From: Octopus vulgaris | Lineage: Eukaryota | NCBI GenBank assembly: GCA_951406725.2 | Contig: OX597822.1 | Coordinates: 34,472,001 to 34,536,000 of the forward strand | Direction: 5' to 3' | Length of the DNA stretch: 64,000 nucleotides | In this document: positions 1-64,000 of the stretch, piece after piece | How the letters are laid out: each line of letters starts with the position of its first letter | Position numbering within the stretch: position 1 is the stretch's first letter | Notes under the pieces: generated by a model | Databases searched by the model: none | Seen by the model: only the letters and a program-made list of their open reading frames with translations | Told to the model about the DNA's origin: nothing | Position numbers and translations under genes: made by a program

Positions 1-574
1 ATCCTCGGGACTTTCCAGGAAGTTTTCGACCAATTTTTCAGGAAGTTATAAAATCCTCGAAACTTCGAGGAAGTTCCCTATAAATTTTTTAGAAAGTAAT
101 GATAGTACTGCAGCCTTTCTAGAGCATCGCCTTAATGTATTTTCAATTAGGTTTTGTTGTTGCTTCTTGACTGGGATGTGGTCTATGATTGAGTTTTCTA
201 GCAGCTGTTCTCCTCGGAATACATCATCCTTGAATGGTTGACTTCTAAGGTATCGTTGAGAGTTCATCTAATGAGTTTGGGGAGGGGGGTTTTAATGTTT
301 CAGTAGAAGTCTCTTTTATATTTCTTTTAATTTACATGGGTAGTTGAACAGTTGAGGGAACTCTAAATGTCAGATTGTTACGATAGAGTATTTTAGCCCA
401 TGATTTCGAACGTAGTATATTTGCAAGCTTAGAGTATATAAATGTTCGTGCATTAAAACTCTCTTCAGTGCCGAAGGTTGGAACATGTCCCTCCACAGTT
501 CTATATTTTAGAGATGAGGAATTATATACATTATTTACATTCGATGGATATTTGTCCTCATCTTGTTTGTTGTT

Positions 575-620
575 AACACAACGTTTCGGCTGATATACTC
601 TCCAGCCTTCTTCAGGTGTC
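575..620 (-). ncRNA. Minimal type I hammerhead ribozyme motif (C3-G8)
   Basis: GACAC CUGAAGA A GGCUG-loop-CAGCC GAAAC GUU^GUGUU. Stem I GACAC/GUGUU, 5-bp stem II, loopless palindromic stem III. Confidence 0.75.
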
Positions 621-899
621 TTGTGGAAATTTCGAACCTGTGTTCTCATTCCTAATGTATTTTTCGATGCTATTATTGTTGTTGTTGTTAGTGTTCAGGT
701 CACTGCTTGGAATCGAATTTGGAATCTTGGAGTTAGTAGCCCGCGCTCTTAACCACTGCACCATATGTCCCCCAACAATTTTCCATATGAATGTGATAGT
801 ATATATTTCTCTTGGGTGCCAAGAGACTCAGCGCTTTCAGACATTCTCGGTAAATAAGACTTTTAACTGAAGGTATTTTACCAGTGAACATTCCTTGTA

Positions 900-1900
900 A
901 CCCTTCAATTTATTCTATGAGACCGGATGAATAAACTGCTCAGAACTAGGATTTTCCCTAAGTATAAAACTAACTACTGGTTCCCTTGTCATGAATGTTC
1001 GTAGGATGCAGTCTATGAGTTTGCTGCATTTAAAGGTTAGTTTGATAATATGGCTGATGGAAAATGTATCATTTGACATGATTACACCTAAGTCCTGTAT
1101 GTCATTGGTGCTCTGAATCATTATGTTACCTTGTGTCAAATATTGCGATTTGGGTGAATTCGTTTGTAATGTAGAAGCTGAAATTTTGATGTACTATTTT
1201 TTGTATTTTTTCTGGTTTAGCTCCTAGCCATCGATATTCTTTGTAATTCATTCCCTGATGTATACGACGTATTACAGGTAACTTGGAGAGAAATCCATTT
1301 GCAGTAATTGGTTGACTCCTACCGTATAGGGAGTTAAAGAACCATTCTCCGACATTTCCTGTGATACCAAGATTTCTTAAATTATGACAGATGATTCAAT
1401 GATCAGTCTTGTCAAACGCCTTAACAATATCAAGGTTTTAACAGTCAATGATCTTTCCCCTTAAGAGATTATTAGAGGTAGTGTTATGATGCTGTAAGAA
1501 TTGTGACAGGCAACTTCGTTCAGTCCGGAACCTATACCGAGTGTCATCTAAGTTGTTTTCCTCCAGGTATGTTATTACTTTTTGTCTTCGGACAAGGCAT
1601 TGGATAATTTTAGACGTGTAAGACGTGAGGGAAACAGGTCTGCAATTTTTAGCTTCAGCACTGCTAACACCTTTGTACCTATATAGGTTTTATTGTAGCT
1701 TCTTTCAATAGTCTCGGGAATATGGCAGTATCTGGTGAGTTTTGAAATAGTACCTTTAATGATTTCATGAGGTGGTGGAAATTCTTCAGAAGGTTTATAG
1801 CATTATTTGATCCAGTGCAAAATTATTTACCATCCTCAGTCACAAAGCATTTTAAAAATGTTCCTAAAAAGACTACACAAGGCTGTATTCGCAATTTTTT
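900..1900 (-). mobile_element. Decayed non-LTR retrotransposon RT fragment (CR1/L2-like)
   Basis: Broken minus-strand frames contain NCRPVSLTSYTSKI, DIVKAFDKTDH and DLGVIMSND...HI...ILRTFMTRE motifs. Confidence 0.75.
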
Positions 1901-2466
1901 TGCACAGATCAAACAACTATAAATATAATCTTCCAACTTACGAAAGCTATAAAACATTTAAACTACGAAAGCAGGACTAATCTGTAATTCTTTCCTATTG
2001 ATGTTCTTTTGAGGCTTTTTTGCTTTAAGTTTTTTTATGCAAGGAATATTGTATAACTTCCTGAATTTGCCATGGTTTACCAGCTTTACATGAATGTTTA
2101 AACTGATCACATAAAGAAATATATAGTATCCAACGACCCCTTCTCTGTTTTTTTTTTCTTTGAAAGACGGTTGAGTTTGATGTGAAATAAGAGATTCAGT
2201 TGCAGTTTATCGATGCGTGGAATAACAGGATACAAACTCCATTATTGTTCTTGACTTCAGCGAGGAAGTCAAAGCAACGACATCAAAACTAGTTTTACCA
2301 TTAGCAAGCATGGCAATAACATGAAAGAATTACAAATGAATTCGTTAAAATTCAAATTATAAACAACAAACAACAAAGACAACGGTAAAAGCAATACTAC
2401 CGTAATATTAACCTTGCCACAGATGTTTCGGATTTCGTCTCCAGGTTCTTTCATGCGCTAAAATGG

Positions 2467-3230
<764 letters not shown>

Positions 3231-3483
3231 CATACATATATATGAAAGAATAATATAACACGCTAATGGAAGATATGAGGACTTAATTATTGTCAGACAA
3301 TTCCTTTTTCTGTACAGCACCACCCGATGAAGCACCCACCCACGGCTGTTGCTGAAAAATATTCAACTATATAGTAATTATAAACAATAATACTGAATGA
3401 TAATAGATGAATATAAATTTAGCAACTAAAACCTGGTGTGCGGTGCAGAAACAAATGTTATGATCTAATATTAAAGCCTGAGA

Positions 3484-4030
3484 AGGCGGCGAGCTGACAG
3501 AAACGTTAGCAGGCCGGGCGAAATGCGTAGCCGCATTTTGTCTGCCGTTACGTTCTGAGTTCAAATTCCGCCGAGGTCGACTTCGCCTTTCATCCTTTCG
3601 GGGTCGCTAAATTAAGTATCAGTTACACACTGGGGTCGATATAATCGACTTAATCCGTTTGTCTGTCCTTGTTTGTCCCCTCTGTGTTTAGCCCCTTATG
3701 GGTAGTAAGGAAATAGGTATTTCGTCTGTCTTTACGTCCTGAGTTCAAATTCCGCCGACGTCGACTTTGCTTTTCATCCTTTTGGGGTCAATTAAATAAG
3801 TACCAGTTACGCACTGGGGTCGATATAATCGACTTAATCCGTTTGTCTGTCCTTGTTTGTCCCCTCTATGTTTAGCCCCTTATGGGTAGTAAAGAAATAG
3901 GTATTTCGTCTGTCTTTATGTTCTATGTTCAAATTTCACCGACTTTGCCTTTCATTCTTTTGGGATCGATAAATTAAGTACCAGCTGCATATCGGTGTCG
4001 ATCTAATCATCTGGCCCCCTTCCTCAAAAT
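3484..4030 (+). mobile_element. tRNA-derived SINE family A, three-module copy
   Basis: Head ggcggcgagctgacagaa, B-box-like gagttcaaattcc, repeated gtcgactttgcctttcatcctttcggggtcga core. Flanked by a TSD-like pair atattaaagcctga/atattgaagcctga. Confidence 0.85.
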
Positions 4031-4618
4031 TGTGCCTAGAGTAGAAAAGTATATTGAAGCCTGATGTCGTCCATTCTTGTGTTATAATATTCTAATATTT
4101 GTGTAATAAACCCTGGAATATACCCCACTGTAGGATAACATGTGATAGCCAAATAACGGCATAAAATCTCATAAATGTACGTTACTAGATTTTTAACCGG
4201 ATTATACTATATGGCTTAATTGTTAGAGTGTTGCACTCAAGATTGTGAGATCGGGGTTTCGATCCTCAGATCAGGCATTGCGTTATGTTCTTGAGCAAAT
4301 ATACCTCATGTCTCATTGCTCTGCTATTGTTTCGTCTTCTGATTTATAGCACGTCGTGCATCCCTACAAATAACGTTCATTTTATGGAGAGAGTCAGCTA
4401 TTGTGGACACAAACATTTGATCATTATAAACAAGCGAACTGTATGGTTGTTCAGCATGAAATTGCAGGTACCTTCATATGTTGTCTAACGACGGGAGAGT
4501 CCATGGTGTGCAGAATTCGCCAGAAAAACGCCCTATATTTTCCATGTGCATTGGTATGGCGCGCTATTCACGTCAGACAGGTGGTAACGATTTTCTCATA
4601 GAGGTAGTGTTTTCAGCG

Positions 4619-4661
<43 letters not shown>

Positions 4662-4760
4662 TACTATAATACTTTAGATTGGTGTCCACTGTGGGTTTCT
4701 GTTAAAAAGTTTGTTAACGAGTACAAAGTGCGAGAGATTTTGCCGCACCATGTACATACA

Positions 4761-4801
<41 letters not shown>

Positions 4802-4869
4802 TGATGATGATCTCTTAGTTGGAGGTAGAACAATATATTTTACATCCCTGACACAAACACACTCACAGT

Positions 4870-4930
<61 letters not shown>

Positions 4931-5199
4931 ACACACATGCGCGCGCGCCGCGCGCAAGGATATTCAAAAGCATGCATATACACTCACTTGCATAAACAGA
5001 GACATGTATGTAATACGAAGACGTGGGACGTGAGCTCACAAATGAGCAAAGGGGAGTTGCTTGGTTTTGTGTCTTCTTACTTATAGAAATATATAGGTTT
5101 ACATATTTAGATAACTATTTCCAAATAGGTTCGCACACACACAAACAAATGCACAGCATACACATATCCCCACCACCACATATATACGCATATTTACAT

Positions 5200-5970
<771 letters not shown>

Positions 5971-6471
5971 TGTACTTATATGAATAGAGATGCATATATT
6001 TACAATCGCGTATGATCTTTCATGTATAATTTTAGGAATAGCATTTCAGAAATAGAGTGGTACAAATTACTAACTTCTCTGACAACCTGCTTATGAAAGC
6101 TGGAGGTTTTAGCAAAGTATAACATCTTTATGCTAGAATAAACAAGATTCGTTCAGTAATAATAAACGTATAGAATATACATATTTATATCAAAGTATCT
6201 ACAACGTCACTTGTCTTTATTTTACATTCTGTTTAGTGTTTTTACATCGAAGTATAATACAAGAGATATGAATATTTCATATGCCTTTGGGTTTTGTTGA
6301 AGTAAGTTTACGATGATTATATTCGTGTCGTATCTACGAAATATCTATTTCCGTTGTACATACATACAAACTTACATACAAACACATACATTCACCCGTA
6401 AAGAAACACATACTTACACACATACACAAGCACACACACACATACACCACATACACACTAACACACACACG

Positions 6472-6504
<33 letters not shown>

Positions 6505-6668
6505 AGATATATGTACACATATATATGTTTATGCATAAATATGTGGGTATATGAATATATGTATATCTACCTATCTATCTACCTATCTATCAATCAATCT
6601 ATGTGCATGTATGTATATGCATATATATTCACACATATACTTAAGTATAGACACACACTCATGATATG

Positions 6669-6729
<61 letters not shown>

Positions 6730-6769
6730 ATATATATACATATATCATATATGTTTTTTGTTGCTGTAA

Positions 6770-7050
6770 ATTGTTCCTTTTTCGGCCATGCCTGGCTCAT
6801 GAGGGCCGGTTTCCCGGTTTCATTACCTTATAGGTTCCCTACCTGGATGAGACGCTGGTCCGTCGCAAGTGAGTGCCAAGTGCAGGAGGAAAGATTTAAA
6901 GAAAGTTGTGGCGAAAGAGTCAGAAGAAGTTCGCCATAACCTTCTGCCGGAGCCGCGTGGAGCTTAGGCGTTTCTGTCTGAAATTCGAAGCCGAGATCCC
7001 TCGACCGCGAGTCCGCTGCTCTCTAGCCACTAAGCCATGTGCCTCCACTG
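6770..7050 (-). mobile_element. tRNA-derived SINE family C
   Basis: Head tggcttagtggctagagagcagcggactcgcgg...ttcgaatt; shares ctctttcgccacaactttc with 38375-38660. Confidence 0.65.
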
Positions 7051-7135
<85 letters not shown>

Positions 7136-7553
7136 GGCGTAGGAATGGCTGTGTGGTACGTAGTTTGCTTACAAACCACATGGTTCCAGGTTCAGTCCCA
7201 CTGCGTGGCACCTTGGGCATGTGTCTTCTATTATAAGCCTCGGGCCCACTAAAGGCTTGTGTGTGGATTTGGTAGACGGAAACTAAAAGAAGCCCGTCGT
7301 ATATATGCATATATATATATGTATGTGTGTGTGTATATGTTTGTGTGTCTGTGTTTGTCCCCCCCCACAACATCGTTTGACAACCGATGCTGGTGTGTTT
7401 ACGTCCCCGTAATTTAGCGCTTTGGTTCGGCAAAAGAGACCGATAGAATAAGAACTAGGCTTACAAAGAATAAGTCCTGGGGTCGATTTGCTCGACTAAA
7501 GTCGGTGCTGCAGCATGGCCACAGTCACATGACTGAAACAAGTAAAAGAGTAA
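7136..7553 (+). mobile_element. CORE-like SINE family B with internal microsatellite
   Basis: tggctgtgtggta...ggttcagtccc A/B boxes, CORE-like caccttgggca, central (TA)/(TG) tract and conserved 3' half. Confidence 0.85.
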
Positions 7554-7981
7554 AGAGTATATATATATATATTTACGGAAATGTAAATTCGCAGACATAC
7601 ACGCACTCATGTACAAATAGACATGCATATGTATATGTGATTTTAAGCACGTATGTACACGGACAATTTGCCACTAAAATACGCACATATTCATACTCAC
7701 ACGCTCCTACCTACATACCAATGTATGTATACCCATATTGTATTTACACCCATATACATACATATTTATAAATCTGCTACAGATCATTGAATCAACAATT
7801 TTCTTTATAGAAAAGATAATATTTTCTGGAAATTTCAGCTATCACGTTATTTCGCTTTATACGTTAGTGACATTTGACATCAATAAGTCATTTGCATTCG
7901 ACATCTCAGACGTCTGACAGGAATTAAAATATTATTGTAATATTGTAAAATGGCATTAGCACATTGTTGAGATCAACTAGC

Positions 7982-8035
<54 letters not shown>

Positions 8036-8151
8036 CTAATATACACAATGCATGCTTTTATGAGCTATTAATAATTTCATATGTTGAGAACTACCTCAAA
8101 CATATTCAACAGGCACATATCACAAAGAACTAGAAATAATATTATATTATA

Positions 8152-8240
<89 letters not shown>

Positions 8241-8507
8241 TATATATATATGCATATATATATGCATATATATATATGCATATATATATATACATATATA
8301 TATGCATATATACATACATATATATATGCATATATATACATATATATATGCATATATATATACATATATATATGTATATGTATATATAAATAAATCATAT
8401 GTATATATATTATATAACATACACACATATATATCTACATACATTCATAGATACATATATACATACCTATTCTTAAAGTTTTCTATAGCTTCAGTAGCAT
8501 ATGATAA

Positions 8508-8647
<140 letters not shown>

Positions 8648-9132
8648 TACTGAAGCTACACAAAGTACGAAGCATTCCGAATTTAAAAGGCGTTCAAACG
8701 TGTATGAATGGTGGTAGTAATCATAAAGAATTTTTTTATCAAGATATATTGGAAGTGAGCAAGAAAATATATTCAATGTCTTTTGTATGATCGTAGTAGA
8801 TAATAAAAATTGGAAAAGTAGTAGGGTCGGATAGGATATGAATCAGTGTGGCTAAGAGAAGAGATAAGCAGTTGCGTTCCATGTATATTTATGTTAGTTT
8901 TTAGTGCTCTTTTTCTTTGGATAGGTACCAAGCTGGAGCAAGACCTTAGAAGATTTTAGTCTATCATGTAGATAGATCCCGGCATTCGTTTCAATTTGAT
9001 AACTATTTTATTGAACTTTATCACGAACCACTATGTTATGGAATTTAACGTGAGAGATACAAACCCATCATTTATTAACGCTGGTTCATGATGTAAATAT
9101 AAACAAACACATACATATATGCATAACACACA

Positions 9133-9520
9133 CGTGGCTGTGTGGTAAGTAGCTTGATTACCAACCACATGGTTCTGGGTTCAGTCCCACTGCGTGACAC
9201 CTTGGGCAAGTGTCTTCTACTATAGCCTCGGGCCGACCAAAAACTTGTGAGTGGATTTGGTAGACGGAAACTGAAGGAATCCCGTTGTATATATGTATGT
9301 GTGTGTGTATATGTTTGTGTGTCTTTGTTTGTCCCCCAACATCACTTGACAACCGACGGTAGTGTGTTTACGTCCCCGTAACTTAGCGATTCGGCAAAAG
9401 AGACCGATAGAATAAGCTTACAAAGAATAAGTCCTGGGGTCGATTTGGTCGACTAAAGGCGGTGCTCCAGCATGGCTGCAGTCAAATGACTGACACACGT
9501 AAGAGAAAGTAAGAGAGTTA
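9133..9520 (+). mobile_element. SINE family B
   Basis: Near full-length paralog of 7136-7553. Confidence 0.85.
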
Positions 9521-10137
9521 CTTATTTATATATAAAGGGTAAAATATTCACCCTTCAAAAGTTGATGTTGCGTTAGCACACACAAATGCTGCGATATGTA
9601 CCAAGAGAGATAAACTCTCATCCGGTTTTACGGTGCATAAAAGCACATCGTAACTATTGCCAGCGTCAGAGGATCACTACTTCTGCCATGACTACCAGAT
9701 CATGTGATTCCGGCCTCTTTTGGCCTGTAGGTATATACATATATATATACACATGTAAACGCACGTGCACATATGTCTTTTATGGTCCTGCTTAAAAAAC
9801 AGCATAAAAACATGGAAAAGGCAATCTAGGTTAAAGTCTTGAATTGATAGAGTGAGTATATTTAATTACTTTTACAAAACTAGTCCTGTCTCATTCATTT
9901 TTTAAATCATATATATTATCGCTGGCCCCTCGTTATCGAGTATGACCATTGCACGAAGCTTAACTGATATTGGTGCTGTGATAGAATGTGACTTTTTAGC
10001 CCAGCCAAAGATCTACAATGTCTTGTAGAGAATTGGCAACTAAAACCTTTACTGGTAATAGCCGGCTGTAGTTGTAACTGGGCTTCATGTACCTTTGCAT
10101 GTCGGTTAAGTCCTCCTGCCGAATTACACTCGCTTCC

Positions 10138-10214
<77 letters not shown>

Positions 10215-10215
<1 letters not shown>

Positions 10216-11375
10216 TAGCAGAGATACCCGGCGCTGCCCGTGTTACATGCTATTGAATAATTAGAATTTTTTGCTATATTTTCTCTAATGAACTGAAATA
10301 TCTATGTTTCGAATTTCATAAAAATTGCAGATGAGGGTTATTTCCCTCTTTACACACCCTAACAAAATTGTAATCGTGCCACATGTATCCCATACTACTG
10401 ATTTTTATGCGCATATTCCAAAATTCCAGTCTTATTGAACCTGTTAAAAAGATTTTGCTCCTGAAAAATGAAGGTCATGGAGCTCTAAGATGTGAGAGTT
10501 AAGGCCCCTGTTGGGGGTGGGGATCTTAATGTCAACCAGAGAAGTTGAATTGTTGAGAATCTTTTTAACTTGGGTCTTATATCTATTGTTTGAATTTCTT
10601 TAAAATAGGAAATGTATGTTCAGTGGGTTTGTAAAAGAGAGCAAAGCTACAGGAAACCAAAAGACGAATGATCACAATATGCTGTGAGCTACCCAACCCT
10701 AGTCGTTACCACTCCCAATGTAGGATTACTCACCATCCAGGTGACAGGTACAGCCGTAAGATGCATTACGAATCTATAGCAATTGGAAGGGCGTGACCCA
10801 ACTGAAATAAACATTAACAACTGTATAATGTGAGGTCTAAGGAGAAATTAAAGTGTCACCTCTGGAGTTTGCAGATGAACACTATACTGATTCGTAACTG
10901 TACAGAATAAATTTACAATCTATAAATGTCTTTGAATAACTAGTCACTTATCTAGGAAGGCCTTGAAATCAATGTTACCATCTGGGGACTATGTGGGACC
11001 CAGTGATAATAAAAAGACTGAAAGGAGGTCAGCAATCAAATAACTTTACTCAATACTTTGCAACTGAATCAGTGGAGGCAAAGATGCCTCTCATTTACTC
11101 GACAATTTATGCACCACATTGCAGAAATCACAATGTAAGTGTATGTCAAAGCAAACTCTTACACTGTTGTACCATTGAATTAGAAATACTGCCCAACTTT
11201 TATGCTCGGGTAACCCTACAACTTCCAAGAGCATAACTGTATTCGTCTTTGCTTAGATAAAATGACAAAACTGTGGGTGTTAAGTTCCCATGGAGGGGTC
11301 TTTCTAATTTGTAAGATGAAATTTTATAAATATTACTTCATTTGTGTGTAATATCTATGGTTAAAATTTCATCAA
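10215..11375 (-). mobile_element. Non-autonomous Helitron-like element (5' boundary uncertain)
   Basis: Minus-strand 3' end gtaacacgggcagcgccgggtatctctgCTAG|T is almost identical to the Helitron end at 62381-62411. An internal atatcta..g...aatttc motif occurs three times. Confidence 0.65.
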
Positions 11376-11665
11376 CAGCAGAAAATCGACCCCAAGACTT
11401 ATTCTTTGTAAGCATAGTACTTATTCTATCGGGCACTTAAACCGAACCGCTAAGTTAGGTGGACATAAACACACCAAGGTCAGGTGTCAGGCGACTGTAG
11501 CGGGGGAGACAGGCAGACACACACACACACACACGTGCACATATATATGTACAACAGGCTTCACTCTGACTCCAACTACCAAATCCACTTTTATGCCAAG
11601 ACAAAAACAATGTACATGATAAGGCTTCCAATCAGTTAAGATCAGGAGCCTAGAGAGCCACTACC

Positions 11666-11748
<83 letters not shown>

Positions 11749-12269
11749 TAATTGTTGCTGCCATCATCATCGCCGTCGTCATTATTGTCATGATGATCAT
11801 CATCATCATACGATCATCGTCATCATCACCATTACCACCACCACCACCACCACCATCACCACTACCACCATCATCATCATCATCCAGCCAACCATTAAAT
11901 TGAGAAACGACTGCATAATTCAAATTTAATATAGAACACATTAAAAAGAATAGGTTTAATGCATAAATAACGGATGATAAACATTTAAGCGAGGGATGGA
12001 CAGAAATAAGTTAAAAGAAAAGAAATGAGGAAATGAATGAAGCTATATAAATACATTATGAGTGATAGATAAGTCGATGAATAAATGAAAATAGATTAAT
12101 TTTTAGTTATGAATTCATTTTCTTTATCAAATTATCTGCTCTTTATATTAGTTTACCTGACCCTGATGGAAGTGTTCATTATGCATTAAAACTTTCATAA
12201 TATTTATATTACAGAATTATACTCAATCTAATGACTCGGTATTTCTCACTGGATAGTGATGCAGACGAC

Positions 12270-13096
12270 GATAACGACGATGATGATGATGAGGTGGAGG
12301 AGAGGGAATGTGGTGATGATGATGAGGTGGAGGAGGAGAAATATGATGATGATGATGAGGTGGAGGAGGGGGAATATTATGATGATGATGAGGTGGAGGA
12401 GGAGGAATATGATGATGATGATGAGGTGGAGGAGGAGAAATATAATGATGATGATGAGGTGGAGGAGGGGGAATATTATGATGATGATGAGGTGGAGGAG
12501 GAGGAATATGATGATGATGATGAGGAGGTGGAGGAGGAATATGATGATGATGATGAGGTGGAGGAGAGGAATATGATGATGATGATGAGGTGGAGGAGAG
12601 GAATATGATGATGATGATGTGGAGGAGAGGAATATGATGATGATGATGATGAGGTGGAGGAGGAGGAATATGATGATGATTATGAGGTGGAGGACGAGGA
12701 ATATGATGATGAGGTGGAGGAGGAGGAATATTATGATGATGATGAGGTGGAGGATGAGGAATGTGGTGATGATGAAGATGATGATGATGAGGTGGAGTAG
12801 GAGGAGAAATGTGGTGATGATAATGATGATGAGGTGGAGTAGGAGGAGGAATATGGTGATGATGATGATGATGGTGATGATGATGGTGATGATGATGAGG
12901 TGGAGGAGGAGGAATATGAGGATGATGAGGTGGAAGAGGAGGAATATGGTGGTGGTGATGATGATGATGATGAGGTGGAGGAGGAATATGGTGATGATGA
13001 TGATGATGATGATGAGGTGGAGGAGGAATATGGTGATGATGAAGATGATGATGAGGTGGAGGAGGAGGAATATGATGATGATAATAGTAATAACAA

Positions 13097-13148
<52 letters not shown>

Positions 13149-13150
13149 TG
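12270..13150. repeat. Purine-rich minisatellite, unit of about 30-36 bp (GAT)nGAGGTGGAGGAGGAGGAATAT, followed by (TAG)n
   Basis: About 25 variant units visible. Confidence 0.95.
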
Positions 13151-14486
13151 TTGTTGCTGTTGTCGTTGTAATGTTTGCCAGAAGGGCAGCCATTTAGTGG
13201 GAGAGGATGAGTCGAATACATTGTCCTCAATGTTTCACTGGTACTTAATTTATTGACCCAGAAAAGTCGACATCGGTAGAATTTGAACTCAGAATCTAGC
13301 CGCAGGCGAAACACCACCAAGCATTTCATCCAGCGTGCTAACGATTCTACAAGCTCGCCATTAATACATGGCCTGATTCCTTGATGTGAACCAAACAGTG
13401 ACTCTCATGACTTCTGATCTTAAATGATTGGAAGTGTTATCATGTACATTGTTTTGTCTTTGTATAAAAGATGGGCTGCAGCAAATATTCTGCTCAATAC
13501 CACAGATTTGCTTGTCAGTTGTTTGACCTTAACCAATTGAGCAAATACATTAGTGGCTGATGATGTGTGCATCTCTGATCACGAACTGAAGTAGTGGGGG
13601 AGCATCATAGCCATGTATGGAGAGGAATTCTTTGGGGTTTGAATAATTCCCCTCTGGAAACATGGGTGTTTCGTTCAACATCCTTCAACAATCCTTATTC
13701 AGGGACCTTTTTGAGTGGGATGGGCTACTCGAACTGAAGAAAAATAAAACTGCGCCCCACCTGCGAGGTCATGCGTTTTTTTTTTATCGTGATATAAGAT
13801 CACCATACCATATACTTATGGCTGTGATGCAGGTGCCTGGTATACTCTTATCAGATGGGCAATCATGATGGGTATATTGGGCTTCGTATATTTGTACTCC
13901 AGTGTCACTTTGATGGCATGCGCTGCTTTTCACTCAATAATAATAATAATAACCTCGCTAAAGTTTTTTAAAAAATGGTGCTGACAAGGATTTTAAAACA
14001 ACTGGGGATAATTTGTTCCATTAAAAGAACCATTGAAAGAGATGTCCCATCATGGCTGCCAGAGAATGACAAACAAGGAAAAGATAAAAAATAAGTTTCT
14101 CTTTTCTATTCTATTTTTCTTGAATCCGAAAGTCTTCTCCAATTTAATAGCATTGTTGGATTTCTCTGGATAAAACTGTCTCCCTCGACGCTTTCTACTT
14201 TTTAAGTGGCAGCCATATTGTATCCATCCTCTATACTAGCGAGCCGTATGCCAACCACCACTCTTTATCCCAAATAAGTCAGCACTTAGCGATGAGCCAA
14301 CTGACATAAGAGGCCTTCAAATGAAACCCAATGCTCTGTATTTAAACCTACATTGGCAAACATACAGATACAAATAAACCTCATAACTGCAATTCTAATA
14401 TTAAAATATTCACACGCCAACTCTAAGGTAAAGGTAACAGAACTAAGAGGCATTATTTCAATTTAATTGTTTTTCATGCTTTACTC

Positions 14487-14524
14487 TAAGTTGAAAAAGT
14501 CGCAAAGACTGAAACCGGTACTAA
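14487..14524 (+). ncRNA. Hammerhead motif, U3-A8 core variant
   Basis: UAAG UUGAAAA AGUC-GCAAA-GACU GAAAC CG GUA^CUAA; stem I is imperfect. Confidence 0.55.
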
Positions 14525-14596
14525 AATGTTCATGATAAAATTATTTTAGCATTTTCTACCTTGTCTAATTTGCCTTATATCTATATATATATTTAT

Positions 14597-14630
<34 letters not shown>

Positions 14631-15893
14631 ATATATGTATGCACACACACGTGCACACACACACACACGCGTCTGTGTGTATTTATGTTTATGCATACAT
14701 ATTTCAGTTAAGCACTTTTTACTTAATATATATCTGCATACTCAGTGATTATATGTACATATATAAGTAAATATATATATTGATTGATTGATTGATTGTC
14801 AACGTGGAAGTTCTTGCCATTGATAATCAATATATAATGCGAGCGAACCATTAAGATTCTAGTTAACGATAAAAGCCTTTGCTTTTTGCGTGCATTTGAT
14901 AACATAAAATAGGTCTCATAAGTTTATACACTATACACATAGAACCATAGTTACAACCTTCTATATTTCTGATAAAGACGATTATCTTTGTATGGCTAAC
15001 AGCGAATTATCTTCATAAACTGTCAAAGTATCTCGTCATATCGAGAAAATAATACCAGTAAATATTTAAGTGCGAGGATCTAAACCTCTAACAATATATT
15101 TAAATCTTAAAAGTAACGTGCTTTAAAAAAGAAAAAAACAACCCTCGTTTTTTGTCTTCTAGGCAAACATTATCAACGTTTTAGAGTTGTTGGCGCATCG
15201 TTGCTAATTGTATAGAGAATATTTTCCGATAAAACTTTGTGAGTTGTAGACAGCTATACTTAAATATTTCAGTAAAGGCCCTAAAGGTGTGATGTGGCAG
15301 AAACAGGGATTGACATTTCAATTGTTTTGTTGTTTATGTTTTCGTGAAGGGCGCCTATATACGTTATAATTTCAATTCCGACCAGTACGTGAAGTTACTT
15401 TGTATCTATGCCTCCAGTCCATTCAATTCACTGTTCAGATATGCCAGATGCTACCGATGTACTAAGATTAACTTATAACGACCTTGAACCCACAAGAGTA
15501 AACAAGAGAGACAGAGACAGGCAGAAACAAGGAAAATGCCACTTCTATTTAATACTATGCAGATATTCTTTTAGGAAAACTTTTTCTTTTTATTTTTCCC
15601 AAATTTAATTATTTTCCATACTTTTTACAGTTGTGGCTTGTCTTTCTATCGGTTCCTTTTTCATGGGAGTGTTTGAGTTCCATTTCAGCCTCAAGTAATG
15701 AATGTAGGAGATAAAATTCTTCACCATCTTTTAGTGGCCCATACAGATGATTTAAGATCTTTGTTCGACGTCTCATTAGAATTAGCGTATGCCTCATGAG
15801 GCATTCTACGAGACATTCTATTCGACGTGCTAGCGATACAACCAGATTGCAGCAGATACTGATGCAGGAGTAAACAATAAACGCCACCGCCGC

Positions 15894-15927
<34 letters not shown>

Positions 15928-16591
15928 GCAACAGCAACAGCTGCAGCAGCAGCAGCAGCAGCAACAACAACAGGAGTTTAAAAATTTAAATACATTGTGG
16001 TGCTAATTGTCTAGCTAATAAGGTAATTTAGATCGGTCTCCACCACCAACTACGGAGGTAAGGTACTGATTAAACGATTTTCTTAAAAATCATTCTTTTC
16101 TTTTACTTTGCCTAAGCATAAATTAATTATTGCCGTATTACTGGCGTTAGCTTTCGCTTATCAAATAAAAAGCAGCAAAAACCATATATTTGGTCCGCCA
16201 TTGTGTGTGTAATTAACTATAATTCATGCGATGCAGTGTTTTTAATTAATTCTAGCTAATTACACTTAACTCAAATCTAGGCTTATTCTGTAGTATTTCG
16301 TAGCATATTCATAAAGGATACTTTTTTCTTATCAAAAAATAATTGAATATCACATTGAAGTTTTGTTGAGGGAAAAGGGACCCTAATTTGTTTATTAGTT
16401 TATTATTATTATAATTATTATTGTTGTTGTTGTTGTTATTATTATCATTATTATTATCCTTATTATTATCATTATTATTATTATCATTATTATTATTATT
16501 ATCATTATTATTATTATCATTATTATTATTATCATTATTATCATTATCATTATTATCATTATTATCATTATTATTATTATTATTATTATTA

Positions 16592-16625
<34 letters not shown>

Positions 16626-17169
16626 TGGTTTCTAACAGAGCAAGCCGCAACAACCTATTACTGAGACTAAGACTCTCATCTACATATTTTCGGTCGGGGA
16701 ATCAATGTATCCTATGCGTAGTGGGTCGATTTGCTAGAAATTACAGGTAAATCATTACAAGAGAACACGCTAGAATCTTAAAAAGGGAAGGAAACATTCA
16801 ATTATATAATTCTGGATAAACTATGTGGAAAAAATCCTTTTAAAGTAGTTAGATTTGGACTATCTTACCATTCGTCTTCTCGGACAGACATTCATCTGAG
16901 CTAAACAACTTAAATATGGATGTTTGTACCAATATCCGTTATCAGACGAAGGCGGAGAGATGGCAGAATCTTTAGCATGTGAGGCAAAATGATTAGCGTC
17001 ATTGCGTTCGTCTTCACGTCCTAAGTACAAATTCCGCCGAGGTCGACTTTGTTTTTAATCTTTTCGGGGTCGATAAATTAAGTACCAGTTGTTTGCTGGA
17101 TTCAATGTAATTGACTTACCCCTCTTAAAAATTACTAGCCTTGTGACGAAATTTGTACCCATCATATAC

Positions 17170-17386
17170 TCTTTTACTCTTTTACTTGTTTCAGTCATTT
17201 GACTGCGGCCATGCTGGAGCACCGCCTTTAATCGAGCAACTCGACCCCGGGACTTATTCTTTTGTAAGCCCAGTACTTATTCTATCGGTCTCTTTTGCCG
17301 AACCGCTAAGTAACGAGGACATAAACACACCAGCATCGGTTGTCAAACAATGCTAGGGGACAAACACAGACACACAAACACACACA

Positions 17387-17440
<54 letters not shown>

Positions 17441-17615
17441 TATACACATATCTACGACGGGCTTCTTTCAGTTTCCGTCTACCAAATCCACTCACAAGGC
17501 TTTGGTCGGCCCGAGGCTATAGTAGAAGACACTTGCCCAAGGTGCCACGCAGTGGGACTGAACCCGGAACCATGTGGCTGGTAGACAAGCTACTTACCAC
17601 ACAGCCACTCGTGCG
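17170..17615 (-). mobile_element. SINE family B
   Basis: Reverse complement of the 7136-7553 type. Confidence 0.85.
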
Positions 17616-18355
17616 CCATGTTTGTGTTCGGCGGCGAGCTGGCAGAATCGTTAGAACACGAGTAAAATGCTTAGCGGCATTTCATTCATCTTTACATTCT
17701 GAGATCAAGTGCCGCCGAGGTCGACTTTGCCTTTCATTCTTTTGGGATCGATAAAATAAATACCAGTTCAAAAATGGGGAGACGATGTAATTGACTTACC
17801 CCATCCCCGAAATTGCTGGCCTTGTGCCAAAATTAGAAACCAATATTAAGTATTAGTCATGGTCCTTCAAGTTCTGAGTTTAAATCAAACTAACAGCAAT
17901 TTTATCGTTCATCATTCTTGTGTCGATAAAATAAATTTCTTGTCAAGTACTGGAAGTATTTATATCAACTACACCCCAACAAATGCGTCCTTTAGTGTCA
18001 TTGTATGAAACCAGCCTTGCATTTATATGGGGTAGATGTCATAACAAGGGGTAAACATGATAGACACTTAGCTTAACTATTGTTGGGCCATGAGCCAATG
18101 GAGGTGAGATTCTCCGTGGTTGATCAACTTGCTAGAAAGGGCAACAAAGTCATCCTAAAATCACCACCGTACAAAAAAGGACATTAGATGATCTCATCTT
18201 GGTATACTAAGGAACGAGGAGGTGGTCGCGGCTGGATACGATTTCGATTACACATACTCAATCAGATGTAACTTGGGAGTAAGCGAGAACAACATCAATA
18301 ACAAAAATAATAATAATATACGAGTCAAACGTGTTCATTTCATTATAACAATCAC

Positions 18356-18420
<65 letters not shown>

Positions 18421-18469
18421 CAGTAGCAGCAACAGCAATAATAATAATAATGTTTCAAAGTTTGCCGTA

Positions 18470-18711
18470 AGGGCAGCCATTTTGAGGGAGGGGATAAGTT
18501 GATTACATGAACCCCAGTATTTGATTGGTATTTGTTTAATCGGCCCCGGAAGGATGAAAGGCAGGCAAAGTCGACCACGGTGGAATTTGAACTCAGAACA
18601 TAGCGACGGGAGAGATAGCGCGAAGCATTTCGTCCGGCGAGCTAATGAATCTGCCACCTCACCGCCTTAACAACAACAACAACAACAACACCACCACCAA
18701 TAATAATGATG

Positions 18712-18776
<65 letters not shown>

Positions 18777-19390
18777 CCTTTCTACTATAAGTACAACGCC
18801 TGAAATTTGGGGGAGAGGACCAGTCGATGAGATCGACCCCAGTAAACAAATGGTACTTGATTTATCGACCCAAGAAGGATGGGAGGCAAAGTCGACATCG
18901 GTGGAATTTGAACTCAGAACGTAGCGGTGAGCGACATACCTATTTCTTTACTACCCACAAGGGGCTAAACACAGAGGAGACAAACAACGACAGACAAACG
19001 GATTAAGTCGATTACATCGACCCCGTGCATAACTTGTACTTAATTTATCGACCCCGAAAGGATGAAAGGCAAAGTCGACCTCAGCGGAATTTGAACTCAG
19101 AACGTAGCGGAAGACGAAATACCGCTAAGTATTTCGTCTGGCGTGCTAACGATTCTTACTTCTTTCCTGCCCACAAGGAGCTCCACCCAGAGGAGACAAA
19201 CAAGGACATTCAAACAGATTAAGTCGATTATATCGACCCCAGTGCGTAACTAGTCCTTATTTAATCAACCCCGAAAGTATGAAAGGCAAAGTCGACCTCG
19301 GCGGAATTTGAACTCAGAACATAAAGACAGCCGAACTACCGCTAAGCATTTCGTCCGGCGTACTAACGATTCTGCCAGCAGACTGCCTTA
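18470..19390 (-). mobile_element. Cluster of SINE family A copies and modules with (TAA)n/(TAG)n tracts
   Basis: Repeated ggaatttgaactcagaac / aaaggcaaagtcgacc modules. Confidence 0.85.
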
Positions 19391-19407
19391 ATAATAACAA
19401 TAATAGC

Positions 19408-19528
<121 letters not shown>

Positions 19529-20689
19529 AAACTATCGTTCTTATCATGATGGTGAGAGATGATGATAACCCATACTTTGCAAGAGCCACGGCAATCGCCA
19601 TCTTTTACAGCGACATAGAGCGGAAGTAGTTGGCTTGGAGTAAACGGATACTGTGATCGGTCTCTCATTTCCTTGTGACAGAGCAGAGCAGCCGATTCCC
19701 TGGAAACTGATTGCTACTTTTTATAGAATTATTGATATTAATATACTTGCAAATTTGACCTCAGTGGAATTTGAACTAATAACACAAAGAGCAAGGAATA
19801 AATACCGCAAGGCATTTTGTCCTATCTTGTAACGATTTAGCCAATTGATCGTCCAATGACGTTCATATCTTTGCAGAATTGAATATCTTTACAACTTGAC
19901 ATTTCTCCAATACGGTGTCTTTTTGTTGTCGATAAAAACTAATATTAAATTCATGGTTAATGTCTTCAGCCATAGCTTAGTCTTGTATAACATTGTCGTT
20001 TAAATCACAGGCGTTCCCATTGTGTCAACACATACCAGATAGAAACGATAATTACATTTTTCCGACGGCGAAAGAACATTTTTTTTTCTCTTTCATATCA
20101 TTTTTATCTCGTGGCTTTGATCTGACACTCGATCAATACTTTCTACTTCTTTAACTTATTGTCTACTAAGTACTGCTCTTTGCAGAAAGATAAAAGATCA
20201 TTATAAGCATTATGCAGATACAGATATCTAAGCTGATAGACATCTGATTGTTTTGTTTTTTTTCTTTCTAAGTCTTGTCTACTTTCAGTTCTTTCAAATA
20301 CACGCTGTTTTCAAAGACACTCATCTTCCCTCCTTCTTTTAGTGATTCAATCTGGAAGAAGAGGTTGTACCTTTTGCCTTCACAGGCCTTTCCGGACCTG
20401 TGGTGTTTTTTGTTCAACGACTTCAAGTTGACGGTTACTGGAAGACCGTGTATAGTGAGGTATTGCCAAAGGGTTGACATTCCAGGAAGAAATAATGGGC
20501 TCCGATTTTATTGTGAAGGTATCCATAATAAGGAATTAAGACATGTCATAAAAGTAAATGAGACGTGTGAGACAGATAGACCAGAGTGGAAAAAGATGAA
20601 AGGCATCAAGCATAGTGGTATCAGTAGCAGACTCTTAACTTGAATGGCTGAAGGTTTGAGTTTATTTGGAAATACCAATTTTGGGGACT

Positions 20690-21235
20690 GGGTAAGTCGA
20701 ATTCATCGCCCCTATTGTTCAACTGGTACTTATTTTATTGACCCCGAAAAGATGAAACGCAAAATCGACCTCGGCGGAATTTGAACTCAGAACGTAAAGG
20801 CGGACAAAATACTGGAACACTCGACGTGCTAACGATTCTTTTCTGCTCTAGGCACCAGGCCCGAAAATTTAGGGGAGGGTGCAAACGATTAGATCGACCC
20901 CCAGTATGTAACTGGTACTTTATTTATCAAACCCGAAAGGATGAAAGGCAAAGTTGACTTCGACGGAATTTGAACTCAGAACGTAAAGACAGGCGAAATA
21001 CTTATTTCTTTACTACTCACAAAGGGCTAAACACAGAGGGAACAAACAAGGACAGACAAACGGATTAAGCCGATTATATCGACCCCAGTGCGTAACTGGT
21101 ATTTATTTAATAGACCCCGAAAGGATGAAAGGCAAAGTCGACCTCGGCGGAATTTGAACTCATAACGCAGCGGCGGACGAAATACCGCTAAGAATCTCGC
21201 CCGGTTTCTTAACGTTTCTGCCAGCTCGCCGCCTT
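20690..21235 (-). mobile_element. SINE family A, multi-module
   Basis: Three gtcgacctcggcggaatttgaactc-type modules ending in the head ccagctcgccgcc. Confidence 0.85.
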
Positions 21236-21470
21236 GGAAATAATATATATACCGCTTTGTTTGTAATGTCTAGTTTTTACTAGTTTTCTCCCATTCTCCT
21301 TTAAACTCTATTTGTTAGACATTGCATTTTGTCTATCTCGCTTCACTCTTGATAATTCGTTCAGTTTTGTTATCAACCTTCCCTGTATATCTTATTCTGG
21401 TTTGTTTCTCTCATATTTCACGCTGCGCATTTTTGCACACACACACGCGTGCACACACACACACACACAC

Positions 21471-21525
<55 letters not shown>

Positions 21526-22003
21526 AATATATGAATGCAAAAATTGTCATCTATGTAGCATACTCAATATAAATGCCTCGTTGAAAGCAAGTTGCTGCGG
21601 TAATCGTCTCGAGATAATATCGGTTGAACTTTTATTGTTTAAAACATAATATATATCGCAGGGACACTATGATAGCCACAGCCGTGGTTAACGAGAAAAC
21701 TTGTTGCATTTCAGCCTTAGTGGGCTTCATCAATGCCGCGTACTTATAATGATCGACGTGGTTGCTTTTCCACGATGTTTTGACGTTAGATATGATACAG
21801 AGACTTTTATATTGTTTCTATTGCATATAACGGAATGTATAATAAATACATGTACGTGGGTACTTATGTTTATGTGTAATTGTGGGTGATTGTGCTTGTA
21901 TCTATGTCTGTTTTGTTTGATGTATACGAGTCTATATACATAAATGTATTGATATAATTACAGAAGCAAACATAGTTATACATAAAAAGACAAGAACACT
22001 AAC

Positions 22004-22292
22004 CTTCCTCTGTGGACCTTATAGATGGTAAAGGCTCCATAGATGAGTGGGTTTAGCATGCAGTTGGAAGTCCCGAGAGTGAAGAAGTATATGACAGTGC
22101 GACTGTTGTCCCATTGGAAGAATGCAAAACCTAAGAAGATGATGTAATATGGCGTCCAACAAAGAATGAAAGCTGCGACAATCACTGCACTCATACGCGA
22201 TGATTTCTTCCTGGCCCTTTCAAAAAGATGTGTACGAATTTGTCCATGGTTCACACTATAACACGACATCGATGTGGGTGAAATTGGAGTAT
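22004..22292 (-). CDS. GnRHR: oct-GnRH (corazonin-type) receptor, internal exon encoding ICL3-TM6-TM7
   Basis: Acceptor ttttgcag|AT (G+AT = Asp) and donor GGAAG|gttagt; 289 bp. Encodes (D)TPISPTSMSCYSVNHGQIRTHLFERARKKSSRMSAVIVAAFILCWTPYY...TSNCMLNPLIYGAFTIYKVHRGR, with the CWxPY and NPxxY class A GPCR motifs. Confidence 0.95.
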
Positions 22293-23242
22293 CTGCAAAA
22301 GGAAAAGATAATAAACATAATTAAAAGTACATCAGAACGGAATTGATTTAAATTTTTGCGATTAATTTGCGTGTAATAAAATTGAGGTAATGCAATGCAC
22401 AATTGCTACAGTAATTTCAGTATTGGGTCGCATTCTCAGGTATCACACAGTGTTAACCAATTAAACAATTCATCAGTAGTCCTGAAGGTGGCCATCCGAT
22501 CTTTTCTTCTCAGCATGTCATTCAATAAAGTAATAATCATGAAATAGCCATTTAATTGAATAAACTTACTTTGTTTAGGGCTATTACACTTATATCATCC
22601 ATTCTATTGAATTAGAATTTAAAACAATGTAGCTCGTATTTAAGTGAAATCAGAGACTCTGTTTAAGCATATATTGCTGTTGCATATAGCACTTCAAATA
22701 TCCATTCTATCAAATTGGAATTAAAGCATGTATTTCCAATTGAAGTAACAATAACATTTATAGCTTTGACTGTTTCGCTGCTGATATTATGCCTTAGAGC
22801 ATTTGTGTAGAGATTTCCTTCGCGAAGAAACAGATGGCATATAATGAAATCGCTGTATGGAAGAAAAACCTGGATGCAATATATAACAGCGATTTTGTCA
22901 AATTGCTGCTCTGAAGTCAGATGGAAAACGAATGATGTCAACGATATTTACAGGACCTCTCTGAATCGTGTCCTTTATGAGGGTAAGTTACAATTTTTCT
23001 GGGGCGCAGACTGGCTTCAGAAAAAAAAAATAGAAGACAACATAACACTGTGATATATTAGAAACTTAAATAGCCGCTAGACGATTGACAGCGTGAAGCT
23101 GATTAATAAGGGGCTACTTATAGTTTAAATACGGTAGAGATACTGATATTAGCAAGTCCCTATACGCACAACATATATACGTGTGTGTATGTATTCGTGT
23201 ATGTGTGTTTGTGCGTGTGTGTCTGTTTGTGTGTGAGTGTGA

Positions 23243-23281
<39 letters not shown>

Positions 23282-23440
23282 TGAGAAAGTTGGTGTGTGA
23301 ATGCACCTGGTTGGATATATAGAAAATAGAAAAGAGTGAAAAAACCACAGAAGGCTTGTTTTATAAGGTTAAAAGAATATATTTAAGTCGTAATGTTAGA
23401 AGAATGTTATAAAATTGTGCATATAGTAACATAGCTTTTG

Positions 23441-23479
23441 GAGAAATTACCGGTTTCGTGTTAACTTTTCAAATTTCTC
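23441..23479 (-). ncRNA. Ultra-minimal hammerhead, U3-A8 variant (left arm)
   Basis: GAGAAAU UUGAAAA GU-UAAC-AC GAAAC CG GUA^AUUUCUC. Confidence 0.7.
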
Positions 23480-24131
23480 AAATCTCTTTACCTACATCGT
23501 GTCATGTCTTCGTTATGCAGTGCAAAGAAGAGTTACAGGCAAGGGAGGTAATAAGCGATTTCTTCCGGTATAAGGGAGATAATCGCTTTATATTTCTTTT
23601 CCCCTTTTTTTAATGGGATGAGTTTCTCTGTATAAGAATGTTAGGATGGTTAAGTTCAGGCTTATATTTTTCAATGAAGAATGTTTCCTTGTTTAATCTA
23701 ATTTCTGTTGGCGTGTCAATAGAACATTGGTAGAATGGAAAGATTAAAAATTGTGGTAGTAGTTGCTTTGCGCATTTCTCAACAGATTGCATTCCCAGAA
23801 TACAGAATGATACCCTTTAGTGAGCATATTGAGAAATGCGCAAAGCAACTACTACCACAATTTTTAATCTTTCCATTCTATCAATGTGCTATTGGAACAC
23901 CAACAGAAATTAGATTAAACAAGGAAACATTCTTCATTGAAAAATATAAGCCTGAACTTAACCATCCTAACATTCTTATACAGAGAAACTCATCTCATTA
24001 AAAAAAGGGGAAAAGAAATATAAAGCGATTATCTCCCTTATACCAGAAGAAATCGCTTATTACCTCCCTTGCCTGGAACTCTTCTTTGCACTGCATAACG
24101 AAGACATGACACGATGTAGGTAAAGAGATTT

Positions 24132-24170
24132 GAGAAATTTGAAAAGTTAACACGAAACCGGTAATTTCTC
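24132..24170 (+). ncRNA. Ultra-minimal hammerhead, U3-A8 variant (right arm)
   Basis: Identical to 23441-23479; perfect 7-bp stem I. Confidence 0.7.
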
Positions 24171-24650
24171 CAAAAACTATGTTACTATATGCACAATTTT
24201 ATAACATTCTCCTAACATTACGACTTAAATATATTCTTTTAACCTTATAAAACAAGCCTTTTGTAGTTTTTTCACTCTTTTCTATTTTATATATATATAT
24301 AAATTCAAGCAAACATGAAAGCATGCTGGTAAAACGCTGTTCCTCTAAATGAAAACCTTACCTATCATTGTGATTTAGTGGCACAAAGCAAACCAGGGTT
24401 TGCCGTCCACCCAAGAAAACACATAGTAAATGATCCACAACCACTCTAGAAAACTGAGTACCCCATATTGTTCACTTTACCAAAGGGTTTGTAAGGTACC
24501 AGCAGGCCTCAAGTGACACAAATATGTCCATAGAACATAGTTACCGCTTTATTTTACTGAACCCTCATGTGTGGCTCACGACGAGAGAATCAGCCATACA
24601 TACATGAATACATACATACATACATACATACATGCATACATACACACACT

Positions 24651-24733
<83 letters not shown>

Positions 24734-24784
24734 GCTATTTATTTAAGGGCCACAATACATGCACATGTTAGTTCGTTATAGTTT

Positions 24785-24837
24785 GCGCCTGAGGAATATG
24801 TTAGAGTTTTCTTAACATATGAAACTATTAGTAAAGC
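24785..24837 (+). ncRNA. Hammerhead motif with degenerate stem I
   Basis: CUGAGGA AUAUGUUA...UAACAUAU GAAAC UAUUA GUA. Confidence 0.6.
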
Positions 24838-25511
24838 TTTAATACACGCATTGTCACCTTTAAATGAATAATTTATCTCTCACCAGTACTTTATATATAC
24901 ATACATATACACATATATATACATACATATACACCTACCTACCTACCTACCTACCTACCTACCTACCTACCTACCTACCTACCTACCTACCTACCTACAT
25001 ACATACATACATACATACATACATACATACATACATACATACATACATTTATATGTATGTATATATTGTTGTATCTGAAAAGACCCCGAACGGGTCAAAA
25101 CATGTGCTGTATCCAATAAAGTCTATTACACACTCCATCTCCTATTCTATTAATACTGTTACCCCAACAGCCACTACGCAGTCTCGGTAATAAATCTACG
25201 GATAACAACAGGTAATCAAAATCCATTTATACATTTTGTACAATTTCTCCATTATATATATATATTCTTTTATTCTTTTACTTGATTCAGTCATTTGATT
25301 CCGGTCAGGCAACAGCACCGCCTTTTAGTCGAACAAATTGGCTCCAGGATTTATTCTTTGTAAGCCTAGTACTTATTCTATCGGTGTTATTTTCCCAACC
25401 GCTAACTTATGGGAGCATAGACACACAAGCATTGGTTGACAAGCGATGGCCGGGAGGGGGGTAAACACAGACACACAAATATATTCATACCTACCTACAT
25501 ACATACATACA

Positions 25512-25593
<82 letters not shown>

Positions 25594-25644
25594 GTGTAGG
25601 AAGAAATGGAGCTGAACGAAGATTTAACAAAATTCCTTTTTATT

Positions 25645-25730
25645 ATTTTCTACATATGTTTCAAAGGCTGCAAAGTCCCTAATTCGGATTGAATAAGGAG
25701 ACCATTTTGCAGCCTTCTCTTCAGGAAAAT
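25645..25730 (-). ncRNA. Intact type I hammerhead ribozyme motif (C3-G8)
   Basis: AUUUUC CUGAAGA GAAGGCUGCAAA...UUUGCAGCCUUU GAAAC AUAU GUA^GAAAAU. 6-bp stem I, 12-bp stem II, palindromic stem III. Confidence 0.85.
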
Positions 25731-26622
25731 CCAGGAACTTAATTCTCCAACAAAATGCACATCAAACTTGTCGACAAACGCTCGCGATGAGCCCATGGGA
25801 TAAATGGCACAAAACTGTCTCTCAATATGCGTTGACGCCAGGCTGGGTGAAAGCCGACGAAAAAGTCCGTTGAGATAAATCAAGGTAAAAATCCGGCTAA
25901 CAGGGGGGAGGGTTACAGGAAAATCAAAGAGTGAGAATGTATTCTGTATGACTGGTGTTAATATTCGAATTGTTTTAAGAATGAGTGCTATAGTGTTTGG
26001 GTGTGAGAAATTGCCTACATGTATGTGTGTGTGCGCCTATGTATGTGAGGCAGTGTGTTTAGAAGGCTGCAAGGGAGAGAGATATAGCAGCTATTAATGG
26101 TCAAGCAGCTGAAAAAAACTGTGTCTGTGTGTTCGTCTGTAACCAGTTGGTAGAGGGATGGAATGTCAATAATGGGGGGATACAGTGACATCCCTGAAAG
26201 CAGTTCTAGATAAGTAGCAGTTCTTACGCTAATAGGGGAGTGATTTCCCCTTACAAATTTAATTCAAAATTTTTTTCTTTTCTTAGGAAATCAAGGGGTT
26301 AACTATCTTAGACTTCATTGGAATGCAAGAAATGTGTGCCGCTTCCAGTGCGGGCATCTAAAAGAATTTTGCACAATCGAGTTAACAAGTTGCACTCGGG
26401 ATAGTTCCGAGTATATATATATATATATATACGACGGGCATCTTTCCGCTTCCATCTACCAAATCGACTCAGAAGGCTATAATAGAAGGCACTTACTCAA
26501 ATTGCCACGCAATGGGATTGAACCCAGAAACATGTAATTGTGAAGCAAGTTCCTTACCACACATATAGTTTATAGATTAGAGGCTGGTATTCTCTGTATA
26601 GATACACTTTATAATGCTCATA

Positions 26623-26664
<42 letters not shown>

Positions 26665-27199
26665 TATATGTAGGTATGTATATATATACATACGTACATG
26701 CATGCATTAGCATTCAGTTGTCACTAATAGTGTCTGAGGATGCAGGGTGGCATCTACATTGCTAGAAACAAGAGTCAAAGACCCTCATAGCCACAAAATG
26801 CACATGCTACCTACTGACAGGGGAGATAACCGCCCCACAGCAAGTGAGATCACTATGTTACGCTTACATTCAGAACCTTAGGTTCCTGTGTCAGCATTTT
26901 GATGAGCATTGCACTTCGTCAGCTAATGCACGTAATGCAAGTTCGGAATGCATAGCATCAGCGATTAAAAACAAACAAAAGAAAAAAACAACAAATAAAC
27001 GCAATGGTGCCTGTGTTTTCAACTCGAACGTGGAATCTTAGAGGAAAGGGGCTTTCATACCTCTAAACATTATTACATTCCATATTCTATTAACAAATAT
27101 CTCACTGAAATTAATAACTCAGAAGCGACATGCACGTGAAAAATAAAGGCTAACATATTTAATGTATTTAACATATTTAATGTATTTAACATATTTAAA

Positions 27200-27388
27200 A
27201 GGCGGCGAGCTGGCAGAACCGTTACATTCTGAGTTCAAATTCCGCCGAGGTCGACTTTGCCTTTCATCCTTTCGGGGTCGATAAAATTAAGTACCAGTTA
27301 CGCAGTGGGGTCGATGTAATCGATCTAATCCGTTTGTCTGTCCTTGTTTGTCCCCTCTATGTTTAGCCCCTTGTGGGTAATAAAGAAA
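27200..27388 (+). mobile_element. SINE family A monomer (internally deleted) with TSD aacatatttaa
   Basis: Head, core and tail present; TSD visible on both sides. Confidence 0.85.
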
Positions 27389-29690
27389 CATATTTAATGT
27401 AATGTGATTCAAAAATCTGATTACAAATTCTAACGCGGTCAGGAAAATACGGTATCTGCTAAAATACTAATATTAATTTAATTACTTCTACAAATACGAG
27501 ACAACCCCGACTATATGTTAGAACTATTTAATCTCTTCAACGAACTATAGCCATCGTCGTAATTGCGGAAAGAATCATGTATTAATTACCAATTTATTGT
27601 GCAAAAACTTTACACGAGTTAGTACAAAAAATTAGTAAATATAATTTAGAAAATGGCTGAAGTTAATTATTTAGAGATGCAATCTACATGAAAACCAGCA
27701 AAATTAAACACTATACAAATTCAGCTGCTGCCTAAATTAAAAATGACTTGATATATGAATAACAGTATTTTCATTGTTTTGAAAGATCGCCGACCAAAAC
27801 ATTGGTGTCTCGCCTTCTGTAAACAGCTATCATCATGTTGCGTTCATGATTAATAAACATAAATTTCAGAAGAATTACTCTAAGAGAGCACCACTAACTG
27901 AATAATCCATTACTATGGGGCATGGCAACGCTGCAAATTAATCAGAAATTCGTTGTTTTGCAACGTTCAGGTTTCTCAAAGTTAAACTATCTACAGTAAC
28001 TAAATTGAATCCAACGACTTTATTGTTTCTTATCTGCTTAGAGTTATAGAAAACAGAAATAATTATTTTGTATCATTGTGACAAGTATAAATGTATTTGA
28101 GATACAACAAACATCTGGTTTGGGTGTCTGAAGCCATTTAATTTTATCGTCGTATGTATGGAAATCAAGAAATCCTGAAAAAGAATATTTTTCATTGCTA
28201 TATATATGATAAAATATTTTCAGTTAATAGAATAATAAAAAAAAAAGCCAGTTGACTTCATCATGCATACTTCTTTTCAAATGTTGGTTTTTATGCTTAG
28301 TCATAAATCTATCTTTCTGTGATGAGCTGCGCTACATCGGAAAAGTATGTTTTTTTTTTTCATGCGTCTAATCCAACACTAAAATTTGCGGTCAATACCA
28401 TTTCATTCATGTCCTACGTGGCTTTAGCACATGAAATTCCTTGTATTTCCCTGTGGTCTATAAAACAATCCACTTGCTTACGCCTAACATTAGTTACTAT
28501 AGGTATTTATTAGACTTATGAACTATAAAAAAAATTGAAAAAGAGCACACGATAGTGAAGCAAACAGTGATCGGTTAAGCTTTCGCCAGATAATAGTATC
28601 AACAACTTTTTCATTTCTACAACAGATAAAAACAAATTGAGGAACATTAAACTATGGAGCAATATATTTTTGGCATACAAAGTGAACCGGATAAGTATTT
28701 GGAAAACGACAAATCTCATTGAATGGCAGTATGTTTGAAAGAACAGTCTTCGACACGTTTCAGAATTATGGCATCATTCTTGGTAGGGGAAGGGATAGAA
28801 TTAGTATCGAGGAAAATTATGAGGGCATAAAATTGTGTGTATATATACACACACAGATACACACACACACACATATTTGGATGAAAAACTATAAACGGGC
28901 ATTCAAAAATCAAGAAAAATGGTAAACTGAGAATGTTTTGTTACCTTTTCCGAAGTACTGAAGCAAATTTGCAGAATCACCTTTCAGGAAGTGTAACAAT
29001 AATTATAGCAATTATAACAATAAACATAGCAAGGCAGCGAGCTGACAGAAACGTTAGCACGCCGGGCGAAATGATTTGCGGTATTTCGTCTGCCGTTACA
29101 TTCTGAGTTCAAATTCCGCCGAGGTCGACTTCGCCTTTCATCCTTTCGGGGTCGATAAAATTAAGTACGCGTTGTATACTGGGGTCGATGTAATCGACTG
29201 GCCCCCTCCTTAAAAATAGTTAGGTGAAAAACTTAAATTTATGTTGGAGCCAATATCTACTAACAGGAGTAAATTCTGCCGCAAATGCTAATTCACAACT
29301 CGTAAATATATTCATTTATTATCCAAAGTGATAACTCACTCAAAAATATTCTTTACTAAAGCATATCCTTTCTTCTACTAAAGCATTCCTCCATGAAAAT
29401 CCCTTTCTCACACTATCTCAGTCTATGAAATTATTGCAGTTTCCTTTAAAATGGAACATGCAACATCGAGCGTTTTTAGTTCATATCGTGTTAAATGATA
29501 ATGAAGAATATGACGAGATTTTGATTCATCACTGTTCACTGGAGATGTATATTCTAACGCCATCAGGAAATTTTTAAGAGCTGTACTTATTCTATCGACT
29601 TCTTTTGCAAAACCGGTCGTTAAGTGACGTAGAAATAAACAGAAAGACAGGCTGTTATATGTGTGCAAACATACATACATACATACATGC

Positions 29691-29769
<79 letters not shown>

Positions 29770-29773
<4 letters not shown>

Positions 29774-30115
29774 CATTCCGTCGCTTACGACGACAAGGGT
29801 TCCAGTTGATCCAATCAACCGAACAGCCGGCTCGTGAAATTAGCGTGGAAGTGACTGAGCACTCCACAGACAAGTGTACCCATTTCTTTACTACCCACAA
29901 GGGGCTAAACACAGAGGGGACAAACAAGGACAGACAAAAACGGATTAAGTCGATTATATCGACCCCAGCGCGTAACTGTTACTTAATTTATCGACTCTGA
30001 AAGGATGAAAGGCAAAGTCGACCTTGGCAGAATTTGAACTCAGAACGTAGCGGCAGACGAAATATTCCGGTAAGCATTTCGCCTGGCATGCTAACGTTTC
30101 TGCCAGATCGCCAAA
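29770..30115 (-). mobile_element. SINE family A joined to the 3' part of SINE family D
   Basis: 29770-29880 is homologous to 42945-43050; 29882-30115 is family A. Confidence 0.7.
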
Positions 30116-30727
30116 GGACCATCTGAACCACACACACATACTTACGCCCACTTTTTCATTTACGTTTACTTCTAATCAAGTTCTTGTTGTTAATCTCAGT
30201 TAGCTCCAGATCAACCTGATTTACAAGATCAATGTCTGATCAACAGTCTTCTAGTCGTGATCATTAAATATGTTCGCATTTCGTAAACAAGCACGCTTTA
30301 CTCATTGTGTCCATCATTCCTCTAAGGCTGCCTGATTTCAAGGAGATTTAGTTCATGTTTTTAAACACAGCACCTCTGAACCATAGAGAAGATAGCGAAT
30401 GTAGAATAAAATAAGTGCTAAGGACGTGATGTGAGCAATCGACCCGGTCGCTGTTGACCCTAAGAGTTTTACAATAGCATGGCAACATTGTCTCATTAAT
30501 AACAGTAATACTTCATTCATATGCAAATTGTTTCTATTATCGTTGACAGCGATGCGTATTGTGTAAACAAGGTTGATGACACTGAGTTTGTGTGATATAT
30601 CATCAGTAAAAGCGACATATCTCTTATAAATCGCATGTCACTATATTGCAATGGATAAGTATGTATAATGGGAACAATAAATAGTATCATGTATACGCAT
30701 ACACATACGCATATATGTGTGTGTGTT

Positions 30728-30810
<83 letters not shown>

Positions 30811-30829
30811 GTGTGTATATATATATATA

Positions 30830-31228
30830 AGGCGGCGAGCTGGCAGAAACGTTAGCAAGCCGGGCGAAATGCTTAGTGGTATTTCGACTGCCGTTACGTT
30901 CCGAGTTCAAATTCCACCGAGGTCGACTTTGCCTTTCATCCTTTCGGGGTCGATTAAATAAGTACCAGTTACGCACTGGAGTCGGTATAATCGACTTAAT
31001 CCGTTTGTCTGTCTTTGTTTAGTCCCTTGTGGGTAGTAAAGAAATAGGTATTTTCGTTTGACATTACGTTCTGAGTTCAAATTCCGCCGAGGTCGACTTT
31101 GCCTTTCATCCTTTTGGGGTCGATAAATAAAGTAACAGTTACGCACTGGGGTCGATGTAATCGACTTAAACCGTTTGTCTGTTCATGTTTGTCCCCTTTA
31201 TGTTTAGCCCCTTGTGTTCAATAAAGAC
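30830..31228 (+). mobile_element. SINE family A dimer
   Basis: Head plus two core/tail modules. Confidence 0.85.
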
Positions 31229-32184
31229 ATATCTATATATACGTGTGGGTGTTTGCATGCATGCATTTATATATGCAAACGTTTATATATTCAAAAATAG
31301 ATACGAATGAGAGTGTATATGTGTGAATGCGTGTGAACATATATGATCTTGTACGCGTATGTATGTGTTGAAATATTTATATGTCTATACATATGTTTTG
31401 GTACGAATGTGTGTATACATATTCACAGATATACATTCTTTTTTTCTTTCTTACTCATCACTAACCTATCACACATGTCTATTTATACCAACTCGACTTA
31501 TAATCTTCATTCTTTATATTCATCATTCCACGTGAATTTTTACTACCAAAACTAATACCCACTTACACATCCTCCTACTCTTACATTCACTCTACCTTTT
31601 CTATACCCATCCCTTAAAGCACCTCTATCACACCACCCTGCTCATATACCTCACACTCTTTTACTCCTTACCCTCTCATCTCTTCCTCTCTTTCTTCCTC
31701 ACTTCTCCCTTCTTTCTATCACTTTATCCCGAATCGCTAGATAACACATCCTCTCTCATTTCATTTCGTTCCCTCTTTCTTCATTTCTTTTTTGTCTCCC
31801 TCCCTTTTTACTTTTTCTTCCCATTCTCTTCCCCTTTTTGATTTGCCCTATCTCCTGTCTCTAATCATACACATCTCTCCTCCATCCATCTAACCATTAA
31901 TATTACAAAGACATTCCCAAATTTTAATTCACACCAATATATCCTCTCGATCGAACATCATTGTTTACAAGGCTCTATGCTTGGAATGACCAAATATAAC
32001 TACCACTGGAACTCTCACGCAGGTACAGGACACTTCTTCACCCCTTATATACACCATTCTCTTTGAACAACGGAACTGCAAATAAAATATGCTTATGTAC
32101 CTCATTTCTATATTTATTCTCTTACTTCCCTCTTTTCTTCATATCTTCTCTGCCAAAATTAATACTCGAACATTTTCTCGCACC

Positions 32185-32233
32185 GTCTCTAAGGAAGGGA
32201 TATATGAAATATCCCGGAAACAGCTGTAAGGTC
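32185..32233 (+). ncRNA. Hammerhead relic (G5A core mutation)
   Basis: GUCU CUAAGGA AGGGAUAU-AUGAA-AUAUCCCG GAAAC AGCU GUA^AGGU. Confidence 0.55.
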
Positions 32234-32464
32234 TTTTTTATAAATGTTCTGAAAGCTATTTACGGCCTTGGATGTTTTTTTAATCTCATTCTGTCAATTT
32301 ATATATATGCATGCTAATACATGATCCAAGTTGAACTACTCATTCGCATCATTATCGAACTTGGAGCTTAACCATGGCCTATCCATAGCACTTACTTAAC
32401 GTTACCTGACACCTTTTGGGTCTCCTTGACACCAATAACTCCCACACCCTCGATATATATGTAC

Positions 32465-32507
<43 letters not shown>

Positions 32508-32862
32508 CATATACATATGTATATTGTGCGTATATGTATATCTATATACATATAAGCACAAATAAATACATACCCGCGTCATGACACAAACACGCGCTCA
32601 CATTTATAATTACAGGCTACGACAAACATAAACACTTGTTTGTGAGCTTGTGCGTAGGTGTTTGCAAGCATAATAATACATACACGTCGATAAACACATA
32701 CACACGCTCAAATTCGCACACAAGGACATATACATACGTATATTTTACAACACAAGCTTAAGTTTATATTTTACACATGCGCGAGCGCTGACACACACAC
32801 GCACACACACACATACATACACACACAATACACATATCACACACATCTTCCACATTGCAATA

Positions 32863-34147
32863 CAAGGGTGGGTTGAAAAATTCAAAGGCCGACTTTGAAG
32901 GAATGATGCTAAAGCTGCGAAATTTTTCACGCATTAATTGCAACACTTATTAATAACTGTAATGTGTCTTTTTAGATAACTGACATCTGACCGTTCAAAG
33001 AACACTTCAGAAGTAACTAGTAGCTACTTGTCTTGAAAATGGACAGAATTTGGTATTATGGTGTTATTAAGTAACTGCAGAAAAAGGGTTACCCCTCAAG
33101 GACATTCATGATGACGTGCTTACCACATCAAGAGATGACACTCCAGTTTTATCAACAGTGCAAAAGTGGGCTACTGAATTTAAGAGGGGAAGGGAGAGTC
33201 TTGAAAATGACCCAGGATCTAGACATCCTACAACTGCCACCACCGAGGAAAATATTCAGCATTTTCACCTCATGTTGATGGATGATATGCGATTGACTAT
33301 AAATTTGAATGGCCAATGCTGTTAGCATTTCCCCTAAGGGAGTTGAGAATATTCTGCACGATGAAATTGGCCTGACAAAGGTTTCCCGCTCGGTGAGATC
33401 CACATCTTTTGACACCTACTCAGAAGTGCATCGGGTTGATTACATCACGGGATAATCTGACACTGTTTGGAGTCGGATCCAGCTGGTTTCCTTGAACGTT
33501 TCCTAACCGAGGTTGAGTGTTGGCTTCATCACTTTGAGCCAGATACAACGCTACAATCCATGCAGTGGAAGCATTGCACCTCATCTGCTCCAAAGAAAGC
33601 CAAGGTTATTTCGTCTGCAGAGAAGGTGATAGCCTCAAATTTTTAGGATGCAAAAGGCATTGCATTTGCTGACAATCTTCAAAAGGGCCACATCATTAAT
33701 GGAGAGTCTTATGCCAACTTGCTGAGGCAGTTACGAAAAGCTATCTACAGTAAACGCTCAGGAAAACCTACAGAATGAGTCTTGTTTTATCAGGACAATG
33801 CTCTGGCACACAAGTCCTTGGTAACAATGGCTTCTATGCATGGCTGTGACTTTGAACTGGATGATCATCCTTCATGTCATCCTGATGTTTTCCATCTGAC
33901 TGTCATTTTTGACGAAATCCACTTGGCTGGGAAGCGGTATCGTAGAGATGATGACGTTATATCTATCGTTGATGGCTGTTTTGTCCAACAGAATGAAAGC
34001 TTCGTCACCAGCGGGGTAAAAGCAGTGGAATACCGATGGAACAAGTGTATGGACCGCAAGGGACACTATACTGAAAAATAAACCTCATTTGGGTCACATT
34101 GCATGAGAATATTTTGGTCAGCCTATGAATTTTTCACTCCACCCTCG
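32863..34147 (+). mobile_element. Full-length but decayed mariner transposon
   Basis: TA|caagggtgggttgaaaaattca...tgaatttttcactccaccctcg|TA TIRs with TA TSD. Broken transposase at 33039-34081 includes KWATEFKRGRESLEND, WLHHFEP and FYQDNALAH. Confidence 0.92.
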
Positions 34148-34163
34148 TATATCTGTCTGTCTA

Positions 34164-34290
<127 letters not shown>

Positions 34291-34688
34291 GTCTGTCAAG
34301 GAATTTCTATCGTTATAATTTTTTGTAGAAATGGCTAGGAATATGAAAAAACCATTTTGACATTAGTATCAACTTATGTATAGTTATAAATATTAGCTCG
34401 CGCAGCCATCAACATTTTGCTATTGCAGAAAGTTTTTAAATCAGTATCCTATTTTTTATAATGTTATCTACTTCGAGGTCCACTGTTAAAATTATTTATT
34501 ACATAGATACATACTTATATACACATGTGTGTGTTTGTACATATAATCATATGTATGTATCATATACATTATACATTATTATATATATGGATACACATGC
34601 GCCTGTATATACATAAATACATATGTCTGTACTTAAATATATAAACACATACACGCACACACACGCACATACGCACACACACGCATAT

Positions 34689-34720
<32 letters not shown>

Positions 34721-36400
34721 TTACATATAACATAATTATAGAACAACTTTAGCGATGGTTAAACATAAAAATATATAAAAATGGCATGAGATGTTGAAAT
34801 CTTTGGCGAATGGTGAGCAAATATAAATTATGAATATGGCTGTAGAAAGGACCGGGATTTTTATTCTATTTTTCTGTTTCTTTACATTTCATCAATAATA
34901 AATTCTACCTCCATACATTTAGGTAAACACACCATACACATAGACATGAGTAAATGCATAGTAACATAGGCATTACAACAAGTCATGATCATCCGGAAGG
35001 TACAAAGGAAGTGTGAACACTAGACGAATGCTAATACACTGCTGTGCAGCGGACGTCGAGACATTATTCAATGCTAAATAGAAAAGAAAATATCTATGGC
35101 AGATGTGACAAGCGAAAGGTAATTTAAGATATGTACGTATCTCTGATTACGTAACTAAGTCTGTACACCAATCGTAATGACCTCGCCTTCATAATATCAG
35201 AAACAACGCAGCCAATGAGAAAATTAAAATTGAAAACCATTAAAAGAACTGTAAAAATTGTAAAACTTTCCAGAAGTTTTGTCTCTGCGATGTACATAAG
35301 CATAAGAATAAATTTGGAAACATATGTGTGTATATTTATATCGTTGTGTTAAAACTATAGATCACAGACATACAATGACATGCAAGTATGTATGCAGGCA
35401 CACATATATGTATAGTTGCAAGCATACAAACACACACATACATACAAACATAGAAATATAAATACATGCATACACGCATATATATTGGACGCCATTTTTA
35501 ATGATGCCAGAATCTATAACATTGGCATAGGAAACTATTTATCAGTTTGTATAATGAATATTATCATCTAAATGTTTGAGATTAATGCAATGGTTGTCGT
35601 CATTGGACAAATGCAAAGAATCACCTATTTAAATAAGAACCTAAAATTAAAATTAAACTGTTATCGGACGTTTGTATTGCTACGATATAAGCCATAGCAA
35701 GGCAGGAACCAGGGGTTATCTAACGCACGACCTGTAAAGTTTTCAACTGAAGTAAACGTGTAGCTATTCTACAAAAATGCTTGGAAAACCCCCTTACTCG
35801 ACTATATGAAGAAGATTCTAGATATCCTAATAATTTATTTTAGCGTAAAGTATCTATGTAGGTAAGCATTGTCCATTGAGAAGTAATATGCTGTTCTACA
35901 CCACAAAACAAACAATCAAAAATTCAGAGTAAATAACAGTATCAACAGTCCATTAGATTTTACCCCGACAAAATTGCTGAAAATATGAACCACGAGTAAA
36001 CGATCGTGATTGACCGCAGTAGCCACTTACGAACAAACAGAATTGGAGTGACGATGCAAAGACTTCGACATAGACTGCTTGCATTATTTCAGTCACTGAC
36101 ATGAGATATCATCAATTTATCAACGTGATGTTATCAATGATCGATCGATGATGGGTTACAAAACTTTTAACGAAAATTGAATTCCAAAATTTTGTACATT
36201 GAATTACAGTATTGCGTTGCAACTACTGTTACCCCAACAAATGAGCGTAACTGGAATTGATTAAATTGATAAAAGACAAGGACAAACGATGACCTTTCAT
36301 CAAAATAAACAAACACAGACCACACAAAACATCTGATAATTAGATGCTAAGTCCATTATGAATTTGTGACCGAGGATCTCTACAGTATGATTATAAACTA

Positions 36401-36820
36401 AGGCGGCGAGCTGGCAGAAACGTTAGCACGCCGGGCGTAATGCTAAGCGGTATTTCGTCTGTTTTTACATCCTGAGTTCAAATTCCGCCGAGGTCGACTT
36501 TGTCCTTCATCCTTCCGGGGTCGATTAAATAAGTACCTATTTCTTTACTTTAAATAAGTACCAGTTACGCACTGGGTTCGATATAATCGGCTTAATCCAT
36601 TTGTCTGTCCTTGTTTTTCCTCTCTGTGTTTAGCCCCTTGTGGGTAGTAAAGAAATGGGTATTTCGTCTGTCTTTACGTTCTGAGTTCAAATTCCGCTGA
36701 GGTCGACTTTGCCTTTCATCCTTTCAGGGTCAATAAGTACCATTTGCGTACTGGGGTCGGTTTAATCGACTGGTCCCCTCCCCCAAACTTTCGGGCCTTG
36801 TTCCTAGAGTAGAAAAGAGT
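36401..36820 (+). mobile_element. SINE family A dimer with TSD attataaactaa
   Basis: Head, two cores and an alternative tail; TSD visible. Confidence 0.85.
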
Positions 36821-37909
36821 ATTATTATAAACTAAAATTTAAGGAACAGTAGACAAGAGACTCTGTCAGCTAAACTAACTGCCTTAACTATGAGCTACGA
36901 ATAGTAGATGAAAAGCTATTAATAGCAAAGGAAATGACACCACATTCTGTGTATCAATCTTAAGTTCTACCGGAAAACGATAATTGTATATTGTAAATTA
37001 TCTTTCCCGGAATGATGTGGAGAATTTTTGGAGGTGGGAAAATTAGAAGGGAAGAATGAAATCCAACCGTCATGCAGTGGGATCAAACATGCTACAAAAA
37101 GAATAATTTATAAAAAATCCCTCCTAAAATATACGTCTCCAGTGAAGACTTTTGAGAGTTTTTGCAAAAGATAACTAATGGAAAAACTGGTAGTCAAATA
37201 GTGAAATAGAAAGCTCCCATTCTACAAGAAAGTTTTCGTCAAACTCTTCAGAAAACATATAGCCCCAGAACTGATTGTACAAGACTACTTCTTGCGCGAA
37301 CGAGACCACTTGCGCTTAAGAATCAAGGGATATATGTGGCCAAACTATGACTGGGTTTATAACATGTTTAAGTATTGTATATAAATTGTAGACAGGGGTG
37401 CACGAATATGCTTGTTTTTACAGATTAACTAGAAAACATCTGATGTAGTGACCGACGAACAGTCAAAATGAAAGCAGAGACTATACTGCTGTGTGAAGCA
37501 ACTATTTATCAAAAGCACATTATTGGACACCGAGTGACACCTTAAGCAAATGTATTTTCCTGCAGTTTACTTTTGTACATTGCCTTGCGTGTGGAATTTA
37601 GTGGGCAGAAGCTGCGCTGAAGCTCGTCGTAAACATACATATATAAATACATGCATACATTCATAATATATAGATACATACATACACATGTATATATGTA
37701 TGTATCCATTTTTGTGTGCGTGTGTGTATACGTACACACATATATAATGCACACAGTGTTTAAATAAGTGCTAGTAATAATTTCATGTCATGAAAGCACG
37801 GTAACCGAGAAGATTTATATAATGTGCCTTGTGTCTTGTTTCTCAGACAAATCTTTCAGGTACAGTGCAACGATTAATATGCAATTATCTCTCCTCATAT
37901 ATATATATA

Positions 37910-37953
<44 letters not shown>

Positions 37954-37958
37954 CATAC

Positions 37959-37992
<34 letters not shown>

Positions 37993-37998
37993 ATGCAT

Positions 37999-38047
<49 letters not shown>

Positions 38048-38110
38048 TATACATATACATATATATATATTTATATATATACATATATATATATGCATAT
38101 ACATACATAC

Positions 38111-38141
<31 letters not shown>

Positions 38142-38329
38142 TATATATATATTTATATATATATATGCATATACATACATATATATATATATTTATATAT
38201 ATATATATATGCATATACATACATACCTATATATATATATATATATATATATGCATATACATACATACATACATACATACATACATGAATATATATATAT
38301 ATATATATGCATATACATACATACATACA

Positions 38330-38372
<43 letters not shown>

Positions 38373-38374
38373 TA

Positions 38375-38660
38375 CATCACCGTGATCACCATGACCGACC
38401 AGGCTATAAGATGTTGCTGCATATCGCCGGTCACAATGCGCTTTGAATTGTTTTAGCCTTCAAATGACGCCACCCGGCTGGCTAAACGAGCAGGCCAACA
38501 GAAGAAAGACTGAGAGAAAGTTGTGGCGAAAGAGTACAGCCGGAGCCTTGTGGAACTTTAGGTGTTTTCACCCAATAAACACTCACAACGCCCGGTCTGG
38601 GAATCGAAACGCGATCCTACCACCGCGAGTCCGCTGCCCTAACCACTGGGCCATTGCGCC
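38375..38660 (-). mobile_element. tRNA-derived SINE family C
   Basis: ggcgcaatggcccagtggttagggcagcggactcgcgg...gtttcgattccc head. Confidence 0.75.
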
Positions 38661-38986
38661 TCGTAATAATCTTCATATATTTTCTTTGTAAGAAGTTCGA
38701 CCAGTTTTTTTCAGTCCCTTTGGCTTCGAGTATATTTCAAAAGTTGTCTATTTACTTTCTTATACTTATGATCTTAGCCCTCAAATTCTACAATTCTTAC
38801 TACAGTAGCTTACCCCGTGCAGTCAAAACTGACGGCTAATTGTAGTATTTTATATATAAATAAGTTACAAATTAAGGTACGTAATAATTACAGATACAAA
38901 CATTCAAATGCTTCCCTTGCACATGCACTCATATACTCACACAAAGTTGAAACAGCATTTCACCATTTCATTTCCATTGCACCGCG

Positions 38987-39038
<52 letters not shown>

Positions 39039-39434
39039 CACACACACACACCTTTATCATTCACATGTTGTGACTGAGAAAAAAAGAAGATACACGACGC
39101 TCTCTTTGCCACTTCCTCTCTCTCTCATTGCTATTACTTTCTCTCACTCCCTCTCAGTCTGGGCTATTTCTCTCACTACTTCTCCTTCACTGAATTACTA
39201 TTTTCTCTCTTTTCCCTTCACTTACACTACTCTGCGTGGTTTTGGACAAATATATATATATATATATACGTTATTTTAATTTTCATCTAGGTTCAGCCCA
39301 CGAGCTGTGGCCATGCTGGGGCACACACACACACACACACATGTATATATATATATATATATATACGTGTATACATATACCGGAGTAAACACATAAATGG
39401 TGGAAAAAAGAGTAATCAAATACCAGAGGTAGAG

Positions 39435-39483
<49 letters not shown>

Positions 39484-39915
39484 AATATATGAAAATACTA
39501 CGCTCATTATTATATTAGGAGATTCCTCACATGCTTTTGTATTTCATCTCTCCCTATTCATTCTCATCATAATTACCACTTTTTACCCTTCCAATAAAAA
39601 TCTCCCTCGCTTTCGTTTCATACCCCAAATTTCACCAACGTACATTTCGATATCATCAACAAATTTTTCTGTCTTTCAGTCTCTGTCACTTTCTCTATAA
39701 ATGACTTACTTTCTGTTACCTCTCTAATTTCCACTGTCGATTGTAGAGTAATATCTCTTCTTTTACTTGCACTAAACCATCTTATCTCATTCTTGCTTCC
39801 ATCCATACCAATATTTCACTCTGTCACCATCTGTCGACTGACCGAATATTTCACTTCGTAGCAGAGAATTGATTATTTCTCTTCCTACTTAGTGAGAAAT
39901 AGAGACATAGAGATT

Positions 39916-40015
<100 letters not shown>

Positions 40016-40177
40016 TATAAGATAGATATGTTTCTTTATTAGCCACACAGGGCTGCACATAGACGAGACAAATTACAAGGTAGAGCTTTTCTTTTGGGGA
40101 TAAGAAAAGGTGGGGGTTGGTTTTCGATCAAAAGGGATCGTAAAAGGATAGATAGATAGATAGACAGACAAACAGAC

Positions 40178-40285
<108 letters not shown>

Positions 40286-40517
40286 GAGAGAGAGAGAGAG
40301 CGAGGGAGAGAAAGAAAGGGAGAGATGGAAAGAAAGAATTAGATGTTTATTATTTTGTTTTTCTTTGTTTTATTATTATGGATGTCCGTAGCTAGTAGGC
40401 GCAAGCTTATGGGCGTGATAAAAGCAAATCACAATAAATCAAATGAAAGTGAGAATAAAAAGCAAAACAACAACAACAACAACAACAACTTATTGACTAA
40501 AGACTGAAATGACTTAC

Positions 40518-40719
40518 CGTGAAACTGTCTCGATGTTTTAACAATAGTCTTTAAAATGAGCAGGTAGGATGTAACCATTATTATGAGCGGGATAACAAAC
40601 AGCAGAATCAGTGACGATGCCGAATAGAGTTGCTTTTGCCAAAGTGCATTATAACTATCGCGGCACTGGTGAAACATTCCTTGTCTGAACATTTTTCGCT
40701 GTTCTTGGAAAATAACAGC
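40518..40719 (-). CDS. GnRHR: oct-GnRH (corazonin-type) receptor, internal exon encoding ECL2-TM5-ICL3 start
   Basis: Acceptor ttttaatccag|GCT and donor CACG|gtaagt; 202 bp, phase 0 to phase 1. Encodes AVIFQEQRKMFRQGMFHQCRDSYNALWQKQLYSASSLILLFVIPLIIMVTSYLLILKTIVKTSRQFH, which matches my recollection of Octopus GnRHR. Splices in frame to the exon starting at 22292. Confidence 0.93.
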
Positions 40720-41274
40720 CTGGATTAAAAGGTTGTAAAAGAAAGCAAAACAAATGTATTAATACACAAGCGAGTATGAAATAGTTTGATACTTAACGAC
40801 AAAAGAGAACAAAAAAAAAATTATGTATAAATTTTGAGTATTAAGTGGTTTCATACTTAACAATCCATTTCATTCATATGCTGTAATGTCCAGCCCGTTG
40901 ATTGATGCTTCGATTTATTGATCCATCCATCAATGAATCTATCATTTTATCCATTCGGCTTAATTGTATGTGTGCATTCACGTAAATTTTTGTCTGTGTA
41001 CGTGCCTTTATATGGATAGCATCTCTGTCTGTCTGTCTGTCTCTCTCTCTTTCTGTCTGTCTGTCTGTCTGTCTCTCTTTCTGTCTGTCTGTCTCTCTCT
41101 TTCTGTCTGTCTGTCTGTCTCTCTCTCTCTTTCTGTCTGTCTGTCTGTCTCTCTCTCCATTTCTGTCTGTCTGTCTCTCTCTCTGTCTCTCTTTCCTTTT
41201 ACATATCCCTCTATTTCTCTCTCTATCTATCAATTAACCTGGCTATCTGCCTTTCTCTCTGCCTACCTCCCAAC

Positions 41275-41370
<96 letters not shown>

Positions 41371-41950
41371 ATATATATATATCTGGTTATCTATCTATCT
41401 ATATATATATCTGGTTATCTATCATGCTTAGTAGCTAGCTATCTACACTACCTCTTTACCTCTCGTTAAACCACATAATTTACGAAGTCACGGAAAATCG
41501 AAATTGCTAGTTTGATAAATGGATAAACACACACATACACAAAAATAAAGATAAGCTAAAGCAAAAATGAATAATAGTTATATAAAAAAAAGTAGATTGA
41601 TAAAGAGAGATAGTCAACATAGTGGCATATGCAAATAAATAAACTGTTGGTATTTGGACCAATCGTCTATTAGCATGTTTGTCAAGCCAGTCCGTTTCAA
41701 ACAGTATCGTTAACAATTTCGACCTCAGGTTTAATGGAATAGATGAGAAAATGTATCCTGGATTGTAGGTTATTGCATATTTTCCTAAATATGTTAAATG
41801 AAATACTTAAAATTACCATACAGGGAGACAACAGAATATCAAGGATGAAACGGGAAACCACATATTATACTGAAGTAATGAAGTATGCCTTCAGAGAGGA
41901 ACTGATTGCCGTTTTGTATACTCAGCAACTATCTTTCAGCAAAACAATTA

Positions 41951-42553
41951 AAACAAGAGCACTCAGAGAGCGCAAACCTCCGCCTTGCCTACGCCAACGT
42001 CCTCTCAACGATTACCCGGAGAAGATTTTTAAAATGAGAATATCTGAAATATACTCGACCGCTCTCACAAACAAGAATGCTAAAAACGAACCGCTCTAAA
42101 AGATTAAATAAAATAAACCGGGAAATTAATTCAGAATACTTGTATGGTACTTGATCGATCCCAATGGTAGTCATGGAATGTGAAGATGGCTGTAGAAAAT
42201 TTAGTAACAGTAATAAATAGTTTATCCTTATCTAATACGAGCCAAAGTTTACAAATTCATCGTTCAAAATAGTTACAGCCTAAAGGGAGATAAATGAGAA
42301 AAACTTGAAAGTTAACGTTAGATCGTAATCAAGTAAAGTAGATATAACAAATAATCCAGAGTTCTTGTCCAGTACTGGATCGATCCCCAAATCTAATCTA
42401 TTCGTGCCAATCACGATGCCAAACATCCCAGAAAGTTTTAGCAAAATCCAGCCTGCGGTTCTTGAGACATCTTGTCCATGGACAAAAATTTAAAAAAAAG
42501 GAAAAAAAACACGACTGAAAACAATGTCTCTGCCTTCGCTAAGGCGGGGGTAA
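41951..42553 (+). mobile_element. Non-autonomous Helentron (HINE/DINE-1-like)
   Basis: 5' aacaagagcactcagagagcgcaaacctccgcc; 3' hairpin ctgcctt-cgct-aaggcgggggtaa complementary to the 5' subterminal acctccgcc. Confidence 0.6.
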
Positions 42554-42939
42554 TAAAGAAAATTTAAACAGTAATCTAAATACAAGCATGGATGTATCTT
42601 TAAAAACTTTATTTCGCTACATGGACGATCAACGTTCAATCTCATTGCGCGTCATCTTAGCAAAGTACCTGCAACTATAGTGTAAAGTGATTTCATATGT
42701 ACACGCATAAATATATATATATATATATATACATATAAATGCATGTGTGTGTGTGTGTCTGCATGACTTTATGTGTGTGTGTGCGCGCACGCGTGTGCGT
42801 GTGTGTGGCCGATGTTGCCGAATAAATCCAAAAATCTGATGTTTTACGTATGACGTCTCTTGAAATACATGTTCTGCTTCGTGTTACGGTCCTAAAACTA
42901 ATTTGAAGAAATGAGCATGTATGGATGTTTGTATGCATA

Positions 42940-43260
42940 AATGGTACTCCGTCGTTGACGACGACTAGGATTCCAGTTGATCCCATCAACAGAACAACCT
43001 GCTCGTGAAATTAACATGCAAGTGGCTGAGCATTCCGCAGACATGCGTGCCCTTAATGTAGTCCTCAAGGAGGTACGTCGTGATATATAATGCGAAGGGG
43101 CTAGCCCTTAGAAATTCATGTACAACTCATTTTTCCAGCTGAGTGAAATTAAGCAACGTGAGATAAAGTGCCTTGCCTCAGGGATGTAATGCGCGCCGCC
43201 TGGAATCGAATTTATGACCTTACGATCGTGAGCCAAATACCCTAACCACTAAGCCACGAA
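42940..43260 (-). mobile_element. tRNA-derived SINE family D
   Basis: gtggcttagtggttaggg...ttcgattcc head followed by gcaaggcacttt. Confidence 0.7.
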
Positions 43261-43334
43261 TATATATATATATATGTGTGTGTGTGTGTTTGTGTGTAAT
43301 TCCAATTATATAATCGATATCTTTTTTTTTTTGT

Positions 43335-43650
43335 GTACGTCAACGCGACGAAACCATCTAGTCATCCTGGGGTGGGGTGGGCTTGTTTTATGAGTCCGCA
43401 GATGGCTACTGAGGCCAATCTGCGCCGAAAGTGTGGACAGGGAATGGTAGCGCCTGCTACCTGGTTGTTAGCTCTGTTCTTCCTGGCTTGTCTGCGGTCT
43501 TCTGCAGCAGCGATCCTATTGGTCTCGCATGTGTTGGAACCCTTGTGGACAGCTGATCGCCATCCTTCTCTGTCTAGAAAAGATTGCTCCCAAGTGTCAT
43601 GGTCGATGTTGAAGGCTTTCAGAGAGGGTTTCAGTGCGTCCTTAAAGAAC
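43335..43650 (-). mobile_element. RTE-clade LINE 3' end
   Basis: Minus frame KDALKPSLKAFNIDHDTWEQSFLDREGWRSAVHKG...RRQARKNR...IPCPH, typical of an RTE/BovB ORF C-terminus. Confidence 0.8.
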
Positions 43651-43897
43651 CATGGTATAATCGATATACCATGGTTCTCTCATCCATGCCTTCATGCGTG
43701 TTTGATTTGTCACACGCGTTATCGAAGCGATTTTAAACCGTGGAAATCGACTCCAGGGCTTATTCTTCGTAAGCCTAGTACTTATTCGATCAGTCTCTTT
43801 TGCCGAACCGCTAATTTATGGGGGCATAAACATACCAGGATCGGTCGTCAAGAGATGGCGGGGGGACAAACACAGACATACACACACAAATATATAT

Positions 43898-43928
<31 letters not shown>

Positions 43929-43947
43929 CACACACATATATATATAT

Positions 43948-44004
<57 letters not shown>

Positions 44005-44284
44005 AATATACATACATATATTTCTTCATTGAGAATGATTTGAACCCCTGTGATGCCAGAATTTTCATTCCCTAACAAATAAAACTATATATATATATAT
44101 ATATATATACCACGGGCTTCTTCTAGTTTCCGTCTACCAAATCCACTCACAAGGCTTTGGTCGGCCCGAAGCTATAGACACTTGCCCAAGGTGCAGAGCA
44201 GTGATACTGAACCCGGAATATGTGGTCGGTCGTGAAGCAAGCTTCTTGCAGTCACACACACACACATACACACACTCACACACA

Positions 44285-44368
<84 letters not shown>

Positions 44369-45379
44369 TATATATAAATGTACATATGTATATATATAAA
44401 TATACAGATTATTACACAAATTTATATTCTTATTTTTAAGATATGCGCGTTGTTGTTTTCTATATGTAATCATTATTTTGGTAAATGTAAACACTGGACA
44501 AGTTGAAATTCAAAATTGTTTACTAAATCATATCAAGTTTCACATTTTTTTTTCATTTTTTTTTTTTTGCAGCATGAAATCAAATACAATTTGTCTGCGG
44601 CATCAAATTTAAATTTACATTGAGAAGTCATAAACATGATTCTGAAAATTGAATAAACTTGAACTTACGAACTGAAAACTATTATCTTCAAAATGAAACA
44701 TTAAGAAATTGCTGACCTTTGAGAATTAATAATGAAGATATATACATAAAGCTTTTTTTATAATACCTCTTTTCCTCATTTTGCGTTTGATTAAAATATC
44801 TAGGTTGACCTAATATTAATGTTTAGCACTCACTATTTTTTAAACAACGAAAAAGTGGATAGGGTTAAAACTGCTAAAGGCCAACTTAAATGTGTATATC
44901 TCCCTGTCTTAATGCTCTGAAGCCAAAGCGATAATATTTTTCATGTCTTTGTAATGTATGAAACAAGCTAACAAGCACCACTAACATACTGCTGCGTACT
45001 TAAGGAAAAATATATACGTAGCGTCAGAAAAAAGCAACTTCTAATATTAGGAATTTTGTTTAGTTAATTTTTTCTTTTTTCATTTTGCATCGCAAATGTT
45101 TTTTCTATAGTCCTGTAATTAAAATAACTTGAAATAGATTTCAGCAGGCTTTTATCTACTGACTTAACTGTATCTTTTTGTCGTTGTTATTTACTCCAGT
45201 TTATTTGTTAGAGAATTCAAGAGAAAGCTTTTAAATGGCCGCTGTACGTAATCGACTTTCAAGGTTAACGTACTGTTCCGCCTACAGCAAACAATTTGCT
45301 AAATTGCCACTAAAACTATTCCATTAGGATCAGAGAGTAAATGTGTATATTCCGTAACATATACATACATACATACATA

Positions 45380-45977
<598 letters not shown>

Positions 45978-47680
45978 TAGTTCTCAGGAATGTCATGAGC
46001 CTATAAGCTAATTGGGTTGGAGATTTATTCGGGTTTCTGGCCGTATTGATCGACAGAGATCACAATACTTCTCTTTGAATGGGACGCCATTCTGTCGCAG
46101 TACTTAATCTTCAATTAGTGTTGCCAAATATCTTCAGCTGGTACCACGCGAAAAATGGTATTTTATGCAAGAACAATAACCACTTTCCGTTTTAAGAATC
46201 TAAATCCTGATCGTACGACAGTGAGTCTAACACCTCAACCACTCGGCCACGCGTCTCTGTTATGATACTTATTAAGCATTCAAAATTAGTTGTAAAAGTT
46301 AAAATACGTGTAGTTTGATTTCTTCTATGTGAGTCTAGTCTTGAAACGAGACTCTTGGCCAGTACAGGTGCAGATGAAGCAACATAATGTGTTGGCTTAT
46401 AATAGTTATGCGCCAGACGTCAATTTCGGGGAGGGAAATTGATTTGATTATATTGGTTCTGTACTTGTCTGATGCCTGTTTTATCAACATCAGAATGACA
46501 AAAGACAAAATATATCTGATAAAACTGTAATTTACAGCGTAAATAAACGGAACTTAATACCTTAATGTACTCTAACGATTGTGACAAATCATTGCTTTTA
46601 TCCAGGGCAAATTTTACACAAATAACTATATAGAAGGTTACTCGGAAGGCAAAATGGTTTTATACTGTTGTAGGGCCTTGATTTATGACTTTCCTCAAAG
46701 CATTGAATTTTCTGGCAGACAATTTACGTTGGAAGACAGGCGCTACGAAACAATAAAACTGGATTTTAATTTCCAACATAGAACACAAGAACTAGATTTT
46801 TTGTAATAGAGTAATGATTAAAATTATTTTTTGGTAATTACGTCCTTTTCAAAATTTTGACAGAGAAGTAAAACAGACAGAGCCAGATATGGCCATATGG
46901 TTAAGAAGTTCGTTTCGCAATCACGGGATTTCGGGTTAGATTTAATTGTGCGGTGCCACTTGGAGAAGTATCTTCTCAAGCCTTATGCATGAAACTGGGT
47001 TGGAAAAAGCTATGAAAGGCTGTTACTTGATTTATACCTGTTCTTACTGGAGTGGTAGACATTTGTCGAATTGCTTATGTTTAACGTTACTAACCAGCCT
47101 CTGTATTCTTTTAAAGTCACCGACTTTGTTTCAAGTATTTGACAAAGGTTTTGCTTGAAGATTATTTATCTCATGAGCTCATTCTTTTCCTTAACCACAT
47201 AGTTACATAGCGGGCTTCTTACATTTACTGTCTATACATATCAAATATCGATACTGACACATCGATTCTTAAACAAAACCTATCATTTTAGGGAGACGTT
47301 TACTGTTATTATGATTTAGCACAGGTGTTACATAAAAAACAGACCCACGGTCGTGTTTTAGTAAACTAGGACAATTAGATTATCTCATGTTTACTTCCAC
47401 CTTTTATGACGGCAAGCAATGTAATATTAATATTAACTGCTTAGTGTATAATGTTATCGCAAACACCTTTGATCAAGAGATTATCGACCGGACATCACGA
47501 AACGGTCATGATTCTCAGCTGAGTGCACTTTTAGTACTTACCCTGTTAATGGCCGAAGGAAATACTCAAAAAGACAGCAACCAAAGATATCTCACACGCG
47601 CGTGCACACACACACAAACACTCATGTAAACACATTTACACATATACAGATATAATTGTGCATGTGCTTCAGAATATGTT

Positions 47681-47755
<75 letters not shown>

Positions 47756-47997
47756 ATGTATATATGTATATGCATATATGCACATGCACATATACATACA
47801 CAATATAAGCACACGCTTAAAAGGAATTTCAATTAATGGATAAAGTGAACATTAGCCATTATGGTGAAATGTAATGTCATTTGTATGTCTAATTGAATAA
47901 TTACTTAGTAATTCATTAGCACGAAACCTACGGTAAAAGCGAATTTAGCACTCATTAAAGAATTTCTGGCGTTAGCCTTTCTTCATGTTGTTAGTAC

Positions 47998-48030
<33 letters not shown>

Positions 48031-48229
48031 ACACACACACACACATTTAAGCACTTGCATATCGACCCACATGTGCTTAAGCACCATGTGAAGCAGCATT
48101 TCTGCAGATGCTGTCTCTTTCTACCGGAAGAATCTGCAGCAGAAACATGCATGGTTGCAGTAGAAATTGTTTTCGATGGCGTTAATATTTTTACATTACT
48201 TATGAACACATATATACAATATGTATATA

Positions 48230-48460
48230 TATTTCTTTATTGCTCACAAGGGGTTAAACATAGAGGGGACAAACCAGGAGAGACAAAGGGATTAAGTCGA
48301 TTACATCGACCCAGTGCGAAACTGGTACTTTATTTATCGACCCCGAGAGTATGAAAGGCAAAGTCGACCTCAGCGGAATTTGAACTCAGACCGTAACGAC
48401 AGACGAAATACCGCTAAGCATTTCGCCCGGCGTGCTAACGTTTCTGCCAGCTCGCCGCCT
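48230..48460 (-). mobile_element. SINE family A monomer with TSD tatatacaatatgtatata
   Basis: Full head-core-tail with a duplicated flank. Confidence 0.85.
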
Positions 48461-48653
48461 TATATACAATATGTATATACACACGATAAATGTAACAATA
48501 TTAACCTTATCATGTATGCACATATACAATATGTGTATACATATAATATATACATATTGCTTTTCTAATGTGTCTTTGTTGCTCATTCTTTGCGTTTTAT
48601 TTAAGTTACTAAATAAATTTCCTCGCTTTCTTTAATTTAATTTTTTTTCAGCC

Positions 48654-48694
<41 letters not shown>

Positions 48695-48932
48695 TATTAA
48701 TCCTTTTTACTAAAAACACAAGGCCTGAAATTTTGGGTGAGGGGACAAATCGATTACATCGACCCCAATATTTCACTTGTACTTAATTTATCGACACTGA
48801 GATGATTAAAGGCAAACTTGGCCTCGGGGAAATTTGAACTCAGAACGTAGCGACGAGCAAATTACCGCTAAGCATTTCGTTCAACATGCTAACGATTCTG
48901 ACAGCTCAGTGCCTTATAATAATAATAATAAA

Positions 48933-48997
<65 letters not shown>

Positions 48998-50064
48998 TAA
49001 TAATAATAATAATAATTCCTACTAAAGGCAAAAGGCCTGAGATTTTCTGAGAGGGGACTAGTCGATTACATCGGCACCAGTGTTTCACTGATACTTAATT
49101 TATCGGGAATTTTGAACTCAGAATGTGAAGACGGAACAAATGCGGGTAAGCATTTTGCCCGGAGTGCTAACAATTCTATAGACTCACCAATGCTAATACT
49201 TTGCCGGATGACTTGAAACATATGGACCTAATTAACACATACACTCCTACACACACACGTGCACACGCACACAGTGGGGGCTAGAGGCTTCATTGAAAGA
49301 AAAATGACAACGTTAAAGGGTTTGCATTTTCGAGCTCAGAGCGGAGAAAAGTAATAAGGATACAGGAGGCAGTCGACAAAGCCAGCTTCTAATAATAGCT
49401 GAAACGAGAAGACCAAAAACGGCTTGAAAGCCATAATATGCCGGCTGGGAAATAGCATCGTTTGGTGAGACAGGCTGACATTTAAGCAGCATCGCCTGTT
49501 GACAGGTATCGGTTTCATTCATGGCACCCCCTCCTCCTGGTTCGAAGACTTGTATCACCAAACAGCTGGTCGGATCTGGCTGCTGGAACTGAAACTAACA
49601 CGGCACTGTTGGAAGTCAGACTTAGAGAGGACGCGGGCTAAGATTAGTCAGTTGAAGCTTAGACCGTGTCACGTGACAACTAGCCGGTGCTGGCTGCTGG
49701 ATCTTACGAGCGAGTATTTATTTAAAGAGAAATTTAGCAGGATGGCCAGTCGCCCGCTGACACTAGTTGACACTGCATCAAAGAGGCCGGGGAACCAAAG
49801 AAAGAAGGAGAAAGAAGAAATGCACTCAACACCAGTGCTGAAGACGCCTCCGAAAGCGGGGGGCACCGCGTCGAAAACGGTAGAGAAGAAGAGGCCGAAA
49901 ACGGACATGGTTCCTCCTGATGATGTCTTTAGCCGCTGGATACTATAAAGGAGCTGTTGAGGTAGCAAACCACGAAACGCGGTTGGAATTCTACCACGTA
50001 GCCATGCTTGATCGCTAAATTTACAAGTTTTTCTACTTGCTCTCTGTTTATTTTTTTCTCATTC

Positions 50065-50100
50065 CCTTCTGATGAAGAGCATACGTTCGAAACGTAGAAG
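50065..50100 (+). ncRNA. Minimal hammerhead motif
   Basis: CUGAUGA A GAGC-AUAC-GUUC GAAAC GUA; weak stem I. Confidence 0.6.
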
Positions 50101-50215
50101 ACTTTCTTACTTTCCCGAACGTCAAACTAGTACACCTGTTTGTTGTTCATACACCAGTCTTCGTTTTTTGTTTTTCTGTAAATTTCAACTATATATGTGT
50201 ATGTATGTATGTGTG

Positions 50216-50311
<96 letters not shown>

Positions 50312-50624
50312 ATTTATATGTATATCTATATATAACAAAGTAAAGTTGTAAGGTACCGCAGGAATGGAAATATATAGAAGATATAAAGAAGAATTGAAAA
50401 TGCAATTTTAAAGATGTTTATTTACTTGACCGATTTGCCTTTTTTTAGAAAAAATTGTCAAAAGTAAAATGTAAAGCTTTGTATAAGCTCTGTTGTCTTC
50501 AGTACTGGTTAACATTTTGTGATAACCAGTACTTAACAAGTCAATAAACGTCTTTAAAATTGCATTTTCAAACCTTCTTTCATATATATATATATCTGTG
50601 CATGTGTGTGTGTATTTATACAAA

Positions 50625-50666
<42 letters not shown>

Positions 50667-50755
50667 AACATGCAGTCACACACATATTTATATACATATA
50701 TATATACATATATATACACACAAACACACACACATACACACACAAACACACACAT

Positions 50756-50794
<39 letters not shown>

Positions 50795-51763
50795 CATACA
50801 TATTTGTTTTCAGTTCCTTCATATTTATGTAATACTTCTTCACGACACGAAAGCCACTTAATCAAACTCTCCTATGTCAAGGAGAAAGCAAAGTCATAAC
50901 CGATAACTGAGGGAAGTAATTATTTCAACAATTTATGGTAGAAGTTAATTTTCTGATTGAATTTAAAATATAATGTCTTTTGTTCATTATTTCGCAGTTT
51001 TTCATTAGTGACAACAGAAAGAACGCACAGATTAAATAGACCAATTTAAAGAGAAAATAGGAAAAAAATTGCTTCATACATAGATACATAAATACAAAAA
51101 CAAACACATAGATGTATGTATGTATATCTTTTAAGGAAACCCATAAAAATATGAATGAGATAATTGTTCATTTTAACAGTATGAGTAAACTATACTTTAA
51201 TAAATGCTTTCGATGCAAAACTAACAAGAACAAACAAAAAAATAAGCTACAGCAATATGGCGGATTTGGAATTAGATTTCAGTCGGATATGGCCCATCTG
51301 ACAAAGTTCTCAGGATTAATTTCTCATTTATAAAAATGACTATCAACAAGGTTAACTCTTTTACAGTGCGTAGGTGTCTGTATATGTATGTATTTATTGT
51401 TGTTTGTGTATAAGAATTTCTGCTTGTAGCTTTGTGTATGTACTAGTGTGTATGTATATGTGTGTATCAATTTGAAACTGTGTGCATGTATTTTTGTATT
51501 TGTGTATTTGTGCGTATATTTTTGAAGAAGAAAAGACGGGTTAAAGTTTAATGGAATCTATATTGGACGGACAACCTCAGCATGAAAAACTTTTTAAGAG
51601 CAAATCTGTAGGCGTGTAATATACACCTACTTAACACCATCCCTCTCTTCCTATCTACCTACCCAGCTACCTGCATACATACATACAAACATACATACAT
51701 ACATACACATACATGCGGGTGTTAGTATGTCTAAAGGTTATATGCATGTGTGAATCTGTGTGC

Positions 51764-51811
<48 letters not shown>

Positions 51812-52239
51812 ATAACTATTTTATATATAAAGAACGTGAAATACAGGAAGGGACAAACACGGAACACAGACAAATCATTCGAAGCCTTCAATCTTCAGTC
51901 AGACACCGAATCATCATAGCAAATTTCGGCTGTTCAATTCTGATATTTGCTCCAACTCGGCCAGCCCCAAGAAAAAAAAAAACTAAGCTGTAAGCATTAG
52001 ATTTCTTGGTAGAAGACAGGAATGTGAACGCACGAGACGGATGTAAATACGAGAGACGAAAACGAAATTGAAAACGGTAACGGTTAAACAAAATATAATA
52101 TAACGGTGGTTGTCATACGACTTTAGACCAAATGAGACAAAAACAACAACAACATAGCAGCTGGCATATATATATATAATATACAGTTATATGAAATTGT
52201 GTATCCGTGTGTATGTATACATACATACATATATATATA

Positions 52240-52590
52240 TACAAAATTAAGAGGAATGACCACTAAAGTGGACACCTAATATGCTAAACATAGACGTCAA
52301 ATCGCCATTATCACGAAGAGTGTGTTCTCAAGAAAAATCTCAGTAAAACGCCAAAATTATAAAAATGAGTAAGGCAAATGAAATATACGAAACAAAAAAC
52401 AAGTGAAAACGTGGTACGTAGGTAATCGGTTTTTATTTCGTATATTTTCATTTGTCCTGCTCATTTTAACATTTTGGCGTTTTGCTGATATTTTCCTTGA
52501 AAATGCACTCTTCGTGGTAATGGCGATTTGATGTCTATGTTTAGCATATTAGGTGTCCATCTTAGTGGTCATTGCTCTTAATTTTGTATG
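52240..52590. repeat. Inverted repeat, arms about 155 bp, spacer about 35 bp
   Basis: acaaaattaagaggaatgaccactaaagtggacacc... versus ...ggtgtccatcttagtggtcattgctcttaattttgt. Confidence 0.9.
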
Positions 52591-52676
52591 TAACACAATT
52601 TTTAATCGGGTTTTTTAAATATGCTAAGCCAATGGTTTTAATTGATTAATATCTATTTGTACCCTTATTATTTAAT

Positions 52677-52771
<95 letters not shown>

Positions 52772-53270
52772 TATATATATGTGTGTGTGTGTGTGTGTAT
52801 CTATATATAGATTATGTAGTTTAGGACATCCACATACCCGAGTTATGGCTTTTGGAAATTATATATCTATATATTTATAAATTAGTATTGTAGTCAGTGG
52901 TACGTTGTCTCTGATTTGCTGTGGATAGATTTCACATCACGATTGCGTGTCTAACGCCTTAACCAATAGGACACACATATTTATCCTATACATGCATACA
53001 CGAACACACATATATACATACATAAATTAAAAAACAGAATGCAAAGCTTCGCATGTTGTGAAATTTGTGTTTTCGTTATCACGTGTATCGCGCAGGCGTG
53101 GCTGTGTGGTAAGAAGCTTTCTTCCCAACCACATGGTTCCGTTCCGGGTTCAACCTCACTTTATGGCACATTGGGCAAGTGTTTTCTACTATAGCCTCGG
53201 GCCGACCAAACCTTTGTGATGGGATTGGGTAAAGAGAAACTGAAGCCCGTCGTATACATATATATATATA

Positions 53271-53812
53271 TACAACTAATGTAGGATAAAATTTTTTTCA
53301 AAAAAAATTTTATCAATAGCCAGCATATCAAAAAATACCTTTAAAGGTTAAATTTATAAATAACTTATAAAATAACGGCAAAAGAAGAATTCTAATGCCA
53401 AATATGCCGAAAAAAAGACAAAATTGTCGATAACCATTATAATTTATGCGTCTCGAAACAAGCCGATAAAAATTTCTAAAAAATCCGTTATTACCGTCTT
53501 GGTCCCAATTTCGGGGTTAATTCATAAGAATTTTTCCCTCCTCAGCGATAAATACGTAAGACATAAATGAAATACTTACTCATACCCATGGAAAAGGCAA
53601 GCACTAAGTCCTGAGCAGACCTAAGTACCCCAAATATATCCAAAATAGAAAATTTTCGGCACATCTCGAGATACGTGTGATTCGAACTAGAAACTTTCAC
53701 AGAGTGAGAGAATCCATAAGTGAACACTATTAGATTTACAACTAATGTAGGATAAAATTTTATCAATGGCCAGCTTATGAAAAAATACCTTTAAAGGTTA
53801 AATTTATAAATT
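53271..53812 (-). mobile_element. Element with ~75-90 bp terminal direct repeats and an internal hammerhead-like core (PLE pseudo-LTR or retrozyme-like)
   Basis: tacaactaatgtaggataaaattt...aaaaaatacctttaaaggttaaatttataaat occurs at both ends. CUGAGGA GGG...CCCC GAAA lies on the minus strand at 53509-53545. Confidence 0.55.
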
Positions 53813-53814
53813 TA

Positions 53815-54350
53815 TGTTGATATTGACGAATGTTCTGGGAGAACCATAACCAGCAGAACTGAAACAAAAACATTGCGGATGTGTATGCAGCTGTGAGGGT
53901 AAATCGTCGAGTCACCATCCGTGAGTTATCAAAGGATATGCAGATTAGTTACGGCTCAGCTCAGTCCATTATCACTGAAGATTTGTTCATAAGTCGCGTA
54001 TCTGCCAAGTTTGTGTCAAAACCGCAAAAAGAAACTCGGATTTCAGTTGCACAATACATCGTTTATTGTGCTGAGAAGAATGAACACTTTTTGAAAACTT
54101 TGCATAGGCCTGTGAACAAGTACTGCCAAGCTTTTGGCAAAATTTGATGCAGATCGTCTGCTCAAATTTCTCTGTCATGGTAGATGCGACGACCACACAC
54201 TACACACCTTCCTTCCAAGCACTGATAGAACGCTAAAACTTAATGCACCAGCACAGCAAAGTTTAAGGTCAATCTGGCAAGCCGCTTCACTCTGAGTGCA
54301 ATAGCTTTGTTATTATGGCAACCGCTCGGATACTTATTGATCAGACCACG
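53815..54350. mobile_element. Rearranged mariner fragment
   Basis: Plus frame NRRVTIRELSKDMQISYGSAQSIITEDL...VSAKFV; minus frame MTEKFEQTICIKFCQKLG. TIR-like cggatacttattgatcagaccacg|TA at the right end. Confidence 0.8.
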
Positions 54351-55255
54351 TATACATGAATATGCCTTAATATATACATATACACAGGCATACAAATATA
54401 CGTACACAGGAAATCACACAGATACACATACACACATAACTCACACACAGACATAGACTCACACATGTACATATATTGATAAATAAATACAGAGATGTGT
54501 AGGAAGGTACACTTACACAATCACGCACATGCCTATAAACACACACACACACATATGTACGTATATATATATATATATACCACCTTTATTTCGCTGCTTG
54601 AAACAATCAGAGATATATATTAAGGATGCAAAATGATGTTATTAATTGAGATATACATTTGTAAATAAAGAGCAGAATCTAATCATTCTTATGTCTTAAA
54701 TTATGCAAACACAACAGCGTACATTGTCGTATCAATGTAAGACATTATTAATTCCAACACACGCCTCAATTTCACGTTACGTTATATTAAAATACGAGAT
54801 GTGTTATCTCAAATAATCATGTGTCTGACATTATGTGTATCGTTTACTTATTATAAATGGTGTCAAACAGTGAAACGCCGTGTTGTTAACAGGATTTAGT
54901 CATATGCAGCTCAAATCTTGAAAATTCGATTTCAATTTATTTTAAATGTATGCAATGGATAACCGTTCATATTGCTACAATGTGCAGGTCTTCTGCATAA
55001 TAAAAGACAGTTCTGTTCGCGAAGAATAATGAGCAAAAACGGTTCAGTAAATACAGATTAGATAGAAAAGTAATGGACACCAACTTCTCGTCTTCCTTGC
55101 CTCTCCCCATTTATCTAATCGTCTTTAGGGGTGGAGTACACGATTGATTAAATAGCTTCTCTATTACCAAATATCAAGTTGTTTGTAAATGTACACACAC
55201 ACACACAATATATATACACACACATATATATATAGACATATATATACATGTATAT

Positions 55256-55314
<59 letters not shown>

Positions 55315-55348
55315 TGTATGTACGTGTATGTATACATACATATGCATA

Positions 55349-55379
<31 letters not shown>

Positions 55380-55534
55380 ATACATACATATATATAATAC
55401 ATACATATACATACATACATACATTCATATATATATATATATACACATATACATATATATATAATACATACATATATATACATACATACATTCATATATA
55501 TACATACATACATTCATATATATACATACATACA

Positions 55535-55586
<52 letters not shown>

Positions 55587-55595
55587 GATATAATA

Positions 55596-55900
55596 TATTA
55601 GGGTGTTGGGAAAGCATTTGCGTTTTACCAGAAAAGATATATAAACGAATGTAAGTTACGTTTATCTGAATAGTTTTAATCAAGAGTGTAATCACTACCG
55701 CTTTCAACGACTGAAGCCCCTCCGGGGAGTAACTTTTTCAATCCACACCGACATTTACGAACTTTCACTGAATACCGATACACTTTACAAATGTTTTTCA
55801 TTGATTCTTAGCTGTACTTGCCTTTCGAAAATCATACACTAAACAATGGTGAATATGTTGTTTCACAAAGTTCCTATCCTCTTTGAGGTTAATTAACGAA
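55596..55900 (-). mobile_element. Mariner N-terminal fragment
   Basis: KQHIHHCLVYDFRKASTA resembles the mariner HIRHCLLYEF motif; TIR-like tattagggtgttgggaaag. Confidence 0.55.
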
Positions 55901-56440
55901 ATAACTATGAATGACACACTACCGAATAGAATAGATGATATACTCTTTCTAGCTAGTTTCTGCACATTAGACCTTGTTTGGTTCATATTTCATATGAATT
56001 TCTTTCCTGAAACACTAATACACACATAAACACGCACTCATATATATAATGTATGTATGTATGTTTGTATGTATGTATGTATGTATATGTGTCTGTGTGT
56101 ATGTGTTTGAGTGTATTTATATACATATATATATATAAACATATATTTATGCAAGTATATATACACACATATATATATATTTATACATATATATGTATAT
56201 ATATTATGTATATATAAGTATATATGTATATGATATATACATATATTTATGCAAGTATATATACACACACACATATATATATGTATTTATACATATATAT
56301 GTATACATATTATGTATATATACGTATATAGGTATATAATATATACATATATATATGCTTTTCTGTATGCGTGTTTGTATGTGTTTTTGTACATTTGCAT
56401 GTACACACATATATATATGTATATATATATACATACATAC

Positions 56441-56479
<39 letters not shown>

Positions 56480-57109
56480 AGTGCACATTCACTCAAATAC
56501 CTCCGATATGCATACATTAAAAGTAGAAGGAGAAAACGCTGTTAGATATATGTTGCACTATGTTTCGTATGTCATATACTATCGACGCGTTTCGTAGCTT
56601 ATAAGATATTAGAGTCGAAACCACTTGCTCAGAATTCATCCTTGAAAATGCCAAGCATGTATATTGAAGTAGTACTGATATTCGAAGAAACTCTGAAAGT
56701 ATGAATAGATGTTATACTGAAGGCGGATTCTATCTATGGAACGACTCACAGCAAGTAGTTTACAAATGAAGAGTATCTTTTTGAGACGAATATCGTGTAT
56801 ATGATTGTGTATATACATACGTCCCGACATGCACACATACACACACATATGCACACATACATGCACATACAAACACACACACACACATATATATATACAT
56901 GCACACATACACATATATATAATATACATAAAACATATGTACCTATATATATATATATATACATACACGAAGGCACCACATGAGCTCCTACATCGCTAAA
57001 AATAGAAGTCAAAAATTCTTCTGCACCACAGAATATGTATATATTTTATTTATTTGCCTGTTCGGCTGATAGCTCGCTTGCCACACGTGTTAGTATTTTA
57101 ATAATACAT

Positions 57110-57625
57110 ATTTCGTTACTACCCACAAGGGGCTAAACACAGAGGGGACGAATAAGGATAGACAAACGGATTAAGTCGATTATATCGATCCCAGTGCGTA
57201 ACTGGTACTTTTTTTATCGACCCCGAAAGGATTAAAGGCAAAGTCGATCTCAGCGGAATTTGAACTCAGAACGTAGCGGCAGACGAAATACCTATTTCTT
57301 TACTACCCACAAGGAGCTAAACACAGAGAGGACAAACAAGGACACACAGACGGATTAAGTCGATTATATCGACCCCACTTCATAACTGGTACTTATTTAA
57401 TCAACCCCGAAAGGATGAAAGGCAAAGTGGACCTCGGCGGAATTTGAACTCAGAACGTAACAGCAGACGAAATACGGCTACGCATTTCGCCCGGCGTGCT
57501 AACGTTTCTGCCAGCTCGCCACCTTTAAAGGATAAAAGGCAAAGTCAACTTCGGCGGAATTTGAACTCACAACGTAACGGCAGACGAAATTCCGCTAAGC
57601 ATTTCGCCCGGCGCGCTAACGTTTC
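57110..57625 (-). mobile_element. SINE family A, multi-module cluster
   Basis: Three ggaatttgaactca modules. Confidence 0.85.
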
Positions 57626-58259
57626 AAGTACTTTCATATAGATATAAACGACAATTCGACTGATTTAACATAGTCACTATTCTACAGAACCAAAATTTAC
57701 ACATTGATTCTGCTGCTATTCAGTTGGCAGAATGACTTTACCAAATAGTTTATATCATATCAGATCAAATAGAATTTAGAGGATAATAGAGGTTATAGTA
57801 GGGGGAAGGAATAATTGAAATCAGTGACCCATTTAACTCTACTTCAAGACAAAAGAGGGCGGACTGTCTCCAGCCGTCTAGAATTAAGTCTTAGGAGAGT
57901 TGTGATTGTATTCTGGTCAGTGGTGATAAATTAATTAAGATCATGTCGGCCTATTAAACTATCATGTGTGATGGAACAATAAATTCGGCTTTATCTACAA
58001 ATAAGGCGTGAGATATGGGGAAACGGTGAAAAGTAGAAGAAAAGAAAAGATAGGAAGAGCTGATACTACTTATTTTGATTATCGTGCTAAAAGAGGAAGA
58101 CCTACTGGAATGAATATTAGGAAATAGTGGTTGAAATCATTCAGAGAATAGGCAAAAGTGTTCACTACATTTTAGCATATTTATTATATTGTAGCAATGA
58201 ATATAATATTTAATATATAAACGAAGGATAAAATTATATATAGAAATTATAACAGATGC

Positions 58260-58592
58260 GGAAACAATTGCAGCGTGGAAGGTGTTTATAAGCCATTTAA
58301 GAAACACACAAAATCCGTTAGATTCACTTCAACATTTAAATTTAATTTGTTAAAATATTTTCGTCGCTTTGAGACTGCGACCTATTCACTGACAAAATTC
58401 CGTGCTTGAGACTGCGACAAAATTCCGTGCTTGAGACCGCGACCTTTTCAAGCACGGAATTTGAACAGGTCGCGGTCTCAAAGCGACGAAAATATTTTGA
58501 CAAATTTAATTTAAATGTTGAAGTGAATCTAATGGTTTTTGTGTGTTTCTTAAATGGCTTATAAACACCTTCGACACTGCAATTGTTTTCGT
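58260..58592. repeat. Inverted repeat (arms about 125 bp) with a scrambled centre and a hammerhead-like motif in each arm
   Basis: gaaacaattgcagcgtggaaggtgtttataagcc... versus ...ggcttataaacaccttcgacactgcaattgttttc. Confidence 0.9.
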
Positions 58593-59188
58593 TCCAGCAC
58601 ACGATCTCAGATCAGGTCACTTGCTATGCAAAGTACATCTCCGTAATATAACAGATACGTTAAGATATAAAAGAAATAATAAAACTTTTCGTAAATGTAG
58701 TGTATAAAATACCCTGGTAAAAAGAATATAGATACAATTTATATCGGAATTTATTATAATATAAATAAATTTTATGTTAAATCAGTCGAATTGTCCTCTA
58801 TGTTTGAAGTTCATGCAGTCATATGGCGAAATCGTTTTCTTTGCAATGATGTAATGTTTTCATTATCAATTAAAGGAATCGCTTGAAACGGTCGTAATGA
58901 ATTGACACTTGTATCTCTTTGTTACTAATTTATGCTTTTATTCACCTTTCCTGAAGTCTGTGCTTCCGGATTATTATACAAAGTATTTTCATATAAAGTA
59001 CATGTCTGAACAGCCAAGAGCGGATCCCTTCGCTAAGCTAGGTCGTATTATCTGCATACACTGCAAGAATATCAGGTGCTGGTACTTCTGCGCCGAGTTT
59101 TATATTCACTTGAAATTATTTGGGAGTGCATGTTACACCGACCTAACAAGGTGCCTGAATTAAAGTACCTAATTCAACTGAATCGTAA

Positions 59189-59246
<58 letters not shown>

Positions 59247-60549
59247 GTGTGTGTTTGTGAGTCGGTATACATACATATATACATACACATATATATATGT
59301 ATGTATATATGTATGCATGTATATATGTATATATATGTGTGTGTGTATGTATAAATGTACTTACTATATCGCTCCCTCATGTCGAAGCGTTAGATTAAGA
59401 AGTCGTAACGAAACAGATATCGGGAGTCATGTGGTAGTAGAGGAAGAAGACGAAGATACACACACACACACACACATTATTTTTATTTAGGCGCAGGAGT
59501 ACCTGTGTGGTAAGTAGCTTGCTTATCAACCACATGGTTCCAGGTTCAGTCCCACTGCGTGGCCTCTCTCATTTCAAGTAGTTTACTCCTGCTATTACCA
59601 CCACACTTTCTCCTACTTTCTCTTTGCAAGTGTGAAACTATTAATGTGAAAGTATTATATAACAGGGATGAGCCATTAATAGTGGTCATCCTTTTTGCTA
59701 GAGGAAGATCCGCTATGGTCTTATATGCTACACCACTGGTTTTCAATTCATATTAATCAAATTAATATTCAATTTTTCACCCTTATTATGTGTGTGTGTG
59801 TGTGTATTAGCAATTCGTATAAAATTGCATCAATGACTTGAACTTGAATAAGTGGCTTCACATAAATGGGGATAAATTAAAAAAGGTTTGTTGTTATTAT
59901 TATTACTGTTTGACTATTGTAATCACGTTTGTTGGTTCCTCGTCAGGGAAACGTTGTTGTGTTGCATTTGTTAAATAATTGTAAACTGTAACCTTGTAAA
60001 TTGTAAACTTTCGGAGAAGGGGAAATTGACAATATTTTCACCGTCTTTACGGAAGCATTTTTGTTAAAATGCCTTCGATAGAAGAAAGTCCAAAAATGAA
60101 TTTCGCTGCAGCCGTACACTTCTATACAAGAGGGAGGACAAGATCCAATTGATCGAAATTGCAAGAGATGGGCCTACAATTCCAGTCTGTCATATATTTT
60201 GAGTATTGTTATCACTAGCGATATCAAGATATAACTTTGTATTTTGTATTTTATGTGTAGATGTATATATATAGATGTACATGTAATATGTACACATATA
60301 TATACACATATATACATGCATAATATATCTACCCATACACACATACGCACACACACACACATACATAGGGGCAGGTGTGGCTGTGTGGTAATAAACTACG
60401 TTCTAAACACATGGTCCTGGGTTCAGTCCCACTGTGTAGTGACTTGGCATGTGTCTTCTGCTGTAGCTTCAGACCAACAAAAGCCTTCTCAATGGATTTT
60501 GTACATATATACAGGCATGCATACATATATATACATGCATACGTACATA

Positions 60550-62411
60550 TTCGGCATAAACACTCTACCACTACAACTAATAACTGTTGGGAACACTTTC
60601 AAACCTGCCTTACATTCGAACCAGAATCTCAAAAACATTGTCCCCTTCAGCGCCAAGCTCAACTGCTCTATCCTGACGTGGAGGGTATCAGCAATGAAAT
60701 CTATAACAAAACACTCATTGACATTGAAGAAAGAATTGCTAAACTGGATGGAAATGAATTGTCGACGTATGGCCTGCCACAAACATTCAGATCAGGGTCA
60801 AATAGCCTTCCCACTGCTGTCATTCGTGAAACAACCTACGACACCCAAGCGCTTTCAAAGTACATTGTTGAAAATGAGCCTAAATTACTTCCGGACCAGC
60901 TGCAGGCCTACAGAACTATTCTTAACAGTGTACGCCAATGCGAGGGACGAATCTTCTTACTCGATGCTCCTGGAGGGACAGGAAAAACATTTATTATAAA
61001 GCTTCTCCTTGCAGAAGTTAGGTAGCATCAGTACATTGCAGTAGCTGTAGCCTCCTCTGGCATTGCAGCTACTTTGTTACCCGGTGGCAGGACAGCACAC
61101 TCAACTTTTAAACTCCCTCTCAATTTAGCAGCATCCGAAATGCCTTCATGCAACATCAACAAAAGCTCAGATCAGGGACAAGTACTTAAAATATGTTATG
61201 TAATTGTCTGGGATGAGTGCACTAAGGCTCACAAGGGAGCTTTGGAAGCATTAGATAGAGCCCTGAAAGACATCCGAGACTGTCAGGCTCCAATGGGAGG
61301 TGTAACGCTTCTGTTGTCAGGTGATTTCAGGCAAACTCTTCCTGTCATTCCGAAAGGCACTAGAGCTGATGAAGTTCAAGCATGCCTAAAGTCCTCTACC
61401 CCGTGGCATCATGTTACAATCTTTAGTCTCACCACTAACTTGAGAGCTCAGCTACATGGCGACAAAATGTCCACAATGTTTGTATAGGACATTTTGACAC
61501 TTGGTGAAGGCAAGATGCCTCTCGATGCTGCAGGACAAATGGAAGTGTGGTCATTTTCCTCTGTTGTTAATTTTGTAAATGACCTCAAAAACAAAGCCTT
61601 TCCCAACTTCACACAAAACTACCAAAATCACAATTGGCTGTGTGAAAGAGCAATATTAGCTCCAAAAAACGTCGCTGTTAACAAAATTAATCAACAGCTA
61701 ATGCATTCTCTTCCCGGCACTATACACACTTATAAGTCTGTTGATACAATTCCAGATATAAATGAAGTTGTGAACTATCATCCTGAATTTCTCAATTCAC
61801 TGGAGCCCTCCTGGACTACCTCCACACATATTACCACGTAAAGTTGGAACTCCTGTAATGCTACTCCGCAATCTGGAACCACCAAGACTTTGCAATGGAA
61901 CACGACTGGTGATAAAGAAAATCATATTACACGTTATCGAGGCGATCATACTTTCTGGATGTGGAAAAGGTGATGACGTCTTTATTCCAAGATTTCCTCT
62001 TACTCCATCAGGAGCAGAAATTCCATTTACATTCAGAAGACTGCAAATCCCCCTTTGCCATGTCCATTAACAAATCTCAGGATCAAACCCTCTCTGTAGC
62101 TGGTCTTCTCTTGGAAGAGCCCTGCTTCTTGCATAGGCAACTGTATGTTGGCTGCTCAAGAGTAAGAACCAAAAGAAACCTTTTTGTATATGCTACACAA
62201 GGAAAAACAAGGAACATTGTTTACAACGAAGTGTTATAATCTCAACAGCCAGGAGGTATATACATGATCCCCTTTTTTTAACAAACGTCATGTACTTTCA
62301 TGTATTTATATTAATATACATATATTTGTGTGTGTATCCATATATATATATAACAGAAAAGTCTAATTCTTCTATTGAATGTAACTGGGCAACGCCGGGT
62401 ATCTCTGCTAG
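60550..62411 (+). mobile_element. 5'-truncated Helitron
   Basis: Helicase remnant followed by a GC-rich subterminal hairpin (gggcaacgcc) and a CTAG|T terminus at 62408-62412. No Rep domain seen. Confidence 0.88.
60560..62239 (+). pseudogene. Helitron PIF1-family (SF1B) helicase pseudogene
   Basis: Motifs LDAPGGTGKT, GGRTAHSTFKLP, IVWDEC, GDFRQTLPV, RLCNGTRL, FAMSINKSQ and QLYVGCSRV. In-frame stops at about 61023 and 61485; frameshifts at about 61820 and 62050. Confidence 0.93.
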
Positions 62412-64000
62412 TTTTATTATAAAAGCAAAACACCACAGAGGAATCGACGTAAACTTAAATAATAAACCGCGATAGGTGAACCACGATATGTCGAGGGTTT
62501 ATTATATTGCTATTTTTGCTGGACGTTTGTATTTCTTTTGGCAAAATCTTTACACAGTATAACTGATCTCTCCTTCAACAATTGCTAAACAAATTTACAT
62601 CATTGTAAAGCTCCATCAACAATGCGAAAATATAACATCAACTTAAGAAATGTCACCATATTGTTCATAATGTGATATTTTGTATTTTTAAATGTGCATT
62701 CTGTTGAATAAGCATTGATGATTTGCAAATGAGATCCACCAACTTAAGATACGATATCATTGTATAATACAGAATATCATTTCTCTGACATCACGTATAC
62801 AGTCTTTTAAGTTTCTAGCTTCTACACAAATACATCTTTCATGGATAAACATTATTATGCCGTTTTCCATGTCCTTTTAACTTACTGTTTCTCTTTGCTT
62901 TAGGCATTAATCTTCGTCGTTTACTTTCACTTACTGATATATTATTCTGCTGCATTTTGCTGTCTCATTAATCTTTAATATTTAATACTTCCAAAGACGA
63001 TTTCTAAGGTATTGTTCGATAAGCCATCAAATATTTCCGATGCTTTAAGTAATGGCATATCGTATTCCTTATATATTAAATTCAGACAGTGACATCTTAT
63101 TATCAATCTAGTGGCGTCTTATATAAAATTATGTTCAACTTTCCCCGCATAGTAATACTGATTTCTAAAGCAAACAGTCCTAGACACACATTTTAAGACC
63201 GTCGGCAACTATATTTGCAATGTCATGATATATATTTCCTTGTATTAAATGTCGCTAAAATATGCTGCAGCTGTCATCTCATCGAATAATCATTCGGAAT
63301 TCGGACAACTAAGAGACGATTTCCCCGGATTTCCTTTGCCTATGTGTTAGTTTCAAACGACTTGTAATTGAACAAAGGATAAAGGCCATTCTTCTTTTCC
63401 ATAATTTATAAAATGCAATAAATATAGATTTATAGAAAGGGTCGTGTGTCGTGTTACACTCTAAGCGTTACTTGAAGTCAATAACTTGGAGACGGAATTC
63501 TTGCTTAGCGGTCAAATTCTATGTAAATGTGGTTCGTGTAAGAAGAGTCTGAATTTATATTTAGTAGATGTTCTCTTTATCATACCTTTAATCTTGAATT
63601 CAATTTAATTCTTATTACGCGTATTATAGATTTGAAGAAAAGCAACACGAATCTACTTCGGTACCAAAATTATTGATCCTTAATGCTGTATCACGACCTG
63701 CTAGAAATAATAACCAAACCTTCCTTAGATGTCATTTTAGTGTCTTCCAGAAGAGAAATACTCATTTGATAATATAATTCCCGTTATTACTAAAAATATG
63801 GGATGGTCCAGACTGGAAGGCTTTTGTTAATAAATCTATTTGCTCAATTATAACTAATCTGAGGTTCACCAGCAGTAGCAGCAACAACAATGGCAACAAT
63901 AGAAACGCCAGACCCAAGCGTTAAACACATTAACGCAGGATGTTTTCTTACAGTTCTATAGAATGCAGGAGATTATTGCCCGATGACATGTATGTGACAT

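Follow-up and report, generated by a model that had tools for sequence, protein, structure and literature searches.

A minimal hammerhead motif carried twice by an inverted Penelope-like element remnant in an intron of the octopus GnRH-receptor gene

A 39-nt sequence that occurs once on each strand within an intron of the GnRH-receptor gene of Octopus vulgaris is a real and well-supported hammerhead motif of a Penelope-like element (PLE), and lies inside an ordinary inverted PLE remnant. The analysis covered a 64-kb stretch of DNA, referred to here as the window. We consider it probable that the motif is the hammerhead of a PLE pseudo-LTR, present in duplicate by way of two truncated copies that stand head to head, and that its cleavage, in all likelihood, requires a dimer in tandem elements, with the copies at this locus predicted to be inert. 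The two motif copies go back to one duplication and are not independent occurrences, and their layout on two strands is a by-product of PLE insertion that carries no sign of function. Most of the finding is thus ordinary, and the residual interest lies in the very short stem II, which recurs in three PLE families.

The motif and its detection

An earlier note on this DNA had parsed the motif as GAGAAAU-UUGAAAA-GU(UAAC)AC-GAAAC-CG-GUA^AUUUCUC, and this parse is borne out, with a 7-bp stem I, UUGAAAA, a 2-bp stem II, GAAA, ACCGGU and a GUA triplet. The claim that both arms of the surrounding palindrome carry the identical 39-mer also holds, as 24132-24170(+) equals 23441-23479(-) with 0 mismatches. 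The exact sequence is present in these two places only, no further copy within 3 mismatches was found elsewhere in the 64-kb window, and none of 100 shuffled sequence controls matched it. The parts of the motif are as follows.

24132..24170, + strand: type I minimal hammerhead motif (exact match, descriptor, covariation, covariance model)
24132-24138 with 24164-24170, + strand: stem I, 7 bp
24139 and 24144, + copy of the motif: U3 and A8
24146-24147 with 24152-24153, + strand: stem II, 2 bp
24157-24162, + strand: stem III palindrome ACCGGU
24163, + strand: N17, here A
23441..23479, - strand: identical hammerhead motif, inverted copy (exact match, descriptor, covariance model)

The core is complete (U4, G5, A6, A9, G12, A13 and A14, the A15.1-U16.1 pair and the 10.1-11.1 pair), the Watson-Crick pair at 3:8 is U3-A8, and the cleavage triplet at the window locus, GUA, is of the NUH type. 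The 5' and 3' ends of the three-way junction meet in stem I, which makes the motif type I.

A hammerhead descriptor that admits C3-G8 or U3-A8, composed after the motif had been seen, gave three matches in the window, namely the two 39-mer copies and 620-575; over 100 shuffled windows the average was 0.02. A covariance model trained on two other loci alone offers a fairer test than the descriptor, and placed both copies top among the 8 matches listed for the 64 kb, with 19.2 bits (rough E 0.016) as compared with 11.9 bits for the following match. Even with E values of up to 10 admitted, Rfam reported no hammerhead for 23300-24300, and the best 150 of its 260 rows for the whole window were all microsatellite-driven noise; Rfam overlooks PLE motifs of such small size. 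In isolation, the 39-mer folds no better than its own shuffles (z -0.87).

The element, its insertion and the host intron

The palindrome is made of two copies of the 3' end of a PLE, flanked by (TA)n, between two exons of the receptor gene.

21997..22299, - strand: GnRH-receptor exon, residues ~230-328, 98% identical to GNRHR_OCTVU (Octopus vulgaris)
23248..23279: (TA)16, left flank
23280..23314, - strand: 35-nt A/C-rich extension, left copy only
23315..23782, - strand: left copy, inverted, with a 5' end 49 nt shorter than that of the right copy
23610..23782, - strand: endonuclease C-terminus again, inverted copy
23780..23782: microhomology, a 3-nt overlap common to the 5' ends of both copies
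23780..24001, + strand: GIY-YIG endonuclease C-terminus, ~70 codons and stop, 90% identical to P0001 and 69% to P0003
23780..24287, + strand: right copy, 5'-truncated PLE 3' end (ORF end and pseudo-LTR region)
23783..23828, + strand: 46-nt spacer, part of the right copy only, loop of the predicted hairpin
24288..24301: (TA)7, right flank
40519..40722, - strand: upstream GnRH-receptor exon, residues 164-231, 100% identical

Only the part from 23780 onward of the listed 88-aa ORF derives from the element, which makes this ORF chimeric, and the endonuclease part in the window lacks the GIY and YIG motifs proper. No Pfam domain was found in the two window ORFs; among the relatives, P0003, a close one whose protein has RT plus GIY-YIG, shows RVT_1 above the cut-off, and P0002 shows GIY-YIG at the cut-off. 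All 34 of 34 aligned relatives, P0001 and P0003 included, have the cysteine pattern of the CX2-5CxxC linker and CCHH motif, which are marks of Neptune and Nematis PLEs (PMC8557442). This suggests a Neptune-like PLE, the assignment being made by the linker and CCHH traits. The family shares with the EN+ PLEs of Neptune and Nematis the order RT, CX2-5CxxC linker and GIY-YIG with CCHH (PMC8557442; PMC3846280), in a single ORF in the close relative P0003, and the window insertion differs from them in being a 1-kb remnant without RT. The hammerhead sits on the sense strand in the pseudo-LTR, and its stem I begins 130 nt past the GIY-YIG stop at 23999-24001, in agreement with the distance of about 130 nt claimed before.

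The arms of the inverted repeat (23315-23782 and 23829-24296) are 468 nt each, 97% complementary and 46 nt apart. The 12 differences between them over 460 sites make a fold-back artefact less likely. Both copies are 5'-truncated and lie head to head within a (TA)n tract. The (TA)16 of the left flank is likely the target microsatellite, and the 35-nt extension, seen in the left copy alone, is likely the optional PLE tail. The insertion has three of the Neptune/Nematis-type traits, namely 5' truncation, an inverted 5' copy and a microsatellite target, and the 35-nt extension would correspond to their one-sided tail; an inverted 5'-truncated copy, a one-sided tail of 30-40 bp and head-to-head palindromes have been described for PLEs (PMC8557442; PMC3846280). 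The palindrome is no ribozyme switch but the inverted 5' copy that PLE insertions commonly show. Two of the 12 differing sites, 23881 and 23995, are polymorphic family-wide, and at 23906, 24194 and 24219 the two arms have in common alleles that stand at ~1% of family depth. This allele pattern may go back to two templates, to a single template that mutated later, or to gene conversion of one arm by the other.

With the receptor exons mapped to 40722-40519 and 22299-22003 on the - strand, the insertion falls inside an intron of ~18 kb. In the GnRH-receptor pre-mRNA, 23315-24296 would give a hairpin of ~460 bp, which would be a likely substrate of A-to-I editing.

Published hammerheads, related loci and variation within the family

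The U3-A8 core, the palindromic stem III, dimer-dependent cleavage, opposite-strand PLE pairs and, elsewhere, 2-bp stems II are already published. U3-A8 is a known active hammerhead variant (PMC3088659) and is found in about 1,300 PLE motifs of Schistosoma, one with the UUGAAAA core (row S. mansoni 4), and PLE hammerheads have been described in pairs on opposite strands, 100-700 bp apart (PMC4209133). The window motif is like these minimal PLE hammerheads, among them the U3-A8 forms of S. mansoni Cercyon, in being of type I, in its place in the pseudo-LTR behind an ORF, in its vestigial, palindromic stem III, in its U3-A8 core and G10.1-C11.1, and in the opposite-strand pair, at 652 nt in the window. 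In the rows given in that source, helix II has 3-8 bp and mostly an extra base 9/10.1, and helix I has 2-6 bp, whereas helix II of the window motif has 2 bp (1 bp in the common allele), no extra base is present and helix I has 7 bp; none of the 56 rows is from a cephalopod (PMC4209133). The motif also falls outside the narrow consensus that Cervera 2014 gives for min-HHRs, which has a long helix II and an extra base between 9 and 10.1, the latter lacking in some published rows. By our own count on Fig. S3 of PMC4209133, PLE motifs go down to 34-35 nt with stem I, and the shortest junction there has 27 nt. The view that the motif is near the smallest possible hammerhead is overstated, as its 39 nt overall exceed the published 34-35 nt, although its 25-nt junction is 2 nt below the shortest one in that figure.

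The small PLE-associated variants that cleave as dimers (Lunse, Weinberg and Breaker 2017, as described in PMC6765202, PMC6466107 and PMC8490949) are similar in their short palindromic stem III, PLE context and dimer mechanism (PMC6765202; PMC6466107). Among the hammerheads of Perreault et al. 2011, stem II often has 2 bp and once 1 bp, U3-A8 covaries, and U10.1-U11.1, which is also seen in one of our loci (L005), is tolerated; those tested rely on a pseudoknot between stems I and II (PMC3088659), whereas for the window motif, whose stem III is also vestigial, no conserved one was found. Neither an octopus PLE hammerhead nor a PLE form with a 2-bp stem II was found in the texts of the literature searched, PMC6155905 and 10.64898/2026.07.22.740005 included, a scope that covers running text and, for Lunse 2017, what other papers relate of it. 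What remains mildly unusual is the 25-nt junction with a stem II of 1-2 bp and no tertiary contact found, in three PLE families.

Relatives were collected from metagenome and genome collections, and 97 loci were kept (80 of 357, and 17 more), which are likely animal DNA. A metagenome scan with the 3 closest proteins gave no match, but a broader alignment did yield relatives. No relatives were found among viral contigs, and two pattern matches in such contigs were dropped as being without stem I. PLE-like RT ORFs, several with hammerheads, are also present in contigs filed as bacterial genome bins (L083-L099), where they likely represent contamination by DNA of the host animal.

In 34 of the 97 loci, 35 distinct hammerhead motifs were identified; many loci stop short of the 3' region, so that misses mean little. 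Two loci with ~45% endonuclease identity, L003 and L012, have the geometry of the window motif, that is, a GU-N4-AC stem II, no extra base, ACCGGU and a long stem I (8 bp in L003 and 10 bp in L012), and both have C3-G8 and U17. Their C3 lies 108 nt (L003) and 82 nt (L012) after the stop, as compared with 137 nt from stop to U3 in the window, and the 3699-bp direct repeat that makes up L003 carries two sense motifs. Counted from position 3 through position 17, the junction measures 25 nt in all three, the shortest among the 35 motifs. MAFFT misaligned motifs of unequal length, and covariation was therefore counted on these three gap-free motifs alone. Both sides change in 6 of 8 stem I pairs and in the 3:8 pair, and 97.4% of cells are paired, a value reached by 0 of 500 shuffles and compared with 36-58% in slid controls, all for 3 sequences only. 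By the covariation of stem I and of the 3:8 pair, the fold is well supported; stems II and III are invariant across the three motifs and hence gain no covariation support.

U3-A8 is present in 4 of the 35 motifs, none of which has A17, and A17 in 5 of the 31 C3-G8 motifs, these being small numbers. In a quick tree, made up of relatives other than named Neptune or Nematis elements, L003 and L012 nest among forms with a stem II of 3-4 bp (support 98), and the octopus family falls only in a weak group (87), so that the 2-bp stem II may have had one or two origins, both of which are compatible with the tree. At L005:4097-4132, in both repeats of the element, the core and ACCGGU are intact, the junction has 26 nt and there is no Watson-Crick stem II, with U10.1 opposite U11.1. 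Hammerhead pairs on opposite strands that point outward were seen in other PLE loci (L034:3127-3167 with 5312-5352; L088:501-543 with 2060-2102), which indicates that this layout is common.

Within the octopus, the PLE family is highly repeated: in 4 of 4 runs, 748 to 2168 contigs per run were aligned, to 23783-24287 only, depth not being equal to copy number. Five of the best 40 of 104 differences fall inside the motif (24147, which is position 10.2, 24148 and 24151 in loop II, 24163 and 24170), and among these best 40, over four runs, neither stem III nor any base of the core, U3 and A8 included, shows a change. The expectation that the core and the stem I pairing are constant in the family is borne out to this extent, with neither a CUGANGA-type change of U3 or A8 nor a loss of stem I pairing, and the change at 24170 turns the terminal stem I pair from G-C into G-U. 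Beyond these 40 differences, C3/G8 copies may exist as a minority. The 2-bp stem II, as given in the earlier note, is not upheld for the family, as 24147, 24148 and 24151 vary together and the second pair is broken in 27-57% of the depth at 24147, which leaves G10.1-C11.1 as the only constant pair of stem II among the best 40 of 104 differences. At 24163 (N17), T (U17) makes up 48-79% of the depth and A17, the form of the window locus, 21-52%. The frequent A17 could reflect weak selection on catalysis.

Predicted folding and possible roles

According to the energy model, the monomer does not form stem III, and two copies form a swapped dimer with a 6-bp palindromic ACCGGU stem III (P 0.985). 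Stem II is predicted to be unstable (G10.1-C11.1, P ~0.1) and U3-A17 pairing to be favored (P 0.84). In a pseudoknot test, loop II matched the 3' flank over 5 bp in the window (p 0.04, best of 8 tests); the alternative loop does not retain this match, L003 and L012 do not have it, and no conserved canonical loop II contact was found in these comparisons. In the hairpin formed by the two arms, for which the model gives about -760 kcal/mol, all 39 of 39 motif nucleotides are paired on either strand, which is in line with the sequestration by the antisense copy that had been proposed.

Where an element is intact and arranged in tandem, a pair of sense copies would exchange stem I strands while their ACCGGU palindromes pair as a 6-bp stem III. 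The tandem layout is taken from relatives at ~45% identity, and no intact tandem copy of the octopus family was seen. The dimer would probably be aided by the protein of the element, and a cut after N17 would process a multimeric transcript. This is consistent with reports that minimal PLE hammerheads are inactive as monomers and weakly active as dimers (PMC4209133), and that a PLE hammerhead is assisted by protein (PMC11167929). At the window locus, any read-through RNA, GnRH-receptor pre-mRNA included, would instead fold as a hairpin of ~460 bp. In this model, the antisense arm is made first and ~300 bp of the hairpin would zip before the sense motif appears, each transcript holds one sense copy and would thus lack a stem III partner in cis, and A17 could mask the cleavage site through pairing with U3, by analogy with the 3:17 trap put forward for C3-G17 (PMC3884650). 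That the antisense copy comes first on the receptor strand, as claimed earlier, is true, yet nothing special, since the copies point outward and the order is the same on both strands. A single sense copy preceded by its antisense arm favors the hairpin, and the model suggests that the GnRH-receptor gene is likely not cut by the hammerhead. The significance for the host gene is accordingly small, with the insertion likely a silent remnant.

A bolder extension, which we regard as tentative and unlikely, is that one Neptune-like PLE branch has stripped its hammerhead to a 25-nt junction, with a stem II of 2, 1 or 0 pairs, a vestigial stem III and no pseudoknot, for which the length of stem I (7-10 bp in the three 2-bp families) would compensate. 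Such motifs would come close to the lower size limit and act as natural dimeric minizymes, active only once two copies have swapped strands or the protein of the element is bound, and the octopus U3-A8 with A17 or U17 would represent locked and open alleles. The window, L003, L012, L005, L010 and L006 form a natural series in one homologous setting, in which stem II ranges from 0 to 4 bp, the 3:8 pair is C3-G8 or U3-A8 and N17 is A or U. This series lets one probe the minimal size of a hammerhead, the 3:17 trap for U3-A17 and the stability supplied by the PLE protein.

It is rather improbable that the motif descends from a PLE hammerhead and no longer cleaves even in intact elements, having taken a structural or protein-binding role in the pseudo-LTR or being in decay. 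The reduction of stem II to 1-2 bp without a tertiary contact and the commonness of A17 in the family, with its predicted U3-A17 pairing, speak for such a loss, as do the weak cleavage of PLE hammerheads, their dispensability for insertion in vitro (PMC4209133; PMC11167929), where hammerhead mutants had no effect and the cut site was not the end point of any read (PMC11167929), and the success of Naiad PLEs without any hammerhead (PMC8557442). However, C3-G8 has been replaced by U3-A8 in a double compensatory change, and this pair matters only in the active fold; core and stem III are, moreover, unchanged among the best 40 of 104 differences in the four runs, and natural hammerheads with a stem II of 1-2 bp are active, though with pseudoknots (PMC3088659).

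A role as a host switch, in which the ribozyme would cut GnRH-receptor pre-mRNA once A-to-I editing, helicases or the like had opened the hairpin, and thereby tune receptor expression, is very improbable. Octopuses edit their RNA heavily, the insertion lies in a transcribed intron and the motif copies are identical despite 12 differences between the arms over 460 sites, all of which could be counted in favor of a switch. A divergence of 2.6%, however, leads one to expect ~1 difference per 39 nt, which makes the identity unremarkable, and the single sense copy per transcript has no stem III partner within a hairpin of such predicted stability; the layout is the standard inversion of PLEs (PMC8557442; PMC3846280). 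Least credible of all is that AT-rich DNA produced the motif by chance or that assembly fold-back produced the palindrome, an explanation to which the unremarkable folding of the 39-mer and the lack of an Rfam hit would lend some color, but which is already largely refuted by the low descriptor background (0.02 per window), the top rank of the motif among the 8 matches listed for the independent covariance model, the homologous position and covariation in other PLEs, and arms that differ at 12 sites and in their 3' ends, unlike those of a fold-back chimera.

Two other features of the window were noted. At 575-620(-) there is a second, standard minimal hammerhead with C3-G8, a 5-bp stem I, a 6-bp stem II and an extra base, which likely belongs to the pseudo-LTR of another PLE family; an open frame follows on the - strand, for which no protein match was found among the PLE proteins compared. 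A SINE-like interspersed repeat of 130-190 nt is present in at least 8 copies in both orientations (18500-21250, 27200-27400 and 29000-30000).

Follow-up and report, generated by a model that had tools for sequence, protein, structure and literature searches.

Type I hammerhead ribozymes have been described in the pseudo-LTRs of Penelope-like elements (PLEs), where helix II is long, helix III is palindromic and the G10.1-C11.1 pair is conserved; most of them occur as single dispersed copies (Cervera and De la Pena 2014, PMC4209133). The supplement to that work includes mollusc examples from Lottia and Crassostrea, and the one supplement file that we searched contains no octopus hammerhead. As reported there, single min-HHRs do not cleave, and dimers and trimers cleave poorly in vitro. 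The ribozyme of Poseidon is described as cleaving only with the element's protein, and that account gives no RNA-seq reads starting or ending at the cut site (PMC11167929). A bias towards insertion into microsatellites has been described for several PLE clades (PMC8557442), and one supplement row assigns 6.83% of O. vulgaris to PLEs in 190 families (PMC13282606). Our literature searches found no paper describing hammerhead ribozymes in octopus, though a listing in supplements is possible.

The locus considered here lies in a 64-kb stretch of Octopus vulgaris DNA, which we call the window, and it very probably represents the 3'-end type I hammerhead of a multi-copy repeat, likely a 5'-truncated PLE, situated in the (TA)n of a GnRH receptor intron and predicted, as a single drifted copy, to cut little or not at all. 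It extends to octopus the class described in 2014, and does so with a family that has an unusually long helix II.

The hammerhead motif and its receptor intron

A descriptor scan of both strands of the window found a single strict type I hammerhead, which reads from 25730 to 25645 on the minus strand and is composed as follows.

25645 to 25730, minus strand: the whole type I hammerhead (descriptor scan and shuffles)
25725 to 25730, minus strand: 5' arm of stem I, AUUUUC, pairing with GAAAAU over 6 bp
25718 to 25724, minus strand: core C3 to A9, CUGAAGA, without a bulged base after A9
25663 to 25717, minus strand: helix II, 12 bp that begin with G10.1·U11.1, and an apical insert that is itself base-paired
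25651 to 25662, minus strand: GAAA, palindromic stem III and A17 of the GUA triplet
25645 to 25650, minus strand: 3' arm of stem I, GAAAAU
25630 to 25740, minus strand: predicted helix I extension, a 2x7 internal loop and then 8 bp, 25740-25733 with 25637-25630 (MFE structure only)
25639 to 25644, minus strand: AAUAAA directly behind stem I, the sole AAUAAA of the element on the minus strand

The motif has the CUGANGA, GAAA and NUH elements arranged around three helices and is open at helix I, as expected of a type I hammerhead, and all of its core positions are intact. The 12 bp of helix II are formed by 25717-25706 with 25674-25663, the GAAA is at 25662-25659 and the self-complementary stem III, ACAUAUGU, is at 25659-25652, such that the cut is predicted between 25651 and 25650, after the GUA triplet. 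The pair at 10.1/11.1 is G·U here and not the G10.1-C11.1 of the Penelope-type class, and no base is bulged between A9 and 10.1, as one is in the min-HHR consensus and in other motifs of the window at 615 and 50069. None of 200 dinucleotide-preserving shuffles of the window, made in 1-kb blocks, reached a motif with a stem I of at least 6 bp and a stem II of at least 10 bp, and any loose type I match was found in 17 of 200 window shuffles. The Rfam models returned no hammerhead at the gathering score across the whole window, where the only matches were microsatellite-driven miRNA ones, and none at E<=10 across 24800-26300; the long helix II insert may explain this miss.

The surrounding gene is an octopus GnRH receptor. 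A tblastn search with the octopus receptor GNRHR_OCTVU (P0002, Octopus vulgaris) places residues 164-231 at 40722-40519 with 100% amino acid identity and residues 230-328 at 22299-22003 with 98%, both on the minus strand, and the exon at 22292-22004 matches 7tm_1 (E 1.6e-11) and is 99% identical to GNRHR_OCTVU. The two exons that bound the intron are these.

40518 to 40722, minus strand: GnRH receptor exon upstream of the intron, residues 164-231 (tblastn)
22004 to 22292, minus strand: GnRH receptor TM6-7 exon downstream of the intron (7tm_1, identity to GNRHR_OCTVU, tblastn)

The splice sites (GT at 40517 and AG at 22293) are canonical and of matching phase, giving an intron of ~18.2 kb with the hammerhead ~3.35 kb before the acceptor. 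An earlier note made from the DNA letters had listed a full core, a stem I, a 12-bp stem II, an apical insert and a self-complementary stem III, and had put the motif on the same strand as the receptor exons about 3.4 kb upstream of the TM6-7 acceptor; each of these parts is found in its place on the minus strand, and both the sense orientation and the distance are borne out. Since the motif is sense within the receptor intron, it would be part of the transcribed pre-mRNA. The remaining exons of the receptor were not found in the 64-kb window, so that the entire window may lie inside the gene. Receptors of this type are classed with corazonin receptors too.

Two further features of this intron can be recorded here. 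The AAUAAA at 25639-25644 is sense to the receptor gene, and with it the element may provide a cryptic polyadenylation signal within the intron. A fold-back of ~980 bp at 23315-24296, with two arms that are 94% complementary, follows the hammerhead at a distance of 1.3 kb. In the receptor pre-mRNA its arms would pair into a long duplex some 1 kb short of the acceptor, a plausible substrate for A-to-I editing.

The dispersed repeat that carries the motif

The hammerhead forms the 3' end of a dispersed repeat of ~815 bp, which lies between (TA)n tracts that meet it at 25590 and ~26411 and has the following recognizable parts.

25592 to 26410, minus strand: dispersed repeat of ~815 bp with a (TA)n tract on each side; probable 5'-truncated Penelope-like element (pseudo-LTR)
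25592 to 25644, minus strand: 3' tail of the element behind the stem I region (from the ends of other copies)
25703 to 25705, minus strand: ATG within helix II (CAAAATGG context), its frame broken after 8 codons; possibly a retroelement ORF start
26016 to 26072, minus strand: degenerate 3' half of a second hammerhead, 399 nt upstream of the hammerhead (17-nt match, 88%)
26283 to 26408, minus strand: candidate decayed ORF end, resembling a GIY-YIG C-terminus by eye and without a search match

The upper end of the repeat is set by the flanking (TA)n. We probed public sequence data with 25592-26400, and the stretch is present in 20 of the 24 listed runs (four organism codes, ten studies). Contigs aligned at 80% likeness number 1273 in run X1 (organism A), 559 in X2 (organism B), 303 in X5 (organism C) and 98 in X12 (organism A), and in all four runs they are spread over the identity bands and cover 30 of 30 bins; contigs from the other organism codes are not assignable to the receptor locus as against paralogues, and no listed contig spans the stretch. 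None of the listed runs is on record as RNA, although X12 may be. In X1 the bands of 99% and above, 95-99%, 90-95% and below 90% hold 324, 322, 405 and 222 contigs, respectively. Summed depth in this run is 3e5-6e5 over most of 25592-25753 (6e4 in the bin of the helix II insert) and only 3e3-9e3 over 26132-26400, a drop of ~100-fold away from the hammerhead that is matched by a comparable fall from the hammerhead end in X2, X5 and X12; summed depth is no copy number, and what it supports is the presence of many divergent copies, commonest at the hammerhead end. By self-BLAST of 25592-26400 against the 64-kb window, no further copy of the family is found, and only microsatellite-like bits are returned.

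The ends of other copies are informative. Among the matches listed (24 of 212), copies end at ~25592-25605 and join TA, GAT or ATT microsatellite, which places the end of the element ~59 nt past the predicted cut site; the copy in the receptor intron has (TA)n on both sides. The loose ends of other copies include C11.1 together with a GUC triplet (2 of the 24 listed rows, aligned by eye), and copies with C11.1 are represented by one contig in X12 and by ten contigs in X2, with an agreement of 0.77; the variant rows listed (40 of 122) include neither of these two positions.

The repeat is thus dispersed and multi-copy, with its hammerhead near the 3' end, 5' truncation and insertion at microsatellite or AT-rich sites, and by analogy with described elements it is likely a 5'-truncated PLE. 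The ORF of a PLE encodes a telomerase-like reverse transcriptase (RT) and a GIY-YIG endonuclease. No RT or GIY-YIG match was obtained, so the family is assigned by its anatomy and not by a protein match. The 128-aa minus-strand frame over the motif has no protein match. At the far end, a 41-aa frame whose stops were replaced by X matches neither RT nor GIY-YIG, and a 38-aa frame that starts at the ATG of stem II has no Pfam match. These RT and GIY-YIG searches covered fragments of 38-128 aa, and loss of the domains would not be surprising in so short and decayed a copy. Three of the nine variant sites listed in the 41-aa frame fall at third codon positions (counted by hand), so coding constraint is not supported, and a common variant removes one of the stops. 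By analogy with Poseidon (PMC11167929), the helix II ATG is possibly a retroelement start codon. At a coverage of 6.83% (PMC13282606), ~1.2 kb of PLE sequence is expected in an intron of ~18.2 kb.

Several other readings were set aside. A plus-strand ORF start at the far end, suggested by eye, was dropped, as the depth gradient and the tail point to a minus-strand element, and a type II arrangement with the upstream half motif was rejected because stem I is mismatched and the GAAA is mutated in this copy. Two metagenome pattern matches (L001, L002) are 21-nt chance occurrences within bacterial genes, with no surrounding hammerhead, and the motif pattern has no matches in contigs of viral or bacterial genomes.

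On the preferred reading, a PLE would have been reverse-transcribed from near its tail, stopped after ~815 nt and inserted into a (TA)n tract, and early-stopping reverse transcription of this kind would give rise to many short hammerhead-bearing ends. The hammerhead of the parent element would overlap the ORF start in the pseudo-LTR, and its activity would serve the element's own RNA processing, being switched on either by the pairing of two copies through the palindromic stem III in a tandem transcript or by the element's protein. The solitary copy in the intron would since have drifted, with G10.1-C11.1 changing to G·U.

An alternative is that the repeat is a non-autonomous retrozyme- or SINE-like element and not a truncated autonomous PLE, with the motif still a passenger. 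The ~815 bp hold no confirmed coding remnant, the degenerate hammerhead half lies 399 nt upstream, which is similar to the monomer size of animal retrozymes (PMC7229834), and an origin from PLE pseudo-LTRs has been reported for the retrozymes of animals (bioRxiv 10.64898/2026.07.22.740005). The first 12 nt of the 26016-26072 half could pair without mismatch (100%) with the 5' arm of helix II. A change of A to C at 26061, seen in some copies among the variant rows listed, restores the GAAA of this second half. A retrozyme is composed of tandem 150-400-nt units that each carry a complete hammerhead, whereas there is no tandem array at the element locus and the two 400-nt halves share no repeat beyond the 17-nt match. 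Together with the steady fall in depth with distance from the hammerhead, a pattern expected of 5' truncation, and the lack of canonical loop-loop geometry, this makes the non-autonomous origin quite unlikely, and we retain that of a truncated PLE.

The junctions of the element have two additional features. A small inverted repeat, ACTCGG...CCGAGT, is present at 26395-26412, where the upstream end of the element meets (TA)n, and inverted repeats of this kind have been reported at the 5' ends of Penelope pseudo-LTRs (PMC3846280). SINE-like repeats flank the element at 25253-25593 and 26412-26563, and each recurs several times in the window.

Predicted folding and consequences for the receptor gene

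The region folds better than its shuffles on both strands (z -3.9 and -3.8), and in an 86-nt context 11 of the 12 pairs of helix II have probabilities of 0.9-1.0. The active monomer fold has probabilities of 8e-3 in 86 nt, 3e-3 in 161 nt, 2e-4 in 501 nt and 3e-4 in 819 nt, although nearest-neighbour folding ignores the non-canonical hammerhead core and these values possibly understate activity. As a monomer, stem III consists of two pairs only; neither this nor the G·U at 10.1/11.1 is mentioned in the earlier note. The MFE structure of two co-folded copies is a double hammerhead, at -64.2 versus 2 x -27.9 (-55.8) kcal/mol, and in these computed folds the motif has the palindromic helix III, weak monomer and double hammerhead of a dimer-acting ribozyme.

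Fast canonical hammerheads have a helix II of ~4 bp that places loop 2 against loop 1, or else a pseudoknot, whereas here there are 11-12 uninterrupted pairs, which makes the usual loop 1-loop 2 contact impossible. A U at position 11.1 would slow hammerhead cleavage; a literature search returned no measured effect of U11.1. The loop 1-loop 2 contact is reported to be worth orders of magnitude in rate at low Mg2+ (PMC3088659), and GUA is described as a natural cleavable triplet that is somewhat slower (PMC1636495). The weak stem III alone is not decisive, because in some invertebrate retrozymes, given tertiary contacts, a 2-bp stem III with a tetraloop is enough for monomers to cleave efficiently (PMC7229834). 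From the folds we predict that the solitary hammerhead at 25645-25730 cuts little or not at all. Given that the window holds no second intact family copy in cis, that helix II is overlong and that the 10.1/11.1 pair is G·U, the intron would normally be spliced uncut.

It is nonetheless conceivable, if unlikely, that a copy with this same origin cuts a measurable share of the nascent receptor transcripts, whether alone, by pairing through its palindrome with family transcripts in trans, or with the assistance of Penelope protein, and thereby lowers or reshapes receptor output as an unselected side effect. The core is intact and sense-oriented, helix II is stable and helix I is predicted to be extendable, the dimer is the predicted MFE structure for two copies of what is a very abundant family, and protein-assisted cleavage has been shown for Poseidon (PMC11167929). 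These considerations are opposed by the predicted active monomer fold of less than 1%, by the poor cleavage of min-HHR dimers and trimers in vitro (PMC4209133) and by the reported absence of RNA-seq read ends at the Poseidon cut site (PMC11167929). The upstream 12-nt complement is also able to compete for helix II, with a probability of 0.69 in a 501-nt context versus 0.02 in an 819-nt context. If cleavage of the pre-mRNA were true, a neuroendocrine receptor gene would be acted on by the ribozyme of a retroelement, which is rare, and the case would offer a handle on the in vivo role of Penelope hammerheads.

How often such motifs occur bears directly on their meaning. With a relaxed descriptor, which asks for helix II, GAAA, a palindromic stem III and a core that deviates at no more than one position, there are eight hammerhead motifs in 64 kb, five on the minus strand and three on the plus strand, as against a mean of 0.39 and a maximum of three in window shuffles, with none of 300 reaching eight. 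Eight motifs on both strands at a density of ~1 per 8 kb mean that an intron of ~18 kb should contain one in sense orientation even if it does nothing for the gene, and this base rate provides a yardstick for claims of a ribozyme in an intron in cephalopods. The motifs represent several families; the pair at 8112 and 24789 seems to belong to a single one. An ATG lies within helix II or close to it in several of the motifs.

The seven other motifs are at 615, 8112, 56632 and 61697 on the minus strand and at 24789, 32189 and 50069 on the plus strand, and a ninth, degenerate motif was seen by eye at 25075 on the plus strand, followed by AATAAA on its own strand. The 61697 motif lies inside a PIF1 helicase remnant and may be a chance occurrence; broken PIF1 frames (E 5e-45 and 9e-6) extend over 60369-61838 on the plus strand and are likely the remnant of a Helitron. 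Mariner transposase-like fragments with weak HTH matches are present at 33071-34081 (plus strand), and broken frames that by eye resemble a CR1-type LINE reverse transcriptase are found at 918-1802 (minus strand), just upstream of the 615 motif.

Two proposals would give the motif a role in the host. That the hammerhead has been co-opted and is maintained by selection as a regulator of how the GnRH receptor is spliced or how much of it is made, by analogy with amniote RECK and C10orf118, seems very improbable: its sense orientation and intact core and the precedents of domesticated intronic hammerheads (PMC3088659, PMC6155905) would suit such a role, whereas the motif is still inside an intact repeat copy, lacks the C11.1 and C17 seen at loose ends of other copies, does not have the canonical tertiary architecture of the domesticated examples, and has similar motifs around it on both strands, at ~1 per 8 kb, such that one sense copy is expected. 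A second proposal, which we regard as highly unlikely, is that octopus pre-mRNAs carry a Penelope-family hammerhead every ~8 kb and that abundant family transcripts, through the palindromic stem III, or a Penelope protein would trans-activate sense intronic copies. Transposon activity would then tune the output of host genes, the GnRH receptor among them, and the 12-nt anti-helix upstream would serve the element as an off switch.

The motif is probably an ordinary passenger and not a control switch for the GnRH receptor, a function on the host gene is unlikely, and as the matter most likely stands the motif is of little consequence. The earlier note described the hammerhead as intact, which is correct for the completeness of its core positions but is an overstatement in view of the G·U at 10.1/11.1, the overlong helix II and an active monomer fold below 1%. 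It also suggested that the nascent pre-mRNA could be cut, with an effect on the receptor; the sense orientation within the intron is as it supposed, but a gene-specific role does not follow from what is the end of a high-copy repeat and one of eight motifs in 64 kb.

Comparison with described hammerheads

The amniote intronic hammerheads of RECK and C10orf118/CTCL (PMC3088659, PMC6155905) resemble the octopus motif in being sense type I hammerheads in the intron of a host gene. They are, however, described as conserved across mammals or amniotes and active in vitro, whereas the octopus motif is a predicted ribozyme in a high-copy repeat. Animal non-LTR retrozymes (PMC7229834; bioRxiv 10.64898/2026.07.22.740005) share with it the type I topology, a weak palindromic helix III and a non-coding repeat, but they are reported as 150-400-nt units in tandem, whose helices are of canonical size and whose loops make contact. 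The octopus hammerhead has a long helix II and stands alone, as a dispersed copy.

The Poseidon element PAc of Anolis carolinensis (PMC11167929) has its hammerhead in a pseudo-LTR, begins its ORF within stem II, ends in a short tail and inserts at AT-rich sites; the octopus element resembles it, with the helix II ATG as the possible start codon. PAc is an intact element that is cut 26 nt after its start codon, whereas the ATG of the octopus element is 54 nt before the predicted cut, and the octopus frame is broken and has no protein match.

The closest likeness is to the metazoan Penelope-like hammerheads, the min-HHR and palindromic-helix-III variants (PMC4209133). Like the octopus motif, these are type I with a full core and a longer helix II, have a small palindromic helix III that suits dimers, occur as dispersed single copies and have U-rich 5' and AU-rich 3' flanks. 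The octopus motif departs from the min-HHR consensus in having no bulged base after A9 and G10.1·U11.1, its helix II has 12 bp and an apical insert as compared with 7-8 bp in the Schistosoma examples, and its helix I has 6 bp with a predicted extension. On the strength of this analogy and of the computed folds, we consider that the octopus motif is of a kind that would work as the Penelope-type hammerheads do.
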